64,000 nucleotides of DNA from positions 98,881 to 162,880 of IMG/VR virus record IMGVR_UViG_3300035698_022838; one strand, given 5' to 3'. Under the pieces are notes generated by a model that was not told the DNA's origin, did not search any database, and was given only the letters and a program-made list of their open reading frames with translations. Positions 1-64,000 of the stretch are shown piece after piece (positions within the stretch are counted from its first letter, which is position 1; the number at the start of each line of letters is the position of its first letter). The translations under genes were made by a program, and so were the position numbers. The DNA is from a virus.

Positions 1-380
1 ACGGTAGCAGATGAAACTACTGTATTTCTTCCCTGTACTACTTGATTAAGGTCTGTAATCGGTTGGTTTAGTTGATTTGGTTGTGACTCTGAATTAATAC
101 CATCAAAATCAACTTTGGTTGCTGGAAACAAATCTATAAACTCATCAAGTAGGGTTAAATTTATTCTTCCACTATCTTTAAATTCAACAAATATCAAATC
201 CCCCTCTGCGGTAACGTCTGAATACTTTTCCATGTTACCCATGCGGTCACCTTTTTTCCACATGAAATCTTTGGTAGAGAGTTCAGCTTTAATCTCTTCT
301 AAACTTTTATCTTTGAAATTCATTTTTATTCTTTTTTTATCAGAGAAGTATTTTTCTCTCCATTTTTTAAGCAATCGCAT
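1..380 (-). CDS. Hypothetical protein, runs off the left edge (MRLLKKWREKYFSDKKRIKMNFKDKSLEEIK...)
   Basis: Manual translation: open from ATG 380 (alternative ATG 323) to base 1; GGAGG just upstream; absent from the ORF track because it is truncated. Confidence 0.7.
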   Translation of the reverse strand, partial: MRLLKKWREKYFSDKKRIKMNFKDKSLEEIKAELSTKDFMWKKGDRMGNMEKYSDVTAEGDLIFVEFKDSGRINLTLLDEFIDLFPATKVDFDGINSESQPNQLNQPITDLNQVVQGRNTVVSSAT

Positions 381-500
381 TTATCCTCCAAATAAAGTTG
401 TACAGTTTACTCCTGCGCTACGTATTTCTAAATACTATTATGGGTAGCATTCATTACGATTAAGATTTATACAATAAAAAGTTGGTTATGTTCCAATAAA

Positions 501-533
501 TTATACTTTTGTTGCAAATTTTTGACGTGCGTT
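501..533. repeat. 33-bp direct repeat, copy 1 (copy 2 at 1444-1476)
   Basis: ttatacttttgttgcaaatttttgacgtgcgtt vs ttatgcttttgttgcaaacttttggcgtgcgtt, 30/33 identical. Confidence 0.9.
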
Positions 534-547
534 ACTCTAATAAACAT

Positions 548-1444
548 TTAAAACCCTATAGAACTAAGACCAGACACTAGATCCATTACTTTTTCATATT
601 CCTTAGGAATTATTATATCTTTTCTAATATCTGCAAAATCTTCATTATTCCACATATCTTTAAGCATTATTATAACCCTACCTGGATTTAACTTAAGTTC
701 TTTATTGAAATAATCAGGGTCCAATAAACTTAAAATAAGATCACTCGCTCTTTTCTTATCACTAATTTCGATATGGTATCCAGTTTCATAGTAATCAGTA
801 TCAATATTTCCATTAAGTATACGTAACCATGTTTCTATATTCCACCCAAATTCTTTATCTGGACGTATTAAAAAAGCATCACATTGAAACATTCCACCAA
901 TTTCATTTGGTGCTCCTTTAAGCGAGATCAAGCTATTACCGAAACACGAAAAATCTCCACCAACTTTATCTGGTGCTCCCTCTAAATTAATTAAATTATT
1001 TTCATAACAAAGAAAATCCCCAGGAACCTCTAGTGGTGCTCCTTTTAGTGTGGCTAGCTTATTGTTGGAGCAATCAAATAGATCACCCATATACTTTTTA
1101 GGAGACCCATCTAAAGTAGTTAGCATATTACTAGAACAATTAAACCATCCACCAACATATTCGGGTGCACAATCTAAAGAAATTAAATCTCTCTCGTAAC
1201 AATTAAAATGTTCAGTAACCTGTCCAAATTTTATACCTTTTATCTTTCCAAACCAAACCATCTTTCCCTTGCTATTAGCAAAATCAAAGCTACCCTTTAT
1301 ATCTATAGTTCCATCAAGATTTTCTTTCCAGGTTCCTGTTGTGCATTTATTCAGAAAATTAACTTGCCTTTTAGTTAGGTTACTATTTTCTTCAGTTGAA
1401 TAGTTTTCGTATAATTTTATATGTTTCATATTCATTTTATTCAT
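548..1444 (-). CDS. LRR-like 22-aa repeat protein (VGGxFxCxxNxLxSLxGAP) with N-terminal MKHIKLYENY tag
   Basis: About five 22-aa repeats (LDCAP, LDGSP, LKGAP, LEGAP, LKGAP); possible start at ATG 1429. Confidence 0.75.
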   Translation of the reverse strand: MNKMNMKHIKLYENYSTEENSNLTKRQVNFLNKCTTGTWKENLDGTIDIKGSFDFANSKGKMVWFGKIKGIKFGQVTEHFNCYERDLISLDCAPEYVGGWFNCSSNMLTTLDGSPKKYMGDLFDCSNNKLATLKGAPLEVPGDFLCYENNLINLEGAPDKVGGDFSCFGNSLISLKGAPNEIGGMFQCDAFLIRPDKEFGWNIETWLRILNGNIDTDYYETGYHIEISDKKRASDLILSLLDPDYFNKELKLNPGRVIIMLKDMWNNEDFADIRKDIIIPKEYEKVMDLVSGLSSIGF

Positions 1445-2370
1445 TATGCTTTTGTTGCAAACTTTTGGCGTGCGTTGGTATACATCTCCTCGATATGTGC
1501 CTCGGGGATTGTATTCTTTAACATTTCCATGACTTGCTTAAGTTCTTTGGATTCTGTTTCGTGTCTAGATTTAATAGTATCTGATGCCTCATCATTTATG
1601 TCCCATTTATGATATTTAAACAACTGCATCAGATGATCTACAAGGCCTCTTTGTTGTATTTCTGAATCGTGACCTAAACCAACTTTAATTAGATAAGATG
1701 TACTTGGACTACTTAATGCATCATGTAAAGAATCATGTTCGCACTCATGAACACCACTTTTAGTTCTAAATTTAAAGCATGTTTTTCCACCTTTCTTTTT
1801 CATAGTAACAGCTGGATGTATTTCATTCTCATTGGTATAAACTCTAAATCCTTTGAATGGATCTAATTTATCTCTTTTAGTTAGTTCTACTTGCATACCA
1901 TTATCAAGATCAAGTTCATATATGCCATTTGAAGTTTCCATAAATGATTTTGAGTTTGATTGTATTCCTAATAAATCACAAAGTATATTTGCATCTTCTT
2001 CAATATTATTGATTTTATCATCAGACCTAAACATATCTTCTATATAGGATTCTACAAAAGTATCAAATGAATCAGAATTCTCTTGAGTTTTAAACCAATT
2101 CATATCAGTTTTAATATTGACAACATCAAACTCTGGTGATGATTCATCAATATCACAACATTTTTCTGGTATCGAAACTGAATTGTTTCTGTACTTCATT
2201 GCAACATTACCATCATTAATACCATAGGATAAATGCTTCTCTCCTTTCTTAGGTATTCTAATCTTTAACGTATTATCATCTAATGGTCCTATTATACCAA
2301 TATCACTTTTTCCTTGCATCTTTGATTCATTTATGCTGGAATATTCAGAAAAATAATATATTTTATTCAT
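1444..2370 (-). CDS. Hypothetical, probable capsid-internal protein
   Basis: Long ORF; likely start MNKIYYFSEYSSINES at 2370. Confidence 0.7.
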   Translation of the reverse strand: MNKIYYFSEYSSINESKMQGKSDIGIIGPLDDNTLKIRIPKKGEKHLSYGINDGNVAMKYRNNSVSIPEKCCDIDESSPEFDVVNIKTDMNWFKTQENSDSFDTFVESYIEDMFRSDDKINNIEEDANILCDLLGIQSNSKSFMETSNGIYELDLDNGMQVELTKRDKLDPFKGFRVYTNENEIHPAVTMKKKGGKTCFKFRTKSGVHECEHDSLHDALSSPSTSYLIKVGLGHDSEIQQRGLVDHLMQLFKYHKWDINDEASDTIKSRHETESKELKQVMEMLKNTIPEAHIEEMYTNARQKFATKA

Positions 2371-2800
2371 TTTCTCCAAAAAAGACCTCAATTCTAAAAT
2401 CCTTAGGATTCATAGATTTTTTCATATCTATAACTGCTTTGGATGGTTTAGATGGTATGAGTTTACTTAATTTTCTACAGTGAACAGAAGAAAGCGGAAT
2501 ATTCTCATCAGGTACAATATCTAATTCAATTTCATTAGGTTCATTGGGATAATCATCTGTTTTAATTTCTAGTTCTATATTATTAATCTGGAAATTAATG
2601 TCATTGATACCTTTCTTGTTTCTGTCTATAGAAATTGTATATTCAACCTCACAATCAAGTCCATCTATATCAGAAACTTCAGGTGGACGGTTTATAACAT
2701 CAACATCTAGATATTCTAATTCGCAGGAAAAAGTATATTCGCTAGTAACTTTTTTCTTATTGTCACTATTATATGATTCATAGTCGTAGATTCTCGGCAT
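2363..2800 (-). CDS. Hypothetical acidic late protein
   Basis: 145-aa ORF preceded by the GATATATA late motif at 2827-2834. Confidence 0.7.
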   Translation of the reverse strand: MPRIYDYESYNSDNKKKVTSEYTFSCELEYLDVDVINRPPEVSDIDGLDCEVEYTISIDRNKKGINDINFQINNIELEIKTDDYPNEPNEIELDIVPDENIPLSSVHCRKLSKLIPSKPSKAVIDMKKSMNPKDFRIEVFFGENE

Positions 2801-2912
2801 TTCGAATGTTCACTTTTTTTATGTATTATATATCTCACTCAATTTTTTATTATTTAAAAGTCATCAACAATCCAATATTGTCAATATATAAGACGAATAT
2901 AAATAGTACACC

Positions 2913-3644
2913 ATGAAAGAACTTAAACCCGAATGGTTCATCCAGCATCCAATAGATCAGGAGCATAAGCAGTACATTTTATTAGACTTCTTAAAAAGTG
3001 TAAATTCTGATATCAAAAAAGATGACATCTATCATCCAATCAAAAAGATACTTACGATCATAAATGAAATTTCAATTGCAAAAAAATTTATAAAAGATGG
3101 TATGAAAAGAATTGACGTAAACCAATCATCAAGAACTAATGATATGTTGGATAAGATTAAAAAAATCCAATTATCACAAGAAGAAAAAATAGAAGTACAT
3201 GGAATTATAGATTCATCACTTGACATTCTGTATAAATATGCAGAATTAGGAATGGATTTATGGAAAAACGCAGAAGATCGGATTAGTATATTTGAACTTG
3301 ATAATCCAATAAATGCAGAAAGATCTATAGATTTTGGGTTTCTAGTTTTTAGAAATATGGTTAATGACGAATTACTAGCCTATTTCTGGCAAAATGGAAA
3401 TCTTAATGCTGATGCAGTAGGTACTGTTATGAAAAAAGTATCTATGATAAATCCACGTTTTTCATTGTCATATGATTTTATAGCACATGAACTAACGCAA
3501 TCAATAGATATTAATAGTAAATTTTCACCAAGAGTAACAATAGTAGAAATTGCAGAAGACTTCGGAGAAGATTCAGTTATAATAAAGATTGCAAAAGAGA
3601 TCTTTATGAATGAAATGTCATCTAATAAAGAAATGGAAAGATAA
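2913..3644 (+). CDS. Hypothetical protein
   Basis: 243-aa ORF filling the gap between minus-strand genes; TATAAATA just upstream. Confidence 0.7.
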   Translation: MKELKPEWFIQHPIDQEHKQYILLDFLKSVNSDIKKDDIYHPIKKILTIINEISIAKKFIKDGMKRIDVNQSSRTNDMLDKIKKIQLSQEEKIEVHGIIDSSLDILYKYAELGMDLWKNAEDRISIFELDNPINAERSIDFGFLVFRNMVNDELLAYFWQNGNLNADAVGTVMKKVSMINPRFSLSYDFIAHELTQSIDINSKFSPRVTIVEIAEDFGEDSVIIKIAKEIFMNEMSSNKEMER

Positions 3645-3646
3645 TT

Positions 3647-4318
3647 TTATTTTTTATCTCTCCATACATTATCTATTAAAGAAATACCCTCGTGTTGTGA
3701 TGCAAGTTTCTTTTTGATTATACCAAACCTACGGTTATCCATGGTCCAAAATGCTTCATTAAACCATATATCTGGGCTATCCCAAGATAACTTATCTAAT
3801 GCATTTAATATAATATTTCTTGATGATTGAGGTAACATTATACAATGTGCTAATATAATCTTATTTGTTATATAAAAGTCTGGGTAATTATCATCAAATC
3901 CAAGTATAGGTGACTGTAAAAACGTACCAACATGCGTATCTCCCAATGATAGGTATGCTAAATTGTTAAAGTCAGCAAAAGCGATAGCCTCTTCTACCTT
4001 TTTAATGAACGTCAAATAATCGGTTTCTAATATACAATCACATTCACATAGCATTAAGGCATCAATGTCATCTGTGAAATTATCAATTATTGCTTTCTTA
4101 AAAGATTGGAATGCACCATAGTGTCCAGGTCCATGGTTGGTTGCTTCAGAAAACGTTATTGCAGCAGGATCTTTCCAATCATCGCCATGATATCTCTCAT
4201 TGAGTTGCATAATATATTCCATTCCCGCTTTCGCGCCTAAAGGAGCTAATGATCTAATAGATGCTGTTTCTCTAGCATCATCAGGTTCAGTTAGTATATG
4301 TACTAGTTTTATATTCAT
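3647..4318 (-). CDS. Putative GT-A fold glycosyltransferase (GT25-like)
   Basis: GHYGAFQSF and LMLCECDC (DxD-like) segments, LAHCIML, SPDIWF; likely start 4318. Confidence 0.5.
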   Translation of the reverse strand: MNIKLVHILTEPDDARETASIRSLAPLGAKAGMEYIMQLNERYHGDDWKDPAAITFSEATNHGPGHYGAFQSFKKAIIDNFTDDIDALMLCECDCILETDYLTFIKKVEEAIAFADFNNLAYLSLGDTHVGTFLQSPILGFDDNYPDFYITNKIILAHCIMLPQSSRNIILNALDKLSWDSPDIWFNEAFWTMDNRRFGIIKKKLASQHEGISLIDNVWRDKK

Positions 4319-4339
4319 TTTATATTTATACCACAAAAA

Positions 4340-4367
4340 AAAGACAAGTTTCGATAAACTTGTCTTT
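4340..4367 (-). terminator. Intrinsic terminator overlapping the -35 of a middle-class promoter
   Basis: aaagacaagttt-cgat-aaacttgtcttt perfect inverted repeat with a U-tract on the minus strand. Confidence 0.8.
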
Positions 4368-4389
4368 GTATATACTGATTAAAAAAAAA

Positions 4390-4740
4390 TTATTCGAAAT
4401 CCTCTAAACTAATAATAGTTGATTCATTCACTGTACTTTCATTTTCATTAGTGGCGCTACCAGTTTCTGGTAATCCAGGACCTCCAATCGCATTAATATA
4501 TTCTCTATCTTTACTTGCATTATATCCTGGAACTTCTATACCAGCTTTTTCTGGATTAAATATAGCATCTGCATACCCAACCCAATCATAAGCAGGTTCC
4601 CTTTTAATTTTATGTAATCCTGTCCTTTCTTCGCTAGTTTGATTTTCCTTAGAAAGGGGTTTGAAATTCTCATCATGTACCTTTGCTTTGAATTGATCAA
4701 AGTCTAGTAATTCTCTTTTTGAAACGTCGTTTATATTCAT
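4390..4740 (-). CDS. Hypothetical late protein
   Basis: 116 aa; LLDFDQF and VNES motifs. Confidence 0.65.
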   Translation of the reverse strand: MNINDVSKRELLDFDQFKAKVHDENFKPLSKENQTSEERTGLHKIKREPAYDWVGYADAIFNPEKAGIEVPGYNASKDREYINAIGGPGLPETGSATNENESTVNESTIISLEDFE

Positions 4741-4754
4741 AGTTGTATTTTTTA

Positions 4755-5450
4755 TTAATCACCCAAACTTTTACCATCGGTAGTACCTAGTGAATTTTTA
4801 CTTCCTCCGCCTATAGAACTTAGCTTATTCATAAAAGTAGTTAATATATTTTCAGGCTCTGCTTGTTTAGAGGTTAATTTAGTTCCCTTCTTTTCCATTT
4901 CATCTCTTAGTGTCCTAGCCATTTTACTTTTTTCTCCACCATCTAACGATTTTACAAAATCGTCGCCAGTGGTTGGTTTAAAATCACCAAACACACCAAG
5001 ATAAAAAGCTTCAAGTTTTTCTCTAAATTCTGCTTTTTTGGTCTCGTTGCTGAACATTTCAGCAATTGTTCTATATAGATAACCAGTTGGATCAATCCCT
5101 AAATTCTCAGCAATACCATCTAAACCTTTTTCAACTAAAAATTCCATAGTAGCATCAGCAGCCTTTGGTGCTAAATATTCTGGTTTTGCTTTTGCACCAA
5201 ACATAATAGGAACGAAATCCATTATAGGTATCTGTTCCACAAAGTTTTGTACTAGTTTACTGAAAATGGAGGTTTCCATTATACCAAGGTGACTAAGAAG
5301 AAATGCTGAGATCTTACCTTTAATAACATCAGTGATTGAATCATACCCTTTACCTAATAGGGTACCAATGTTATCAAACAGACCTTCATCTAATCTAGTT
5401 TCTGGATCCAACTTACGAAAGTCGTTGAAATTCTTTATATTATTATTCAT
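4755..5450 (-). CDS. Hypothetical, probable capsid-internal protein
   Basis: IKNFNDF...LDEG N-terminus; late motif at 5471-5478. Confidence 0.7.
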   Translation of the reverse strand: MNNNIKNFNDFRKLDPETRLDEGLFDNIGTLLGKGYDSITDVIKGKISAFLLSHLGIMETSIFSKLVQNFVEQIPIMDFVPIMFGAKAKPEYLAPKAADATMEFLVEKGLDGIAENLGIDPTGYLYRTIAEMFSNETKKAEFREKLEAFYLGVFGDFKPTTGDDFVKSLDGGEKSKMARTLRDEMEKKGTKLTSKQAEPENILTTFMNKLSSIGGGSKNSLGTTDGKSLGD

Positions 5451-5503
5451 TAGATAGAATTCTTTTTCTTTATATATCTATCCTTGAATAAATTATTTGG
5501 TCT

Positions 5504-6898
5504 TTATTCGGTGTATAAATTAACCGCTTTGTATCGATATGCTATCTTATCAGCTTTTATTTGTGGATTCTTGAGAGCTTCTTTTTTCCTGCTTACAATT
5601 TCTTCAGGTAATAAAGGACCAAATGTATCCTTTAATATCTTTTTGTCAGTTCTCCATTCCAAAGGTAAATGTAAAGCAAACCTAATAATATCGAGATTTA
5701 AGAATGGACTACGTAGCTCTAATGTATGTGCCATAGACATCTTATCAAGTCTTGGTAAATGATAATACGTAAGCTCTTCGAAAATGTCGGATTTCTGAGA
5801 ATCGTATTCGTGGATTCTTTTATACCCACCAAATGATTCATCTGCACCATCCCCGCTAAGTACAATACGATAACCACCAAATCTTTTCACTGCATCAAAC
5901 AAATGATATTGAGGAAGAACAGATCCTAAATCAATTGGGCTTTCGTTCCATTTCTTATAGATTTCTACGTTCTTGGAATCATCCATATGGTAATCAAGAA
6001 AAGATACTTCGGTATCTAAGTACTTGGATAGTAATTCAACATATTCTCGTTCACCATTTTCAATACTAAACCACCTAACATCTGCTTTCATTTGATGTAA
6101 AATAGCAGCAATAATCGATGAATCTAAACCACCAGAGATCAAAAGTGATATTGGATAGTCTTTTGAAACTAATCTATTCTTAACTGCTTCGAACATTTTA
6201 CCCCATAACCATTCCATATGGGTTTCATAGTCTGCTCCAATAAGTTCAGCTATAGGAACATCAAAACCTTTATAATATTCTTTGTAAATATTCTTAAACT
6301 CAGGAACATCAATATTATAAGAATAAATATTATTTGGAATGAATCTTTTGATGTCTGAATACATCGTGCGATCATCAGTATTATATCCCCATTTTCTAAT
6401 GGTACTAACTAAGGTTTCATCCTTAGTAGAATTATCATACACTAAACCTTTAACTTCTGAGCAAACTTCACCCATAGCATTATAATAAAGGCATTTCTTA
6501 CCAAGTGGATCTGTGAAAACTATTAGATCATTAGTATTCGCATCCCATATTGTTATCGCCCAAAAACCATCCCATGTTTGAATTTCTGGTAAAAACATAC
6601 TACAAAACATTTCAAATGATCCACCTTTATATCTTCCAAATAGATTACATAGATATTCTATATCAGATGCAAATTGGCTGGTGTCATAGTTGAATATCTC
6701 ACCATTAAACATTAGATAAATACCAGGGGAAACTTCTTTTGGCTGATTCCATTCATCATGATCTGCAGTTTGAATAGGTAATCTATGATGACATAAAAGA
6801 AGATCATTCATAAAAATGGAGGATTTTTCAGTTCCTCTATGTTTTATTGAGGCTATTCTTTCTTCTGTACCATCTCTGGTAATTATAATTCCGCACAT
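5504..6898 (-). CDS. Asparagine synthetase B-like glutamine amidotransferase
   Basis: N-terminal MCGI (Ntn Cys), FNGEIFN, PP-loop SGGLDSS, SGDGADE, DKMSMAHTLELRSPFL. Confidence 0.9.
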   Translation of the reverse strand: MCGIIITRDGTEERIASIKHRGTEKSSIFMNDLLLCHHRLPIQTADHDEWNQPKEVSPGIYLMFNGEIFNYDTSQFASDIEYLCNLFGRYKGGSFEMFCSMFLPEIQTWDGFWAITIWDANTNDLIVFTDPLGKKCLYYNAMGEVCSEVKGLVYDNSTKDETLVSTIRKWGYNTDDRTMYSDIKRFIPNNIYSYNIDVPEFKNIYKEYYKGFDVPIAELIGADYETHMEWLWGKMFEAVKNRLVSKDYPISLLISGGLDSSIIAAILHQMKADVRWFSIENGEREYVELLSKYLDTEVSFLDYHMDDSKNVEIYKKWNESPIDLGSVLPQYHLFDAVKRFGGYRIVLSGDGADESFGGYKRIHEYDSQKSDIFEELTYYHLPRLDKMSMAHTLELRSPFLNLDIIRFALHLPLEWRTDKKILKDTFGPLLPEEIVSRKKEALKNPQIKADKIAYRYKAVNLYTE

Positions 6899-6901
6899 AT
6901 A

Positions 6902-7453
6902 TTAAAATAGTTTTTCAAATTGTGTTAATACCTTTGTGTCAAAAGTATTCTGTATAAGGTGTGTCTCAATGTTATATGGATGATTAGCTAAAATGTCCCT
7001 GAATTTTTCAGATAGTTCTATTTCTTTTTGATTACCATCCCAAGAATCCCAATTGTCCTTAGCCCGCGCAATAGCCCCCGCGACTGGGTTTTGTCCACTC
7101 ACATGTATAATTCTGCAATTATCCAATAGGTTCATATCACAGACTAATTTCAATTGTAGCATTGCTTCATCCTCAGAAATCCGTTCAGTCAAAACACCCC
7201 AACTAAAAACGCTTATTATACCTCGATCAATAACTAGATTATCTTTTATAATACCATCTCGATTTAGTTGTAATAACATGGATTCCTTACCTAGGGCAAA
7301 TAGATGAGCTCTTTCATCATCATTTATTAAACCCAATCCACTAAACCATTCACCAAAGTCATATCTAAACTTCCTGTGGCCACTCATATTGGAATAATAA
7401 TTTGCTAGAAAAGATTTACCTGAGCCTCTAGCACCCTCAAATATTGTTAACAT
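6902..7453 (-). CDS. P-loop nucleotide kinase (thymidylate kinase-like)
   Basis: IFEGARGSGKS Walker A and VIDR motif. Confidence 0.7.
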   Translation of the reverse strand: MLTIFEGARGSGKSFLANYYSNMSGHRKFRYDFGEWFSGLGLINDDERAHLFALGKESMLLQLNRDGIIKDNLVIDRGIISVFSWGVLTERISEDEAMLQLKLVCDMNLLDNCRIIHVSGQNPVAGAIARAKDNWDSWDGNQKEIELSEKFRDILANHPYNIETHLIQNTFDTKVLTQFEKLF

Positions 7454-7512
7454 AAATAAATTTACTTTATAATTTTACAACTAAAACCAATAATAATTTC
7501 GTCACATATTAA

Positions 7513-7538
7513 AAAAGCAGGAATTAATTCCTGCTTTT
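7513..7538. terminator. Intrinsic terminator (bidirectional form)
   Basis: aaaagcaggaattaattcctgctttt palindrome. Confidence 0.75.
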
Positions 7539-7563
7539 GTTTCATTTAAAATGAGATATACTA

Positions 7564-9966
7564 TTAATTCTCATTTTTTCTGAGAATTTCAATATTCTTT
7601 GATATTGATGGTTTAATATCATCTACCTCAGAAATTTCAATTCTTGTTAAATGCTTATCTTTTGCATTTGTAATATACTTTATCTTCTTTAGAGTTTCGC
7701 CTACTTTATCAATAGTATTATCTTTCATACCATTATTAATCTCATCAAAGCCAATAACTTCTATTCCTGAATTTTCCTTACTTCCGATCTTACTCTTTAG
7801 GAAAGTAAGATTTTCTTTACTTAATGTTCCTTTTTTACCAAATGTTTTGTTCTTCACAATTGTTTTTAACATTTCAGTTGGTTGGGTTTCGAACTTTTCT
7901 GCCATATAATCTAGAGCACAAACCCAATTTTTATCCTTAGCATCATATGTAATTAAATATGATAATAGTATACAAACATTATAAATAAATCTTAATTCAT
8001 CAGGATCTAGATTCTCTGGATTTATTTTTGAACCAGCTATACTTTTTATTGCCTGGTAAATATCATTAAAATCATCAGGTCTTAAGTAACCTTCTTCTAT
8101 ATCCTCTTTATGTGGTCTGATTGCATCCATAACTGAATTGTATGAAATTTCTATATCAGAACCTCCATTCTTTGCCATTCTCATATTATAATCTAATACA
8201 TCATCCACAAGATTTACTTTTGATTCCTTTTCCACACCAGCAAAATTCTTATAATATGAGGTATACCATTTACCAAAAGCATTTATATCTTCTTCGTCAT
8301 CACCATTAATTTCACTATACTTTGACCAGTTACATGGCTTATTCACATTAGACTCGGTTCTTTTGGTTGAGTATAATCCACCATTACCATCTTCGTCCTC
8401 GATGAAGAAATAAGAATTCTTTCTGTCACCTCTAACTGCTTCTATCCAGGAACTTAAAAACTCATGCGGGTAAGAACCTTTTAAGCTACCATCATCCCTA
8501 AGAAAATCTTCGCTTTCAACGTGCTTATTATAACCTTTTGTTCTTAATAGTTTAGCTAGTTTTTCAGCTAATGCTACTTCAGTCTTTGCTGCATGTCCAG
8601 GATCATCTGATGATGCTGGTCCAAGTTCTTCAGAATATTTTTTAATCTCCTCCTCTATCTCATCAGGATCAATGTATGTTGATTCTAACATTTTCATAAA
8701 TCCGCTAGATTTTAATACAGATCTAGATTCACTAATACTAGAATAATATTTCCTTAATTTAGCTAAACTGTCTTTTATAGCATCTTTATCATCTTTTGAA
8801 ACCTGGTCTAGCTTCAGTATAGAATCTAACATTGCTTTGTCGAACTTACCATCGGCATTCTTATTACCTAACGTACCCTGTATGGTCTTAATAGCTACAG
8901 AGGTCCCAGCTTCAAATTTACCATCTGCTCCACCTCTAGGTGAAAGTAAATTCTTAATAGGTACGTAAGCATTTATTAGGGCCTTCTGTAATGCTTCAAT
9001 TATACCAGAGCCTTTTAATCTAGCATCAGCATCTTTATCCCCAATCTTAAGTGGAAAAACCCTATCGTTCATTTTAGATTCTTTTTCCTCTAAATCTTCC
9101 CTGATCTTTACCTCTGCTATTCCTTCTTGTGTAAATGCTTTAGTAATATAGTCCAATGCATCAGTAAGAATATCATTTAGATCACCAAACTTCTTTCCTA
9201 AATCTTCATCTTTTGCAATTTTCTTCATTATCAATTCAGTTGCCTTAACTTTATATTGACTATATTCTTGCGAAAGATTATCAACTTTCTTCTCTAGTTC
9301 AGCTAATGTTTTTCTATCCGATTCTTTTATAGTTGCTTTTTCAAGATCCATTGCCTTGGTTTTTTGCTCTAAAGTACTAAATAATCTATTCCAATCTCTA
9401 CCATAACCATTCTTTGCATCCTTTCCTTTAGAATCAGATATTAGATTAATCAGAATTTTTTTAAGTCTATCAGCTCTACCATGAAAACCTATCATCAAAG
9501 ATTCATTTAAGGCTTTTTCCATTTCTCTTGCAATAGCATCCATAGTTTTCTGTACCTTATCGCCATTGGATATAAATTTATCTATAATCTTAGCTTCTAA
9601 GGATGGATCTAATTCAACAGCTCTTTTGATTGCATCACCTATTTTATCTATGCTCTCAAGGTATAATTTTTTAATCTCAGCATAACCAGGATCAATCAAT
9701 TCAACATCAGTAGCATGATCTTTTATTTTTGCGAGCATACCTTTTACGCTAGATGAATTACCAACATCTTCTATCTTAGATCTAAATGAATCAGGATTTC
9801 TATTTTTATTAGAAGCTACATCAAAAACTATTTTTTTGAATGCGCTAAGTAATAGCTCATTCGTTTTCGATAATAAATCATTAACGTCTTCGTTTTCGAA
9901 TAATCTATACGTATCTATAGAGATCTGTTTTGCAACAGGATTTGTTTTTAAATAGTCGTTTTTCAT
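7564..9966 (-). CDS. Large coiled-coil protein with a peptidoglycan-binding-like segment, probable virion protein
   Basis: Likely start MKNDY at 9966; ADGKFEAGTSVAIKTIQ...ADGKFD resembles PG_binding_1; LFE/LNE/ISE/MLE sites. Confidence 0.6.
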   Translation of the reverse strand: MKNDYLKTNPVAKQISIDTYRLFENEDVNDLLSKTNELLLSAFKKIVFDVASNKNRNPDSFRSKIEDVGNSSSVKGMLAKIKDHATDVELIDPGYAEIKKLYLESIDKIGDAIKRAVELDPSLEAKIIDKFISNGDKVQKTMDAIAREMEKALNESLMIGFHGRADRLKKILINLISDSKGKDAKNGYGRDWNRLFSTLEQKTKAMDLEKATIKESDRKTLAELEKKVDNLSQEYSQYKVKATELIMKKIAKDEDLGKKFGDLNDILTDALDYITKAFTQEGIAEVKIREDLEEKESKMNDRVFPLKIGDKDADARLKGSGIIEALQKALINAYVPIKNLLSPRGGADGKFEAGTSVAIKTIQGTLGNKNADGKFDKAMLDSILKLDQVSKDDKDAIKDSLAKLRKYYSSISESRSVLKSSGFMKMLESTYIDPDEIEEEIKKYSEELGPASSDDPGHAAKTEVALAEKLAKLLRTKGYNKHVESEDFLRDDGSLKGSYPHEFLSSWIEAVRGDRKNSYFFIEDEDGNGGLYSTKRTESNVNKPCNWSKYSEINGDDEEDINAFGKWYTSYYKNFAGVEKESKVNLVDDVLDYNMRMAKNGGSDIEISYNSVMDAIRPHKEDIEEGYLRPDDFNDIYQAIKSIAGSKINPENLDPDELRFIYNVCILLSYLITYDAKDKNWVCALDYMAEKFETQPTEMLKTIVKNKTFGKKGTLSKENLTFLKSKIGSKENSGIEVIGFDEINNGMKDNTIDKVGETLKKIKYITNAKDKHLTRIEISEVDDIKPSISKNIEILRKNEN

Positions 9967-9967
9967 A

Positions 9968-10237
9968 TTAATAAATATTTGTCTTATCACCAGCGTCTTC
10001 TTTAGATAATATTGCATTGGCAAATCTATTCAAAAGTACTGGCATTTGTGAATATAAAGATGCTTGTTTCTTTAAACTTGCAGCTTCATCAGCAGGAGTT
10101 TCTGCATCCTTTCCATTTCTAACCTCTTCCGAAATCTCTTCCTTCTTAGTATTAATAGCAGCTCTTGCTTCAGTAACATCATTATTTACACTTTCGTCTA
10201 TATGGAAATCTTCCCATTGTTTCAATTTATTATGCAT
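9968..10237 (-). CDS. Small probable capsid-internal protein
   Basis: Likely start MHNKLKQWEDFHIDES at 10237. Confidence 0.6.
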   Translation of the reverse strand: MHNKLKQWEDFHIDESVNNDVTEARAAINTKKEEISEEVRNGKDAETPADEAASLKKQASLYSQMPVLLNRFANAILSKEDAGDKTNIY

Positions 10238-11114
10238 ATCTTCTAGCAATAGTTATTTTAGTTCTCAAATCCCTAATTTGTTCCATTAGTAATTCTCGAA
10301 TTTCTTTAATGTCTTTGACGATTTGTTCCTTGTCTGCTCCTTCCTTATCACCTTTATCCTCCAGCTTTTCCTTTTCGAGATCTAACGTAACATATCTCTC
10401 ATTCCTTTCAGTTATAAGAAAACTTACTAATTTCTTTGCACTTGGCTTATCTAACCCCTGTGCAAATTTAGTAAATTGTGCTGCGTTCATACCTAAAAGA
10501 GGATCGATATTAAACTTTTTCTTACTTTTAGAAGCTGGTTCTATTTCTTTATCTACCTCTTTAGCTTTTTCAAGATCACCGAATCTTTCTCTAAATAATC
10601 TATCCTTCCTTTTGGCTTCTAGTGCTGCAGTTTTATATTTATCGTATAATTCATCAGCAACTGATTCATCAGTTAATTCTTTAGCAAGTTTATACAAAGC
10701 TTCTGCCAATTCTGCTTCAAGTTCAGATTTCTTAAGATTCCAATATGATATAAGTCTTTGGTTACCCTCAGTAATTTTTTCAACCTTATCATCAATTTTA
10801 TCTACGTCTGCAGTTTTCTTCTTAAGTAATGCAGTTAATAATTTTTCATTTCGGTCAATCATTCTTTCGAGCTTTTTAATCTCTGCAGCATCACTTTTAG
10901 TTTGTGCTTTTTTAATTTCCAACGAATCTATATCTGTTTGTATTACATTCCACTCATCTGTATATTCGGTTTCAATTTTGGAAATTCTGGAAAGTAAAGC
11001 ATCTATTTTACCTATAGAACCACCGAAATTTGCACTAAGCCAATTTACGATTTTCTCCATTGGTTTAATACCTTCATTTATTTCCTCGTCCCATTCTTTA
11101 AATTTCAATAACAT
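10230..11114 (-). CDS. Coiled-coil probable capsid-internal protein (paralog of 11118-12200)
   Basis: MLLKFKEWDEEINEG N-terminus; charged heptads. Confidence 0.7.
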   Translation of the reverse strand: MLLKFKEWDEEINEGIKPMEKIVNWLSANFGGSIGKIDALLSRISKIETEYTDEWNVIQTDIDSLEIKKAQTKSDAAEIKKLERMIDRNEKLLTALLKKKTADVDKIDDKVEKITEGNQRLISYWNLKKSELEAELAEALYKLAKELTDESVADELYDKYKTAALEAKRKDRLFRERFGDLEKAKEVDKEIEPASKSKKKFNIDPLLGMNAAQFTKFAQGLDKPSAKKLVSFLITERNERYVTLDLEKEKLEDKGDKEGADKEQIVKDIKEIRELLMEQIRDLRTKITIARRYA

Positions 11115-11117
11115 AAT

Positions 11118-12200
11118 TTAAGCTAGTTTTTTTATTAGAGTTTTTATTTTATCAACACCAGGTTTACTTATAATTTCAGCAACATCTAGACTTAATCCAC
11201 TATCCATTTCCTTACCAGTCAATATCGCATTCTTAATATTACTTAGTATATTAGAAAATCCAGACGAATTAGCAAGTTTCTTATCGATTGATAATTTAGT
11301 TTTACCAACTTTTTTATATTCGTTATATAGATTTTTTAGCATATCAATTTCATTAGCTAAACCTTTAACTTTATTCAAATCAACTTTTGTTGGTTTACCC
11401 GAGGTTAAATTCTTCTCTATAGCTCTAAGTCTTTCTCTACAGTCTTTTTTTACTATTGTAAATTTTTCCTTAGTTTTTTCTTTCAATAATAAAATAATAT
11501 CAGCATCTTTTTCTGAAATCTTCTTTCTGAGATCTGTTATCTTAGTAAGCTTAATTTCACCCATATTTGTTATTTTTGCTGATTTACCGGATACATCAGT
11601 TGATGTGTCTTTGATATCAGCTTCTGCTTTTTCTACTTTTTCCTTAGCTATCTTAACCTCATCAGCATCATAATGCTTAGATTTAATAAGATCATATTCG
11701 AATTTAGCAAGTTCATATTTATCATCAATTAAACCAGCATCATAGTATTCCTTTCTTCTTGCATTTCCTGCTATAGCTTTATCAAGGATTTTCATACCTT
11801 TAGCAATCTGCATTCTTTTAAGTTTTACGAAAGAATTATATTCCTTTTTCTTAGTTGCTATATCTCTTTGTAATTTTGGTGCTTTGTTATCTTTATCATA
11901 ACCTCTCCTTTCCTTATATACAGCATCTTCTAGTTTTTCAACCTCGTCGTTGATTTTATCCTTTTCTTTAATGATCTCTTTTTCTATACCAATATTACCT
12001 TTGCGTATCTCATCAATTACACTGAGCTTAGATAACTTACCAAATACGGTTTTATCTAAAGAATTTTTTAAAGCATCTAATGCCTTTCCTTCGTTTAGAC
12101 CTTCATATTCTAAATATAGATCTACTGATATCGAATCGTTTATAGGTTCTGATAAATCCCTTTCTATTAAAAATTCATTATGATTTAGTATTCTGTCCAT
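11118..12200 (-). CDS. Lys-rich coiled-coil probable capsid-internal protein
   Basis: ILNHNEFLIE...LNEG; late motif at 12233-12240. Confidence 0.7.
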   Translation of the reverse strand: MDRILNHNEFLIERDLSEPINDSISVDLYLEYEGLNEGKALDALKNSLDKTVFGKLSKLSVIDEIRKGNIGIEKEIIKEKDKINDEVEKLEDAVYKERRGYDKDNKAPKLQRDIATKKKEYNSFVKLKRMQIAKGMKILDKAIAGNARRKEYYDAGLIDDKYELAKFEYDLIKSKHYDADEVKIAKEKVEKAEADIKDTSTDVSGKSAKITNMGEIKLTKITDLRKKISEKDADIILLLKEKTKEKFTIVKKDCRERLRAIEKNLTSGKPTKVDLNKVKGLANEIDMLKNLYNEYKKVGKTKLSIDKKLANSSGFSNILSNIKNAILTGKEMDSGLSLDVAEIISKPGVDKIKTLIKKLA

Positions 12201-12350
12201 TTTACATTTTTACATTTCTCTCTAAGTATCTATATATATCTTATTTAAAACACTAAATCGAAGTAGGAATAAAAACAAAAATAACCAATGTTTCATTTTT
12301 TTTATACGACGGAATTTATTATTTTTATATCACATTAAAACAATAAGATA

Positions 12351-13052
12351 ATGAAAAAGAAAATGTCATATTTATTTTTATTCTTAGCAATCTTCGCACT
12401 AACATCATTTCAGAATACATATCGTATTGCTAATAAAGGAGCAAATGTAACACAAAGTATGAAATTCAACGTTATTACTATAGATAAGGATGAGATGGAT
12501 TTTAGTGTATCTGAAAAAAGACCTATTAATGCAGATTTCTACATTAATAGTAATTTCTTTACGACAGGAGCAGATCCTATTGGTTTAGTAGTAATTGATG
12601 GTAAAAGAAAAAGTAAAAGAACCAAAGGTGGCGGATTTTTCTATGTTGCTAATGGTAAAGCAATGGTAAAAGCAAAACAGTGTCCAACAATAACACAATA
12701 TGCATCACAAACTATTCTATGGGGAATTGATAATGGTAAAAGAAACATAGGATTATGTAAGACTACACATGGAAATCAAATAAGATACCGTACGATAATG
12801 GGTGAAAATAAGAAAGGGCAAATAGTAATTATCTCATCAAATAGATTAGGTAGAGTAACAATAGACGAGATAATCACGTTTGCTGAAAAAGTAGGATTAA
12901 CCGAAGCAATCCTACTTGACGGAGGAACTTCAGTCGATTATAAATTCTCTGGTGAAAATAAAACAGTTTATTTCCAATCAGTTCCTGATATAGGGAAAAA
13001 AATGTTTGATATTATAACACCAACAACATATATTTGTGGAAATTTTAATTAA
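12351..13052 (+). CDS. Secreted phosphodiester glycosidase (NAGPA)-family protein
   Basis: Signal peptide; INSNFF, GLVVIDG, RYRTIMG and AILLDGGTS motifs. Confidence 0.7.
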   Translation: MKKKMSYLFLFLAIFALTSFQNTYRIANKGANVTQSMKFNVITIDKDEMDFSVSEKRPINADFYINSNFFTTGADPIGLVVIDGKRKSKRTKGGGFFYVANGKAMVKAKQCPTITQYASQTILWGIDNGKRNIGLCKTTHGNQIRYRTIMGENKKGQIVIISSNRLGRVTIDEIITFAEKVGLTEAILLDGGTSVDYKFSGENKTVYFQSVPDIGKKMFDIITPTTYICGNFN

Positions 13053-14917
13053 GTAATACATCTAAAAGACTTAATACGCTCAACAACTTCTTTAACATAA
13101 TTATGTGTTCTTATATCAACTTTTGGTTTGTACCACACATCCTCGCTTTTACCATAATTAGGTAAATAATTTTCAACATGTCTATCTGAAACTGTTTTAC
13201 CATTTTTAAGCGTTTTTCCCTCGAGCGAACATGAAGCTTTTATATCAGGATCTGAGGTTTCGCAATATTTCCTGATTTTTGTCATACCGCAATTATATGA
13301 GCCAATTGCAATATCCAATGCTGCATTACCAGTACCATATTTAAAATTTGATGATGGTTTATGCTCAGAATATCCAGTCTCAACAGCTTTCTTATATGCT
13401 TTCTCTATATACATATATGCAGCTATTAGTGCACCTTTTAAGGTAAGTATATTTTCTTTTACCCCGAGTTCATCTTTTGTAGTCATTTTCATTTGGGCAG
13501 GACCTATTGAAGTACCATAGCCTACTACAGAAGCAAGTATTTCTGGAACATATATTGACCAATATCTTTTTCCTTTTTCAAAGCTACTTTCTCTTCCTAT
13601 AATACCTAATGCAACTTTTAAGGTATCTTTATCATAACCTTGTTCAATTAGATCATCAGCAATATATCCAAATTCTTTATCTGGTAAACATTTATACCTT
13701 CTTTCTAATTCTTTATCATTAAGTTTTTCTAAATCTACACTTTTAATATTTAAAGCTACGTCTAAATCTACATCTAGTTTTTTACTAAAAGCTTTTAAAT
13801 CACTATCGGTTAAACCTAAATCTACTCTTTCAGCCTCGTTCAAAAAAAAATCCTCTGATTCATTCAATAATGGAACTGCTTTAGGTTTTCTTTTAGGTCT
13901 CCTAACCCAAGCTATTTTAGAATGCCCATGGATTTTATTAGCAGGATCAGAATATATCCTGCCATATACATTATGTAAAATCAACGGTACACCATCTTTA
14001 ATTGCACCAACAATACCAACATGAGTATTCATACCAAATGCATCACCGTTAGTAAGTGTTTTACCAGGGGTAACCTTACCGTCTTTATTGGTAATAAAAT
14101 ATGGTTTACTTCTAAACCCTTTGTTTTCTCCGCCCCTATAAAGTGCTACCTCGTGATAGTTTGAATCTGGATAAAATAAACCAACAACATCACCTAATTG
14201 TAATTTTACATTAGGTTTATCTGGGATTAGTTTATCTATTATTTTCTTAGCCTTTTCTACGTATTTTCCTTTATAGACACCACCGCCATTTCTATGTATA
14301 GCTCCCCACATAGCAGTAATTCTGTTTATCTCATTTTCATCAAGATCAGTAAATGCACTATAAATTCTCTTACCTAATTTTTCATTAGCGTGTGCCAGCC
14401 ATGCATCACCAACACCATCAATATCATCACTGAAAAGGTTAACGAATGAAGCACAACCTATATCTTTATTTATTTTAAATATCAATACTGAATCCTTTGG
14501 ACTTATTTTATCTGCGTGCATTTTTTCTAAATATTCAGGATTAGTATCTTTATTAACTAAAACCGTAGTTGGTATTTCATTAGGACCTATAGGATATGGA
14601 TCATTAGTGAATGGATCACTTGCCATAGCAGCTTCATGATCATAGCTAGACTTCTTAGAACCTATTTTAACTCCTATCTTAGCAGCTTTTGGATCTAATT
14701 GTGCAGGTGCTCCTTTAGGAAAATATTTCTTATTAAGTTTGGCTACCGCAGATTTGATCTTTGTGATATCTCTCCAAGATCCCTTTGAGGTCTTCCTTTT
14801 AGTTAACCATTTACCATTATCAAATTTATAATCCCAGACGGTATCAAAATCCTGATATACTTTTGCTTCTGATACATTTGAATTTGAAAAATCTTTGAAA
14901 TTTATAGCTTTATCCAT
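13049..14917 (-). CDS. Two-domain cell-wall hydrolase: CHAP/NlpC-like Cys-His peptidase plus lytic transglycosylase-like domain
   Basis: GCASFV...GDAW...GDVV...THVGIV; IIGRESSF...GPAQM...SYNCG. Confidence 0.6.
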   Translation of the reverse strand: MDKAINFKDFSNSNVSEAKVYQDFDTVWDYKFDNGKWLTKRKTSKGSWRDITKIKSAVAKLNKKYFPKGAPAQLDPKAAKIGVKIGSKKSSYDHEAAMASDPFTNDPYPIGPNEIPTTVLVNKDTNPEYLEKMHADKISPKDSVLIFKINKDIGCASFVNLFSDDIDGVGDAWLAHANEKLGKRIYSAFTDLDENEINRITAMWGAIHRNGGGVYKGKYVEKAKKIIDKLIPDKPNVKLQLGDVVGLFYPDSNYHEVALYRGGENKGFRSKPYFITNKDGKVTPGKTLTNGDAFGMNTHVGIVGAIKDGVPLILHNVYGRIYSDPANKIHGHSKIAWVRRPKRKPKAVPLLNESEDFFLNEAERVDLGLTDSDLKAFSKKLDVDLDVALNIKSVDLEKLNDKELERRYKCLPDKEFGYIADDLIEQGYDKDTLKVALGIIGRESSFEKGKRYWSIYVPEILASVVGYGTSIGPAQMKMTTKDELGVKENILTLKGALIAAYMYIEKAYKKAVETGYSEHKPSSNFKYGTGNAALDIAIGSYNCGMTKIRKYCETSDPDIKASCSLEGKTLKNGKTVSDRHVENYLPNYGKSEDVWYKPKVDIRTHNYVKEVVERIKSFRCIT

Positions 14918-14949
14918 CTTACTAAATTATTTTATAAACTATATATCAC

Positions 14950-14982
14950 AAAAAACCCTAGGTAATTTATACCTAGGGTTTT
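14950..14982 (-). terminator. Intrinsic terminator after the major capsid gene
   Basis: aaaaccctaggta...tacctagggtttt hairpin with U-tract. Confidence 0.85.
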
Positions 14983-15010
14983 GATTATATAAGATTTTAC
15001 TCTTTTACGA

Positions 15011-16714
15011 TTATGCTATACCGCCTAATGGGATATTAACATGGAATCCAATATACATTGTTTCTGGATGGAAGCCTGCTTCCACTAGAGCGTATCTAGA
15101 TTTAACTGCAATCTTAGGAGACATTGTACCTTCTGAGATTGTTTGGATTGATTCTGCCATCATATAAGGCATGAATTTTAGACCTGGTTCATCATCACCA
15201 CCTTTTCTTCCAATAAGTACTCTATTATCGTTGAACTTCATGTTTTGATCAACATATACAGTCATACCTGCAAGCGAACCTACTGGGTAAAGTGTACCGT
15301 TGTTTTGAGTCAATGTGTTAGAGAATGGAGCAAAAGTGAACTGAGAAATATCTTGCAATGCACTTGCAACGTTAGCGTTAGTAACGATGAAGTTAGCAGG
15401 ACCTCTTCTTCCTCTGTTAGATACTACGTTAGCAGCAGCTAGAATTCTAGAGAATAATCTTCTTTGTAGAGTTGATAAGTTCTCATATGTTCCTGTAGCA
15501 GGGCCAGCAGGAGCACCAGCAGTACCAACAACGCTTGTAACTGCGTTATCATCTTTACCAATATAAGAAGGTATAGTATAACTACCAGCAGTACCACCAA
15601 TAACTAGGTTAAGGTTTAAAAGCTGACCTTCAGTTGTATAAAAATCACTGTGATTTGACCAACCTAAAGCAAATGCTCTAGAAAGGATATGCTTATTAAT
15701 AGCCTGAGAAACCTCGTTAACAAGTGCGTTCTCGATCATAGAAATAACATCGATACCGAATTGCTTGTTAAGGTCTTGGATTTGCTCAGTTGTCACTGAA
15801 GCAGCTACTTGGAAAGTGTCAGCCTCAACGAATTTCGTGAACGTTGAAAGTCCCATTGACTGGTAGTAATTAGTCTCACCATATGCTCTTAACATTGGAT
15901 TATATGACTTAGTACCGTCAACAAATGGTCCTTGCCAGTCGTCAGTATTCTGGAAACCAGCTCCAGAGAAACCTTGAATATGATCTTCAAGTGCTTTTAC
16001 TAGTTCTGCAGAAGCAGTAGTACTACCAACTTGAGCTCCGTCAAGTGCATTACCAATCTTAGTTGCTCCACCATCAATAACTGAACCAATTGATTCACCT
16101 GCTGTAAGAGCAGTAACTTTAAATATTGGGTAGCAGTCAATTCTAGAAAGACCAATAAACTCAGTAGTAATATATGCACTAGCTGAAGTTGCATTAGTGA
16201 TATAGAAAGTTGTACCAACTACAAGAAGAGCCATTGATGTTTGAGTAGTAACACGTACTTTGATCATTGTAGGTGCAGCAGCAAGTGCGTCAGCAGCTGT
16301 GCTTCCTACGCTTGTTGGACTTAATTTTCCACCTGCGTATACGTAATCTAAATAAGATAGTACGCCTGTAGGTCCAGACATTGGGATAACAGGTACGATG
16401 TCAAATCCAACAGTCTTCGCAGCTACCTGAATAGCTAATGGAAGTAATGAAGGAAATTTATCACCTGATCCTTGATTTGATGTGGTATAAAAACCAGCAT
16501 TTGCGTTACCTGTAGTAGGGAACGTTGGAGGTGCAACTGCACCCATGCCATTCACAACGTTCAGAGACTGATATGCACCAGCTGATTCGTTTAATGAATG
16601 ATAATGGCAATACTTAGATAGCCATTCTTTTTTTTCGGTATCTACGATTCCGGCCTTCTGCTCAATTATAGGAGACCATGTTTCGAAAATTTCCGCTTCG
16701 TTAATTAATTTCAT
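15011..16714 (-). CDS. gp23: Major capsid protein (T4 gp23-like)
   Basis: WSPI, PMSGPTG, EQIQDL, RRGPANF, FMPY, SPKIAVKSRY; SLNES cleavage site. Confidence 0.95.
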   Translation of the reverse strand: MKLINEAEIFETWSPIIEQKAGIVDTEKKEWLSKYCHYHSLNESAGAYQSLNVVNGMGAVAPPTFPTTGNANAGFYTTSNQGSGDKFPSLLPLAIQVAAKTVGFDIVPVIPMSGPTGVLSYLDYVYAGGKLSPTSVGSTAADALAAAPTMIKVRVTTQTSMALLVVGTTFYITNATSASAYITTEFIGLSRIDCYPIFKVTALTAGESIGSVIDGGATKIGNALDGAQVGSTTASAELVKALEDHIQGFSGAGFQNTDDWQGPFVDGTKSYNPMLRAYGETNYYQSMGLSTFTKFVEADTFQVAASVTTEQIQDLNKQFGIDVISMIENALVNEVSQAINKHILSRAFALGWSNHSDFYTTEGQLLNLNLVIGGTAGSYTIPSYIGKDDNAVTSVVGTAGAPAGPATGTYENLSTLQRRLFSRILAAANVVSNRGRRGPANFIVTNANVASALQDISQFTFAPFSNTLTQNNGTLYPVGSLAGMTVYVDQNMKFNDNRVLIGRKGGDDEPGLKFMPYMMAESIQTISEGTMSPKIAVKSRYALVEAGFHPETMYIGFHVNIPLGGIA

Positions 16715-16733
16715 TGTTTTTTTACAATTTTTT

Positions 16734-18767
16734 TTAAAGCTTACCTTCGAGCGACTTCGCGACCCATGCTAGGTAATCATTTGAATACCCTTGTGGGCTT
16801 TTCGTCGTTGCCGACTCTGGTGTTTCCTGACCTTCGTTCAGTTTCTGAAGTCCGACTGGTTTAGCACCAAGTTGACGAGTTGACCAGAAATTCTTAATTT
16901 GGTACTCAGTGTCTAAGTTATAGAAAGAAGCTTGAGCAATCACAGATTGCTTTTGTCCCTCATTTAGACCTTCCCAAAGTTCAGAATATGCTGATGGTAT
17001 TTCATCAATAAATTTGTAACCTGATGTTTCAGTGTTTTCTTCGTTTACCGCACTTACGGTCGTTTCTGCTTTTTGTGTTTGAGCAGTAGGCTCGACTTTC
17101 GTCTGTGCCTCATTTATATTATCTTCAGTCTTTTGTGTTTTGACTGATTCTATCAATGAATCGATTTTATTACCAAGTGATGAATAATCACCTGCAAAAC
17201 CAGATTCTACTAATTCTACTTTAGATGCACCTTCTGCGTTTTCTCTTGCGCTTTCATTTAAGGATGGTGCTGCTGTTCCTAATGATTCTGAGATTGATCC
17301 AACCTCATCGATATTTGTATTCAATTTTTCTGCAATGTAATCTGAATAAGCTATACCTTTATTAAGGCCTTCTGCAATATACTCACTATAAGAAATTCCT
17401 TTATTAAGGTTTTCTGCAATATATTCGCTATAATTAATATCATTTTCTAATTTCTCTGCAATATATTCTGAATAAGCTATTCCCTTATCTAAATTCTCTG
17501 CCAAGTATTCTGAATATGAAATTCCTCTATCTAAATTCTCTGCTAAGTATTCTGAATATGAAATGTTCTTACCAAGATTTTCTCCTAAATATTCTGAATA
17601 TTGTAAACCATCATCGATTTTTTCTGCTAGATACTTAGAATAAGAAATGTTCTTATCTACACTTTCAGCAACATATTCTGAATATGAAATTCCTTTATCA
17701 ACGTTTTCTGCAACATACTTAGAATAAGAAATATTCTTGTCTAGATTTTCAGCAATATACTTAGAGTAAGAAATACTACTATCTAAATTTTCTGCTAAAT
17801 ATTCGCCGTACTTAATTGCACTATCAAGGTTTTCTGCTAGATAACCTGCGTATTTTTCAAGTTTAGTAACCCTTTCTTGTAGGGATATATCTTCAGGTGA
17901 CGATTCAATGGCTTCGGGGGATTCTACCTCAGAAGATTCCGCGACCGCTCCTACTTGTTTCATTTCACTGATCTGTCCTTCGAGTTTACCCATTGCTTCT
18001 TTAATAAAAATGGAATATTTGTTTAACTCTTCAGCAGTTACATATTCTTTGTTAGACTCCATAATGTCGGATTTATTTTTTTCTTGATCAAAAATCTTTT
18101 GAAATTCTTCGTTATTCTCAACACTATATATCTTTACGTTTGACTCATTTTCGATACCAAAAGACTCATTTATACATTCTAGTGAATTAACCAATGAATT
18201 TTTACTCCTTGTTTCCATGAAATCTGCGTCTAAACCGCAACTTTCATACACTCTTTCAAGTTGTGCATCTGGAAATCCAGGGTCAGCTACTAAGTCATAG
18301 GTAAAGATTTTTTTAATCTGTACTTTCTTATCTGGACCAACATTTCCTGCTGCTCTTGATGAAATAGACAGTGGTATACCCTCGTCTACTAGTTTCTTAG
18401 CAATTTGTCCTGCTGGGGTATCAAGTAATTTTACCTTAATCTTTAAAACTCTACCAGCCTCGTCATATTCTAGGTTTTCTATAACATGGGAAATATTCTT
18501 AAGAGATATGTCAAATTTCTCAGGGTGATCTAATTCACCAACGAGTCTTTTCTTACTCATTTTGGTTTTAAGATAGTCTAAATGAGGAAGATATTCGCCT
18601 TCTTCATAAATCCTTTTGTTATTATTCTCTTTACCAAACTGAGCTGCAATACCCTGAAGAATATACTCATCGTTATTCCCAGTCTCTACCTTAGAAACAG
18701 TTAAACTGTTGTCTTGCTTTTCTAAAATAAAGAGTAATTGTTCTTCTATTGATGGAAGCTCTTTCAT
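16734..18767 (-). CDS. gp21: Prohead protease (gp21-like) fused to a scaffolding domain
   Basis: NxNKRIY, GELDHP, LLDTPAG, ISSRAAG, TYDLVADP; C-terminal half made of 14-aa helical repeats. Confidence 0.92.
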   Translation of the reverse strand: MKELPSIEEQLLFILEKQDNSLTVSKVETGNNDEYILQGIAAQFGKENNNKRIYEEGEYLPHLDYLKTKMSKKRLVGELDHPEKFDISLKNISHVIENLEYDEAGRVLKIKVKLLDTPAGQIAKKLVDEGIPLSISSRAAGNVGPDKKVQIKKIFTYDLVADPGFPDAQLERVYESCGLDADFMETRSKNSLVNSLECINESFGIENESNVKIYSVENNEEFQKIFDQEKNKSDIMESNKEYVTAEELNKYSIFIKEAMGKLEGQISEMKQVGAVAESSEVESPEAIESSPEDISLQERVTKLEKYAGYLAENLDSAIKYGEYLAENLDSSISYSKYIAENLDKNISYSKYVAENVDKGISYSEYVAESVDKNISYSKYLAEKIDDGLQYSEYLGENLGKNISYSEYLAENLDRGISYSEYLAENLDKGIAYSEYIAEKLENDINYSEYIAENLNKGISYSEYIAEGLNKGIAYSDYIAEKLNTNIDEVGSISESLGTAAPSLNESARENAEGASKVELVESGFAGDYSSLGNKIDSLIESVKTQKTEDNINEAQTKVEPTAQTQKAETTVSAVNEENTETSGYKFIDEIPSAYSELWEGLNEGQKQSVIAQASFYNLDTEYQIKNFWSTRQLGAKPVGLQKLNEGQETPESATTKSPQGYSNDYLAWVAKSLEGKL
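17330..17860 (-). repeat. About 12-13 tandem 42-bp (14-aa) repeats, YSEYLAENLDKGIS
   Basis: Visible in both protein and DNA. Confidence 0.9.
18125..18132 (-). promoter_or_regulatory. Internal late promoter inside the protease gene
   Basis: GATATATA about 60 nt upstream of in-frame ATG 18062 (MESNKEY). Confidence 0.6.
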
Positions 18768-18793
18768 TTGTTGACTTGTAGTTTATTTATTAT

Positions 18794-18801
18794 TATATAT
18801 C
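18794..18801 (-). promoter_or_regulatory. Late promoter GATATATA (representative; other copies listed under findings)
   Basis: The same 8-mer precedes more than 12 structural or late genes. Confidence 0.8.
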
Positions 18802-18839
18802 TTTTTAAATTCAAAGAAATTTGGACGTTTTTTTATAGG

Positions 18840-21524
18840 CTATTCATATTTAATACCATTCTCTATACCATTAACAAAATCAACAGCCTCTTTAAATCCC
18901 TGATCCCCTGGCTTTATTCTTATAATACGATCACCTGGTTTTTTATCTCTATTCTTGATTATAACCCTTATTGGTTTATCATTCCTATCATATCTAATTT
19001 TAGCAGATGTTATTCTTTTCCAATCTTGAATTCCTAATTTTTTCTTTAAATCATCACTTGCGAATTCATCGAATACATTTACTCCACCTTCAACATCTTC
19101 ATCCTTAATTGTTAATGAATTCTTTCTTTCCTTTATTCTAACATCACCTTTTGTAGTTTTTATTGCTTCTCCTCCCTCGTCCGCATCATCTTCCCTTTCT
19201 ATTGGGTCAATTTCTACTCCATCCTCTTCATCAGGTCCAACAGGTTTTTTAACCCCGATTTCTATTAAACCATATCTAGGCTCATTTACAGGATCCATTG
19301 ATGTAACTTCTACCGAAACTGTAGCATCTTCCTGTGGATTTAAACTATCAACACCAACTTGGAAATATTTATAAGATCCAACTTTGCCACTTTTTTCTGA
19401 ATTTGCAAAAGATTTTTCCTTTACCATATATGCAATAACCACAGATTGTGGATAGTCAAGTTCTATTTGTGGTTCCAAATCATCTATGCGTTTAACATAT
19501 TCATTTGCCCATTCATTTTCACTTTTAAATTCTTTTTTCTCTTTACCTTCTTCTTTATCTTCTTCTTCTAAAATAGCATCATTAAAACTATTGAATGAAT
19601 GTAGTGACTTAGAAAATGCTACATCCGATTCATAACTCTCAACTAATTTTGTATTTCTGTCGACAGGAAATAATTCTGCAACATCCATAGCTTCTAATGA
19701 CTTTTGACCAATCAACGTACCACTTACATTTATATCATCCCCATTATCATTTTTATAGTGGAATTCGTATGTAGGTTTAGCACTTCCAGGTACTTTAAAT
19801 GGACTATCTGGTGCATTATTATATGCTTCTTTTATTTTCTCCCAGTCGCCATAACCAGCAAAACCAGTAGGATATGTGTATTCAACAATATCAGGAATTA
19901 GAATAGTTTCAAATTCTAAATCGTCATTATCTAAATATCCTCTTTCGAAAACATCTGAATTATTAAATGCTAACATTATAAGGTCATTGTCTTTGAGTAG
20001 TTTTTCGTAGGATTTTGAGTTTACATTAGCTAGTATGAAAATTGATTTTTCATCAAACTCACCAATCTTAACAAGACTCATAGTCGTTCTCGTATCATTA
20101 GAACCTATTAAACTTCCAAGTTCTTGTCCAAAATTAGAATTCTCGTCCATTGTCCAACAAACTGTAATTGGTTTTCCAGTTTCAATTTGTGCAGGATTGA
20201 ATTTCTTATACGCAAAATCTTTTACCTTAGTATACGTAGGTGCTTGGTTAGAACTAGCCCAATTAAAAATTCGTTGTACTCCACCAACAATTTCAATCGC
20301 AGCAGCAACTATCCAACCAACAGGATTCGAAGCAAGACCAACTCTTGCAAGAGTTTTAATAGCAACTTTACCTGCTCCTCTAGCAGCAATTTTAGTTATG
20401 AGTCTAGCAGTAGTCTTACCTATAACACCTTTAGTAGCACCAAGTTTAGTAAATGCTGTTCTAGCTGCACCTTGACCTAATTTCTTTCCGGTTTTAACAC
20501 TATACATAACGCCTCTTCTCATAAATGAGCCACCACTTTTTGCACTTGCTTTAGATACTACTACTTTTTTACCACCATTCTTAGCCCAATTTTTAAGTGC
20601 TGTCCATCCTGCTTTACCAGTTTTTCCTGCTTTACTTGTTCCAGCTGCTCCAGCTGTACTCGCTGCTTTACCAAATATTAAATTACCAACTTTTGGGAAC
20701 GTATGTCTAAATGTATTATATGCAAGTTTACCTTTGCCCCAATTATTATAAACACCGCCTACTGCTTTATACATTTTCCATACACTATACACACTAGCCG
20801 CACCCCATGCAACTGCCCATGTAGCACCAACACCAAGAATAGCAAGTCCTACATCTCGTGAATAATTATTAGTCTTCTCTATGAATGTACCTGGATCATC
20901 AATTTTACCTAATGGTATACTATGATCTAGATTAGCTAATATAACTGCTCCATTTTCATTAAGGGTTGTTATTCTAACTACTTGTCTAGCAGTTTCATTA
21001 GTATTACCTTCACCGTCAATTTGATCTATTATTACTCCATATGGTATATTTTTTTCAAGATCTTCTATATTAAGCACATCTTTTATTTCACCAGAATCTC
21101 TTAAAGCTTCTATTGCAAAACCAAGTTTTATGTATTTTTTAAGTGATTCTTTTGAACCACTAGTATTACCTTCAGCTTCTAATAATTTATGATATTTCTG
21201 AAACGATATGAATTTACCATCTTCAGTAAGATTAGTTAAATTTTCATTAATAATGCTACCTTTAACAGAATCTCTTGCTAGTAAACTCTCTAATAAACGC
21301 TCACTAGAAAAATCTTCATCATTTTCAACTGCCTCTGCTTGCCATTCTCTTGGGTTTTTCTCCAACCACTTATTCCAATCTTCTGAGTATGCCCACCATT
21401 GGAAATCATTAAAATCAGTTTCTTCACCCTTTCTATCTAATGGTAATGTCATTATGGGGAACATATTACTCTCACCTTTACTTGATGTTGTATATTTAAC
21501 ACCCTTTTTAAAAACTAAAATCAT
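18840..21524 (-). CDS. Large probable virion/ejection protein with hydrophobic helices
   Basis: 894 aa; hydrophobic VGLAILGVGATWAVAWGAA and NPVGWIVAAAIEIVGG flank a basic K/G/A region; LLE/INE/LVE/ILE sites. Confidence 0.6.
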   Translation of the reverse strand: MILVFKKGVKYTTSSKGESNMFPIMTLPLDRKGEETDFNDFQWWAYSEDWNKWLEKNPREWQAEAVENDEDFSSERLLESLLARDSVKGSIINENLTNLTEDGKFISFQKYHKLLEAEGNTSGSKESLKKYIKLGFAIEALRDSGEIKDVLNIEDLEKNIPYGVIIDQIDGEGNTNETARQVVRITTLNENGAVILANLDHSIPLGKIDDPGTFIEKTNNYSRDVGLAILGVGATWAVAWGAASVYSVWKMYKAVGGVYNNWGKGKLAYNTFRHTFPKVGNLIFGKAASTAGAAGTSKAGKTGKAGWTALKNWAKNGGKKVVVSKASAKSGGSFMRRGVMYSVKTGKKLGQGAARTAFTKLGATKGVIGKTTARLITKIAARGAGKVAIKTLARVGLASNPVGWIVAAAIEIVGGVQRIFNWASSNQAPTYTKVKDFAYKKFNPAQIETGKPITVCWTMDENSNFGQELGSLIGSNDTRTTMSLVKIGEFDEKSIFILANVNSKSYEKLLKDNDLIMLAFNNSDVFERGYLDNDDLEFETILIPDIVEYTYPTGFAGYGDWEKIKEAYNNAPDSPFKVPGSAKPTYEFHYKNDNGDDINVSGTLIGQKSLEAMDVAELFPVDRNTKLVESYESDVAFSKSLHSFNSFNDAILEEEDKEEGKEKKEFKSENEWANEYVKRIDDLEPQIELDYPQSVVIAYMVKEKSFANSEKSGKVGSYKYFQVGVDSLNPQEDATVSVEVTSMDPVNEPRYGLIEIGVKKPVGPDEEDGVEIDPIEREDDADEGGEAIKTTKGDVRIKERKNSLTIKDEDVEGGVNVFDEFASDDLKKKLGIQDWKRITSAKIRYDRNDKPIRVIIKNRDKKPGDRIIRIKPGDQGFKEAVDFVNGIENGIKYE

Positions 21525-21541
21525 ATTTTCTTTTTTATTAA

Positions 21542-22333
21542 TTATTCGGAATAAATCCTGGAATAAGCTTTAGAAGCTAAATCTATTAGCTTCTCTATAT
21601 ATCCTTCATTTCTGAGCTTTTTAAAGGCGAGATTACCAATAGAAAGTTCTCCTCCATCGGAAAGTCCTTCCTTTCTCATCTTCTGTATTTTCTCTTTGAG
21701 TTTCAGTAACCTATCATAAAGCTCTTTCGCATCTTTAGGTAGATCCGGAATTAATATAAGTTTAGATTCTAATTTGTTTAAATCAGAAACTATTCCCTCG
21801 AATTTTTTATTAACGTCCTGATCATCAATATCTGGTGGATTAAATTTAGGTTTTTTAATCCATTTATTTTCTTTTAGCGAATATAAACCAGATGCAACAT
21901 GAGGTTCTTTAGTATCTTGGATATAAAGTTCAACATCATGCCCTCTCATAACTATATCATGTCTTAGATTCCAAATAAATCTAACACCATCTACTGCTGC
22001 TTTTGTAACTTTCTTTGGTGCTTTTATTTTATTCAGGTCAATTAGTACATGTATATCTAAATCTGATTTAGACGTATATGTGTAATTAGCACTAGAGCCG
22101 GTTAATTGAATATCATCTATTGGGGTAGTACCAAGAATATCATCGAATTTCTCATAGAAATCCTTAGCTATTTTCAAAAGTTTCTTTCTAACTAATGAAT
22201 CGAAGACCCATTTTACTTCTCCATCCTTCTTTTTATACCTATCCCAAAATTTTGGATTAAGTTCGTCATTATAGAAGGATCCTATTTTCTTCTCGTTTAT
22301 AGAGAAATCTTTAAAGTCTTTTACTGTATTCAC
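21542..22333 (-). CDS. Nucleotidyltransferase (Pol beta superfamily)
   Basis: LTGSSANY...SDLDIH and a third acidic strand DVELY; GTG start; VKDFKDFSINE N-terminus. Confidence 0.8.
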   Translation of the reverse strand: MNTVKDFKDFSINEKKIGSFYNDELNPKFWDRYKKKDGEVKWVFDSLVRKKLLKIAKDFYEKFDDILGTTPIDDIQLTGSSANYTYTSKSDLDIHVLIDLNKIKAPKKVTKAAVDGVRFIWNLRHDIVMRGHDVELYIQDTKEPHVASGLYSLKENKWIKKPKFNPPDIDDQDVNKKFEGIVSDLNKLESKLILIPDLPKDAKELYDRLLKLKEKIQKMRKEGLSDGGELSIGNLAFKKLRNEGYIEKLIDLASKAYSRIYSE

Positions 22334-22336
22334 AAA

Positions 22337-22373
22337 AAAGGATTATTTGGTTTATATATCCAAATAATCCTTT
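22337..22373 (-). terminator. 14-bp hairpin/terminator with the late promoter in its loop
   Basis: aaaggattatttgg-tttatatat-ccaaataatccttt; U-tract runs into the GTG start. Confidence 0.8.
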
Positions 22374-22396
22374 GAGTTATTCTTATGCTCTATTAT

Positions 22397-22741
22397 TTAT
22401 GGTGGTCCTGTAGGAAATAGTGGTTGTCGATATTTATACGTCAGATCACATTTCTTACATGCAACCTTTCCATCTGTGATAATTCCAGAGTGGAACCATT
22501 TACAATACTCTAGTTTTATATAATTAAGGAATTTAGAAATTGAGGAAGAAATAGTAAATCTAACATACCTATATTTCCAATATTTTATGACGAACCATGA
22601 GGTTGGGCTTATTAAACCAGGAATATTTAAGCCATATTTAATTCCACCATTTCCCCAATCCTTACAATAACTGCACCTACATACTATCCAATCATCACCC
22701 CATGTTGATCTACCTTTTATATGAACATCATGCAATATCAT
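22397..22741 (-). CDS. Hypothetical Cys/Trp-rich protein
   Basis: 114 aa, two CxxC pairs, start abuts the upstream stop. Confidence 0.5.
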   Translation of the reverse strand: MILHDVHIKGRSTWGDDWIVCRCSYCKDWGNGGIKYGLNIPGLISPTSWFVIKYWKYRYVRFTISSSISKFLNYIKLEYCKWFHSGIITDGKVACKKCDLTYKYRQPLFPTGPP

Positions 22742-22977
22742 TACTTTACAAAATGTGGTTTATTATCAAATACTTCCCACCATAAATGTCTCCAACCTGG
22801 TTGGATATAATGGCTTCTTTCAGCTTTATTTAATATTCGATGTCCTCCACTTTTACTCACATGTAAATGTGTTGGTTCTTTGATTGTAATAGTCTCACCA
22901 TCCGGATATTTATAAGTTCTATATCTTTCGCTACTAATATCAGTAAATTCTAATCCGCTTTCGTTTCTTAATTCCAT
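22741..22977 (-). CDS. Small hypothetical phage protein
   Basis: 78-aa ORF within the operon. Confidence 0.65.
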   Translation of the reverse strand: MELRNESGLEFTDISSERYRTYKYPDGETITIKEPTHLHVSKSGGHRILNKAERSHYIQPGWRHLWWEVFDNKPHFVK

Positions 22978-22979
22978 AT

Positions 22980-23144
22980 TTATGTTGTTTTTAGATCGTT
23001 TACAATTTCACTTAAAAGCATATAATACATATTTCCCATAGTCATTGCATCATCATTTCCCTCCATCTGCGACTCTAATCCAAGTTTCAACTCTTCAAAA
23101 CCCTTTAGCTTTTCTTTGTATTTTTCTAATAGTAGATTTTCCAT
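22980..23144 (-). CDS. 54-aa hypothetical protein (MENLLLEKYKEKLKGFEELKLG...DLKTT), not in the ORF track
   Basis: Fills the gap exactly; ATG overlaps the upstream TAA. Confidence 0.7.
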   Translation of the reverse strand: MENLLLEKYKEKLKGFEELKLGLESQMEGNDDAMTMGNMYYMLLSEIVNDLKTT

Positions 23145-23851
23145 TATCTAGCTGTTAATATCAAAATGTCAACTACTGCTTTTACATCTCTTTCACAATA
23201 ATCCTTAATTTGTTCGATTTTTCCTTCAACCCAATAAGCTTCACTTACCATAGATCCATCCATATCTTCCTTTGGCGACTGTATACCTAGTGAACATGCT
23301 AAAAGATCTAAGCTTAAATATTTCTGTTGACTCCAACTACCAAAAGCAAAAACTTCAGATGTATCGATATATGCAATCTCCCAAGGTTTTTTACCGAATA
23401 CCATCAAGTTAGTAGGTACGGTATGTGATGATTTGGACGTGTAAATTATTCTCTTAGCTATACAAGGTACATCAAAACCTTTAACATTATGTCCAGTGAT
23501 CTTTAAACCTTTATCTGCGGCATTCTGTAATACCTTAGCAGTATTCATTAAAATCTCTTCCTCGTTAGCACCATAGAAAGATGTTATTCTAGCACTCTCG
23601 TCATGCCATATACCAATTGAAACACACACTATTCTAGCAAATTCTGGTTCTAAGCTTGCTTTCTCTTTATAGATTTCAGCATTTGTAGCAGTAGAAAATT
23701 CAGGATATGCTCCTTTATAATACTTACATCTACGATCCCACATTTTGGCTAAACGGGAATTTTCTTTTTCCATTGTTTCGTAATCTGGATAACCTGTTGC
23801 GGTTTCAACATCCAAAAACAAACACTTGTCTAATTGACTCTTGTCTATCAT
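23144..23851 (-). CDS. PolB-like DEDD 3'-5' exonuclease
   Basis: LDVET, HNVKGFD, YCERD motifs. Confidence 0.85.
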   Translation of the reverse strand: MIDKSQLDKCLFLDVETATGYPDYETMEKENSRLAKMWDRRCKYYKGAYPEFSTATNAEIYKEKASLEPEFARIVCVSIGIWHDESARITSFYGANEEEILMNTAKVLQNAADKGLKITGHNVKGFDVPCIAKRIIYTSKSSHTVPTNLMVFGKKPWEIAYIDTSEVFAFGSWSQQKYLSLDLLACSLGIQSPKEDMDGSMVSEAYWVEGKIEQIKDYCERDVKAVVDILILTAR

Positions 23852-24729
23852 TATTTTTTAAGTTTTTTATTTATAACTATTGGCTTTAGTGACATAGCCT
23901 CTGATCTGTATTTAATACATGCTTTTTCTTCAACCGGTGAATCTAACAAAACATCCATCTTAAGGCCAAAAGTTGGTATGCGTCTTGTTAGATAGTCTGT
24001 TGTTTTAGTACTGAGTATTTTTCCGCCCTCGTCAATATCATCTGATTCACTATGTATGAATAATGGATTACTATCAAACCACGTAGAGCAACTTAAGAAT
24101 AAAGCTTCTCTGATGGATAAACCACCACTATTGAATCCATGGGCTAGAAATCTAAAACATATTGGTATATTAGTTCTGTAATAAATACCAGACATTAAAT
24201 CAGTTACTGAAAAAAGACTTGGTTTGTCATCATTACAAACGATTAGTAACTTTTGGATGAATTTAGGAAGTAATTCAACTTCATCACAGAATCTACTCAT
24301 GGTTTTCTTACGTGCGCCGTACGCGCTCCCGATGCGAATTATTATAGAGGGTTCTTCCACACCAATAGCTTCTAGAAATCCACCCATTAATGTAAGAGTG
24401 GTTTTGGTTGTACCCAAACTTTCTGGTAATTGACTGCCAAGAAAATAAAAAGCTGGTAAATAGAAAACAATTCTATTCCCCTTTCTAATTCTTTGAGTGA
24501 TATTATTTAACAATTCACTATACTCATCATCCTCTTCAACTATAGATACATCAGGAAATGTGATATTTATTGGAAAATTAAAACAAGAAACCTTTAAACC
24601 ATTTTTATGGTCTAGGTCAAGTCTTTTGTCTATTATGGTAAGAAATTCTGCTAGAGAATTAATCGGAGGGATCTTAAATAGATCTCTATTAATACATCCT
24701 AAATTATTGCTATCTCTACTTAATATCAT
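23851..24729 (-). CDS. UV-damage endonuclease (UvsE/UVDE)-like protein, apparently degenerate
   Basis: LGCIN start, IGSAYG, NDDKPSLFSVTDL, TW..PLFIHSES, DY; metal ligands altered. Confidence 0.65.
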   Translation of the reverse strand: MILSRDSNNLGCINRDLFKIPPINSLAEFLTIIDKRLDLDHKNGLKVSCFNFPINITFPDVSIVEEDDEYSELLNNITQRIRKGNRIVFYLPAFYFLGSQLPESLGTTKTTLTLMGGFLEAIGVEEPSIIIRIGSAYGARKKTMSRFCDEVELLPKFIQKLLIVCNDDKPSLFSVTDLMSGIYYRTNIPICFRFLAHGFNSGGLSIREALFLSCSTWFDSNPLFIHSESDDIDEGGKILSTKTTDYLTRRIPTFGLKMDVLLDSPVEEKACIKYRSEAMSLKPIVINKKLKK

Positions 24730-24762
24730 TAATGATTTTAGTAGATAATAGATAGAAAGTTT

Positions 24763-25245
24763 CTAACTTCCTACACCTTCTTGACCTAAAGATGTATTAT
24801 TATATACCGTTGGTGAATTATATACTCCACCAGGCAATTCATTGAACTTAAATTGTGAAATTATTTCTTGATGTCCCTTATCTCCCTTATCAACAAATTC
24901 TATGCTATTTGCTTTTAATTCAATTACTTCCTCTTTATCAGCTTTCTTTGAACTTACTTGGACAAAGTATTTATATGATTTACCATCAGTATTTTTAGCT
25001 CTTCTAACTATCATACCAGCAACCTTTTTATCTGAGTCCATAGGTTCACCTATAACAATATCACCAATCTGGTATTGTGAACCACTATTGGTTCTTTTTA
25101 CATTTGGATCTGGTCCAACTGAAGTTCCTAGGTCTTTATATGGCTTATATTGGATTTTAAATATACCATTTGCTCCACCATACCCGTAGGTATCGCCAAA
25201 AGTACCAGCATCGAAAAATTCATTTATATGTTTAATGTGTTTCAC
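24763..25245 (-). CDS. Late protein with an SH3/KOW-like domain, probable capsid-internal protein
   Basis: MKHIKHINEF; YQIGDIV; GATAAATA at 25265-25272. Confidence 0.65.
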   Translation of the reverse strand: MKHIKHINEFFDAGTFGDTYGYGGANGIFKIQYKPYKDLGTSVGPDPNVKRTNSGSQYQIGDIVIGEPMDSDKKVAGMIVRRAKNTDGKSYKYFVQVSSKKADKEEVIELKANSIEFVDKGDKGHQEIISQFKFNELPGGVYNSPTVYNNTSLGQEGVGS

Positions 25246-25276
25246 AGAATAGTTTTCTTTTATCTATTTATCTAAT

Positions 25277-25798
25277 TTATTCCTCAATATTTGAGAGTTT
25301 TAGAATATCTCTTATTTTAGAGGCTATTTCATAGTCTTCTTTACCAAGAGCTTTTTCTAACATACATCTTAAAACTGTGACTTCTGATCCTTCATTGGTT
25401 TCTTCTGGAAGAGGTTCTGCATTTATACTTGCGGCCATTCTTTGTGGTGCATAAATAACCTCTATACGAGATTCCATGCGAATATCTTCATCATTATATT
25501 CAGAATCAGTACCATCATCTAACCCAAGATCCCAATCTTGATTAAACCAAAATATCATCCATTGACCATAAACAAGTCTAGGCACATCATTATTAATAGC
25601 AAATTGGAGTAATATCTTAAGTTCATTCCTAACATCAGCTTTTGTTAACTTCTTGCTAAAAATCTTTCTTTTTAACCCTGGTATGGTCTCACTACCTTCA
25701 CCAATACCAAATTTAAACGTTTTGTGTATTTCGTAGATTGAGTTCCAATCTAAATTGCGGAGTACTTTTGTTATAAGCTTCTGAAAACCCTTTCTCAT
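25277..25798 (-). CDS. Hypothetical protein with a C-terminal UVR (UvrB/UvrC) motif
   Basis: LEKALGKEDYEIASKIRDIL; late motif at 25821-25828. Confidence 0.7.
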   Translation of the reverse strand: MRKGFQKLITKVLRNLDWNSIYEIHKTFKFGIGEGSETIPGLKRKIFSKKLTKADVRNELKILLQFAINNDVPRLVYGQWMIFWFNQDWDLGLDDGTDSEYNDEDIRMESRIEVIYAPQRMAASINAEPLPEETNEGSEVTVLRCMLEKALGKEDYEIASKIRDILKLSNIEE

Positions 25799-25830
25799 GT
25801 ATTTGATATATGTTGTGGTCTATATATCTA

Positions 25831-26268
25831 TTACTTTGATATGGATCGTAACTGTTCACCGATGGATTTTATCCACTTTTGATATTCTTTAGGGTAGAAA
25901 GTTTTTAGCTCATTCATTTCACGTTTAGATACCTCAAACCTTTCACATATAAACCTTTCAGTTGCTTCGTCTGGTGTATTTACTTTAGTCTTACCTTTAG
26001 TTTTGCTTTTGAGTGTTTTAGTGAATACCCAACCAGGTGTTCTTTGATATCCTTGTTTTTGTACCATAGGACTTAGGGCACTATGCCACCAATCAATTAC
26101 AGGTCTGGGAGTAATTTTTAAATGATTGAATTGATTTGCTTGTAGTGGATATTGGATAGACATGATTCTATTAATCATAAAGAAATTACGAGTCTTATCA
26201 TATTTAGATACCTTATTCCATTCCTTATCGGATTTGAATATTTGTTTTATTACGTCGAAAAGTTCCAT
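25831..26268 (-). CDS. Clamp loader small subunit (T4 gp62-like)
   Basis: Likely start MELFD at 26268; FFMINRIMS motif; near gp44. Confidence 0.55.
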   Translation of the reverse strand: MELFDVIKQIFKSDKEWNKVSKYDKTRNFFMINRIMSIQYPLQANQFNHLKITPRPVIDWWHSALSPMVQKQGYQRTPGWVFTKTLKSKTKGKTKVNTPDEATERFICERFEVSKREMNELKTFYPKEYQKWIKSIGEQLRSISK

Positions 26269-26269
26269 A

Positions 26270-27406
26270 TTAAAAATTCTTAAATGGGTCAAATTGTTTA
26301 GGTGTTGCAACATTACCTGATGTCCAAGGTGTATTTTCTATAATCTTAAACCTATCTAATGTTACTACTCTATCTTCTTTAGAAAGCCCTCTTTTTAGTT
26401 CCTCTATCACGTCATCTATTACCCATCTAGGTATCACAGTTTTGTCTAACCACATTAATGTATAATTACGTAATAAATTTTGTATTAGTTTTTCTCTATT
26501 TTCAGTGCTGTCAATTGCTTTCAATACTCTTAGTGAAACCCCAGAAACCCACTTTAGAAACTCGTCATTCTTTATTAATTCAATAAAATCAACATCTCGC
26601 CAATCAGAATTATCCATAGCTTCCATGACTTTATCAGATTTTGATGGAGTCATTCTAGTAACTTTTTCCTTTTCTTTTATTACCTCAACAGATTCCCAAA
26701 CACTAGGTACAGTATCCCCTTTATCCCCAAGTAGCATTTTCTCAAATATAAACGTTCGGTGATTAACTTCTTGTATAGTAAGATTATTTGAGAATTTTTT
26801 TAACTTCTCTCTGTCAAGATCCATTACATCACCCATATTAAAAACACTAGCAACACTAGATTTATTAAGATATCTTTTCTCCCAATCCTTAGGTACAGTT
26901 AATAAATTATTTTTAGAATTATTACTCCATACAACTGTCCAATTATCACCCTTCCATTTTGCTAACTGGTGTAAATCTCTATCACCAGTTATAATTATAC
27001 AATCTTCACCTTTACTATTAAAGTAATCTGCCCAGAAATATAATAGATCATCACCCTCTGCACCATTTACTTTTGAATGTATGAATCCCATCGTTTCTAG
27101 GTGTTCAGTATATGACGAAAGTAAACTATAAAAGATCGACCAATCTCCTGTACGCTCACCGCTTTTATATCCGCCTTCTTCTATTTCAACATCCTTTCTC
27201 CAACTTTTGCTATCTGAGGTAAATATTGATCTTCCTCCTGTTGGTAATTTCTTAAGTGCAGCACATAAATCGGTGCTTATCTTTTGTATAAACAGTGATT
27301 GATCACCAGTAGTTTCCAACACCTCTGCTGGGTCTTTTCCATAGCCACCAAATACTCCAAAGGTCTTGTGAAAAATATAGTTCCCATCGCTGCACACATT
27401 TATCAT
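26270..27406 (-). CDS. rnh: 5'-3' exonuclease / T4 RNase H
   Basis: DGN, DSKSWRK, YK, EGDD, TGDRDLHQL, GDKGDTVP; likely start 27406. Confidence 0.85.
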   Translation of the reverse strand: MINVCSDGNYIFHKTFGVFGGYGKDPAEVLETTGDQSLFIQKISTDLCAALKKLPTGGRSIFTSDSKSWRKDVEIEEGGYKSGERTGDWSIFYSLLSSYTEHLETMGFIHSKVNGAEGDDLLYFWADYFNSKGEDCIIITGDRDLHQLAKWKGDNWTVVWSNNSKNNLLTVPKDWEKRYLNKSSVASVFNMGDVMDLDREKLKKFSNNLTIQEVNHRTFIFEKMLLGDKGDTVPSVWESVEVIKEKEKVTRMTPSKSDKVMEAMDNSDWRDVDFIELIKNDEFLKWVSGVSLRVLKAIDSTENREKLIQNLLRNYTLMWLDKTVIPRWVIDDVIEELKRGLSKEDRVVTLDRFKIIENTPWTSGNVATPKQFDPFKNF

Positions 27407-27473
27407 AATTTTAAGTTTTATCTCTTTGCAATTATTTATTCCACTATTATTCCTTCCAATTTTTATTAATCGT

Positions 27474-27983
27474 TTACTGTAAATAAATTTCACCACCAAA
27501 TAAAGAAGCAAGTTTTACAATCTTCACATCAAGTTCTTCTAATCCCTCTGCATTAGGAATTACAAAATCTGAATACTCCCAAATGTTTATATCAAAACTA
27601 TCTTCCGGTTCTAATGGTTTTCTATAATCATACACACCAATAATTAAATCAAATATCTTTTGATCTTTACATGCATTTATTTCCCTACCAGACCGCATAC
27701 CAACATACATATCGTTAATTTGCACCATTTCCTTAGCTAATCTAGCACCATCATCTTTGTTATATTCACAAATCATATCATGCCATTCAGCTCTATGGTT
27801 TGACCTATCCTCGTAGCATTCCTCAAATGATCCATAACCATAAACATGTTTCAATCTATTATAAATAAATATCCCTGCACATGCCATTGAACTTGAATTA
27901 AACGACAAACCATAATGTTTGCTTATCATTTCAGCTACTGTATCTTTACCATGTCTCCCATGACCTAAAATTAAAATTTTCAT
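27474..27983 (-). CDS. Deoxynucleoside monophosphate kinase-like protein
   Basis: GHGRHGKDT P-loop, GMR..RE. Confidence 0.7.
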   Translation of the reverse strand: MKILILGHGRHGKDTVAEMISKHYGLSFNSSSMACAGIFIYNRLKHVYGYGSFEECYEDRSNHRAEWHDMICEYNKDDGARLAKEMVQINDMYVGMRSGREINACKDQKIFDLIIGVYDYRKPLEPEDSFDINIWEYSDFVIPNAEGLEELDVKIVKLASLFGGEIYLQ

Positions 27984-27984
27984 A

Positions 27985-28281
27985 TTATTCAGGGTTTAAT
28001 TGGGTTTCTTCAATCTCATCAAATCTTTCTTTTGCTTTTTCGAATGAGTGCATAGACCAAGCCCATTTACCAAAGTCCTCGTTACCTGGAAATATTTCTC
28101 TTTCGTTCAATTGAATACCAAAAAGAACTTTTGGTTTGTCAATTTTTCTTTTGAAAACCTCCCATGCCCATGTACGTCCATCCTCTTTATCTGTCTGCTC
28201 ATAAATCATTGCTTTTTCCCCTCTTAAAGCAAGTTTATACAAAAATCCATTTTTGCTAATTTCTTTTTCGAGTAATTCCAT
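27985..28281 (-). CDS. Hypothetical phage protein
   Basis: 98 aa, translationally coupled. Confidence 0.65.
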   Translation of the reverse strand: MELLEKEISKNGFLYKLALRGEKAMIYEQTDKEDGRTWAWEVFKRKIDKPKVLFGIQLNEREIFPGNEDFGKWAWSMHSFEKAKERFDEIEETQLNPE

Positions 28282-29228
28282 TATGCTATTAGTTTTTGTA
28301 AATTAAACATTAAAGCTAATAAACTGACAACCGGGTCTATCACTACTTGTCTTTGTGCTTGATGCTCAGCAACCAATACTGCTACAGCTGGTATAATCTT
28401 AGCATGGTCTGGTTTATTCTTGATTATCCAATTGATAAACTCGTCACCAAGTGCTGACATTACATCATCAACCTTTGATGAATATTGGCCAACTATAGTC
28501 TGATAATTAAGAATTGGATTTTTAGGACCAAACATCATCTTATATACATCTTCGTACGACCATCCGGAGTCGCGTACTCGAGAAATATCAATATTCTTTA
28601 TACCTTCAATTACCCATGCTTGTATTCTATTTAAAGCAGATCTCATATCAGGAAAATATTCCTTCTGGAATTCAGCAATCGAGTCTTCATCTATAGTAAT
28701 CCCAAGTTTACCAAGTATTAATTTTACTCTATCACTCCAATCTTTCTTTAGTAGTTCTTCCTCTTCTGTTGTAATTGGATCAAAATTAATAACTTCAAAT
28801 CTACTTTGAATTGCTTCAGGTACTTTATTAATCCAATTACAAGTAGCAATAAATCTTGTATTTCCTGCAAACTTCTCGATTGTACCTCTTAGGGCTTTAT
28901 AAAACTGATCTGATGCACCATCAAACTCATCTAGTACTACAACTTTCTTTGATGACTTACCATCCATGATGCTAACAGTTGAACAAAAGGCGTTTACCTT
29001 ACTTCTTATCGTCTCTACTGAGCTTTCGTCTGATACGTTGATGAATATGTGGGGTAAATCATTTGATAAAATTTTGGATAGTGTAGTCTTGCCACAGCCA
29101 GGGGATCCTGCCAATAAGATATTCTGGTTTAATCCTTTATCTTGGAAAAGCACACGTATCCTATGAGGAAGGATCATATGCTTAATTTCTTTTGGTCTTA
29201 ATTTTTCCGTAAGGAGTTGATCTATCAT
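28281..29228 (-). CDS. gp44: Clamp loader large subunit (T4 gp44 / RFC-like)
   Basis: EKLRP, GSPGCGKT, LDEFD, IQSRF, PDMR; likely start 29228. Confidence 0.9.
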   Translation of the reverse strand: MIDQLLTEKLRPKEIKHMILPHRIRVLFQDKGLNQNILLAGSPGCGKTTLSKILSNDLPHIFINVSDESSVETIRSKVNAFCSTVSIMDGKSSKKVVVLDEFDGASDQFYKALRGTIEKFAGNTRFIATCNWINKVPEAIQSRFEVINFDPITTEEEELLKKDWSDRVKLILGKLGITIDEDSIAEFQKEYFPDMRSALNRIQAWVIEGIKNIDISRVRDSGWSYEDVYKMMFGPKNPILNYQTIVGQYSSKVDDVMSALGDEFINWIIKNKPDHAKIIPAVAVLVAEHQAQRQVVIDPVVSLLALMFNLQKLIA

Positions 29229-29290
29229 AAAAATGCCTTTTATCTTTTTATAGACAAAAGGCACTTTAGTTTCTCAAATTACAATGTATA

Positions 29291-29638
29291 TTATCTTATA
29301 TAATCCTCAATCTCATTACGTAAATCTATCTTAAGACCAAAGAATAAATTATAACCAACTATTTTGAATCGAAAATCTATAATATTTCGGAGTGAATTTT
29401 CATCGGTTGGTAACCATATACTCTCATCGAAAGTAATATGCCAATCAGTAACCATGTCTCTAATTAATTTCAGATCAAAGACCGCTGAAACAGCTTCCTT
29501 ATATGCATCCGGTCCTTTTTTCTGAATTATAGGTATGTTATGAAAAGCTCTCAGAATAAGATTATCAATTACGTATCTCTTAGTGATGTGTAATGGTGTA
29601 AAGTGAACTGATTTTTTATATTTAGTTAATTCTTTCAT
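29291..29638 (-). CDS. Hypothetical protein
   Basis: 115-aa ORF in the ligase operon. Confidence 0.55.
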   Translation of the reverse strand: MKELTKYKKSVHFTPLHITKRYVIDNLILRAFHNIPIIQKKGPDAYKEAVSAVFDLKLIRDMVTDWHITFDESIWLPTDENSLRNIIDFRFKIVGYNLFFGLKIDLRNEIEDYIR

Positions 29639-29643
29639 ACCCT

Positions 29644-29871
29644 TTAATTAAAAGTTTCGGTCATTAATTGTAAACATGCTTTGCACATTATAATAACATT
29701 ACTACCTAAAACATCAGTAAAATGAGCACAAGGTTTTTTTTCATCACAACAATCACAAATATGAGGTTGGTCAGCTCCGTCAGTATACAATAGACCAACC
29801 TTTCTTATCTCTTGCCCATTTGGACCTATACCTGTAGCATCATACAAATTATCTATTGTGAAATTCTTCAT
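29644..29871 (-). CDS. Small putative Zn-finger protein
   Basis: CDCC...CKAC. Confidence 0.55.
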   Translation of the reverse strand: MKNFTIDNLYDATGIGPNGQEIRKVGLLYTDGADQPHICDCCDEKKPCAHFTDVLGSNVIIMCKACLQLMTETFN

Positions 29872-29878
29872 GTGGCAT

Positions 29879-30094
29879 TTATTTAAAATTCTTTATCGCT
29901 TGATCAATACCTAATGCCATATCACAGTTTGCAACTTCTTTTAGTTTATCCGCAATCATATACAGTCCTTCAGGTCCATATTTATTTAATAATGCATCAT
30001 AATCAACTGCACTATTAATCATTGCTTTCATTGCTTCTTTATTAACTTTACGTTTCTCTTTAAATTCAAGAAGTTTCTTTTTATCTATTGCCAT
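29879..30094 (-). CDS. Hypothetical protein
   Basis: Likely start MAIDKK at 30094. Confidence 0.6.
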   Translation of the reverse strand: MAIDKKKLLEFKEKRKVNKEAMKAMINSAVDYDALLNKYGPEGLYMIADKLKEVANCDMALGIDQAIKNFK

Positions 30095-30368
30095 TTTTTC
30101 CTCCAAAAATATCACCAAAACTATCAAATATATTATTATCCTTAAATGTATCACCAAAAAGATTATTAAAGAGCTTTTCATTTGACTCATCGGTGCATTT
30201 ATGTATTACAAGTCTATGAAAATTTTCATATTTCTTTTTCAAAAATTCCTCAAATGAACATTTAGCATCTAATTCATTAATCTTATTCTTAGCTCTAGTT
30301 TCTCCAGTTTTTACTATAGCATTATTTTTATCATATATTGTGTAGACAATTAAAAAAGTCTTATTCAT
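30081..30368 (-). CDS. Hypothetical protein
   Basis: 95-aa ORF. Confidence 0.6.
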   Translation of the reverse strand: MNKTFLIVYTIYDKNNAIVKTGETRAKNKINELDAKCSFEEFLKKKYENFHRLVIHKCTDESNEKLFNNLFGDTFKDNNIFDSFGDIFGGKNGNR

Positions 30369-30378
30369 TTGATCGGCT

Positions 30379-30510
30379 TTATAAAAAAATTATTAATGCG
30401 ATTGCTACAGCAATCATTACCATCCAGAACATGAGTCTTGGGCTACAAGGCCAACCAATATCCCATTGATTTTTTGTGGTTATATTTAACCAATTTTCTT
30501 TCCAATTCAT
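30379..30510 (-). CDS. 43-aa membrane peptide (MNWKENWLNITTKNQWDIGWPCSPRLMFWMVMIAVAIALIIFL), not in the ORF track
   Basis: Fills the gap after the ligase; C-terminal hydrophobic helix. Confidence 0.55.
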   Translation of the reverse strand: MNWKENWLNITTKNQWDIGWPCSPRLMFWMVMIAVAIALIIFL

Positions 30511-30520
30511 ATTACGTATT

Positions 30521-31876
30521 TTATTTATAATCTAATCCAGATAAATCATCTGCTTCTGTTTTATCGTTACGTATATCAATAAGTCTCGGTAGGAATAAAC
30601 TCTTGTTCCCATGCTTATCCATGATCGGTTCGTTATATTGTGCAGCAATAATTCGACCAATATATGAATCTGGATCTTTACTTATTGTTTGTAATTCAAG
30701 ATCTGTAAAACCAGAGCCAACATTTACCTTCATTGTCCCTGATGCGTCAGTGGTATTAAATCCACCAATTAAACCTTCTCTTTTACCCTCGCCAGCATAC
30801 CAACCAGTAATAATAAGATCGCAATCAACAACTTCTTTCATTTTGATCCAATTCTTACTTCTCTTACATTCATATAGATGGTTGTTCTTAACAATAACCC
30901 CTTCACCACCACTAGCTACGATTTTATCATAAATAGTAAGAATTTCTTCCATTGAATGAACTACCCATTGTTCTCCGAGTTTAACTTTAGAGTCTGAAGG
31001 TAAATCACCTAATACTCTTTCAAGGTTTTCTCTACGTTCAAGATACCAGGTTTCGCCTATCTTATTTTCGAGTGTTTTATTATCATCAATATCAAATACA
31101 TTGAATAAGAATCCTTCATCAATATCAACAGGAGCAGTTCCTTTTAGAATTTTTGTTACCTTACCTGAAACAGATTTACGATTATAATCAGTTAATTCAC
31201 CATCAAAGAAAACATCTTTTAGGTTATGTTTAAGAGCAATTGCTTTTAGTTCTGCTGAAATGTTGGAGAGTCTGGTTGGATCAATTACATTAAATGCTCT
31301 GGTATAGAAAAGAAATTCGCCCATGTCGTCCATACGTGCGACCACACGAACACCATCATATTTATTCTCGCAATAATATATTTCCCATTCTTCTAATCTA
31401 GCAGGATCAGCATCTGCTATCATAAGAGATGGGTTTGGGATTTCTTCGCGTTTTAAAGATTTATTAATAAGTTTTGCGCCAACACCAATATTCATATTCT
31501 TGGTTAAGATCTTCATAAGCATCTTGCGAAGTTCTAAATCTTCTTCGTCTGTCATGTCAAACGACTTAAAAGAATAACTAAGTAAGTTAGTAGCTCTTTC
31601 TCTTAATGAACTATTAGCAGCTTTCGCTATCTTTAATTCTTCAACCAATATAGTAAATTTTTCCCAAAATAATTTAGGGGCACGTAGATAATCTTCACTA
31701 ACCTCTGGCATTTCGAGTTTATTCAATTTTGTGGTTACGAAAGGATTCCAACCAACATCAAATAAATATAGAAGCTCCGGTGTTTCGTTCTCCTTAATAA
31801 GTTGGGATTTTACTTTCTGTGATCCATTACCAGTGGCTTTTTCTAATTTGATAAGGGTTTTAAGTTCATTCAGCAT
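30521..31876 (-). CDS. gp30: ATP-dependent DNA ligase (T4 gp30-like)
   Basis: KYDG, FDGEL, VFD, EGVIVK, KRSKNWIKMK, VGSGF, SLFLPR. Confidence 0.95.
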   Translation of the reverse strand: MLNELKTLIKLEKATGNGSQKVKSQLIKENETPELLYLFDVGWNPFVTTKLNKLEMPEVSEDYLRAPKLFWEKFTILVEELKIAKAANSSLRERATNLLSYSFKSFDMTDEEDLELRKMLMKILTKNMNIGVGAKLINKSLKREEIPNPSLMIADADPARLEEWEIYYCENKYDGVRVVARMDDMGEFLFYTRAFNVIDPTRLSNISAELKAIALKHNLKDVFFDGELTDYNRKSVSGKVTKILKGTAPVDIDEGFLFNVFDIDDNKTLENKIGETWYLERRENLERVLGDLPSDSKVKLGEQWVVHSMEEILTIYDKIVASGGEGVIVKNNHLYECKRSKNWIKMKEVVDCDLIITGWYAGEGKREGLIGGFNTTDASGTMKVNVGSGFTDLELQTISKDPDSYIGRIIAAQYNEPIMDKHGNKSLFLPRLIDIRNDKTEADDLSGLDYK

Positions 31877-31898
31877 ACTGTATAGTTTTTATTTAATA

Positions 31899-31906
31899 CA
31901 AAGATA
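31899..31906 (-). promoter_or_regulatory. Bacteroidota-type -7 promoter element TATCTTTG
   Basis: Matches TAnnTTTG, 22 nt upstream of the ligase ATG. Confidence 0.55.
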
Positions 31907-31977
31907 ATGAATCTTATCGTTATAAAAAAACTATAGTCCTAAATAATCACTATATTTCCACATATTAAAGCTTATTT

Positions 31978-33591
31978 TTAAAGAGTAAATCCACCTCCAC
32001 CATCTGCAGGGGCATCGCTTTTTCCTTCCCCTTCTTCACCTCCGCCTTCTTTAGCAGCTTGTTTCTCTTCGAGTTTCTTATATTGTTCGTTCTTTTGATA
32101 TTCGTCTCTTGTCATACCTAAGAATCTTTTAATAAGGAATTCTTTATCAAAATAAGGTACTTCTTCCTCTCCCACTTTTTGTCTTAATTCACCTAAAGAA
32201 TTTATAAACTCGCTTTTCTTATTATAATTTCTTAGCTTAATAAGTCTTTCGAATTCATTTTCTCTTACGTAATTTAAACCAAGATTAGTTTTAAATGATC
32301 TATCTTTGGCTAATTCTGGATAATCAAGACACATTTGTATATAAAGTGGTTTGATTAATAATTCTTGGAATATGGAGCGAAGTCTACTCAAGAATTTCTC
32401 ATATCTAATCTCGTCTCTTTCTAATTGGTCTATAGAGATCTGATAGTTAGCTGGAGTTCCACCTTTGAATGCAAATCTAGCATAAGGTAATTTAGAATCC
32501 ATTTTTAGTTTATTAAAGAAGTAAAGGACATTTTCCATAACATTGAAATCTGGACCATTAGGATCAAGAGTTTCAATCTGGGGTGATTGTCCATCTTTTT
32601 CAGGAAAAAGGTAGTTTTTATAAAATTGTACCTTAGGTCTTCCATTAACAGTTAATTCACCAGATGTATCATTCAATTCAATATCTTCCTTGTATATTGA
32701 CATTAATTGTCCTAATGTCTGCATACCTTTTTGTGCTGATTGGCTACCTATAGGAATTATAAACTTTAATCTATATGATGCATTCATAACATTCCAGATT
32801 ACCCTGGTGTTTTCCATTATTCGTAGAATGTTATAAGATCTAATTAATCTTTCAATGTAACTTACTCTAGAAACTGTATTACCTTTAGCATAGGACAGGT
32901 AAATTACTTGCTCATCCTTAAGTTTACGAGTCATTTTTACATCATCCGGATACTGAACCCATATTTGAGAATATTCTCCATTTGGTTGTAATTCTGTTGA
33001 TGGTTGTAATGATGTTGCATCTAATTCCTTAAACCCGACCACTTTTTTACCACTTGTATCATATACAATCTCAAATGCTAAGAACCCATCGATAAGAAAC
33101 TGTCTAAAATATTGCCAACCTAAAACACCTTGTTGGAATCCAAATAGCATATAAATATATTTGAATGTATCCTGGACTTTCTCTAATATTTCTGGTTTTA
33201 AATCAGTATCAGAAAGCGAAGGTCTACCGTAAACATTCTTTGTATCATAATTTATGCTATCATCAGCAAGCGTATCTAATATAAAATCAATTTCACCATT
33301 CAACGAAAACTTTCTCAGAAAATCTCTTTTTCCTAAATAGTCCTTGTCAAAATATGCTATATACTTTCTTATCTTGGTATCTTGGTAGCCCAATGTCCAG
33401 AAAAACGCATCTTTATTTGCTGTAGTACTTCCTTGCTCCCCTACGTAACTTGCCTCTGTTGCACCAATAGCTTGGGAGTTTCTGATGACCATGTCATCAT
33501 ACTTCATGCCAAATCTACCAATTTTATTAAGGTTCCTATAAAGTGTACCAAGGAACGATTTTTCTGCTATATTATCTAAAAATCCAGCCAT
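31978..33591 (-). CDS. gp20: Portal protein, copy 2 (T4 gp20-like)
   Basis: FRQFLIDG, SYIERLIRSYNILRIME, RDEIRYEKFLSRLR. Confidence 0.9.
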   Translation of the reverse strand: MAGFLDNIAEKSFLGTLYRNLNKIGRFGMKYDDMVIRNSQAIGATEASYVGEQGSTTANKDAFFWTLGYQDTKIRKYIAYFDKDYLGKRDFLRKFSLNGEIDFILDTLADDSINYDTKNVYGRPSLSDTDLKPEILEKVQDTFKYIYMLFGFQQGVLGWQYFRQFLIDGFLAFEIVYDTSGKKVVGFKELDATSLQPSTELQPNGEYSQIWVQYPDDVKMTRKLKDEQVIYLSYAKGNTVSRVSYIERLIRSYNILRIMENTRVIWNVMNASYRLKFIIPIGSQSAQKGMQTLGQLMSIYKEDIELNDTSGELTVNGRPKVQFYKNYLFPEKDGQSPQIETLDPNGPDFNVMENVLYFFNKLKMDSKLPYARFAFKGGTPANYQISIDQLERDEIRYEKFLSRLRSIFQELLIKPLYIQMCLDYPELAKDRSFKTNLGLNYVRENEFERLIKLRNYNKKSEFINSLGELRQKVGEEEVPYFDKEFLIKRFLGMTRDEYQKNEQYKKLEEKQAAKEGGGEEGEGKSDAPADGGGGFTL

Positions 33592-33604
33592 TTATTTATT
33601 TATT

Positions 33605-35185
33605 TTATTCCTTAGTTTCAGGCTCTTCGGAATCCTTATCCTTTTTACCTTCTTTCTTTTTCTTTTTCTTTTTATCTTCTATGGCTTTTTTATTCGCTCT
33701 GATATCCTCGTCGCTTAAACCTAAAAACGATTCAACTAAGAATGCTAAAGAGAAAAATGGTTTTTCTTCCTCTTCAGTTAATGCATATAAACCATCTATA
33801 GCATCTTTCTTAGCTTGCATGGTTTCTATTTCTTGATTTGCTCTAAACGCATTATCTGATATAAAAGTTAAACCAAGTTGACTTTTAAACATGTGATCTT
33901 TTTGTAATTCCGGAAAATCTTTACACATTTGAAGCCATAATGGCTTTATAATAAGATCTTGAAATCCGATTCTAAGTCTATTTACAAACTTACCAAATCT
34001 AATTTCTTCTTTATCTAAACCTTCTGCACCATCGCTATATTGGCCAATTGAGCCTCCATCAGGTCCTTGGAATCTTGAAGTTGGAACTTTTGATTCTTGT
34101 ACTAATTTATCAAAGAAATATGCAAGGGGTGCAGGATCATTAAGATTTGGTCCTGTACTATTCAATGGTTCTATTGTTGGAGTTCCATTTACACCAGATG
34201 GCATTAGATAATTTTTGAAGAATTGTACCTTAGGTCTACCATCAATACTTAATTCGCCACTATCATCATTAAATCTAATATCTTCTTTATAAATACTCAT
34301 TAATTCTCCAAGAGTTTGCATTGCTTTCTGTGGAGATCTAGATCCAATAGGAACAGTCATTTTCATTCTAAATGATGCGTTCATAACAGACCAAATAACT
34401 CTAGTATATTCAATTATTCGTAAAACATTATATGGTCTAATAAGTCTTTCTACATAACTAGCTCTAGTAACACTGTTACCTTTAGCATACGAAAGATATA
34501 TTACCTGTGAATCGTATAACATTCTTCTTTTTTCAAGATCTTTAGGATATTGATACCAAACATTTAACCAAGTACCGTCTGGCTGTTTCTCGACAGATGG
34601 CATAAGATGTATTGAATCAAGTTCTTTAAATCCAATTATATTTTTACCATCATCATCATAAACTATTTCAAATGCTAGAAAGCCATCTGTTAATAATTGT
34701 CTAAAATATTGCCAACCAGTAATATCATCAGAAAAACCAAGCATATCATAGATTTTCTTATAATTACTATTAAGTCTCTCTATTACTTTTTCTTTTAGAT
34801 TAGTTAAATTAGGAAATGATGGGTATGCAAAGAAATTATTGCTATCATACACAATACTCTCATCACAAATAGTATCTACGATATATTCAACCTCTGGGTT
34901 TAATACAAACTTTCTGAGATAGTCTCTTTTACCTTCATAATCCTTATCGAAATATCCTATATATTGTTTAGTTGAAACGTCCTGCTTACCTAGGGTATAA
35001 AGCATTGTTTCATCCTCTATGGTACCTTTCTTCATGAATTCTGCTTCGGTTTGTCCGATAGCTTGTGAATTCTTAATTACCATATCTCCATATCGCATGC
35101 CAAAACTACTTAAAGATTTTACTGAATCTCTAATCTTTTGGAAAATAGGATTGGTGTTTTCTGTGTTTTCTGTAAATCCTGCCAT
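33605..35185 (-). CDS. gp20: Portal protein, copy 1 (T4 gp20-like)
   Basis: FRQLLTDG, SYVERLIRPYNVLRIIE, KEEIRFGKFVNRLR. Confidence 0.9.
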   Translation of the reverse strand: MAGFTENTENTNPIFQKIRDSVKSLSSFGMRYGDMVIKNSQAIGQTEAEFMKKGTIEDETMLYTLGKQDVSTKQYIGYFDKDYEGKRDYLRKFVLNPEVEYIVDTICDESIVYDSNNFFAYPSFPNLTNLKEKVIERLNSNYKKIYDMLGFSDDITGWQYFRQLLTDGFLAFEIVYDDDGKNIIGFKELDSIHLMPSVEKQPDGTWLNVWYQYPKDLEKRRMLYDSQVIYLSYAKGNSVTRASYVERLIRPYNVLRIIEYTRVIWSVMNASFRMKMTVPIGSRSPQKAMQTLGELMSIYKEDIRFNDDSGELSIDGRPKVQFFKNYLMPSGVNGTPTIEPLNSTGPNLNDPAPLAYFFDKLVQESKVPTSRFQGPDGGSIGQYSDGAEGLDKEEIRFGKFVNRLRIGFQDLIIKPLWLQMCKDFPELQKDHMFKSQLGLTFISDNAFRANQEIETMQAKKDAIDGLYALTEEEEKPFFSLAFLVESFLGLSDEDIRANKKAIEDKKKKKKKEGKKDKDSEEPETKE

Positions 35186-35221
35186 ATTAGTGCTTACGTA
35201 AGCATATTTTTCTAGTCGATA

Positions 35222-35827
35222 TTAAGCTTTTAATTTCGATCTGTAGTTAGTATATATCATGTTGAGCGAAATTCCTTGTATAACAGCATCTCCGAGATAT
35301 GGTAATTTACACCAATCCAGATAATCTACAATCTTTATATCTTTGAAATATTCTCTACGAAACCCAGTTATTGCTTTCTTATAACCCGTATCCTTGAATA
35401 AAGTAGATAATCGATCACTATTTAAAATAATTGGTATTTGCTCGCCATTGATTATAGTATCATTAGCTGAAATGATATCAAAAAATTGATTATAAAATTT
35501 TAAAAGAATCTTACCTCTATCATCAGGTGGGATTACATTTAGATCTATTCCTTTAATAATCACATCATTACCTATTTTCTTTCTTGATAAAAATAAAAAC
35601 GTTGGATATCTGTTTATATATTTTACAGTAGGAGATAGTGGTGTTTTTGTAAGATATTCTCCGACGTATATCTTACCAGGTATAAACGAATTAGTAAAAG
35701 TTTCTTTACCCCCCTTTCCATCTATACCGTATTTTTCGTTGTAATATAAATCAGTTTGCTTAGATAGTACCGAAATCGATGGTGCTTTCTCTTTATATTT
35801 TTTTATTTGTTCTATAAATTGTATCAT
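35222..35827 (-). CDS. DNA end protector-like protein (T4 gp2)
   Basis: PGKIY..Y..K, RYP, GIDLNVIPP..R; next to gp4. Confidence 0.6.
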   Translation of the reverse strand: MIQFIEQIKKYKEKAPSISVLSKQTDLYYNEKYGIDGKGGKETFTNSFIPGKIYVGEYLTKTPLSPTVKYINRYPTFLFLSRKKIGNDVIIKGIDLNVIPPDDRGKILLKFYNQFFDIISANDTIINGEQIPIILNSDRLSTLFKDTGYKKAITGFRREYFKDIKIVDYLDWCKLPYLGDAVIQGISLNMIYTNYRSKLKA

Positions 35828-36309
35828 TTACTAAAAAGAAAATTTTCATTAACTACTCCAAATTTATAACCTCTACCTTCTGCCCATTGCTTTGCAGCTT
35901 TAAATTTAGATTGATTTGTAATCCAAACTTGCATTTTATGGTTATAGGACTTTAACTTTTTCATAGTTACGTTCCCTTCAAGTTTTGGTTTGGTGTGCTG
36001 TTTTTCTGGTTTTACCTCTATTAACCAATCCTGTTCTGTATTGTCATCCTTTAATACCCTTATGTAATTATCAACATTATAAACGTGATCTTTTTTATCT
36101 AATGGATTATAATATGGGATTGGTACTGGTTCTGAACTCCACTTCAATATTCTTTCATTACTATCACAGTACTTAGCAAATCTAAATTCCCAGGATGATC
36201 TACATATTATATTATTAATATCACCAACATACTTATCCGGATTATTAGGAACATAAAATCCTGTTTTATATGGACCGTTAGGTTTTATTTTTTTTATATC
36301 AGTCATCAC
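35824..36309 (-). CDS. gp4: Head completion nuclease (T4 gp4, TnsA-like)
   Basis: NPDKYVGD, RSSWE, WSSE, IPY, EVKP, N..KF.AA. Confidence 0.9.
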   Translation of the reverse strand: MMTDIKKIKPNGPYKTGFYVPNNPDKYVGDINNIICRSSWEFRFAKYCDSNERILKWSSEPVPIPYYNPLDKKDHVYNVDNYIRVLKDDNTEQDWLIEVKPEKQHTKPKLEGNVTMKKLKSYNHKMQVWITNQSKFKAAKQWAEGRGYKFGVVNENFLFSK

Positions 36310-36315
36310 AACAAT

Positions 36316-36675
36316 TTAAGCGTTGTAACTATTATCTTTTCCTGTGATATAGGAAAATGGAATTGTTTTTGGTGCTTTAGGTGGATGTATTTTTTTCCAT
36401 CCCTTTGCAAAGCCATTTTTTGCAATTTGTGTATAGTATGCAAATGGGTTATTAGATTTCTCTGGGTTAAATCGATTCCAGTATTTACATAAATCTTCCA
36501 TAGCAAAAGCCATACAATCTTTTTTATCTTCTGGATCTCTATATGCCATCTTCTTAGAAATTCCTGCTATCATCAATTCAAACATATCAATAGTTGGTCT
36601 AGTTAATTTACCTTTTTCCTTTGATTCTATAATGGCAGCTAGAAGATCAGCATTTTTTACATATACTTTAGCCAT
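36316..36675 (-). CDS. gp55: Late transcription sigma factor (T4 gp55-like)
   Basis: YVKNADL, FNPEKSNNPFAYYTQI. Confidence 0.85.
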   Translation of the reverse strand: MAKVYVKNADLLAAIIESKEKGKLTRPTIDMFELMIAGISKKMAYRDPEDKKDCMAFAMEDLCKYWNRFNPEKSNNPFAYYTQIAKNGFAKGWKKIHPPKAPKTIPFSYITGKDNSYNA

Positions 36676-36698
36676 AATTTATTAATTTTTGTTCTATA

Positions 36699-36727
36699 CT
36701 TTTATCCTTAACCTCGAGGTTAGTTTC
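36699..36727 (-). promoter_or_regulatory. Middle-class promoter GAAAC-N18-TAAAAG upstream of gp55 (representative)
   Basis: The same bipartite motif precedes 8 non-structural transcription units. Confidence 0.7.
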
Positions 36728-36730
36728 GGG

Positions 36731-36916
36731 CTACTTATCCTCTTCTTGTTCAGATCCGTCTTCAGCAGAAATGAGCGCACTACCCTTGGATTTCTTCTTT
36801 CCATCAGGAGCTACACTCATTCTACCCTCAAAATCATCAATAAATGGCTCTGGGTTTTTGTTTTGGTCTTTGCTCGATGGAGCGATAGACCAAACTTTAC
36901 TAATTATTTTTTTTAG
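36731..36916 (-). CDS. 61-aa -1-frame extension of the 933-aa protein, with no start codon at its 5' end
   Basis: Open after A_AAA_AAC; contains SIAP/SVAP like the parent's LAxAP repeats; ends in TAG just before the gp55 promoter. Confidence 0.7.
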   Translation of the reverse strand, partial: LKKIISKVWSIAPSSKDQNKNPEPFIDDFEGRMSVAPDGKKKSKGSALISAEDGSEQEEDK

Positions 36917-39714
36917 TTTTTTTTTGACTCAATGCTTTCAGTAACTGCGTCTTCACCTTCTTTAATACCATAGCCCATTTCTTTATTAACTTTTATGTTA
37001 ACATCGCCATCTGCACCTTTACTAGGAGCTTCTGCTAATTTCTGGTCTATTTTCATAACGTCAGGATTTTTAGCTTTACCTTTTACAGTTTTAGCATCAT
37101 ATTTAATTTCCTTACTTCCACCTGGGGCTTTAGCTAATTTCTGGTCAGTTTTTTCAAGATCAGATTCGCTAGTATTGTAACCCATTTCGTTATCAACTTT
37201 ATGAGTTAATGCTTTACCTTTCTCATCACCCGGTGCTGAAGCAAGCTCCTGATCAATCTTTATGATGTCAGGGTTATTAGATTTACCTTTTACAGTTTTG
37301 TTAGGATATTTGATTTCCTTACTTCCACCTGGGGCTTTAGCTAATTTCTGGTCAGTTTTTTCAAGATCCGATTCAGACATATCAGTTTTACCTTCCTCTG
37401 GTGCTACTGCTAAATTATCAGCTTTTTCTGCATTCTCTGCATTCTCTGCTTCTTCACTAACATTATAACCGATTTTACCACCAATGTCAGTTTTAACTTT
37501 TACTTCGAATTTAATATCTTTATTCTTGTCATCTGGAGTATCTTCAAGGTTTGCATCTTTAAGGTTTACTACATCTTTCTTACCATTCTTATCTTGTTCT
37601 TTAGTCTTAGGTGCAGCAGTTGTGCTTTTCTTTAAAGTAGCTGCTGGTTTTGGATCTGACGAAGTTGATTTCTTTTTAGCAGGAGCTTTTGCTAATTGCT
37701 GTTCTCCTTCTTTAACTACTTCTTCACCATCTTCTTCAGCATCTTCTTCAGCAGGCATTTCAACATTTACTTCTTCATCAGAAGGTGTTTCTGTTGGATC
37801 TTCAGCTAAAGCATCTTCAATATCAATAATATCTTCTGTTCTAAAATCACCAGTTCTTCCGTTATCCATCAATACTGTATAGTTACCAGTTGTACTATCA
37901 ACTGAAATTACTTTACCTGTATTTCCTGATTCCTTTACTTTAACATAAGCACCAATAGTAAATTTATCATCTTCGTTTATATCGATTTTTTCAACTTGAC
38001 CACTATCGATTTTTTCAATTTCTTCATTGATTGCTTTCCATTTATTTCTAAGAGTTCTTAATTCAGTCTCTAATAAACTTTGTGTTCTTTCAATTTCTTT
38101 TGAATTTGAATATAATGGATTGGTTTCGGTAAGTGTTTTAAGCTTGTTTATTTCACCTTCAACGATTGCAATATTTTCCATGATCTGTGATCTATCATTA
38201 AGCATAATAGACTTAATTTTAGATTCACCTTCTAAGAATTGCGTTAAACCTTCAGAAATATCATACTTAAGGAAGTCCTTAACCATATTTGTTGCTTGTG
38301 TCCCGTTTACATCGAATATTGAATTTTCATTCATAGATTCGTTGATCCTGTTCAAGTAAATTTTACCTGCCCATTTAATAAGGTTTATAGATGCACCTTC
38401 ATATAAGTTAGATATAAGTCTTTTTGCAAAGTCTAATTCAACAACTTTGTCATAATTCTCATATAATCTAATTACGTCAGCAACTGCTTGTGATTCATTT
38501 ACACCAAAGCTTCCTGAAATTTCTAATGCAATTTGACTTGCCAATTTGTTTCTATCTGCGGTTTGCAACTGTAAGTCTTTACTATAAAGATTTACTGTTT
38601 CATTTTCTTCTATAATTCTAAATGACTTCGATCCAACATAAATACTTAGCCCTTGCTCGTTAACTTTAACTGCTGGAGAATAGAATGAAACCAATAAAGC
38701 TCTAAATTCTTCTGGTAACTCATCATATTCATTTTTCTTCAATCTTTTAATTGTTTCTTCGCTACCCTCAAAGATATTGTTTCCTATAGTGAACACAGTT
38801 TTACCACCGCCAACTAATACTGGTGAGAATATTCTTTTCACCTGTGAATTACCAACATTAACTGGAATATTTAGTTTATCACTGTCGTTTTCCATCAATG
38901 CTAATGTATTAACAAGATTTCTAACTACAGGATTGAATGACCAACGTGTAATTTCTTTATTAAGTAAGGAAACTGATTTGTTCTCTGCAACCAACCATTT
39001 ATTCAGAGATTCTGTTACCGGAGAATAAAAATCTGCTCCTGCATTTTGCTCAATAGCATAGATCGCTTTTGAAACTTCAATTTCAGGTTTTAAAGTATTA
39101 ATCTTTTCTGAAATTTCTTTATGTGTAGCTTTGATTCCATCATCCCAAGTAAAATTAGAAAATTCGGTAACAAATGCTTCTGCAACTAAATACTCTGGTA
39201 AATTAGTAGTCTTGATTAAATGTACGTATTTTTCACAAAGTACTTTAATATTAGGATGCTCGTAAATACCCTTACTTTGTAAGCTTACTATAGCCTCATA
39301 TACACCAAGATCATTCACACCTTGTGATGTAACAAATGCTTTTGCAGCACCATCATCAACATTGGCTAAACTTTCCGATATATTTTCGGTTTCTTTTTTA
39401 GGCTCATCTTTTTGACCTTCGATATAAGATCCTGACGTCTTTTGAGCACGTGAGTCAATACCTCCCCAAGATTCCATAAGTCTTTGTGCAGCAGCTTTAG
39501 ATCTATCTAGCTCCTCATTTCTTATTGTTTCTAACGGGTTCGTTTCTTTAGGTGTTGGTTCCATATTCTCTATATTTTTTACAGACTCGAGTAATTCTGT
39601 TTCGTTAATTGGTTTACCACTCTTGATCTCTTGTATGTGAGATTCACAGATAGTTTTTACATCTGGTGATTTGGTAGTGTCCCTTAATATTTCTAATTGG
39701 TTGAGCAAATTCAT
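36913..39714 (-). CDS. Large acidic prohead-core-like protein
   Basis: Many INE/LLE/ISE/VKE sites, coiled coil, KOW-like segment, LAxAP repeats; late motif at 39739-39746. Confidence 0.6.
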   Translation of the reverse strand: MNLLNQLEILRDTTKSPDVKTICESHIQEIKSGKPINETELLESVKNIENMEPTPKETNPLETIRNEELDRSKAAAQRLMESWGGIDSRAQKTSGSYIEGQKDEPKKETENISESLANVDDGAAKAFVTSQGVNDLGVYEAIVSLQSKGIYEHPNIKVLCEKYVHLIKTTNLPEYLVAEAFVTEFSNFTWDDGIKATHKEISEKINTLKPEIEVSKAIYAIEQNAGADFYSPVTESLNKWLVAENKSVSLLNKEITRWSFNPVVRNLVNTLALMENDSDKLNIPVNVGNSQVKRIFSPVLVGGGKTVFTIGNNIFEGSEETIKRLKKNEYDELPEEFRALLVSFYSPAVKVNEQGLSIYVGSKSFRIIEENETVNLYSKDLQLQTADRNKLASQIALEISGSFGVNESQAVADVIRLYENYDKVVELDFAKRLISNLYEGASINLIKWAGKIYLNRINESMNENSIFDVNGTQATNMVKDFLKYDISEGLTQFLEGESKIKSIMLNDRSQIMENIAIVEGEINKLKTLTETNPLYSNSKEIERTQSLLETELRTLRNKWKAINEEIEKIDSGQVEKIDINEDDKFTIGAYVKVKESGNTGKVISVDSTTGNYTVLMDNGRTGDFRTEDIIDIEDALAEDPTETPSDEEVNVEMPAEEDAEEDGEEVVKEGEQQLAKAPAKKKSTSSDPKPAATLKKSTTAAPKTKEQDKNGKKDVVNLKDANLEDTPDDKNKDIKFEVKVKTDIGGKIGYNVSEEAENAENAEKADNLAVAPEEGKTDMSESDLEKTDQKLAKAPGGSKEIKYPNKTVKGKSNNPDIIKIDQELASAPGDEKGKALTHKVDNEMGYNTSESDLEKTDQKLAKAPGGSKEIKYDAKTVKGKAKNPDVMKIDQKLAEAPSKGADGDVNIKVNKEMGYGIKEGEDAVTESIESKKN
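37106..37368. repeat. 207-bp period internal duplication (56-bp exact core at 37106-37161 and 37313-37368)
   Basis: SESDLEKTDQKLAKAPGGSKEIKY occurs twice. Confidence 0.9.
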
Positions 39715-39807
39715 TTTTTACTTAGTTTTTTTACTTATTATATATCTCCACAGAAAGGGAAACTTTTCTATTATATATTCATTTCTTATCTTAAAACTTC
39801 AAGTTTA

Positions 39808-40353
39808 TTATCTCGCAACAAGAATTTCTAATTTTACATCAATATCTGAGTGAGGATTTGTAAAGACTATACCTCCATCTGTATACGGTAATGTATCCTC
39901 TGATAAGTTCCATCCGGTTTTTTCTGAATCAGTAGAACCAACCTTACTACCACTTAAAACCATTAAATCTCCAATGTTATAAGTAAATCCTTGATATGTC
40001 CAATAGATATATTTCTTGGTTTGTGCAATACCATTACTAGGTGTTGGTGTTCCAGGGATTATTGGAACTTGCGAACCATAAATTAAAGAATTAACTGGTT
40101 CTGGATATTTTACCTTAACAGCAATCCATTTAACATATCCATTCTCATCACCTAAGTCAGTTTGACTTATTTTTATATTTTTTTCTGCTTTTAATGTGAC
40201 TCTGAGTCTAGAATAAGCTACTACCTCATCTAACATATCTCTGAAATCAAAGAATGTTATTTTATTATTATCTTCTTCTAATACGAATTTATCTCGAAAG
40301 AAGATGAAACCGTCTTGGTTTCCTGCTGCACATGTTATAGGTCTTGTTGCCAT
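39808..40353 (-). CDS. Putative structural protein (paralog of 40353-41024)
   Basis: Shared YW.Y.G, MVLSG, GW, GGIVFTNP..VKLEIL. Confidence 0.65.
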   Translation of the reverse strand: MATRPITCAAGNQDGFIFFRDKFVLEEDNNKITFFDFRDMLDEVVAYSRLRVTLKAEKNIKISQTDLGDENGYVKWIAVKVKYPEPVNSLIYGSQVPIIPGTPTPSNGIAQTKKYIYWTYQGFTYNIGDLMVLSGSKVGSTDSEKTGWNLSEDTLPYTDGGIVFTNPHSDIDVKLEILVAR

Positions 40354-41024
40354 TAGCTTGCTGTAAGTATTGTTAATTTTACTGGATATTCAGTTGGGTT
40401 TGAAAATACAAATCCACCGGTTGCTGCACCCGTATAACCTACTTGTTCTGAAACATCGGGGTGTACTTCCCATCCTTTCCAAGTATATCCATTTTTTACT
40501 TGACCGGTTAAAACCATGAATTTGCCCATTACATATCTTTCTATTCCCTTGTAATGCCAATATAATATTTCTTGATCCTCCGTTGCTTCTGCATTATATT
40601 CGGCAGTTGCCATCAATAACCCAACCTCACCTAAAGTAGTATCAAAATCCCCGGGATCTAAATTAATAGAACTTTCTGTTCCAATTACAAATGTTTGTTT
40701 TTGGTAACCGGAAAAATCTTGTACAGGATAGAAAAAATCAACAAGATCAAGCTTTTCCATAGTATCTGCTTGTTTTATAACATTCAAAGAACTATTAAAG
40801 ATCCTTGCTTCATGTGGATCATTGTAATTACAAAAGGTCAAATTTACTCTTTTTAAAGAGCCTGCGGTACTAGCTATTAATGTATATTCAGTCTCAAATG
40901 GACCACTATGTCCTGAACTAAGTCCAGAAACACCATCACCTTCGCCAAAATGAGGAAATGCTCCAGTGCCCGCCGATGCATCACCACCATAAATATTTAG
41001 ATTATCACCTGTTATATCGCTCAT
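40353..41024 (-). CDS. Putative structural protein
   Basis: YWHYKG, MVLTG, GW, GGFVFSNP..VKLTIL. Confidence 0.65.
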   Translation of the reverse strand: MSDITGDNLNIYGGDASAGTGAFPHFGEGDGVSGLSSGHSGPFETEYTLIASTAGSLKRVNLTFCNYNDPHEARIFNSSLNVIKQADTMEKLDLVDFFYPVQDFSGYQKQTFVIGTESSINLDPGDFDTTLGEVGLLMATAEYNAEATEDQEILYWHYKGIERYVMGKFMVLTGQVKNGYTWKGWEVHPDVSEQVGYTGAATGGFVFSNPTEYPVKLTILTAS

Positions 41025-41791
41025 TATTCTATTTTTGTTGGATCCTGTGATGATTTAGGAATTATCCCAGGTCTGTCTCTATTTACGTCCTTATTACTAT
41101 TTGTATTTACAATAGCAGGTATAGGGACATTCTCTACATCTGGCAGAGGGGTTTCAGTTTGGGTTATCATTTCGACACTTTCATCAAATTTATGAATTAA
41201 TGGCTCACTAATGTCTACTACATCTTTTTCTTGGTCTACTAATAACGGCTCGCTAATATCAACTGGTGCTTCAACAACTTCTACCAGTTTCTCATCTTCA
41301 TCAGTATCCTCAGCGTCTATGCTATCGAGTAAATCTCTCTGAACTTCTGAATCAGGTCTTATATAATCAACTAATGCTTTTATGAATCCTAATGCAACCA
41401 ATGGTAATATAGCACCACTAACATAGGAAAGTATACGCTTCTGATATATTAAATCTTCTTCGAATAATCCAAATAACTCAACCCATCCGCTAAAATCAGC
41501 TAGATTAACGTATGCATAATATGTATTTCCCATAGCCTGCATGCCCGTAAGTACAAAAAATAAGGCCCACACTAGAGTTTTATTCATCTTATCCATAGCA
41601 ACAATAGCTGCTAATGATGCTGCTGCTCCAATCTCGAATGCAACAGCTAATGTTATCGCAAGCCATTTAGGATTTGATAATTCGAAGAATGATACTACAT
41701 GAATAGTAGATATAATTGAAACCATTAAATATAATGAAACAAAGATCCCTATTATAAACTTATTTACTATTTCTGCTTTTTTATTTCTCAT
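41024..41791 (-). CDS. Multi-pass membrane protein (about 4 TM) with an acidic tail
   Basis: Four hydrophobic stretches in the first 145 aa. Confidence 0.75.
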   Translation of the reverse strand: MRNKKAEIVNKFIIGIFVSLYLMVSIISTIHVVSFFELSNPKWLAITLAVAFEIGAAASLAAIVAMDKMNKTLVWALFFVLTGMQAMGNTYYAYVNLADFSGWVELFGLFEEDLIYQKRILSYVSGAILPLVALGFIKALVDYIRPDSEVQRDLLDSIDAEDTDEDEKLVEVVEAPVDISEPLLVDQEKDVVDISEPLIHKFDESVEMITQTETPLPDVENVPIPAIVNTNSNKDVNRDRPGIIPKSSQDPTKIE

Positions 41792-42101
41792 TTTCCTTTA
41801 TCTTTTCCTTAATTTCAGATAATGATATTCTCTTGTGATCGAAGTCATCTTCATATATTAAAAACTCGAACATAACAACTGTCATCTCCTTTCTCATTTC
41901 TTCTTTGTTTAGAGTATGGGTACTAATATATGTATTTAACGAATCGATTTTTTCATTAGCTTTTACTAATTCAGTCTTGATAGCTTTGTCCTCTTTGTTA
42001 ATTTTATCCATATCTCGATTAGCTCCGCACTGACGGAAAAATATTAATATGAGAAATGCCAAAACTACAAAGTGAAAATTTTCTTTTATCTTTTGAACCA
42101 T
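41781..42101 (-). CDS. Membrane-anchored coiled-coil protein
   Basis: FVVLAFLILIFFRQC followed by heptads; late motif at 42125-42132. Confidence 0.7.
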   Translation of the reverse strand: MVQKIKENFHFVVLAFLILIFFRQCGANRDMDKINKEDKAIKTELVKANEKIDSLNTYISTHTLNKEEMRKEMTVVMFEFLIYEDDFDHKRISLSEIKEKIKENEK

Positions 42102-42154
42102 AATTTTAATGTTTAATGTTTAACTATATATCCACTTTAAAAAAGTTTACCTAC

Positions 42155-42188
42155 AAAAAAAGCATCCTCTGACTTAAGAGAATGCTTT
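42155..42188 (-). terminator. Intrinsic terminator
   Basis: aaagcatcctct...agagaatgcttt with U-tract. Confidence 0.65.
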
Positions 42189-42222
42189 AGTACTAATACG
42201 ATAATTATAATAAAGAGCCTTA

Positions 42223-42744
42223 TTAGGCGGTTTTTAATCCTTGCTTAGCTGCATTTAACTCAACCTCTAGTTCATTGATATATTTAGTATCTTGATCTAT
42301 TGCATTTTTCGCACCTTCGAATGGTTTTAGCATATTAACGAATTCATTTGCTTTATCTAAACCAACTCCTTTGGCTTTAGATATGAAATAGTGACTTGCT
42401 CTTATTTCATTAGCATTAAGATAAATGATGAAATCTTTTGTTACTTCCTTAATCGCTTCACGATATGATTTAGAAATCTGTATAATACCAAGAGCTTCCC
42501 TGTTATTCCATTCTGCTTCATTTTCAATGAAGATTATAAAGCTTTCCATTGACGCATTACTTTCGAATTGTAACGTATATACTTTATCCTCAAGTTTTTC
42601 CTTAGCGTCTGCTAATTCTTTTTCTGCTGCTTTTATTTTATTCTCATCTAGCTTATCAACTAAACCACCTTCTAAGTCTTCTGGTTTAATTTTTACTACC
42701 TTTCCTTTAGGTAGTGTTTTATTTGATTTTTTCTTTTCTGCCAT
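42223..42744 (-). CDS. Hypothetical helical protein
   Basis: 173 aa; GAAAC-N17-TAAAAT upstream. Confidence 0.7.
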   Translation of the reverse strand: MAEKKKSNKTLPKGKVVKIKPEDLEGGLVDKLDENKIKAAEKELADAKEKLEDKVYTLQFESNASMESFIIFIENEAEWNNREALGIIQISKSYREAIKEVTKDFIIYLNANEIRASHYFISKAKGVGLDKANEFVNMLKPFEGAKNAIDQDTKYINELEVELNAAKQGLKTA

Positions 42745-42791
42745 TGTAATATTTATTTATAATTTTATCAATTTATAGGATTTTGTTTCAT

Positions 42792-43592
42792 CTACACATT
42801 GAAAATATCAGTATTTTCTCTGTTATTCTGTAAATAAACTTTAAGTCTCTCCCTGAAATCTTTTATTGGTATTATTTTACCTTCATCATGAGGCCCAAGA
42901 TATGCAAGAAATCCACCATGTGTTTCCATCCCTGTCTGATCTTCAATGATTAATCTATATAAGCTTATTTGTATAGAATATAAGTTTATTGAATTCTCCC
43001 ACAGATCAGCAAATGGATGTAATAGTTTCTTATATTTACTTTTTGGATGCTTATCGTCTTTAAACTCTTTATCAGTTTTCCAATCTGCAATTAACAATAA
43101 GACCTTTTTATCCTTCGTATCCCAAAGCAAAAAAGGTTGATCTATCGTTCCAGCAAGTTTCCATCTCTTAGAAAATATTTTAAGTTCTGGATATATCGGA
43201 ATTAGATTCTTAAGTTTAGCTTCATATAAACGCATAAACTTTAACACTCTCTTCTTAAATTCAGATTCCTCCTCTGGAATTTCTGGATTTAAACCATTCC
43301 AGAAATCTTCTATCCAGGCGTGTACTTTGGACCCAAGTGTAGTTCCAATAAGAGCTTTTGCATCCCATTCAGCTGCAATAACAGAAACATCCACGTTTCT
43401 TTCTCTTGCTTTACGAGGCAACCAATAGTCTCTATCAAAAGGAACTTTAAATCTATCTTTAAATGTTGTTACTGATTCAAACTTCACACCATCATAATGA
43501 TATTCATGTTCAGCTTCAGCAAACGTAAACTTTGAATCGAAAAAAACTGCAAAGTTAAATTCATATTCTTGTTTTAGATGACTTATATCCAT
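42792..43592 (-). CDS. PD-(D/E)XK exonuclease
   Basis: SVTT, GSKVH, PELKI, AGTID, DWKT, YSIQISLY. Confidence 0.85.
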   Translation of the reverse strand: MDISHLKQEYEFNFAVFFDSKFTFAEAEHEYHYDGVKFESVTTFKDRFKVPFDRDYWLPRKARERNVDVSVIAAEWDAKALIGTTLGSKVHAWIEDFWNGLNPEIPEEESEFKKRVLKFMRLYEAKLKNLIPIYPELKIFSKRWKLAGTIDQPFLLWDTKDKKVLLLIADWKTDKEFKDDKHPKSKYKKLLHPFADLWENSINLYSIQISLYRLIIEDQTGMETHGGFLAYLGPHDEGKIIPIKDFRERLKVYLQNNRENTDIFNV

Positions 43593-44050
43593 GAAAACAT
43601 TCCTATTATAAATTCAGTAATAGGAGTCCAATTACGATAAAGATATATTATAGTAATAATTTCACCAATAAATCTAATTAACCACCACCAGGTGAAATTT
43701 CTAAATAAAAATGAATAATAATATAAATATGATTCATCGTTCGTATGTTTAACAGGTCTCATCGAAGGTACGATAAGCTCTTGTAGATTAAGTTTAGTTA
43801 GATAATCATTTGCTGGATGCATCTCCTCGAAAACATACGCAGGACGAGATGCAACAGGGAAATCTCTAGACATAGTAACCTCTGGAGGAAGATTTACGAT
43901 AGTGTAAATTCTTTTGAACCAATCAAGTCTTAATTTTAGCTTAGCCCAAACTGGAGAGTTTTGAGACTCTAATTTAACAATCTGGCAATATTTGGAATAA
44001 AGGATAATATCCTTTATTATCTTCGGTAATCTTAAAATGGCTAACCACAT
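43583..44050 (-). CDS. Hypothetical membrane-anchored protein
   Basis: C-terminal hydrophobic segment. Confidence 0.6.
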   Translation of the reverse strand: MWLAILRLPKIIKDIILYSKYCQIVKLESQNSPVWAKLKLRLDWFKRIYTIVNLPPEVTMSRDFPVASRPAYVFEEMHPANDYLTKLNLQELIVPSMRPVKHTNDESYLYYYSFLFRNFTWWWLIRFIGEIITIIYLYRNWTPITEFIIGMFSWI

Positions 44051-44056
44051 ATAATT

Positions 44057-44689
44057 TTATATTTTTATTGAAGAATTACGATTAGCTTTTTTAGCTGCAT
44101 CCTCCATTGTCTTCTTAATTTTAGTTCTAGCTCTACGTATTCTTGTAGCTATAGTTCTCTTCTTTTCTCCATATTTATCCGCAATATCTTTATATTTCAT
44201 GCCATGTATCTCTCGATCGATCATAATGTCTTTATATAGAGGGAGTAAAGCATTAATTTCATCAACTGCTTTATCATATACATCATCCACAGTTGACCCA
44301 CCAGATAAAAACTCCCATAATGGATCTTCATCAGGTTCGTATGTATTATTTTTGTCGACCTCTTTACTTGATACATATTCTATTTCCTCTGCAGATTTTG
44401 AAATATAACGTATTCTACTTTTTATCAATAGTAATGATTCATTTCTTGCAATATTATAACACCACGTAGAAAAGTTACCTCTCTCGCTGTCATATTGATC
44501 TATCTTTTGCCAAATTTTTGACATCGTATTTAGGAATGCATCTTCTGCTAATTCAAAATCTTTGAGATATGAATAACAATGGTTTAAAACCCCTGGTTTT
44601 ATTCTCACAAACAATGCATTGAAATCCCTCTGAGTACGAGTTTCTATAAAATTTTCCGCTAGCATTTGAATATTTTTTTCTTTACCCAT
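44057..44689 (-). CDS. Phage sigma-70 (ECF-type) factor
   Basis: Region 2 AEDAF...YDSERGNFSTWCYNIARN; region 4 GMKYKDIA...TIATRIRRAR. Confidence 0.9.
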   Translation of the reverse strand: MGKEKNIQMLAENFIETRTQRDFNALFVRIKPGVLNHCYSYLKDFELAEDAFLNTMSKIWQKIDQYDSERGNFSTWCYNIARNESLLLIKSRIRYISKSAEEIEYVSSKEVDKNNTYEPDEDPLWEFLSGGSTVDDVYDKAVDEINALLPLYKDIMIDREIHGMKYKDIADKYGEKKRTIATRIRRARTKIKKTMEDAAKKANRNSSIKI

Positions 44690-45299
44690 TTAGTAACCCT
44701 TTAGTTTTTATTAAATTATCTGAAATTCGCACAATTTCTATACCCGCTTCATATAGAAATCTTATAGATTCAGTTTTTCTGTATAAATTTTTAAACACAA
44801 CCCTTTTAATTCCGGATTGTATTATTAATTTTGAACACTCGAAGCACGGAGAAACCGTAACATAAAGAGTGGAGCCATCAGAGCTTTGTGTACCCTTAGC
44901 TATTTTAGTAATAGCATTAGCTTCCGCATGTAATACGTATTGTAACGTATTATTCTCTTGGTCTTCGCAATCATTAGCAAAGCCAACAGGAGGACCATTA
45001 TACCCGTCGGATATTATGGATTTATTTTTTACTATCAGACTTCCCACTTTATTCCTTTTACAATAAGAATTTTCTGACCATACATCTGCCATTTTTAGAT
45101 AGACAGTATCCATTTTTCTATCCTTTCTGGAGTAAAAAGTTTCGTCTAAATTCCGAATATAATCACCAGAGACTATAAACAATCTATTTAACTTTGGTTT
45201 CAGTATCCACATTTCCTTAGATACTAGATTTTTTTCTGGGTCGAGAAGTGCATCAATCGGTAATACCGATATTACATCAACCCCAGTAGATTTTATCAT
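44682..45299 (-). CDS. dCMP deaminase
   Basis: GYNG, HAEANA, SPCFEC. Confidence 0.92.
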   Translation of the reverse strand: MIKSTGVDVISVLPIDALLDPEKNLVSKEMWILKPKLNRLFIVSGDYIRNLDETFYSRKDRKMDTVYLKMADVWSENSYCKRNKVGSLIVKNKSIISDGYNGPPVGFANDCEDQENNTLQYVLHAEANAITKIAKGTQSSDGSTLYVTVSPCFECSKLIIQSGIKRVVFKNLYRKTESIRFLYEAGIEIVRISDNLIKTKGLLNG

Positions 45300-45342
45300 A
45301 GAATTTCTTCACTTATATATTATACACTACTATCGCTAAGTG

Positions 45343-45350
45343 CAAATGTA
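45343..45350 (-). promoter_or_regulatory. Bacteroidota-type -7 element TACATTTG upstream of the dCMP deaminase-sigma operon
   Basis: Matches TAnnTTTG. Confidence 0.5.
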
Positions 45351-45393
45351 ATACTATTTATCGGCAATAAAAAATATAAAGTGTTAATATACG

Positions 45394-46830
45394 TTAAAAT
45401 TGATTTGTCTCCGGTCTATATGGTTGGTCAGAAGCAATATTGAGTGGACTACTCAATGACCTATTTATAGCAACTAATAGAGATTTTATATCCTGTAAGT
45501 CCTTAGCTGTTATTGGGTTTACTTGCTCAACCGGTTTATCTTTCTTTTTCTTTCTTCTTTGTTCCTTAGGTGCATTTGTTTCAGTAACATTATTTGAATT
45601 ATTTACTGAAGCTTCCTTAGGTTTAGAAGTTTCTTGTTCTATGTCATCATTTTTAGCTGGTTGCTTTTTCTCAACCATAGGTTTCAGTGCATCTACACTT
45701 CTATCAAGTACAGCATTTTCAGTTTTCATTTCTTGTTTACTGTCCTCGCGGTTAATTTTATCTAGGGTTTTTATATTTTTACTCTTAAGTTCTTGTGTTT
45801 GAGTAGGATTTGATGTCTCTGGTGTATCAAGATAACTTGATGTTAGCATACTCAGCTCAGGCGATAGTGATTCAACACTTGCCTTTTTAGTATCAGTTGT
45901 TATATCTTTAAAGAGATCTTTTGATTTCTTTGCAAGTTTAGATAAAAATCCACCCTTTTGCTTCCTTTCTGTTACTATACCATCTGTTGTTTCGATGTTC
46001 TTATTAACTGGTTCATTAAGCTTTACTACGTCCTCTTGTGTAAAAGTTTCTCTATTATATTCATTCACGTAGTAATCAACGTCATCCTTTAATTGATCTG
46101 GATCATCTTTTAAACTTGGATCTTCCTTTATTAATCTTTCCCTCTCTAGATTAATCTCATTTTCACTGGGTCCGCTTTTATCCTTTATTGCAAGGGTGGG
46201 TTCATCAGTCATTACTTCATCTTTTACATCAGGTATCTCATTCAAAGATTCTTGTACTGTCTCGTTTTGAACACCTTTGGATTTCTTATTATCAGCAAGT
46301 TCGTCTTCAAACATTTGCTGTTCAATAGTCCTAACATTATCACCTTTTTCCAATTCAACAAGTTCAGGTCCGCCTTCACCAACTATAACAGATCCTTCTT
46401 CTTCTATTTCTCCACCTTCTTCTAAACCAGGTATAGCTTTAGCAGCTTTACTTATTGAATCCTTAATCTTATTGTTTTTGAAAATATCACTAAATTTAGA
46501 ATCAGCTTTAACCTTAGCAATGTTAGTAGGTATACTAGATTCCATAGTCTTCGAAACCATATCCTTTATACCTTCATTACTATCGCTCATTATTTTCTCG
46601 AATGACTTAGTAAGGTTATCAAATAGTTTTTCTTCTGGTTTATTATGATTGACTATATCGGGTCTATTAGAATCAGTTCTATCTTTTTCTATATTATCAG
46701 TTAGGTTGCTTACGTTTTCAGCAACCTCTTTATTTGATTTTACACTATCCTTAAGTTCTTTAGCTAGTACATCCATATTAGATGTAAGATCCGAAAGTTC
46801 TTTTAGTATTTTTCTTGTATTGTTAGCCAT
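45394..46830 (-). CDS. Tape-measure/baseplate hub-like protein
   Basis: PGLEEGG..IVGEGGPELV motif typical of tape-measure C-termini; follows the tube and hub genes. Confidence 0.5.
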   Translation of the reverse strand: MANNTRKILKELSDLTSNMDVLAKELKDSVKSNKEVAENVSNLTDNIEKDRTDSNRPDIVNHNKPEEKLFDNLTKSFEKIMSDSNEGIKDMVSKTMESSIPTNIAKVKADSKFSDIFKNNKIKDSISKAAKAIPGLEEGGEIEEEGSVIVGEGGPELVELEKGDNVRTIEQQMFEDELADNKKSKGVQNETVQESLNEIPDVKDEVMTDEPTLAIKDKSGPSENEINLERERLIKEDPSLKDDPDQLKDDVDYYVNEYNRETFTQEDVVKLNEPVNKNIETTDGIVTERKQKGGFLSKLAKKSKDLFKDITTDTKKASVESLSPELSMLTSSYLDTPETSNPTQTQELKSKNIKTLDKINREDSKQEMKTENAVLDRSVDALKPMVEKKQPAKNDDIEQETSKPKEASVNNSNNVTETNAPKEQRRKKKKDKPVEQVNPITAKDLQDIKSLLVAINRSLSSPLNIASDQPYRPETNQF

Positions 46831-46870
46831 TAATTAATCTAATATTTCATTGTATATATATCCAGATTAC

Positions 46871-47143
46871 CTAGCTCTTAAAACTGAAGATTTCACTTTT
46901 ACCCGAATCTGCTAATGCCTTCTTATTTTCTTTTTCTATTGAATCATTAAGCTTATCAAGCCATATTTGGTATTCATAAAACGGTATAGATTCAAGCCAA
47001 CCTGGATCCATTTTATGTTCATTCCATAAACGAAATTTAATGTCGAAGAAGTTCTCCAAAGATATCTGTAATAACGAAAAGAGATCTGAACCTTCCGGGA
47101 AAATAGATTGGTGCAATGACCTCCCCAGCATTGCATACATCAC
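46871..47143 (-). CDS. Baseplate hub assembly protein (T4 gp51-like), start uncertain
   Basis: SLENFF..F.L..EHK....LESIPFYEYQI; overlaps the gp26-like ORF in the +1 frame. Confidence 0.65.
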   Translation of the reverse strand: MMYAMLGRSLHQSIFPEGSDLFSLLQISLENFFDIKFRLWNEHKMDPGWLESIPFYEYQIWLDKLNDSIEKENKKALADSGKSEIFSFKS

Positions 47144-48062
47144 ATTTTAATTTTAATTCTAATTTAGTTCCAATATTTATTAATTCAGATAACATGAAAT
47201 ATGCAGAAAATTCTTCCTTACTCCAATTCATGGAATCAATCATGGCTTCTCTTATTACATTATCATTAAGTTCTCTCCAATCATCAAAATAGAATGGCGC
47301 GATTTTTATAAACGCTTCATCTATCTCAATACCACGTTTAACTGAGTTTCTTACAAAATTAGAAATTGCTTTTGATACACCAATTGATGGTACGTGCATA
47401 GATATTGTCTTTCCTGTTTTAACTATTGGTAATATGAATTTCCTATCGATTGATGAATAGTATTGCATTAATTGTGGACTTACTTCATAGTTACTTAATA
47501 CACCAGTTCTTAACTCAATAGCCTCTATTCCTTCACACCCCTCAGTGCTACATCTTTTCTTTGGTCTAATTATTATTCTATTTTCACCCTTTATGAACGT
47601 AAGATCTCTTATTGCCATAACAATAAAAAATCTATCTTCTTTCTTTAGATCTAAATATGTTACTACACCTTGATTTCCAAATTTTACACGCGAGCACTCG
47701 TCAAGTACGTAATTAAGTTTTTCGTCAATGTCTAGCATATCGTCCTCATCGATCATAGAATATAATCTGATTTCTTTTACGTCCGCAGCTCTAATCGCTA
47801 TCTGTGTACCTTCTGGGTAATAATCACCCATCGACGGTATGATATTTAATGGTAGATTTTTCCACCCAAGTTCAAGTGATGGACTTGGTGGTGGCTGGGT
47901 TGGTGGTGTTGCTGTATCTGGGGGTTCAACAACAGGTATTCTTGGTGATACGTAAACATTAGTTTCTAATTCAGTAGTTACAGTATCTGTAGGAGAACTA
48001 TCATATTGATGTCCGCCTTTGATTTCTTTCTGTCTGAGAATTTCTTCAGGTGATAAATCCAT
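47037..48062 (-). CDS. Baseplate hub subunit (T4 gp26-like)
   Basis: IPSMG.YY, DRFFIVMAIR, two CxxC-like pairs; position after the tube genes. Confidence 0.65.
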   Translation of the reverse strand: MDLSPEEILRQKEIKGGHQYDSSPTDTVTTELETNVYVSPRIPVVEPPDTATPPTQPPPSPSLELGWKNLPLNIIPSMGDYYPEGTQIAIRAADVKEIRLYSMIDEDDMLDIDEKLNYVLDECSRVKFGNQGVVTYLDLKKEDRFFIVMAIRDLTFIKGENRIIIRPKKRCSTEGCEGIEAIELRTGVLSNYEVSPQLMQYYSSIDRKFILPIVKTGKTISMHVPSIGVSKAISNFVRNSVKRGIEIDEAFIKIAPFYFDDWRELNDNVIREAMIDSMNWSKEEFSAYFMLSELINIGTKLELKLKCDVCNAGEVIAPIYFPGRFRSLFVITDIFGELLRH

Positions 48063-48148
48063 AGTTAATTTTTACTTTATATAACACTTCCACCCAAAAT
48101 AGTGGAAAAGTAAAAATTATAGAATAAAATTGTTAATTAGTTCCTAGT

Positions 48149-48727
48149 TTATAGGAAAAGGTCATTCCAGTGATCTGACTTCCAAGTAGTGTCTATGATA
48201 TAAAGTACATCACCAGTATCATAACTTAGATTCATAGCAGTAATTGGTTCTATAGGAAAACAATTATTTAGATTAATTCTTCTAAATACATCACCTTCTT
48301 TATTGAATATCGATACTACCATATTTCCAACATAGTCTCTTTTCAAACCCATAGCCCCAGTTAATGGATTATAAATTAGATCTGACCATTGTCTTAGTAT
48401 TTTATAAACTGACATTGAATTTTCTGAATTCAGATTTACTTCAAAACTCATATTAAACTGAACATCAGATGTTGATGGTTCACCACCAGCATATCTTCTC
48501 TCAGCAAACTTGTAGTATTGAGTTACTGGACCAGTTGGTTGTATATCAACTTGGAGCGCATTCATACTCTTAACTTGTTGAGTTAATATACTTTCTCCAT
48601 TAAAGTTTGTGTTACCAACGCTTACTGGAGCAGGCGGAGTAATAAGTACTTGAAACTGATTTAAGAAAATCGGTTCAAAGTTATTTCTTCCTGCCTTTGA
48701 ATTATTGAAATGTGATAGACCTGCCAT
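48149..48727 (-). CDS. gp19: Tail tube protein, copy 2 (gp19-like)
   Basis: EPIFLNQF, RRYAGG, RQWSDLIYNPLTG, DY. Confidence 0.85.
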   Translation of the reverse strand: MAGLSHFNNSKAGRNNFEPIFLNQFQVLITPPAPVSVGNTNFNGESILTQQVKSMNALQVDIQPTGPVTQYYKFAERRYAGGEPSTSDVQFNMSFEVNLNSENSMSVYKILRQWSDLIYNPLTGAMGLKRDYVGNMVVSIFNKEGDVFRRINLNNCFPIEPITAMNLSYDTGDVLYIIDTTWKSDHWNDLFL

Positions 48728-48743
48728 TTAGTTGTTCAATTTT

Positions 48744-49298
48744 TTATAGGAATAAATCATTCCAGTGATCTACTGCCCAGACCATATTAATTTCATATAG
48801 ATTAGTACCATTAACATACTCAAGTTCCATAGGATCAATAGCCTTTAGTGGAAAAACATCTTTACATGATATTCTTCTAAATACATCACCATTTTTATTG
48901 AATACTGATATGACTATACTTCCTGTGTAATCAGCTTTTATTCCTTGTGCACCTGTTAATGGATTATATATTAAATCTGTCCACTGTCTAAGTGTTTTGA
49001 ATACAAACATTGAATTTGAATCATCAAGGTTTACAGTAAACTTTACATCAAGATCTAGTGTAGTTGTATCAGGCTTACCACCTGCATAATTTCTCTTAGC
49101 AAACTTATACTTCTGTGCAACAAATCCTGGATTTTTGTCAACATCCAAGCCGCTAACTGATATAACTTGCTCCAATAATATTTCCCCTCCACCAACTGGA
49201 GCAGGAGGAATAACAACAACTTCGAACTGGTTTAAGAAAACCGGTTCGAATTTGTTTATTGAATTTATAGAATTTTGATAGTGTGCTAATCTCGCCAT
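48744..49298 (-). CDS. gp19: Tail tube protein, copy 1 (gp19-like)
   Basis: EPVFLNQF, RNYAGG, RQWTDLIYNPLTG; directly after the sheath. Confidence 0.85.
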   Translation of the reverse strand: MARLAHYQNSINSINKFEPVFLNQFEVVVIPPAPVGGGEILLEQVISVSGLDVDKNPGFVAQKYKFAKRNYAGGKPDTTTLDLDVKFTVNLDDSNSMFVFKTLRQWTDLIYNPLTGAQGIKADYTGSIVISVFNKNGDVFRRISCKDVFPLKAIDPMELEYVNGTNLYEINMVWAVDHWNDLFL

Positions 49299-49340
49299 TA
49301 ACTTTAGTTATTTTTTTATATTTATCTCAATCGACGAAAA

Positions 49341-52300
49341 TTATGCAAATTGGATAAATCCACCAGAAGCAATACCTCCTGTTCTCGTAACAGTAATTCT
49401 ATTAATGAATTTTTGGATACCTCTAACTGGCTCAACTATAATGTCTATAATACCCATATTTTGATCTATGATCGCTGGAGTATTGTTTGATGAATCCATA
49501 ACCACTTGGTAAGCATAAATACCACCACCGGCTTTTACTCCATCTAGATAATTATCGACTAGAGTTTTTATTTCTAATCTTATTGAGTCCTCGTTAAAAT
49601 CAAATAGATAATTCGACATTACTTCTTCAACATCAGTTTCTAAACTAATTAGAAGATCTCTAACGTGAATTAAATTGAATGCTGAATTTACAGTTTGATA
49701 TGCAGTTTGATTACCGAATATAGTTACACCCTTGCCTCTTTTCTTAATCAGAGGATTAAGTCCTACTGGCTCTAGCCATCCTCTATCCTCATCAGTGAAT
49801 TCATATTCTACACCGACTAAGTTATTACCTGATATTATTCCCCTCTTTTCACCAGCTACTAAACTATAAGGTTCTCCATTTGCAAATTTTCTTACAAAAT
49901 TATTTGAAATGTATGCTGCTGGTGGAACTTTAATGTTCCTGTTATTCTCTCTCATTACTAAATAAGGCATAAAATAAGCTGCATATTTAGATCCTTGATC
50001 TTCAGTAGGTAAACTAAACGTATAAGATGGGTTTAATGAAAGATTTCCACCCTCTGCAATATACTGTGCCTTTAATGGTGGATACGGATCAACCGATGTT
50101 GGTGCAGCGGTAAACCTAGGATCTGTTGAGTTTCTAAATTGTGTCATCGACGGAGCATTAATAAAAGCTAATGCTTTCTGTCTTAATTTAGCCAATCTAC
50201 TCAATTGATATTTAGAACCAGGCCCTATAACTCCACTGAATGTATCGACGATGTATCTATATGAAATAATATCTTTAGCTGCTAAAGTAGCAGATATATT
50301 AGTATCATACATAACATCTAAGATTTCTCCTATTCTATCATCAGTACCATTTGGTCTGTGTGCATCTGTCATTGTAAATCCAGCTAAATACGTAAAATCA
50401 AATGATGTTGTAAATTGAGGGATTGACTTAAACTTCTGTACAGTTAATGTTGTACCAGCATAATAATATACTGGTCTGGCAGTAGTAACCTGTACTACAT
50501 TAGCGGTTAATGTTTGTGCTACTGCAGTTACTGCAGTTAACCTCTTTTGTTGGTTTGCTCCTGTTGGTATACAAACATCTAAATCAGTAGAAACTAATAA
50601 ATCACCTACTGAAATCGCTGTAGTTGGTGATGATGTTATAGTGAAATTTGTAGGGTCTACTTTTGTTATAATATCAACGAATTCATTAATTGATCCAACA
50701 GAAGAAATTATATTTGTTTTACCATTAGCTACTGGGTTACCTATATTATCAGTAGTATATACACTTCCTATTGTAACTGATGGATAATCAGTTAATGCAC
50801 TAAACGGCATGCTTTCATTACTATACGCTCTTGCTCTAGTGATAGAATATTGATCTCTATCTATAGTATTTTCATAGGTGATATAATTTTCGCCATTAGC
50901 AGGATCTGATGCTAACCATAATTGATCCCCATCAGCTAATTCACCTTTTAAATTGTCATAATAAAATTGACTTTTTAATTGACCAACTAAAACATCAGCA
51001 GTTCCTCCAGTAATACCGGGAACGTTTGCTACTACATCAATATAATCTGCACTTGCGAATTGATAATAATTCTCAAATGCTAAACCAGTAGGACCAACAA
51101 TATCATATACAGGGGTAACTGATACTCCATCTGCCACATATGCGGCACCATCCAATGGATGGGTAAAAGTAACAATTAAATTACCACTTGATTGTATAAC
51201 TCCACTAACCTTAAGCTTAACTAAATCATTTTCTTCAAATTGATTTATAACGGACCCAGTAACACCAGTAAGACCTGTAACACGACCAACAATATATGGT
51301 TGATCTGTTGCGGTTGGGGTTAAAAACTCTAATAATTCAGTTTTTTCAGTTGAGGTTAAAGAATAACCCGTAACACCCGTATTAGTTTGTAAATAATGTA
51401 ACCCACCATAAGTTGCAGATGCATTATATGTTTCAAAAGACTGATATGGTACACCAGATGTTGGACCGGTAACACCAGGTATTCTATATACAGTACCAAC
51501 ATTAAATGAAGTTATATTAGGTGCGCCAGAAGAAGCTCCAGTTAAACCAAAAGTATTTTGTGTGTATAGATAATCAGCTAATAAATTTTGATCATAACTT
51601 AAGAAATTTAATCTCGTATCAGTCAAATCTCTATCAGCTGTCATTTCATCAATTAAATGGTGACCAACTAAGTCGATCTTAAATGTATTGTTGCAAAGGT
51701 TTTCCATCCCCTCTTCATCAACAGCACAAAATAGACCAGTTGATGGACTATTATTATTAATTAAGGTTTGGATATATTGGTTATTACCGTTTAGATCAAC
51801 AAAATTAGGAATTAAACATCCCGTTTGTTGTGTAATTATATTAACCTCTGGTTGTGATAAGAAATTAGTTATCTGATCCTTATCAAATCCATTATTAGTA
51901 AAATAGCTCGACCACTTTGGATCCAATGATAATGTTTCATAATCAGTCCAATCTCCAGAAACAGCAATTATGTCAATAAAATAATCAGAAATATAATCGT
52001 GTGGATGCATAAAACTAGGAACTTTATCCGCTCCATACCAATCTAAAGCAAAAACATCAAAACCTGCTAGAGGTGGTGTATTGTCAGTAGATTTTCTAAC
52101 GATAATACTCATCGCTTCTTTACCTAGATTTACAAGATTGAATAATCTTCCAGTATCAACAGTAGAAAGTGTTGCTAAGAAATAATCAGGATCTGCGAAC
52201 CAGAATCTTTCTTTGTTATAGAACGATGCATATAATTTAGACGTTAAAACGCCATTAGATTGTTCTGTGTCGATAGAATAACCGAAGTAATTAACTTTAT

Positions 52301-52622
52301 CTGCGGTTGTACTAGTCTCGTCATTATTAAGACTTAGCAAGTTTAATGCGAACACAGGGCCAGTATTAAGACATGCTAATATCGATCTATGGAAATAAGA
52401 ACCCTTAGCTTCTAAGGTCTTATCTATATCACCAAATACTGCTAATGCTGTAGTAACGTCCGGAACGTATACCGGTGCGTTAAAAGGACCTTTATTGGAG
52501 AATCCCACTACCAATCTGATCGTCTGGGAAGTTAATATTACATTTTCAGACGCATCAAATTCAAGCGTATATACACCAGAAGCTTTAAATTGTGATAAAT
52601 CAAGTTTGATTTTCTTTGCCAT
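49341..52622 (-). CDS. gp18: Contractile tail sheath (gp18-like) with large insertions
   Basis: SGVYTLE, KGPFNAP, VPPA, AGEKRG, LNPL, FGNQT, FDFN, NNTP.IID. Confidence 0.93.
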   Translation of the reverse strand: MAKKIKLDLSQFKASGVYTLEFDASENVILTSQTIRLVVGFSNKGPFNAPVYVPDVTTALAVFGDIDKTLEAKGSYFHRSILACLNTGPVFALNLLSLNNDETSTTADKVNYFGYSIDTEQSNGVLTSKLYASFYNKERFWFADPDYFLATLSTVDTGRLFNLVNLGKEAMSIIVRKSTDNTPPLAGFDVFALDWYGADKVPSFMHPHDYISDYFIDIIAVSGDWTDYETLSLDPKWSSYFTNNGFDKDQITNFLSQPEVNIITQQTGCLIPNFVDLNGNNQYIQTLINNNSPSTGLFCAVDEEGMENLCNNTFKIDLVGHHLIDEMTADRDLTDTRLNFLSYDQNLLADYLYTQNTFGLTGASSGAPNITSFNVGTVYRIPGVTGPTSGVPYQSFETYNASATYGGLHYLQTNTGVTGYSLTSTEKTELLEFLTPTATDQPYIVGRVTGLTGVTGSVINQFEENDLVKLKVSGVIQSSGNLIVTFTHPLDGAAYVADGVSVTPVYDIVGPTGLAFENYYQFASADYIDVVANVPGITGGTADVLVGQLKSQFYYDNLKGELADGDQLWLASDPANGENYITYENTIDRDQYSITRARAYSNESMPFSALTDYPSVTIGSVYTTDNIGNPVANGKTNIISSVGSINEFVDIITKVDPTNFTITSSPTTAISVGDLLVSTDLDVCIPTGANQQKRLTAVTAVAQTLTANVVQVTTARPVYYYAGTTLTVQKFKSIPQFTTSFDFTYLAGFTMTDAHRPNGTDDRIGEILDVMYDTNISATLAAKDIISYRYIVDTFSGVIGPGSKYQLSRLAKLRQKALAFINAPSMTQFRNSTDPRFTAAPTSVDPYPPLKAQYIAEGGNLSLNPSYTFSLPTEDQGSKYAAYFMPYLVMRENNRNIKVPPAAYISNNFVRKFANGEPYSLVAGEKRGIISGNNLVGVEYEFTDEDRGWLEPVGLNPLIKKRGKGVTIFGNQTAYQTVNSAFNLIHVRDLLISLETDVEEVMSNYLFDFNEDSIRLEIKTLVDNYLDGVKAGGGIYAYQVVMDSSNNTPAIIDQNMGIIDIIVEPVRGIQKFINRITVTRTGGIASGGFIQFA

Positions 52623-52731
52623 TATTATTCAAGAGATATTTTTGCTTACTATATATCCAAACTAGAACATATAATTATGTATGTTACACAGATTGGCTTA
52701 TGTATTTATATATCGTCAGGAATTCAATTAT

Positions 52732-54531
52732 TTATAGCAGTTTGCTGAAGTCTTTATAAAAACCACCTTCTTTAGAGATGCCATCAGCTTGTGCACCCTC
52801 ATTTAGCTTATCTTCGATGAGTGCTCGATAGTCCTCACTGAGATTATCATAGATATCACTTATTAAATCATAAAGATCTACTGATTCGAATAATGCGGAG
52901 GTATTTACAGCTGACATTGCAATATCGTCATGTCCACTTTGACTTGAATATGTACCCCTACCATTCATACCGAAGGAAAACATTTCAGGAACTGTATATT
53001 TCTTCTCGTTTAGAATTACTTTATTCGATCTGGTTTTAGATCTTAATATTTCACAATATCTTAATTTAATCTTATCGTTACCATATTTTATACCTGGTTT
53101 TTTATGTCTTGCAGCCTCTGTATGTTTTGTGTGTACAAATATTTCAGGCGGAATATCATCATTTAAAAGCATCTTATCATGGAGAAAATCACCTTTAAAG
53201 TTCATCTCCAATAAAATACGTATATTTTCAATATCAAAAATATCAATAACTAGCGTCTCCAATATTTTCTTGAAATCCTCAATTTCAATATCATTAGCTC
53301 TGAATAAACCAACTTGCAAAAGACCAAAGAAATCGGATTCATCAGTAAAGTCTGTCATCTCCTGAATTACCTTCTTTGGTAATGGAACAACTTTAAATAT
53401 ATTAATCACTGTATAGTCACCCTTTCCACCACCGGCAAGATCCACAGAAAGTACATATTTATTATTCAATAACGTATCTTCTTCGAGCCTAAATTTAGGA
53501 TGCCACTTTAAATGTTCATAAGATACGCCAAGATCCTCTAATACATCAATCTCGCGCCAAGTGTATTCAGACTCATTATTCTTCATTTTATTAAGTTCAT
53601 TCGAACCTATCAACAAAGTATCTGAACTTAGAAATTGATTACCATATTCCTGGTTGAATGCCTCCTCGCTGCCTAGTGTAGCAATTTCCTCAGCTTTCCA
53701 TGCTTCATCTCTACCTGGTACTTGCCACCAGTCAACCCGGATCGGGTTAAATCTGGTTAGACCTAGTAGTGCATCATTATAAATATCATAAAATTTATTC
53801 CTACCATTGGGGGTAGATGTAATAATTACTCTAGAAATCTTGGATGCTGATACTGTTGGATATGTTGATTTGAAAAAACTCTCCATGAAATTCTCATTAA
53901 TATGAGCAAATTCATCCATATACAAAAAGTGGATAGTAAAACCAATACCTGTTGTTTTCGTAGTCGTTTTTGCCTGTACTCTACAGCCATTATCAAATCT
54001 CATTGACATAACATTATTAACAATCATACCAGGTTTCAGAAAGAATGGTAAACCCTTAACCATAGATTTAATCTTATCTATTAATTCTTCAGCAGTATCA
54101 CCTATATTTGCAAGAATCATTGCATTTTTATCATGATTGAATAGAAGATACCAAAGTAAGATAATTGCTGAAGTAATAGATTTACCAACCTGTCTAGGTG
54201 CAACAAAAACATTAAATCTATGTTTTTGATATTCCTTAATAACAGATTCTTGATAGTCCCTAAGCGTGATGAACTCATAGCCATCATCGGTCATTACTTT
54301 ACAATATTTAGCAAAATAAATAACGTCACGACTACATTTCTCAATTTCAAGAATTTCATCTTGGGTATATTCCCAAAGTAGGTTTGGTTTTTTTAACTCG
54401 GGATCTCCGTCATGGAATGGATTTTCGACTTCTTTAAAGTCCAATCCTTCCTCTTCTATTTTTTGGAGTAATTCATTAACTCTTTCAGTAGTCCAATAAT
54501 TAGATCCTGATCCTGCTGCTTTCTTACCCAT
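52732..54531 (-). CDS. gp17: Terminase large subunit
   Basis: LRDYQ, PRQVGKS, YMDEFAH, STPNG, WWQVPGRD, FNQEY, VDLAGG..DY, HDD. Confidence 0.95.
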   Translation of the reverse strand: MGKKAAGSGSNYWTTERVNELLQKIEEEGLDFKEVENPFHDGDPELKKPNLLWEYTQDEILEIEKCSRDVIYFAKYCKVMTDDGYEFITLRDYQESVIKEYQKHRFNVFVAPRQVGKSITSAIILLWYLLFNHDKNAMILANIGDTAEELIDKIKSMVKGLPFFLKPGMIVNNVMSMRFDNGCRVQAKTTTKTTGIGFTIHFLYMDEFAHINENFMESFFKSTYPTVSASKISRVIITSTPNGRNKFYDIYNDALLGLTRFNPIRVDWWQVPGRDEAWKAEEIATLGSEEAFNQEYGNQFLSSDTLLIGSNELNKMKNNESEYTWREIDVLEDLGVSYEHLKWHPKFRLEEDTLLNNKYVLSVDLAGGGKGDYTVINIFKVVPLPKKVIQEMTDFTDESDFFGLLQVGLFRANDIEIEDFKKILETLVIDIFDIENIRILLEMNFKGDFLHDKMLLNDDIPPEIFVHTKHTEAARHKKPGIKYGNDKIKLRYCEILRSKTRSNKVILNEKKYTVPEMFSFGMNGRGTYSSQSGHDDIAMSAVNTSALFESVDLYDLISDIYDNLSEDYRALIEDKLNEGAQADGISKEGGFYKDFSKLL

Positions 54532-54542
54532 ATTATTTAATT

Positions 54543-55325
54543 CTATTTAAACAATTCATCATCAATCTCTAGGTTTTCCTCTGTAGTATGTACACTTCTA
54601 TCCAGATTCAATGCTGCTTTTTTCCTAGCATCAACTAATGAACTCTCATCAATATCTTCATCGTTAATTTCTTCTGCCTTAACATCTTGTATTTCAGAGC
54701 TTATTATATCTCTCAAACCCTCCATTAAACCTTTGGTTCCTCTGACTTTTATTCCTCCGCGATCACCAATAACCGGATTATATACATTTCCGCCACTACC
54801 GCTAGTTTCTAATTGTACTGAACCAGATTTGGCTTTATCTTCTAGGTAGGTTTGATTCTTTTTATAGCTTTCCTCCATTTTTTCCATGTACACCTGGTAG
54901 TCCTTGGGCATTTGCATAATCTGAGATTGTAATTGTGCTAATACCTCAAAATTTCTAACGTTTGTATCTCCCAAATCTATTTCCTCTTGTAGTTTTATAA
55001 TAGAATGCTGTGCGTTTTTTAATTGCAGCATCATAGAAGCAAGATGCATAGCATCTATTTTCTTTTTGTAACTAAAATATGTAGCATCATCAATTAAATT
55101 TTCATCAAGATAAAACTTAAGTACTGAGTCCATTAATTCATTAGCATCACTTCCCGTAGTCTGTGTAGCTTCCTTGAAATCCATTATATCTGTAGTTTTT
55201 ATTCTAGGTAAATCTAGAGTTCCAAGTCCTTTAAAATCTATTTCATCATCACTCAATATAGCATCAAGTGATTCTTTTATCTTTTCCTGTACTACCTTTT
55301 CTGGTTTTGGTTTTCTTCTTGGCAT
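54543..55325 (-). CDS. Putative terminase small subunit
   Basis: Immediately upstream of the large subunit; RNFEVLAQL and RGTKGLM resemble gp16-like motifs. Confidence 0.5.
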   Translation of the reverse strand: MPRRKPKPEKVVQEKIKESLDAILSDDEIDFKGLGTLDLPRIKTTDIMDFKEATQTTGSDANELMDSVLKFYLDENLIDDATYFSYKKKIDAMHLASMMLQLKNAQHSIIKLQEEIDLGDTNVRNFEVLAQLQSQIMQMPKDYQVYMEKMEESYKKNQTYLEDKAKSGSVQLETSGSGGNVYNPVIGDRGGIKVRGTKGLMEGLRDIISSEIQDVKAEEINDEDIDESSLVDARKKAALNLDRSVHTTEENLEIDDELFK

Positions 55326-55327
55326 AA

Positions 55328-57874
55328 TTATCTGTTTCTAGCAAATTTCGGTAAAATAAGTTTAGGTTTAGCATTATCTACAAAATATGCTAAATGTTCA
55401 TCCCTAACTATATTTTGGTTTAAAACAATAGATTGCTTATCTATATCTATCATATTTTTAAATAATCTTATGTTACCCAATAATATAGGGGAAGTATGTA
55501 TTTTATATGAATTATTATCTGTACCATATAATGGATTATCAGTATCAGTAACAATATCTGTTGGTGCACTAAAAATATACGGTACAGTCAATGCTCTATA
55601 GTCCTCGTGTACTTTTATGAGATTACTACTTTGTTGTGATGGGTTAATAGGATCATATGACATTTTCCATATATTAATACCCATTTGTTTATATTTATTT
55701 GATATATTAACTACTATTCCATACCATTCACCTTGTTCAGGTACAAATTGTAATCTTGAATCATAAGTTAAATCGTTCAATATCAATTCTATACTACCAT
55801 TCTGTATAAAGTTATTATTAGCTGGTTCATTACTACCAGAGTGAACTAAATCTATTCTAAGTCCTTTTGTATCTAAATTGGCATCTAAATATGTACCATC
55901 AATGAGATTCCTAGCCTGTGCCTTTTGCATTTTTAAAGGTATTCTATTATTATTAGCATATGGTAAATTAGTATTTACAACTGAAAATTGGAATTCATCA
56001 ATGACTCTTCTTACTTTAAAACCTCCATTGTGGTTAGTATCACTTTGTATTGCTACATATCCCTCCGGATTATCTGAATAGTTTCTGAACATATCTAATC
56101 CATGCTTATATGGAGAGGTACTGTATATTATCTCATTAATATCTTCTGAAATTTTAGTTATAGATAAGGGTGAAAATGGTTTCTTAGATAGATTATTCTC
56201 GTTGATATAATTCTTCATATTAAACCAACACGTATATGAAAGTTCACCTTCTTCAGTTAGGTTAGGAGAGCTTTTATATCTAACCGCTGTTCTATATTTA
56301 TTTGGTTCGAATATGAATTCCGAATCAGTAAGAAATGAATCTGACATATCATAATAATTATTAAATATAATAGTCCAGTTATTATTCAAATCATACCCAA
56401 CAATTGGTAATTTTTCATATATGTAACTTCTAACCGGATCTTCTTCTCGCCTTTGACTAGATGTAGCATATTGTTGTGGCTTTGTAATTTTTTTCTGCTC
56501 ATCCTCTTCTTCAGCACTAAATAAATCAATAGTACTGATAGCAATACCCTCTAGTTCTTCCTTGTATGCAGGATCTCTGAAATAAGTATTTGATTTTGGG
56601 TTGTATTTTTTCAATTCTATTTTATAATAAACTGGGGAATACATGAAATCTCTGAAAAGATATGTTGAATTAATTTCATAGATACGATTTGTTAATTCAA
56701 AATATATAATATCTCTTTTTCTAGGTTGTGAACCTTTTCCGAATATACTCTCGAAATATGTTTTATCTATGTGTATTTCGAATGGTTCTTCAAACTGAAT
56801 ACCAAATGGGTCTATATTAACCTTACTATCCGGAAATTGATTCTGTGGAATTACTACCTTTACACATTTTTCATCAACTACATCAAATAGTGTATATTCT
56901 TTTAAAACAACATCTTCGCCACGAGCTTGTGGTTGCACTGAATAATAGTTAACATCAAAACCAAAAACTTTATTAACAATAAGACTTAAATCTTTATATA
57001 GATTTATTCCCTTATTAATTGCGTATGGATTAAATGTAAAATTATTGTTATCAAATACAACTGGTTTGTTTGATTTTTCATTAGAACAATCAGCTGCTGG
57101 TTTTTTTATAACTGTATCTTGTGGTCCATAAGGATCTGGATCATACGTAAGATCCAAATCAAAACTAATTAAGGATAACGTAGGATCTATTGGTTGGTCA
57201 CTTTCCCATGCAATACTACCATCATTATTACGTAGGACAGAGGTAAATCTAAATTCAGGATAAAATGGTTGGGATGGATCTAATGTAACTTTAAAAATTT
57301 CAGAATCTAAATTTGATGTGTATCCTTGTGAAAATCCAGTTAAAGCAGTTCCAACATTTGCCCATAACGACCATGTTTCACCATCTATAGAATATCTAAA
57401 ATCTATAGCAATATCATTATCAATTTCAGCATTAGCAACTGTGTTTAGTAGAACTGGTTCACCCTCTATTGAAGTACCAACATCTATAATCCAACCATTA
57501 ATAGAGGAAACATAATGAAATGGTACGTCCCATGTTAAAACTCTATAGTTACCTATATAGGTAAAGTTAATAGCACTATCTAAATAATCTAATTTATTCG
57601 CAAGTTGTTGTGCATCGTCACATGGTACATAATGATAAACCCCACTAGAATCAATAGCTGTGTGGTAACCATTACATCCTATTTGTACCGCTCTCGCGAG
57701 TGCGGCCCCGGTCGTACCATAATAATTATCGGTACTAGAGTCTGCAATTTTCTCAGTATTTTCTAGCTCATCCTGATATCTATATCTAGGATCAGATATA
57801 TTCAGTTGCTCACCTGCACTATTGTAAACAGGAATACCTTTTTTTGGAAATCTATTTTCTGGGTTAAAAGTCAT
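55328..57874 (-). CDS. Neck protein (gp14-like core) with extra domains
   Basis: FGFDVNYY, FGIQF, PRKRDIIYF..NRIYEI; late motif at 57917-57924. Confidence 0.6.
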   Translation of the reverse strand: MTFNPENRFPKKGIPVYNSAGEQLNISDPRYRYQDELENTEKIADSSTDNYYGTTGAALARAVQIGCNGYHTAIDSSGVYHYVPCDDAQQLANKLDYLDSAINFTYIGNYRVLTWDVPFHYVSSINGWIIDVGTSIEGEPVLLNTVANAEIDNDIAIDFRYSIDGETWSLWANVGTALTGFSQGYTSNLDSEIFKVTLDPSQPFYPEFRFTSVLRNNDGSIAWESDQPIDPTLSLISFDLDLTYDPDPYGPQDTVIKKPAADCSNEKSNKPVVFDNNNFTFNPYAINKGINLYKDLSLIVNKVFGFDVNYYSVQPQARGEDVVLKEYTLFDVVDEKCVKVVIPQNQFPDSKVNIDPFGIQFEEPFEIHIDKTYFESIFGKGSQPRKRDIIYFELTNRIYEINSTYLFRDFMYSPVYYKIELKKYNPKSNTYFRDPAYKEELEGIAISTIDLFSAEEEDEQKKITKPQQYATSSQRREEDPVRSYIYEKLPIVGYDLNNNWTIIFNNYYDMSDSFLTDSEFIFEPNKYRTAVRYKSSPNLTEEGELSYTCWFNMKNYINENNLSKKPFSPLSITKISEDINEIIYSTSPYKHGLDMFRNYSDNPEGYVAIQSDTNHNGGFKVRRVIDEFQFSVVNTNLPYANNNRIPLKMQKAQARNLIDGTYLDANLDTKGLRIDLVHSGSNEPANNNFIQNGSIELILNDLTYDSRLQFVPEQGEWYGIVVNISNKYKQMGINIWKMSYDPINPSQQSSNLIKVHEDYRALTVPYIFSAPTDIVTDTDNPLYGTDNNSYKIHTSPILLGNIRLFKNMIDIDKQSIVLNQNIVRDEHLAYFVDNAKPKLILPKFARNR

Positions 57875-57924
57875 TTTAATAGAATATATTATAGAACTAA
57901 ACTTGTTCTTTATAAGTATATATC

Positions 57925-59118
57925 CTATTCAGTGCTTATGTCTTCTTTTATAATCAATTCATCAATCTTTTCTTTTACCATTTTTGGGGTAATTAATTTG
58001 GTGCATTGAAAAATATCATCAGTTCCTTCTAGCCTAGGACACCAATTCCAATTGTTTCTATCAAACTTATGTGATATATCATTAAAACATCCATGACAAA
58101 CATCATTATTTATAACTCTATAGTTTTTATCATTAAATTCACAGAGAGGTAGTGAAAAACCAGATATCATCACGACTGGCCTATGTAAAAACCAAGCTAG
58201 CCATGGAAGCCCTGAACCTATACCTATGCTAAAATCTGCGTGGTGTATATCAATGGCCCTTTCCATAATGTTACGATCACCAGTTTTATCTATCACACCA
58301 TTAAGAGTGGTTGATTGCTTCTGTATAACAACAACCTCGTAACCAATAGTTTTTAGATAATCAACTATTTTCTGCCAACCATCTGGGTAATGCCAATGTT
58401 TAGCATTGGCAGTAGATTCCATTGATATACAAACATATTTACCATCAATAGTTCTTTTAGAATCTTTGATTATATCAGGGATATATTGTGTTTTAATATC
58501 ATTATCTAATTCAATGCCTAATATATCTCCAGCTACCTGTTGTAATGATATTATTCTTGGATCTCTTTTATGCATACTTCTATCTTCTTCAGTATACCAG
58601 CCAAGGCCAAAAATAGTATTAGTTCCTGGTTCTCTAGTACCAGGAGGTTTAAACCTTATATCAGGATAAAAATGTAATAGTAAATCATTCCAAAAACTCG
58701 TTACATATAAATCGCATTTATATTTCTGTCTAAATATTTCAGCTACTGTGATCCAAGCTAATGTATCACCTAAAGAGCGACTATCTATAGAAATACATAT
58801 CTTGTTATTATATAAAGATTCTTCAAAATCCAACTCATAAACAATATTATCATCAGTGTCATAACATCGGATTAGCCAAGGCGTAAACCATCTACGATAC
58901 ATCATAGAAAATAAACCCGTTGAAATCTTACTTTCAAAATATGTTATATTATCTCTTTTATCTATAAACTTAGCTGTATATTCAGATCTATTTAAAGATT
59001 GTTTAGCTGCTATTTTTGGATTATAATCAAAGGTAAATTCGAATATAGGAGGGTGATCAAACATCATTTTCTTTGCTCTGATATTATTCTTATAAGCATC
59101 TATATTCCTTATTTGCAT
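57925..59118 (-). CDS. Autotransporter O-heptosyltransferase (TibC/Aah)-like glycosyltransferase
   Basis: SRSLGDTLAW, STANAKHW, GIGSGLPWLAW, ISGFS.P..EF, and the Cys cluster CHGC...WCP...C. Confidence 0.85.
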   Translation of the reverse strand: MQIRNIDAYKNNIRAKKMMFDHPPIFEFTFDYNPKIAAKQSLNRSEYTAKFIDKRDNITYFESKISTGLFSMMYRRWFTPWLIRCYDTDDNIVYELDFEESLYNNKICISIDSRSLGDTLAWITVAEIFRQKYKCDLYVTSFWNDLLLHFYPDIRFKPPGTREPGTNTIFGLGWYTEEDRSMHKRDPRIISLQQVAGDILGIELDNDIKTQYIPDIIKDSKRTIDGKYVCISMESTANAKHWHYPDGWQKIVDYLKTIGYEVVVIQKQSTTLNGVIDKTGDRNIMERAIDIHHADFSIGIGSGLPWLAWFLHRPVVMISGFSLPLCEFNDKNYRVINNDVCHGCFNDISHKFDRNNWNWCPRLEGTDDIFQCTKLITPKMVKEKIDELIIKEDISTE

Positions 59119-60149
59119 AAATTTAAAAATTTTAATATAGCCTTTAGATTTACCTCTTCTGTATTCGACATATAATGAACTAATGGATTATTGTCATACG
59201 TATCTAAATACGGCTCAAGTTTTCTTATCATTATAGGTAATCCCCAGGATAGTGATTCTTTTATTGTAATTGGGTTTAGTTCCCATATACTATTGAAAAC
59301 AAATAAATCCACTGCGCTATAGAACTTATCAGTATCATCAGATTCACCCCATAATATACAATTCTTTGGAAGGTCCTGTATTAATGGCTCCCAATATTCA
59401 GCAAAATTAGCAGCAGTATTACCTATGAAATGAAATTCAATCGGATAATCAATTAGTGCTTTTGCATATCTTATTAATTCACCTTGATTTTTACCTGGTG
59501 TAAATAACCCAACATTAATAATATGTTTTTTATTTGGATCAAGGCCTAAAGAAGTTAATGCATTGGTTCTATCAGGTCTTTTAAAAGCATTTATTGGGTA
59601 TTCTAGTATATCCATAGGTACACCAAGATGTTCGAATTTATTAACCATCCATTGGTTAACCATTATAAATTTGTCTGGTCTATATAATTTATCATTAGGG
59701 GATGCATTTGAACTGTGGCATGTCTCGTATATAAAATATGGTCTATCTAAAGAATATATTTTTTCTATGATTTTATCATCAATAAAGAATTCAACAAAAT
59801 CATCAAAATGTATTATATCTGGACAAATTTCTTCGATTAGGTCTAATATTTGATTCTTATCCTTACCCATACATGTAAATTTATCTCCTAATAAGTCTCT
59901 TATTCTATTTCTCTGAACTGCATATATTTCAGCAGTATTTGAATATTGTATACAATAAACCTCAGCATTCTCACTTAATATTTCTATTTTCTTATATAAA
60001 TATTGAGGCATTCCTCCGGTTGATAAGTGAGGAGCTACAAAAAGAATTCTGGGTTTATTACCAGAAATAGCTGATATGGATTTCTCGAGTTTACTTAGAG
60101 TCCGTGAAATATCATATTTGGTTTTTCTTAGTATATTGGATTGATCCAT
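59109..60149 (-). CDS. GT-B (GT4-like) glycosyltransferase
   Basis: HLSTGGMPQY, VGLFTPGKNQ, DLFVFNSIWELNPITIKESLSWGLP. Confidence 0.85.
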   Translation of the reverse strand: MDQSNILRKTKYDISRTLSKLEKSISAISGNKPRILFVAPHLSTGGMPQYLYKKIEILSENAEVYCIQYSNTAEIYAVQRNRIRDLLGDKFTCMGKDKNQILDLIEEICPDIIHFDDFVEFFIDDKIIEKIYSLDRPYFIYETCHSSNASPNDKLYRPDKFIMVNQWMVNKFEHLGVPMDILEYPINAFKRPDRTNALTSLGLDPNKKHIINVGLFTPGKNQGELIRYAKALIDYPIEFHFIGNTAANFAEYWEPLIQDLPKNCILWGESDDTDKFYSAVDLFVFNSIWELNPITIKESLSWGLPIMIRKLEPYLDTYDNNPLVHYMSNTEEVNLKAILKFLNLCK

Positions 60150-60416
60150 TTATACTTTATGATAAATATTAGTTTCAAAATCTAATCTACCTTCCCCATA
60201 TTTAGCAACAATTTCATTTATTTTTGCTTTTTCCTTTTCTTCAAGTACACTAGATTGAATCAATACAAGATCGAGTTCATCATTAAGATCTTTAGTTATT
60301 ATATGTTTTTTAATATTTAATCTACCAACAGTTTCTATGTTTATTAAGATCTCCTCTCTTAATGTGCTAATTGAATTTATTTCCTCTTGGGTAAGTTTTA
60401 CTTCTTTTTCTTCCAT
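60150..60416 (-). CDS. Small coiled-coil phage protein
   Basis: KYGEG..DFET; first gene of the GT operon. Confidence 0.65.
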   Translation of the reverse strand: MEEKEVKLTQEEINSISTLREEILINIETVGRLNIKKHIITKDLNDELDLVLIQSSVLEEKEKAKINEIVAKYGEGRLDFETNIYHKV

Positions 60417-60479
60417 AATTAATTTTTCTTATTATATGGTAATTCATTAATAAGATTTCATTATAGATTAAAAAATAAT

Positions 60480-61028
60480 TTAAGTTAAATAATCATCAAA
60501 TATATCATAAGCCTCTACAGCTTCTATTTGAGCTCTAACTATATCTACTAAAGTATTAACCTGAGCATATGTAGTTTTGGTTTGAATAGTTTCAAAGAAT
60601 TGTTTTCTTTTATCCCTTGCAGTATTTCTAATCTTATTAAGTCTGGTAATATTAACTCCGCAATTACTATCTGCAATATATGAATCATAAGCTTCTCTGG
60701 TAAGATTTATAATATCATTAATCATTCCTACTATTTCTCTTGCGCGACTTTTCTTATATTCTGTTAAAGTTATACCATCATATATTGATTTCTGAGTTCT
60801 TGTAAAAGTATCAGCTTGGTTATCATAAGTAACAGGTCCATAGATATAATCAGGGAGTAAAACCTCTATTACAACTAAACGAAATCCTTCATCACTTATA
60901 ATAGATGGATGTGCTGATCTAAAATTATATATAACCGCACCATCATTTTTTTTCCATTTTAAAGGTAATCTATGATATACTTTAAGTCCTTGTGTCCAAT
61001 CTGCTAAATTTTTTAATCTTGCGTACAT
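60480..61028 (-). CDS. Putative tail fibre assembly protein
   Basis: Follows the fibre genes; helical C-terminus. Confidence 0.4.
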   Translation of the reverse strand: MYARLKNLADWTQGLKVYHRLPLKWKKNDGAVIYNFRSAHPSIISDEGFRLVVIEVLLPDYIYGPVTYDNQADTFTRTQKSIYDGITLTEYKKSRAREIVGMINDIINLTREAYDSYIADSNCGVNITRLNKIRNTARDKRKQFFETIQTKTTYAQVNTLVDIVRAQIEAVEAYDIFDDYLT

Positions 61029-61042
61029 AATATATTAATTTT

Positions 61043-62149
61043 TTAATACCAAGCCCTATTATACTGTTGTAACATTATAGTACCTGTATCTGGAGACCAT
61101 GAGGTGCTAGGGGTTCTGTCAGTTTCACTTACACCTAAATCATCACTATAATATAGTTTATCATCACCACTTTTAACATACATTATATGATTACCATCTC
61201 TTGACATAAATACAGCATGTCTATATAATCCATTAATAGCATTACCATCACATACAGAGTTACTAGTATCCATATTTACCAGCCATTCTACAGTATTATC
61301 ATCGTCAGTCACTAAAAATGTTTCTGTACTACCTTGCTGTGTCATTGTCGTTGCATTATTAGCTTCCCAATATTTATTATCAGTAGATGCATATCCATAT
61401 ACGTTATTTTTTAAAGCATATGTCTGACCCACACCAGATTGGACTTTACTATACATTGTACCAAATCCCATTACATTAGACCACCTTACTTGAGTTTCCC
61501 AATCAGTTTCACCAGCCATCCAACCAGATTCATCAGGCGATATACCTATACCACGATAAGCACCCCAACTACCGTTAGAATAACCCATACTCCAACTACT
61601 TTCATCTAAATAATTACTGTTTTGAGCAATACCCTTACCCCGACTACCAGTATATGTATACTCACCTGAACGTGACATACCCGACCTTGCACTACCACCA
61701 TATTTAGTACTATACATCACAGAATCTGGCATATTATACCAACCATCTGTCGGATTATAAAATCTCTGACGTGCCGCTAGCGCTGACTGTGAACTATCAC
61801 TACCAAGTGCTATATAGTCTCCATCATCAGATAGCGCAGCATTTGCACAACTAGTTGGTGCTGTGGTATTACTCCAACTAATACCACCATTCGTTGTCCA
61901 ATAAAATGTCATATTACTTGCACTAGTTCCACCTGTATACCAACCAATACCTGAATTACCACCAACAAACCCAGCTCTATGTAAATGTGTATAAGTTGCG
62001 TAATTATCATCAGTTTCAAAATAATCATCTGACCAATGAACGGTAGTTGCGTTTGTTTCAATAACTACAAATTCTTTATAGTCCACGGGAGGAGCTACTC
62101 CTCCAGTACCACTCAAAAATAATTTTTCTACTCCTATACTTGGTATCAT
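61043..62149 (-). CDS. Putative receptor-binding/beta-propeller protein with BNR-like repeats
   Basis: WSDDY, WTTNGGISWS, YSDDLG; rich in S/T/G/W. Confidence 0.55.
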   Translation of the reverse strand: MIPSIGVEKLFLSGTGGVAPPVDYKEFVVIETNATTVHWSDDYFETDDNYATYTHLHRAGFVGGNSGIGWYTGGTSASNMTFYWTTNGGISWSNTTAPTSCANAALSDDGDYIALGSDSSQSALAARQRFYNPTDGWYNMPDSVMYSTKYGGSARSGMSRSGEYTYTGSRGKGIAQNSNYLDESSWSMGYSNGSWGAYRGIGISPDESGWMAGETDWETQVRWSNVMGFGTMYSKVQSGVGQTYALKNNVYGYASTDNKYWEANNATTMTQQGSTETFLVTDDDNTVEWLVNMDTSNSVCDGNAINGLYRHAVFMSRDGNHIMYVKSGDDKLYYSDDLGVSETDRTPSTSWSPDTGTIMLQQYNRAWY

Positions 62150-62152
62150 ATT

Positions 62153-62695
62153 TTATCCTTCTTGGTTTATAGTACCCCACACAATTTCAGAACCACTGGT
62201 TGCACCAGCACAATATAATACAATTAAATTAGGGGAAGCCGTAGCGTAGGTTCCAGAAATTATATCAACATAAGCAGGTAATGTTAGAGATTCATCTCCT
62301 GAAATAGTAAGTGTAATTGTTTTATTAACCCTTAAATTACTAAATGTTAATGTTGTACTACCAGTTAAATCTTTAGTAAACTGCATAGCAGTATCCCAAT
62401 CAACAGCACTAGCAGAAATAAGAGCTGATCCAACGAGATCAGTATCTAAATCATCAAACTCAACAAGTCCACTTGCTGTTAAAGAAACCCATGCTCCATC
62501 TTCATAACCTTGAAAATTATTTAATGTATTATCATATAATATCATACCACTTACTCCGGTAAGTAAATTTTTTTCACTAGTACTCATTCTAGGTATTAAT
62601 ATGGCTCCTCTAGTGGAATCAACTTGAAATTCAACATTATCTGCAATTCCAGTAATACAATTAATACCAACACTTCCCGATATTATATAAGGCAT
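62153..62695 (-). CDS. Putative fibre adaptor protein
   Basis: DSTRGAILIPRMST...GMILYDNT..FQGY, a motif type common in Bacteroidota and their phages. Confidence 0.55.
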   Translation of the reverse strand: MPYIISGSVGINCITGIADNVEFQVDSTRGAILIPRMSTSEKNLLTGVSGMILYDNTLNNFQGYEDGAWVSLTASGLVEFDDLDTDLVGSALISASAVDWDTAMQFTKDLTGSTTLTFSNLRVNKTITLTISGDESLTLPAYVDIISGTYATASPNLIVLYCAGATSGSEIVWGTINQEG

Positions 62696-62721
62696 TTTAT
62701 TTAATTATTTATACTATATAT

Positions 62722-64000
62722 TTAATATGTTTCTGTATATCTAACATACGCTACGACTTGGAGGTTATGAAATCCTAGATTTTCAGTAACAGCTATATTT
62801 AATTCATTAGCTACAATAGTAATTGATGTACTTAACTGATTATTATTATCCTCAGCTACTATCATTTCAGTAACACTACCAACAATTTCTGCACTTACTG
62901 TATCATATTTAGCCGCACCGTGATATGTTCTAAATGATAAATCTCCACCTGATGTTTTTACTATCATCTGTATTTCAAATCCGATAAACCACTTATTTGG
63001 AACTGTTATTCTATCACCTGCACTATTAATAAATATAGACGTAGTCGCATTTTTAAGAATTGTACCTGAGTATATTACCTGATTTGTTTGTGTATCACCA
63101 GCAGCTGCAAACTTTGTGTTTGAATGTGATATACTATTTTCATCTTTACCTTTTGCTTCAGAACCCATTAAAAGAGCAAGAGGAACTGATGTACTTTCCT
63201 TTACTGGATATACGGTATTCCCAATTGTTGTGGTAGTTACAAATTTGGTATATGTATTACCAGTTCCACTAATAGCAGCTGAATTACCACTTGTTCCTGA
63301 AGAACCACTAGAGCCTGCAATACCACTTGTTCCTGAAGAACCACTAGAGCCTGCAATACCACTTGTTCCTGAAGAACCTGAAGAGCCTGCAATACCACTT
63401 GTTCCTGAAGAACCTGAAGAGCCTGCAATACCACTTGTTCCTGAAGAGCCTGAAGAGCCTGAAATACCACTTGTTCCTGAAGAACCTTCGTATCCATGTG
63501 CTACCCAAGATATGGTGTATATTTCACCTTGACTTAAACTATTATTAGCAACAAGATATGTTTCAAATACCCATTCGTACCATGTACCATATTGCCAATA
63601 TTCAGTTAACTTCCATAAACCTAAAATATCACTACTACCTACTTGATATAGCTCAATATAAATTTCAGAACCAGCATCAAAAAACTCTTTTTCTGCGTTA
63701 AACCATTTACTATAATCAGCAGTATCCTCATTTTCACTATGTATACAGATATTTGTTATATCAGAAATAAGATCATAATTTGCGGTAAAATAAGTTGAAC
63801 CAGGGTCAGCAGTTGCTCCAGCACCATTATAAACCCATCTACCTGAGTTTGAACTATCCATACCTTCAACTCCAGGAGAGCCAGTATTACCACTAGACCC
63901 GCTAGAACCACTTGTTCCTGAAGAACCACTAGAACCTGCAATACCACTTGTTCCTGAAGAACCACTAGAACCTGCAATACCACTTGTTCCTGAAGAACCA
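62722..64000 (-). CDS. Ser-rich collagen-like (Gly-X-Y) fibre protein, 5' end beyond the window
   Basis: The frame stays open upstream of ATG 63861 to the window edge, encoding more GSSGTSGIA. Confidence 0.8.
   Translation of the reverse strand, partial: GSSGTSGIAGSSGSSGTSGIAGSSGSSGTSGSSGSSGNTGSPGVEGMDSSNSGRWVYNGAGATADPGSTYFTANYDLISDITNICIHSENEDTADYSKWFNAEKEFFDAGSEIYIELYQVGSSDILGLWKLTEYWQYGTWYEWVFETYLVANNSLSQGEIYTISWVAHGYEGSSGTSGISGSSGSSGTSGIAGSSGSSGTSGIAGSSGSSGTSGIAGSSGSSGTSGIAGSSGSSGTSGNSAAISGTGNTYTKFVTTTTIGNTVYPVKESTSVPLALLMGSEAKGKDENSISHSNTKFAAAGDTQTNQVIYSGTILKNATTSIFINSAGDRITVPNKWFIGFEIQMIVKTSGGDLSFRTYHGAAKYDTVSAEIVGSVTEMIVAEDNNNQLSTSITIVANELNIAVTENLGFHNLQVVAYVRYTETY
63286..63486. repeat. 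36-bp tandem repeats (GTSGIAGSSGSS), about 5.5 copies
   Basis: accacttgttcctgaagaaccactagagcctgcaat unit. Confidence 0.95.
63907..64000. repeat. Second block of the same 36-bp repeat, truncated by the window edge
   Basis: Same unit. Confidence 0.9.

Follow-up and report, generated by a model that had tools for sequence, protein, structure and literature searches.

The window analysed here, a stretch of 64,000 nt from an uncultured T4-like phage, carries on its minus strand a long ORF (the parent) whose 3' end reads GAG TCA AAA AAA AAC TAA, followed by an open -1 frame. The features of the locus are as follows.

39739..39746 (-), late-promoter-like motif GATATATA, 25 nt 5' of the parent ATG
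36913..39714 (-), parent ORF, 933 aa, C-terminus ...ESKKN
36929..36931 (-), TGA in the -1 frame, immediately 5' of GTC-A9
36917..36925 (-), A9 run, candidate slip site, read in frame 0 as TC(A AAA AAA AA)C
36913..36915 (-), frame-0 stop TAA, one codon past the A run (TAA or TGA at the same position in the relatives)
36731..36916 (-), extension ORF in the -1 frame, 61 sense codons (36734-36916) and TAG (36731-36733)
36862..36894 (-), local stem-loop of 8 bp plus 4 bp, arms 36887-36894 and 36862-36869, inner GCTC/GAGC
36710..36727 (-), conserved element GAAACTAACCTCGAGGTT, 18 nt with a 12-nt palindrome, beginning 3 nt past the extension TAG

The A9 run is followed by a C at 36916 and holds two in-register heptamers, A_AAA_AAA and A_AAA_AAC. 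Read in the -1 frame, the gene end runs (GTC AAA AAA AAA) CTA and on into the extension, and a long isoform, if made, would have 994 aa. Because of the TGA at 36929-36931, entry into the -1 frame is limited to the A run. Frame 0 meets many stops beyond the TAA, and no terminator was found in a scan between the frame-0 stop and the extension. We estimate that a 61-codon open frame would arise by chance at the base composition of the window with a probability of about 0.004. The extension carries the x-A-P motifs WSIAP and MSVAPDGK and an acidic C-terminus, and has no ATG, GTG, or TTG ahead of codon 33.

The Parent Gene and Its Product

The neighbours of the parent gene are genes of unknown function and the gp55, gp4, gp2, and portal genes; the portals of this phage family have their nearest counterparts in Lak and other huge phages. 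The motif GATATATA is present in 16 copies in the window, every one on the coding strand. Since one copy lies upstream of the parent and the phage encodes a gp55-type late sigma, the parent gene is probably transcribed late.

In the structure model, residues 110-640 of the parent are predicted to be folded, with a helical and an alpha/beta domain as well as a coiled-coil hairpin (488-570) and a Tudor/SH3-like barrel (590-631), and residues 640-933 are predicted to form a disordered tail. Hydrophobic-A-x-A-P and GYN-x-x-E motifs recur in this tail. Comparison of the parent with PHROG and Pfam gave no family, the profile searches returning only a sub-threshold MSSS/SH3 match. With the whole model and with residues 105-480 as queries, Foldseek against the PDB and VIA-align returned nothing beyond generic matches to helical hairpins (best Z 6.9-10.2) and Tudor-like folds. 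The ESM Atlas was uninformative, and these structure searches yielded no solved relative of the folded core. The label of core-like head-assembly protein given in the initial annotation is thus putative, as these family and structure searches returned nothing that bears on it. The relatives in BFVD are uncharacterized proteins of Tenacibaculum phages and of uncultured phages. The sole match in a tblastn search of phage genomes was LR756500.1, whose 631-aa homolog is 25% identical and has neither the tail nor the A run. As far as its sequence allows a test, the parent appears to be neither a capsid protein nor a tail chaperone. In lambda G/GT the shift lies in a small chaperone gene flanked by those of the tail tube and the tape measure; the parent has 933 aa, matches no chaperone family, and has other neighbours.

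Conservation of the A9 Run and of the Extension

We compared 76 related gene ends, namely, 75 IMG/VR loci drawn from many different metagenome samples and the locus L086. They comprise 44 distinct sequences, and the parent proteins of the set are 37-65% identical. All 76 gene ends read NNA AAA AAA AA(C/T/G) and then a TAA or TGA stop, the run being nine A's long without exception; in the clade of L086 the heptamer is A_AAA_AAG. The -1 frame is open for 49-62 codons in every related locus. Of the six frames, it alone is open in all 43 distinct sequences compared; four (both remaining sense frames and two antisense ones) are closed in each of the 43, and the last, an antisense frame, is open in just 13 of them. 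In most loci the +1 frame meets a stop within 1-5 codons, and in the relatives the upstream stop of the -1 frame lies 16-58 nt before the frame-0 stop. The layout of the initial annotation, an ORF ending TCA AAA AAA AAC TAA with a -1 frame open for 61 codons to a TAG, was confirmed, and its expectation that homologs would keep both the slippery site and the open -1 frame is borne out by this set.

Judged from the sequence comparison, the extension peptide is conserved and under purifying selection. Its median dN/dS is 0.27 (NG86; dS about 1.5), and the value is below 1 in 99.8% of 529 pairs. The conserved peptide begins directly at the A run (L-K/R/S...). The two additional x-A-P copies that the initial annotation had pointed out are present, and they are invariant in all 43 distinct aligned extensions. 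The extension profile aligns with parent residues 694-733 (hhalign E = 3.4e-4). A two-motif unit of 40 residues (x-A-P ... x-A-P-x-G-K), present at the start of the disordered tail, recurs in the extension.

The A9 run is conserved at the level of nucleotides. All 43 distinct sequences read NNA AAA AAA, the preceding codon being TCA, CTA, TTA, or GTA (S, L, or V) and both Lys codons AAA. Elsewhere, A-ending codons make up a median of 29% for the pre-run residue, and AAA makes up 74% of Lys codons. Under this codon usage the probability of A9 at the synonymous sites is log10 P = -34 assuming independent sequences, a value that overstates their independence since the loci share a phylogeny.

No fused in-frame form was present among 121 protein clusters, of which 117 end in KKN and 3 in KKK. 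A search of longer proteins with the extension as query also gave nothing, which is weak evidence. The initial annotation would have given way to a continuous ORF had the gene carried A10. No A10 or A8 version of the gene was found in IMG/VR or in the JGI metagenomes (2.9 million viral contigs and 241 million metagenome records), and all matches to the A10 or A8 pattern lay in unrelated genes, for example, a methyltransferase-like ORF. In the far clades an intrinsic terminator follows the extension stop and not the frame-0 stop. The gene maps of the two most distant KKK-ending homologs have an uncalled gap of ~258 nt before gp55, as here.

Gene callers left the gap after the parent empty or filled it with a spurious antisense ORF. 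Such an ORF at 36689..36916 (+) was rejected as a real gene, its frame being the one open in 13 of the 43 relatives only.

Elements Flanking the A9 Run

The initial annotation had noted a stem-loop about 20 nt downstream of the run. It is indeed present, beginning 22 nt past the A run, and the fold of the 110-nt region has z = -3.4, but a role as stimulator did not hold up among the relatives. RNAalifold gave 0 consensus pairs from -70 to +110 in 35 sequences, and pairing of the stem, at 65.7% of cells, was no higher than the 65.9% of the shuffles, with no covariation. The stem-loop is probably incidental to the coding of VWS...KDQN. An SD-like GAGGAG occurs upstream of the run in the near clade only. 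Since neither a hairpin or pseudoknot at about 5-9 nt downstream nor an SD-like element upstream was found to be conserved among the relatives, the A run is the only conserved signal at the site.

The element GAAACTAACCTCGAGGTT occurs once in the window and is at most a putative promoter. It is probably what had been called the gp55 promoter.

How Two Isoforms Could Be Made

The conservation strongly supports the proposal, already made in the initial annotation, that a slip on A9, ribosomal or transcriptional, would give a short and a C-terminally extended isoform. We favour the reading that the A9 run is a programmed recoding site at which the two isoforms arise mainly by transcriptional slippage, with one extra A, and we give it a probability of about 0.58. 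The locus has an A run of at least about nine, nucleotide-level conservation beyond the need of the protein, and a start-less ORF one inserted base away, as is typical of transcriptional slippage. Bacterial RNA polymerase slips efficiently on nine A/T, its hybrid being 9-10 bp, and slippage is put to productive use in Thermus dnaX, Shigella spa13, and IS elements (PMC5009743, PMC1088944). We prefer transcriptional slippage over a ribosomal -1 shift because the strict length of nine A's, kept even at synonymous positions, matches the hybrid of the bacterial RNA polymerase.

By the favoured route the gp55-type late sigma of the phage would act on the host RNA polymerase. On a template of nine T's the whole 9-bp RNA-DNA hybrid would be homopolymeric, and the nascent RNA could realign by one base. 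A fraction of the transcripts, to judge from the literature, would then carry A10. The A9 mRNA would encode the 933-aa form ending in KKN, and the A10 mRNA would be read ...S K K K L K K I... into the 994-aa form. An A8 mRNA would meet a stop within a few codons and its product would be nearly the same as the short form. Ribosomal -1 slippage on A_AAA_AAA or A_AAA_AAC may raise the yield. Most likely the long form would be the minor one, offering additional binding valency and standing in a fixed ratio to the short form.

Two observations run counter to transcriptional slippage. The shifty-stop arrangement, with the frame-0 stop always one codon past the run, can favour ribosomal slippage. The run length never varies, no A10 or A11 in another register being found, and pure RNA-polymerase slippage needs no such constancy.

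That the long isoform comes chiefly from a programmed -1 ribosomal frameshift, with slippage of the RNA polymerase as a minor source, is possible, and we consider it rather unlikely. The ribosome could shift by a tandem tRNA-Lys slip on A_AAA_AAA, by a slip on A_AAA_AAC, or by a P-site slip beside a slow-to-decode stop. The X_XXY_YYZ register is kept in every locus, the A_AAA_AAG of the L086 clade is the E. coli dnaX heptamer, and the frame-0 stop position mentioned above suits a ribosomal shift. In addition, IS1 uses A_AAA_AAC with no established stimulator (PMC4066793), and sliding of ribosomes on iterated AAA codons has been reported (PMC4363877). However, the relatives share no structure or SD-like element at the positions where a ribosomal stimulator is expected. 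The run can be followed by C, T, or G, although Asn codons are poor A-site slippers in bacteria. Seven bases would suffice for a heptamer, but none of the nine A's ever changes, not even the one at the third position of the preceding codon, which is itself variable.

We think it very improbable that the region past the stop is a separate small gene whose translation begins at a non-canonical start or through termination-reinitiation. In its favour, the peptide is plainly coding, and callers leave the gap empty or give it to a spurious antisense ORF. Against this, the first 25-30 codons of the extension in the relatives, which span its conserved first half, lack ATG, GTG, and TTG, and eight distinct far-clade extensions lack them throughout. 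The conserved peptide starts right at the A run and continues the repeat motifs of the parent itself, and a separate gene would leave both the invariance of A9 and the conserved frame offset unexplained.

Least credible is a split caused by a homopolymer error (true A10), a recent frameshift or pseudogene, or a DNA-level phase-variation switch: homopolymers are error-prone and hypermutable (PMC1088944) and one contig (L175) has a 1-nt deletion 8 nt 5' of the run, but all 76 of 76 independent assemblies, from many samples and with parents diverged to 37-40% identity, have A9, no A10 or A8 gene version or fused protein turned up in the viral contigs, metagenome records, or protein collection, and purifying selection on the extension continued after the split. 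The A9 run, the open start-less frame, the dN/dS values, and the absence of a fused, A8, or A10 form in these collections led us to reject a chance ORF, a small gene of its own, and an error in the reads as explanations.

Comparison with Known Systems

Among sites of transcriptional slippage with two products, a close likeness is with tssM. In tssM1 of Citrobacter rodentium and tssM3 of Yersinia pseudotuberculosis, the RNA polymerase adds A's to give a C-terminally extended form, and both forms and their ratio matter; the A run stands just before the stop (PMC4256274). Here, too, the poly-A directly precedes the frame-0 stop and no fused form is encoded. The phage run of nine A's is shorter than the A11 of C. 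rodentium tssM1. Moreover, tssM belongs to a bacterial secretion system and its long form counts as the canonical full-length protein, whereas the gene studied here is a phage late gene and its extension would be a short disordered repeat unit. The dnaX gene of Thermus thermophilus, which yields tau and gamma, has the same nine-A run, nearby stops in the unproductive frame or frames, and a fixed ratio of two products (PMC5009743, PMC1088944), a ratio that in the phage would be expected by analogy. In Thermus the templated frame gives the long product and the slip a truncated one, whereas here the templated frame gives the short form and the slip would give the extension.

Among the ribosomal systems, E. 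coli dnaX and IS1 have the same in-register slippery heptamers, and IS1 is likewise without a known stimulator (PMC4066793). The SD-like element that precedes the E. coli dnaX site and the hairpin that follows it have no conserved equivalent here, and neither dnaX nor IS1 needs nine A's. T7 gene 10A/10B and lambda G/GT resemble our case as phage late genes with a minor C-terminally extended isoform made by a -1 shift near the end (PMC5009743), but there it is the ribosome that shifts, on G_GUU_UUC for the capsid protein of T7 and on G_GGA_AAG for the tail chaperone of lambda.

The A9 site is a new and well-supported example of a known recoding trick, in a T4-like uncultured phage. It adds a deeply conserved recoding site, missed by gene callers, to a large uncultured phage family, in which annotation pipelines overlook a conserved 61-residue module of this protein family. 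With A9 as the one constant among 44 natural sequence variants, the locus is well suited to testing if nine A's by themselves suffice for programmed slippage when a bacterial RNA polymerase has been redirected by a phage.

We tentatively raise the possibility, which we hold to be doubtful, that nine-base homopolymer runs serve as a lineage-wide expression device in this clade of giant T4-like aquatic phages, with slippage of the gp55-directed host RNA polymerase setting fixed ratios of short to long isoform in several genes. Of the four A9/T9 runs in the 163-kb record, three are on the sense strand of an ORF whose layout resembles that of dnaX or tssM: the present site, a T9 at 13842-13850 in a 622-aa ORF, and an A9 at G000:C1:87815-87823 in a 475-codon frame.

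The nine-A run and the open -1 frame

The parent gene (P0001, a probable late-gene ORF) ends GAG TCA AAA AAA AAC TAA. Past its nine A's the -1 frame, starting CTA AAA AAA ATA, stays open over 61 sense codons until it reaches a TAG (36731-36733); this is the extension (P0122).

36913..39714, minus strand: parent gene, 933 aa
36917-36925, minus strand: A9 run

Frame 0 past the TAA carries stops throughout. Because a -1-frame TGA (36929-36931) lies immediately 5' of GTC-A9, the A9 run is the sole entry point into the open -1 frame. The ORF end, A9 site, 61-codon frame and peptide described in the initial annotation were all recovered from the sequence.

Conservation of the site

A protein search with the parent gave 120 homolog clusters, every one metagenomic, at 37-65% identity. 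With the query included, the C-terminus is KKN in 117 of 121 proteins and KKK in three. The sole odd protein, P0105 (ending ...DESTI), comes from a single MEGAHIT contig (L175:3440-3480) with a 1-nt deletion 8 nt 5' of an intact A9 run, explained by misassembly or by a defective variant. Eighty IMG/VR loci were fetched, 75 of which include the gene end. All 75 share the gene end NNA AAA AAA AAY with a TAA or TGA stop, a run of exactly nine A's (43 distinct extension sequences) and a -1 frame open for 49-62 codons, one of these being cut by a contig end; homologs ending in KKN or KKK before a stop, with an open -1 frame, were what the initial annotation had proposed to look for. The +1 frame stops within 1-5 codons in most of these loci. 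A more distant relative (L086) ends GTA AAA AAA AAG TAA, likewise with nine A's and this extension. The residue before the run varies (Ser, Leu, Val), yet its codon invariably ends in A, and both Lys codons are invariably AAA, a codon that accounts for about 74% of Lys across these genes (P = 10^-34 for the run at synonymous sites, assuming independent sequences, which these are not entirely). Judged from codon choice, the A9 run is maintained even where a synonymous change would leave the protein unaltered.

The extension is coding and has no start of its own

The sense -1 frame is the only frame open in all 43 distinct sequences; one antisense frame is open in 13, and the remaining two sense and two antisense frames in none. 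In the codon alignment the extension has a median dN/dS of 0.27 at dS of about 1.5, with 99.8% of 529 pairs below 1. No ATG, GTG or TTG was found in the first 25-30 extension codons of the 43 sequences, eight extensions from the far clades (the more distant relatives) have none at all, and the closest upstream -1-frame stop is just 16-58 nt 5' of the frame-0 stop. By these sequence measures the extension encodes protein, and its translation cannot begin independently. In the far clades (L065-L078 and L086) an intrinsic terminator, a GC-rich hairpin with a T-run, directly follows the extension stop and not the frame-0 stop, so that the transcription unit includes the extension. The next gene differs in the L050-L057 clade, where it is preceded by GATATATA. 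Since gene callers leave the gap of about 258 nt between the frame-0 stop and gp55 uncalled in relatives, or give it an opposite-strand 47-aa ORF, public annotations miss the extension in this protein family.

An in-frame fusion of parent and extension occurs in 0 of 121 proteins, and a search with the extension as query, in itself weak evidence, matched no longer protein carrying it. A run of ten A's would have pointed to a homopolymer error in one continuous ORF; pattern scans for A10 or A8 versions of the near-clade site (that of the closer relatives), covering 2.9 million viral contigs plus 241 million metagenome records, matched only unrelated genes. The split, as far as these collections tell, is not an error, and the extension is never encoded fused.

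Mechanism

RNAalifold on 35 sequences gave no consensus base pairs from -70 to +110 around the site. The stem-loop noted earlier as lying further away than a typical stimulator (36862-36894) is real in this phage and begins 22 nt 3' of the run, but it is not conserved, being paired in 65.7% of cells across relatives versus 65.9% in shuffles. An SD-like GAGGAG 5' of the site is confined to the near clade. The A9 run and the adjacent stop are thus the only conserved signals.

Nine A/T is the length for efficient slippage by bacterial RNA polymerase and equals that of the RNA-DNA hybrid (9-10 bp), and such runs are put to productive use in Thermus dnaX, Shigella spa13 and IS elements (PMC5009743, PMC1088944). 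The tssM genes likewise carry an A run directly ahead of their stop codon, and both length forms are required there (PMC4256274). All nine A's are invariant here while the following base varies (C, T or G), whereas a ribosomal heptamer needs seven bases; this favours RNA polymerase slippage with one A added, to which we give a probability of just under 60%. A ribosomal -1 frameshift at the run is a serious rival, though a distinctly less probable one: the run is in X_XXY_YYZ register, one clade has the A_AAA_AAG heptamer, IS1 uses A_AAA_AAC with no known stimulator (PMC4066793), and ribosomes are able to slide along iterated AAA codons (PMC4363877). Polymerase slippage and the ribosomal shift may also act together. 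The conserved site and coding extension support the original reading of a ribosomal or transcriptional slip; this A9 site is newly documented and well supported, and the type of recoding is already known.

Fold of the parent and content of the extension

An AlphaFold2 model of the parent, built with 80 homologs, predicts residues 110-640 as folded, with one helical and one alpha/beta domain, a coiled-coil hairpin (488-570) and a Tudor/SH3-like barrel (590-631), and 640-933 as disordered. The conserved islands of the disordered tail are short hydrophobic-A-x-A-P motifs and GYN-x-x-E. The extension has two x-A-P motifs, both invariant, and in profile alignment it matches the two-motif unit with which the tail starts, parent residues 694-733 (hhalign E = 3.4e-4, probability 38%); on that alignment the long form would end in a second copy of the unit plus an acidic end. 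No family match and no convincingly similar solved structure were found for the parent, and the only related models are of uncharacterized proteins, from uncultured phages and from the Tenacibaculum phages PTm1 and pT24, so the earlier "core-like/head-assembly" label is a guess. A 631-aa homolog in LR756500.1, adjoining a gp55-like gene, is without the tail and the A run.

Genomic setting

The source record, a 162,880-bp IMG/VR virus, is 59% complete (CheckV).

36316..36675, downstream of the parent gene: gp55-type late sigma gene (phrog_234)
downstream of the parent gene: gp4 head-closure gene
downstream of the parent gene: gp2-like ORF (name from the initial annotation), matching no family here
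31978-35185, downstream of the parent gene: two tandem portal genes, 537 aa and 526 aa
39739-39746, 35251-35258, 14940-14947 and 52650-52657, minus strand: examples of GATATATA sites

Both portal ORFs match the phrog_213 portal family (E = 3e-55 and 1e-56), in agreement with a separate earlier observation of two portal genes. The portal's nearest relatives belong to uncultured huge phages and to Lak phages of Prevotella, a hint at a Bacteroidota host. GATATATA lies 25 nt 5' of the parent ATG (39739-39746); the window has 16 copies, every one on the minus (coding) strand and several just 5' of gene starts, which fits a T4-like late promoter motif of this phage. A GAAACTAACCTCGAGGTT element, with a single occurrence in the window (36710-36727, minus strand), lies 3 nt past the extension stop, before gp55, and holds a 12-nt palindrome; it is kept in the near clades, where the variants CCCCGGGG and CCTCGGGG preserve the palindrome.

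The whole 163-kb record has four A9/T9 runs in total. An A9 run outside the window (minus strand, G000:C1:87815-87823 of the full record, equal to L081:1501-1509) lies midway along an open frame of 475 codons whose only family match is marginal, to an uncharacterized PHROG; 221 codons precede the run and 250 follow, and either alternative frame closes after 3-7 codons. A T9 run (window 13842-13850, sense strand) lies mid-way in a 622-aa minus-strand ORF (13049..14917; nt 1068-1076 of 1869) that has no PHROG family. There, in a layout like that of Thermus dnaX, a stop follows within 0-4 codons in either alternative frame, so that a shortened isoform of about 360 aa could arise by slippage.
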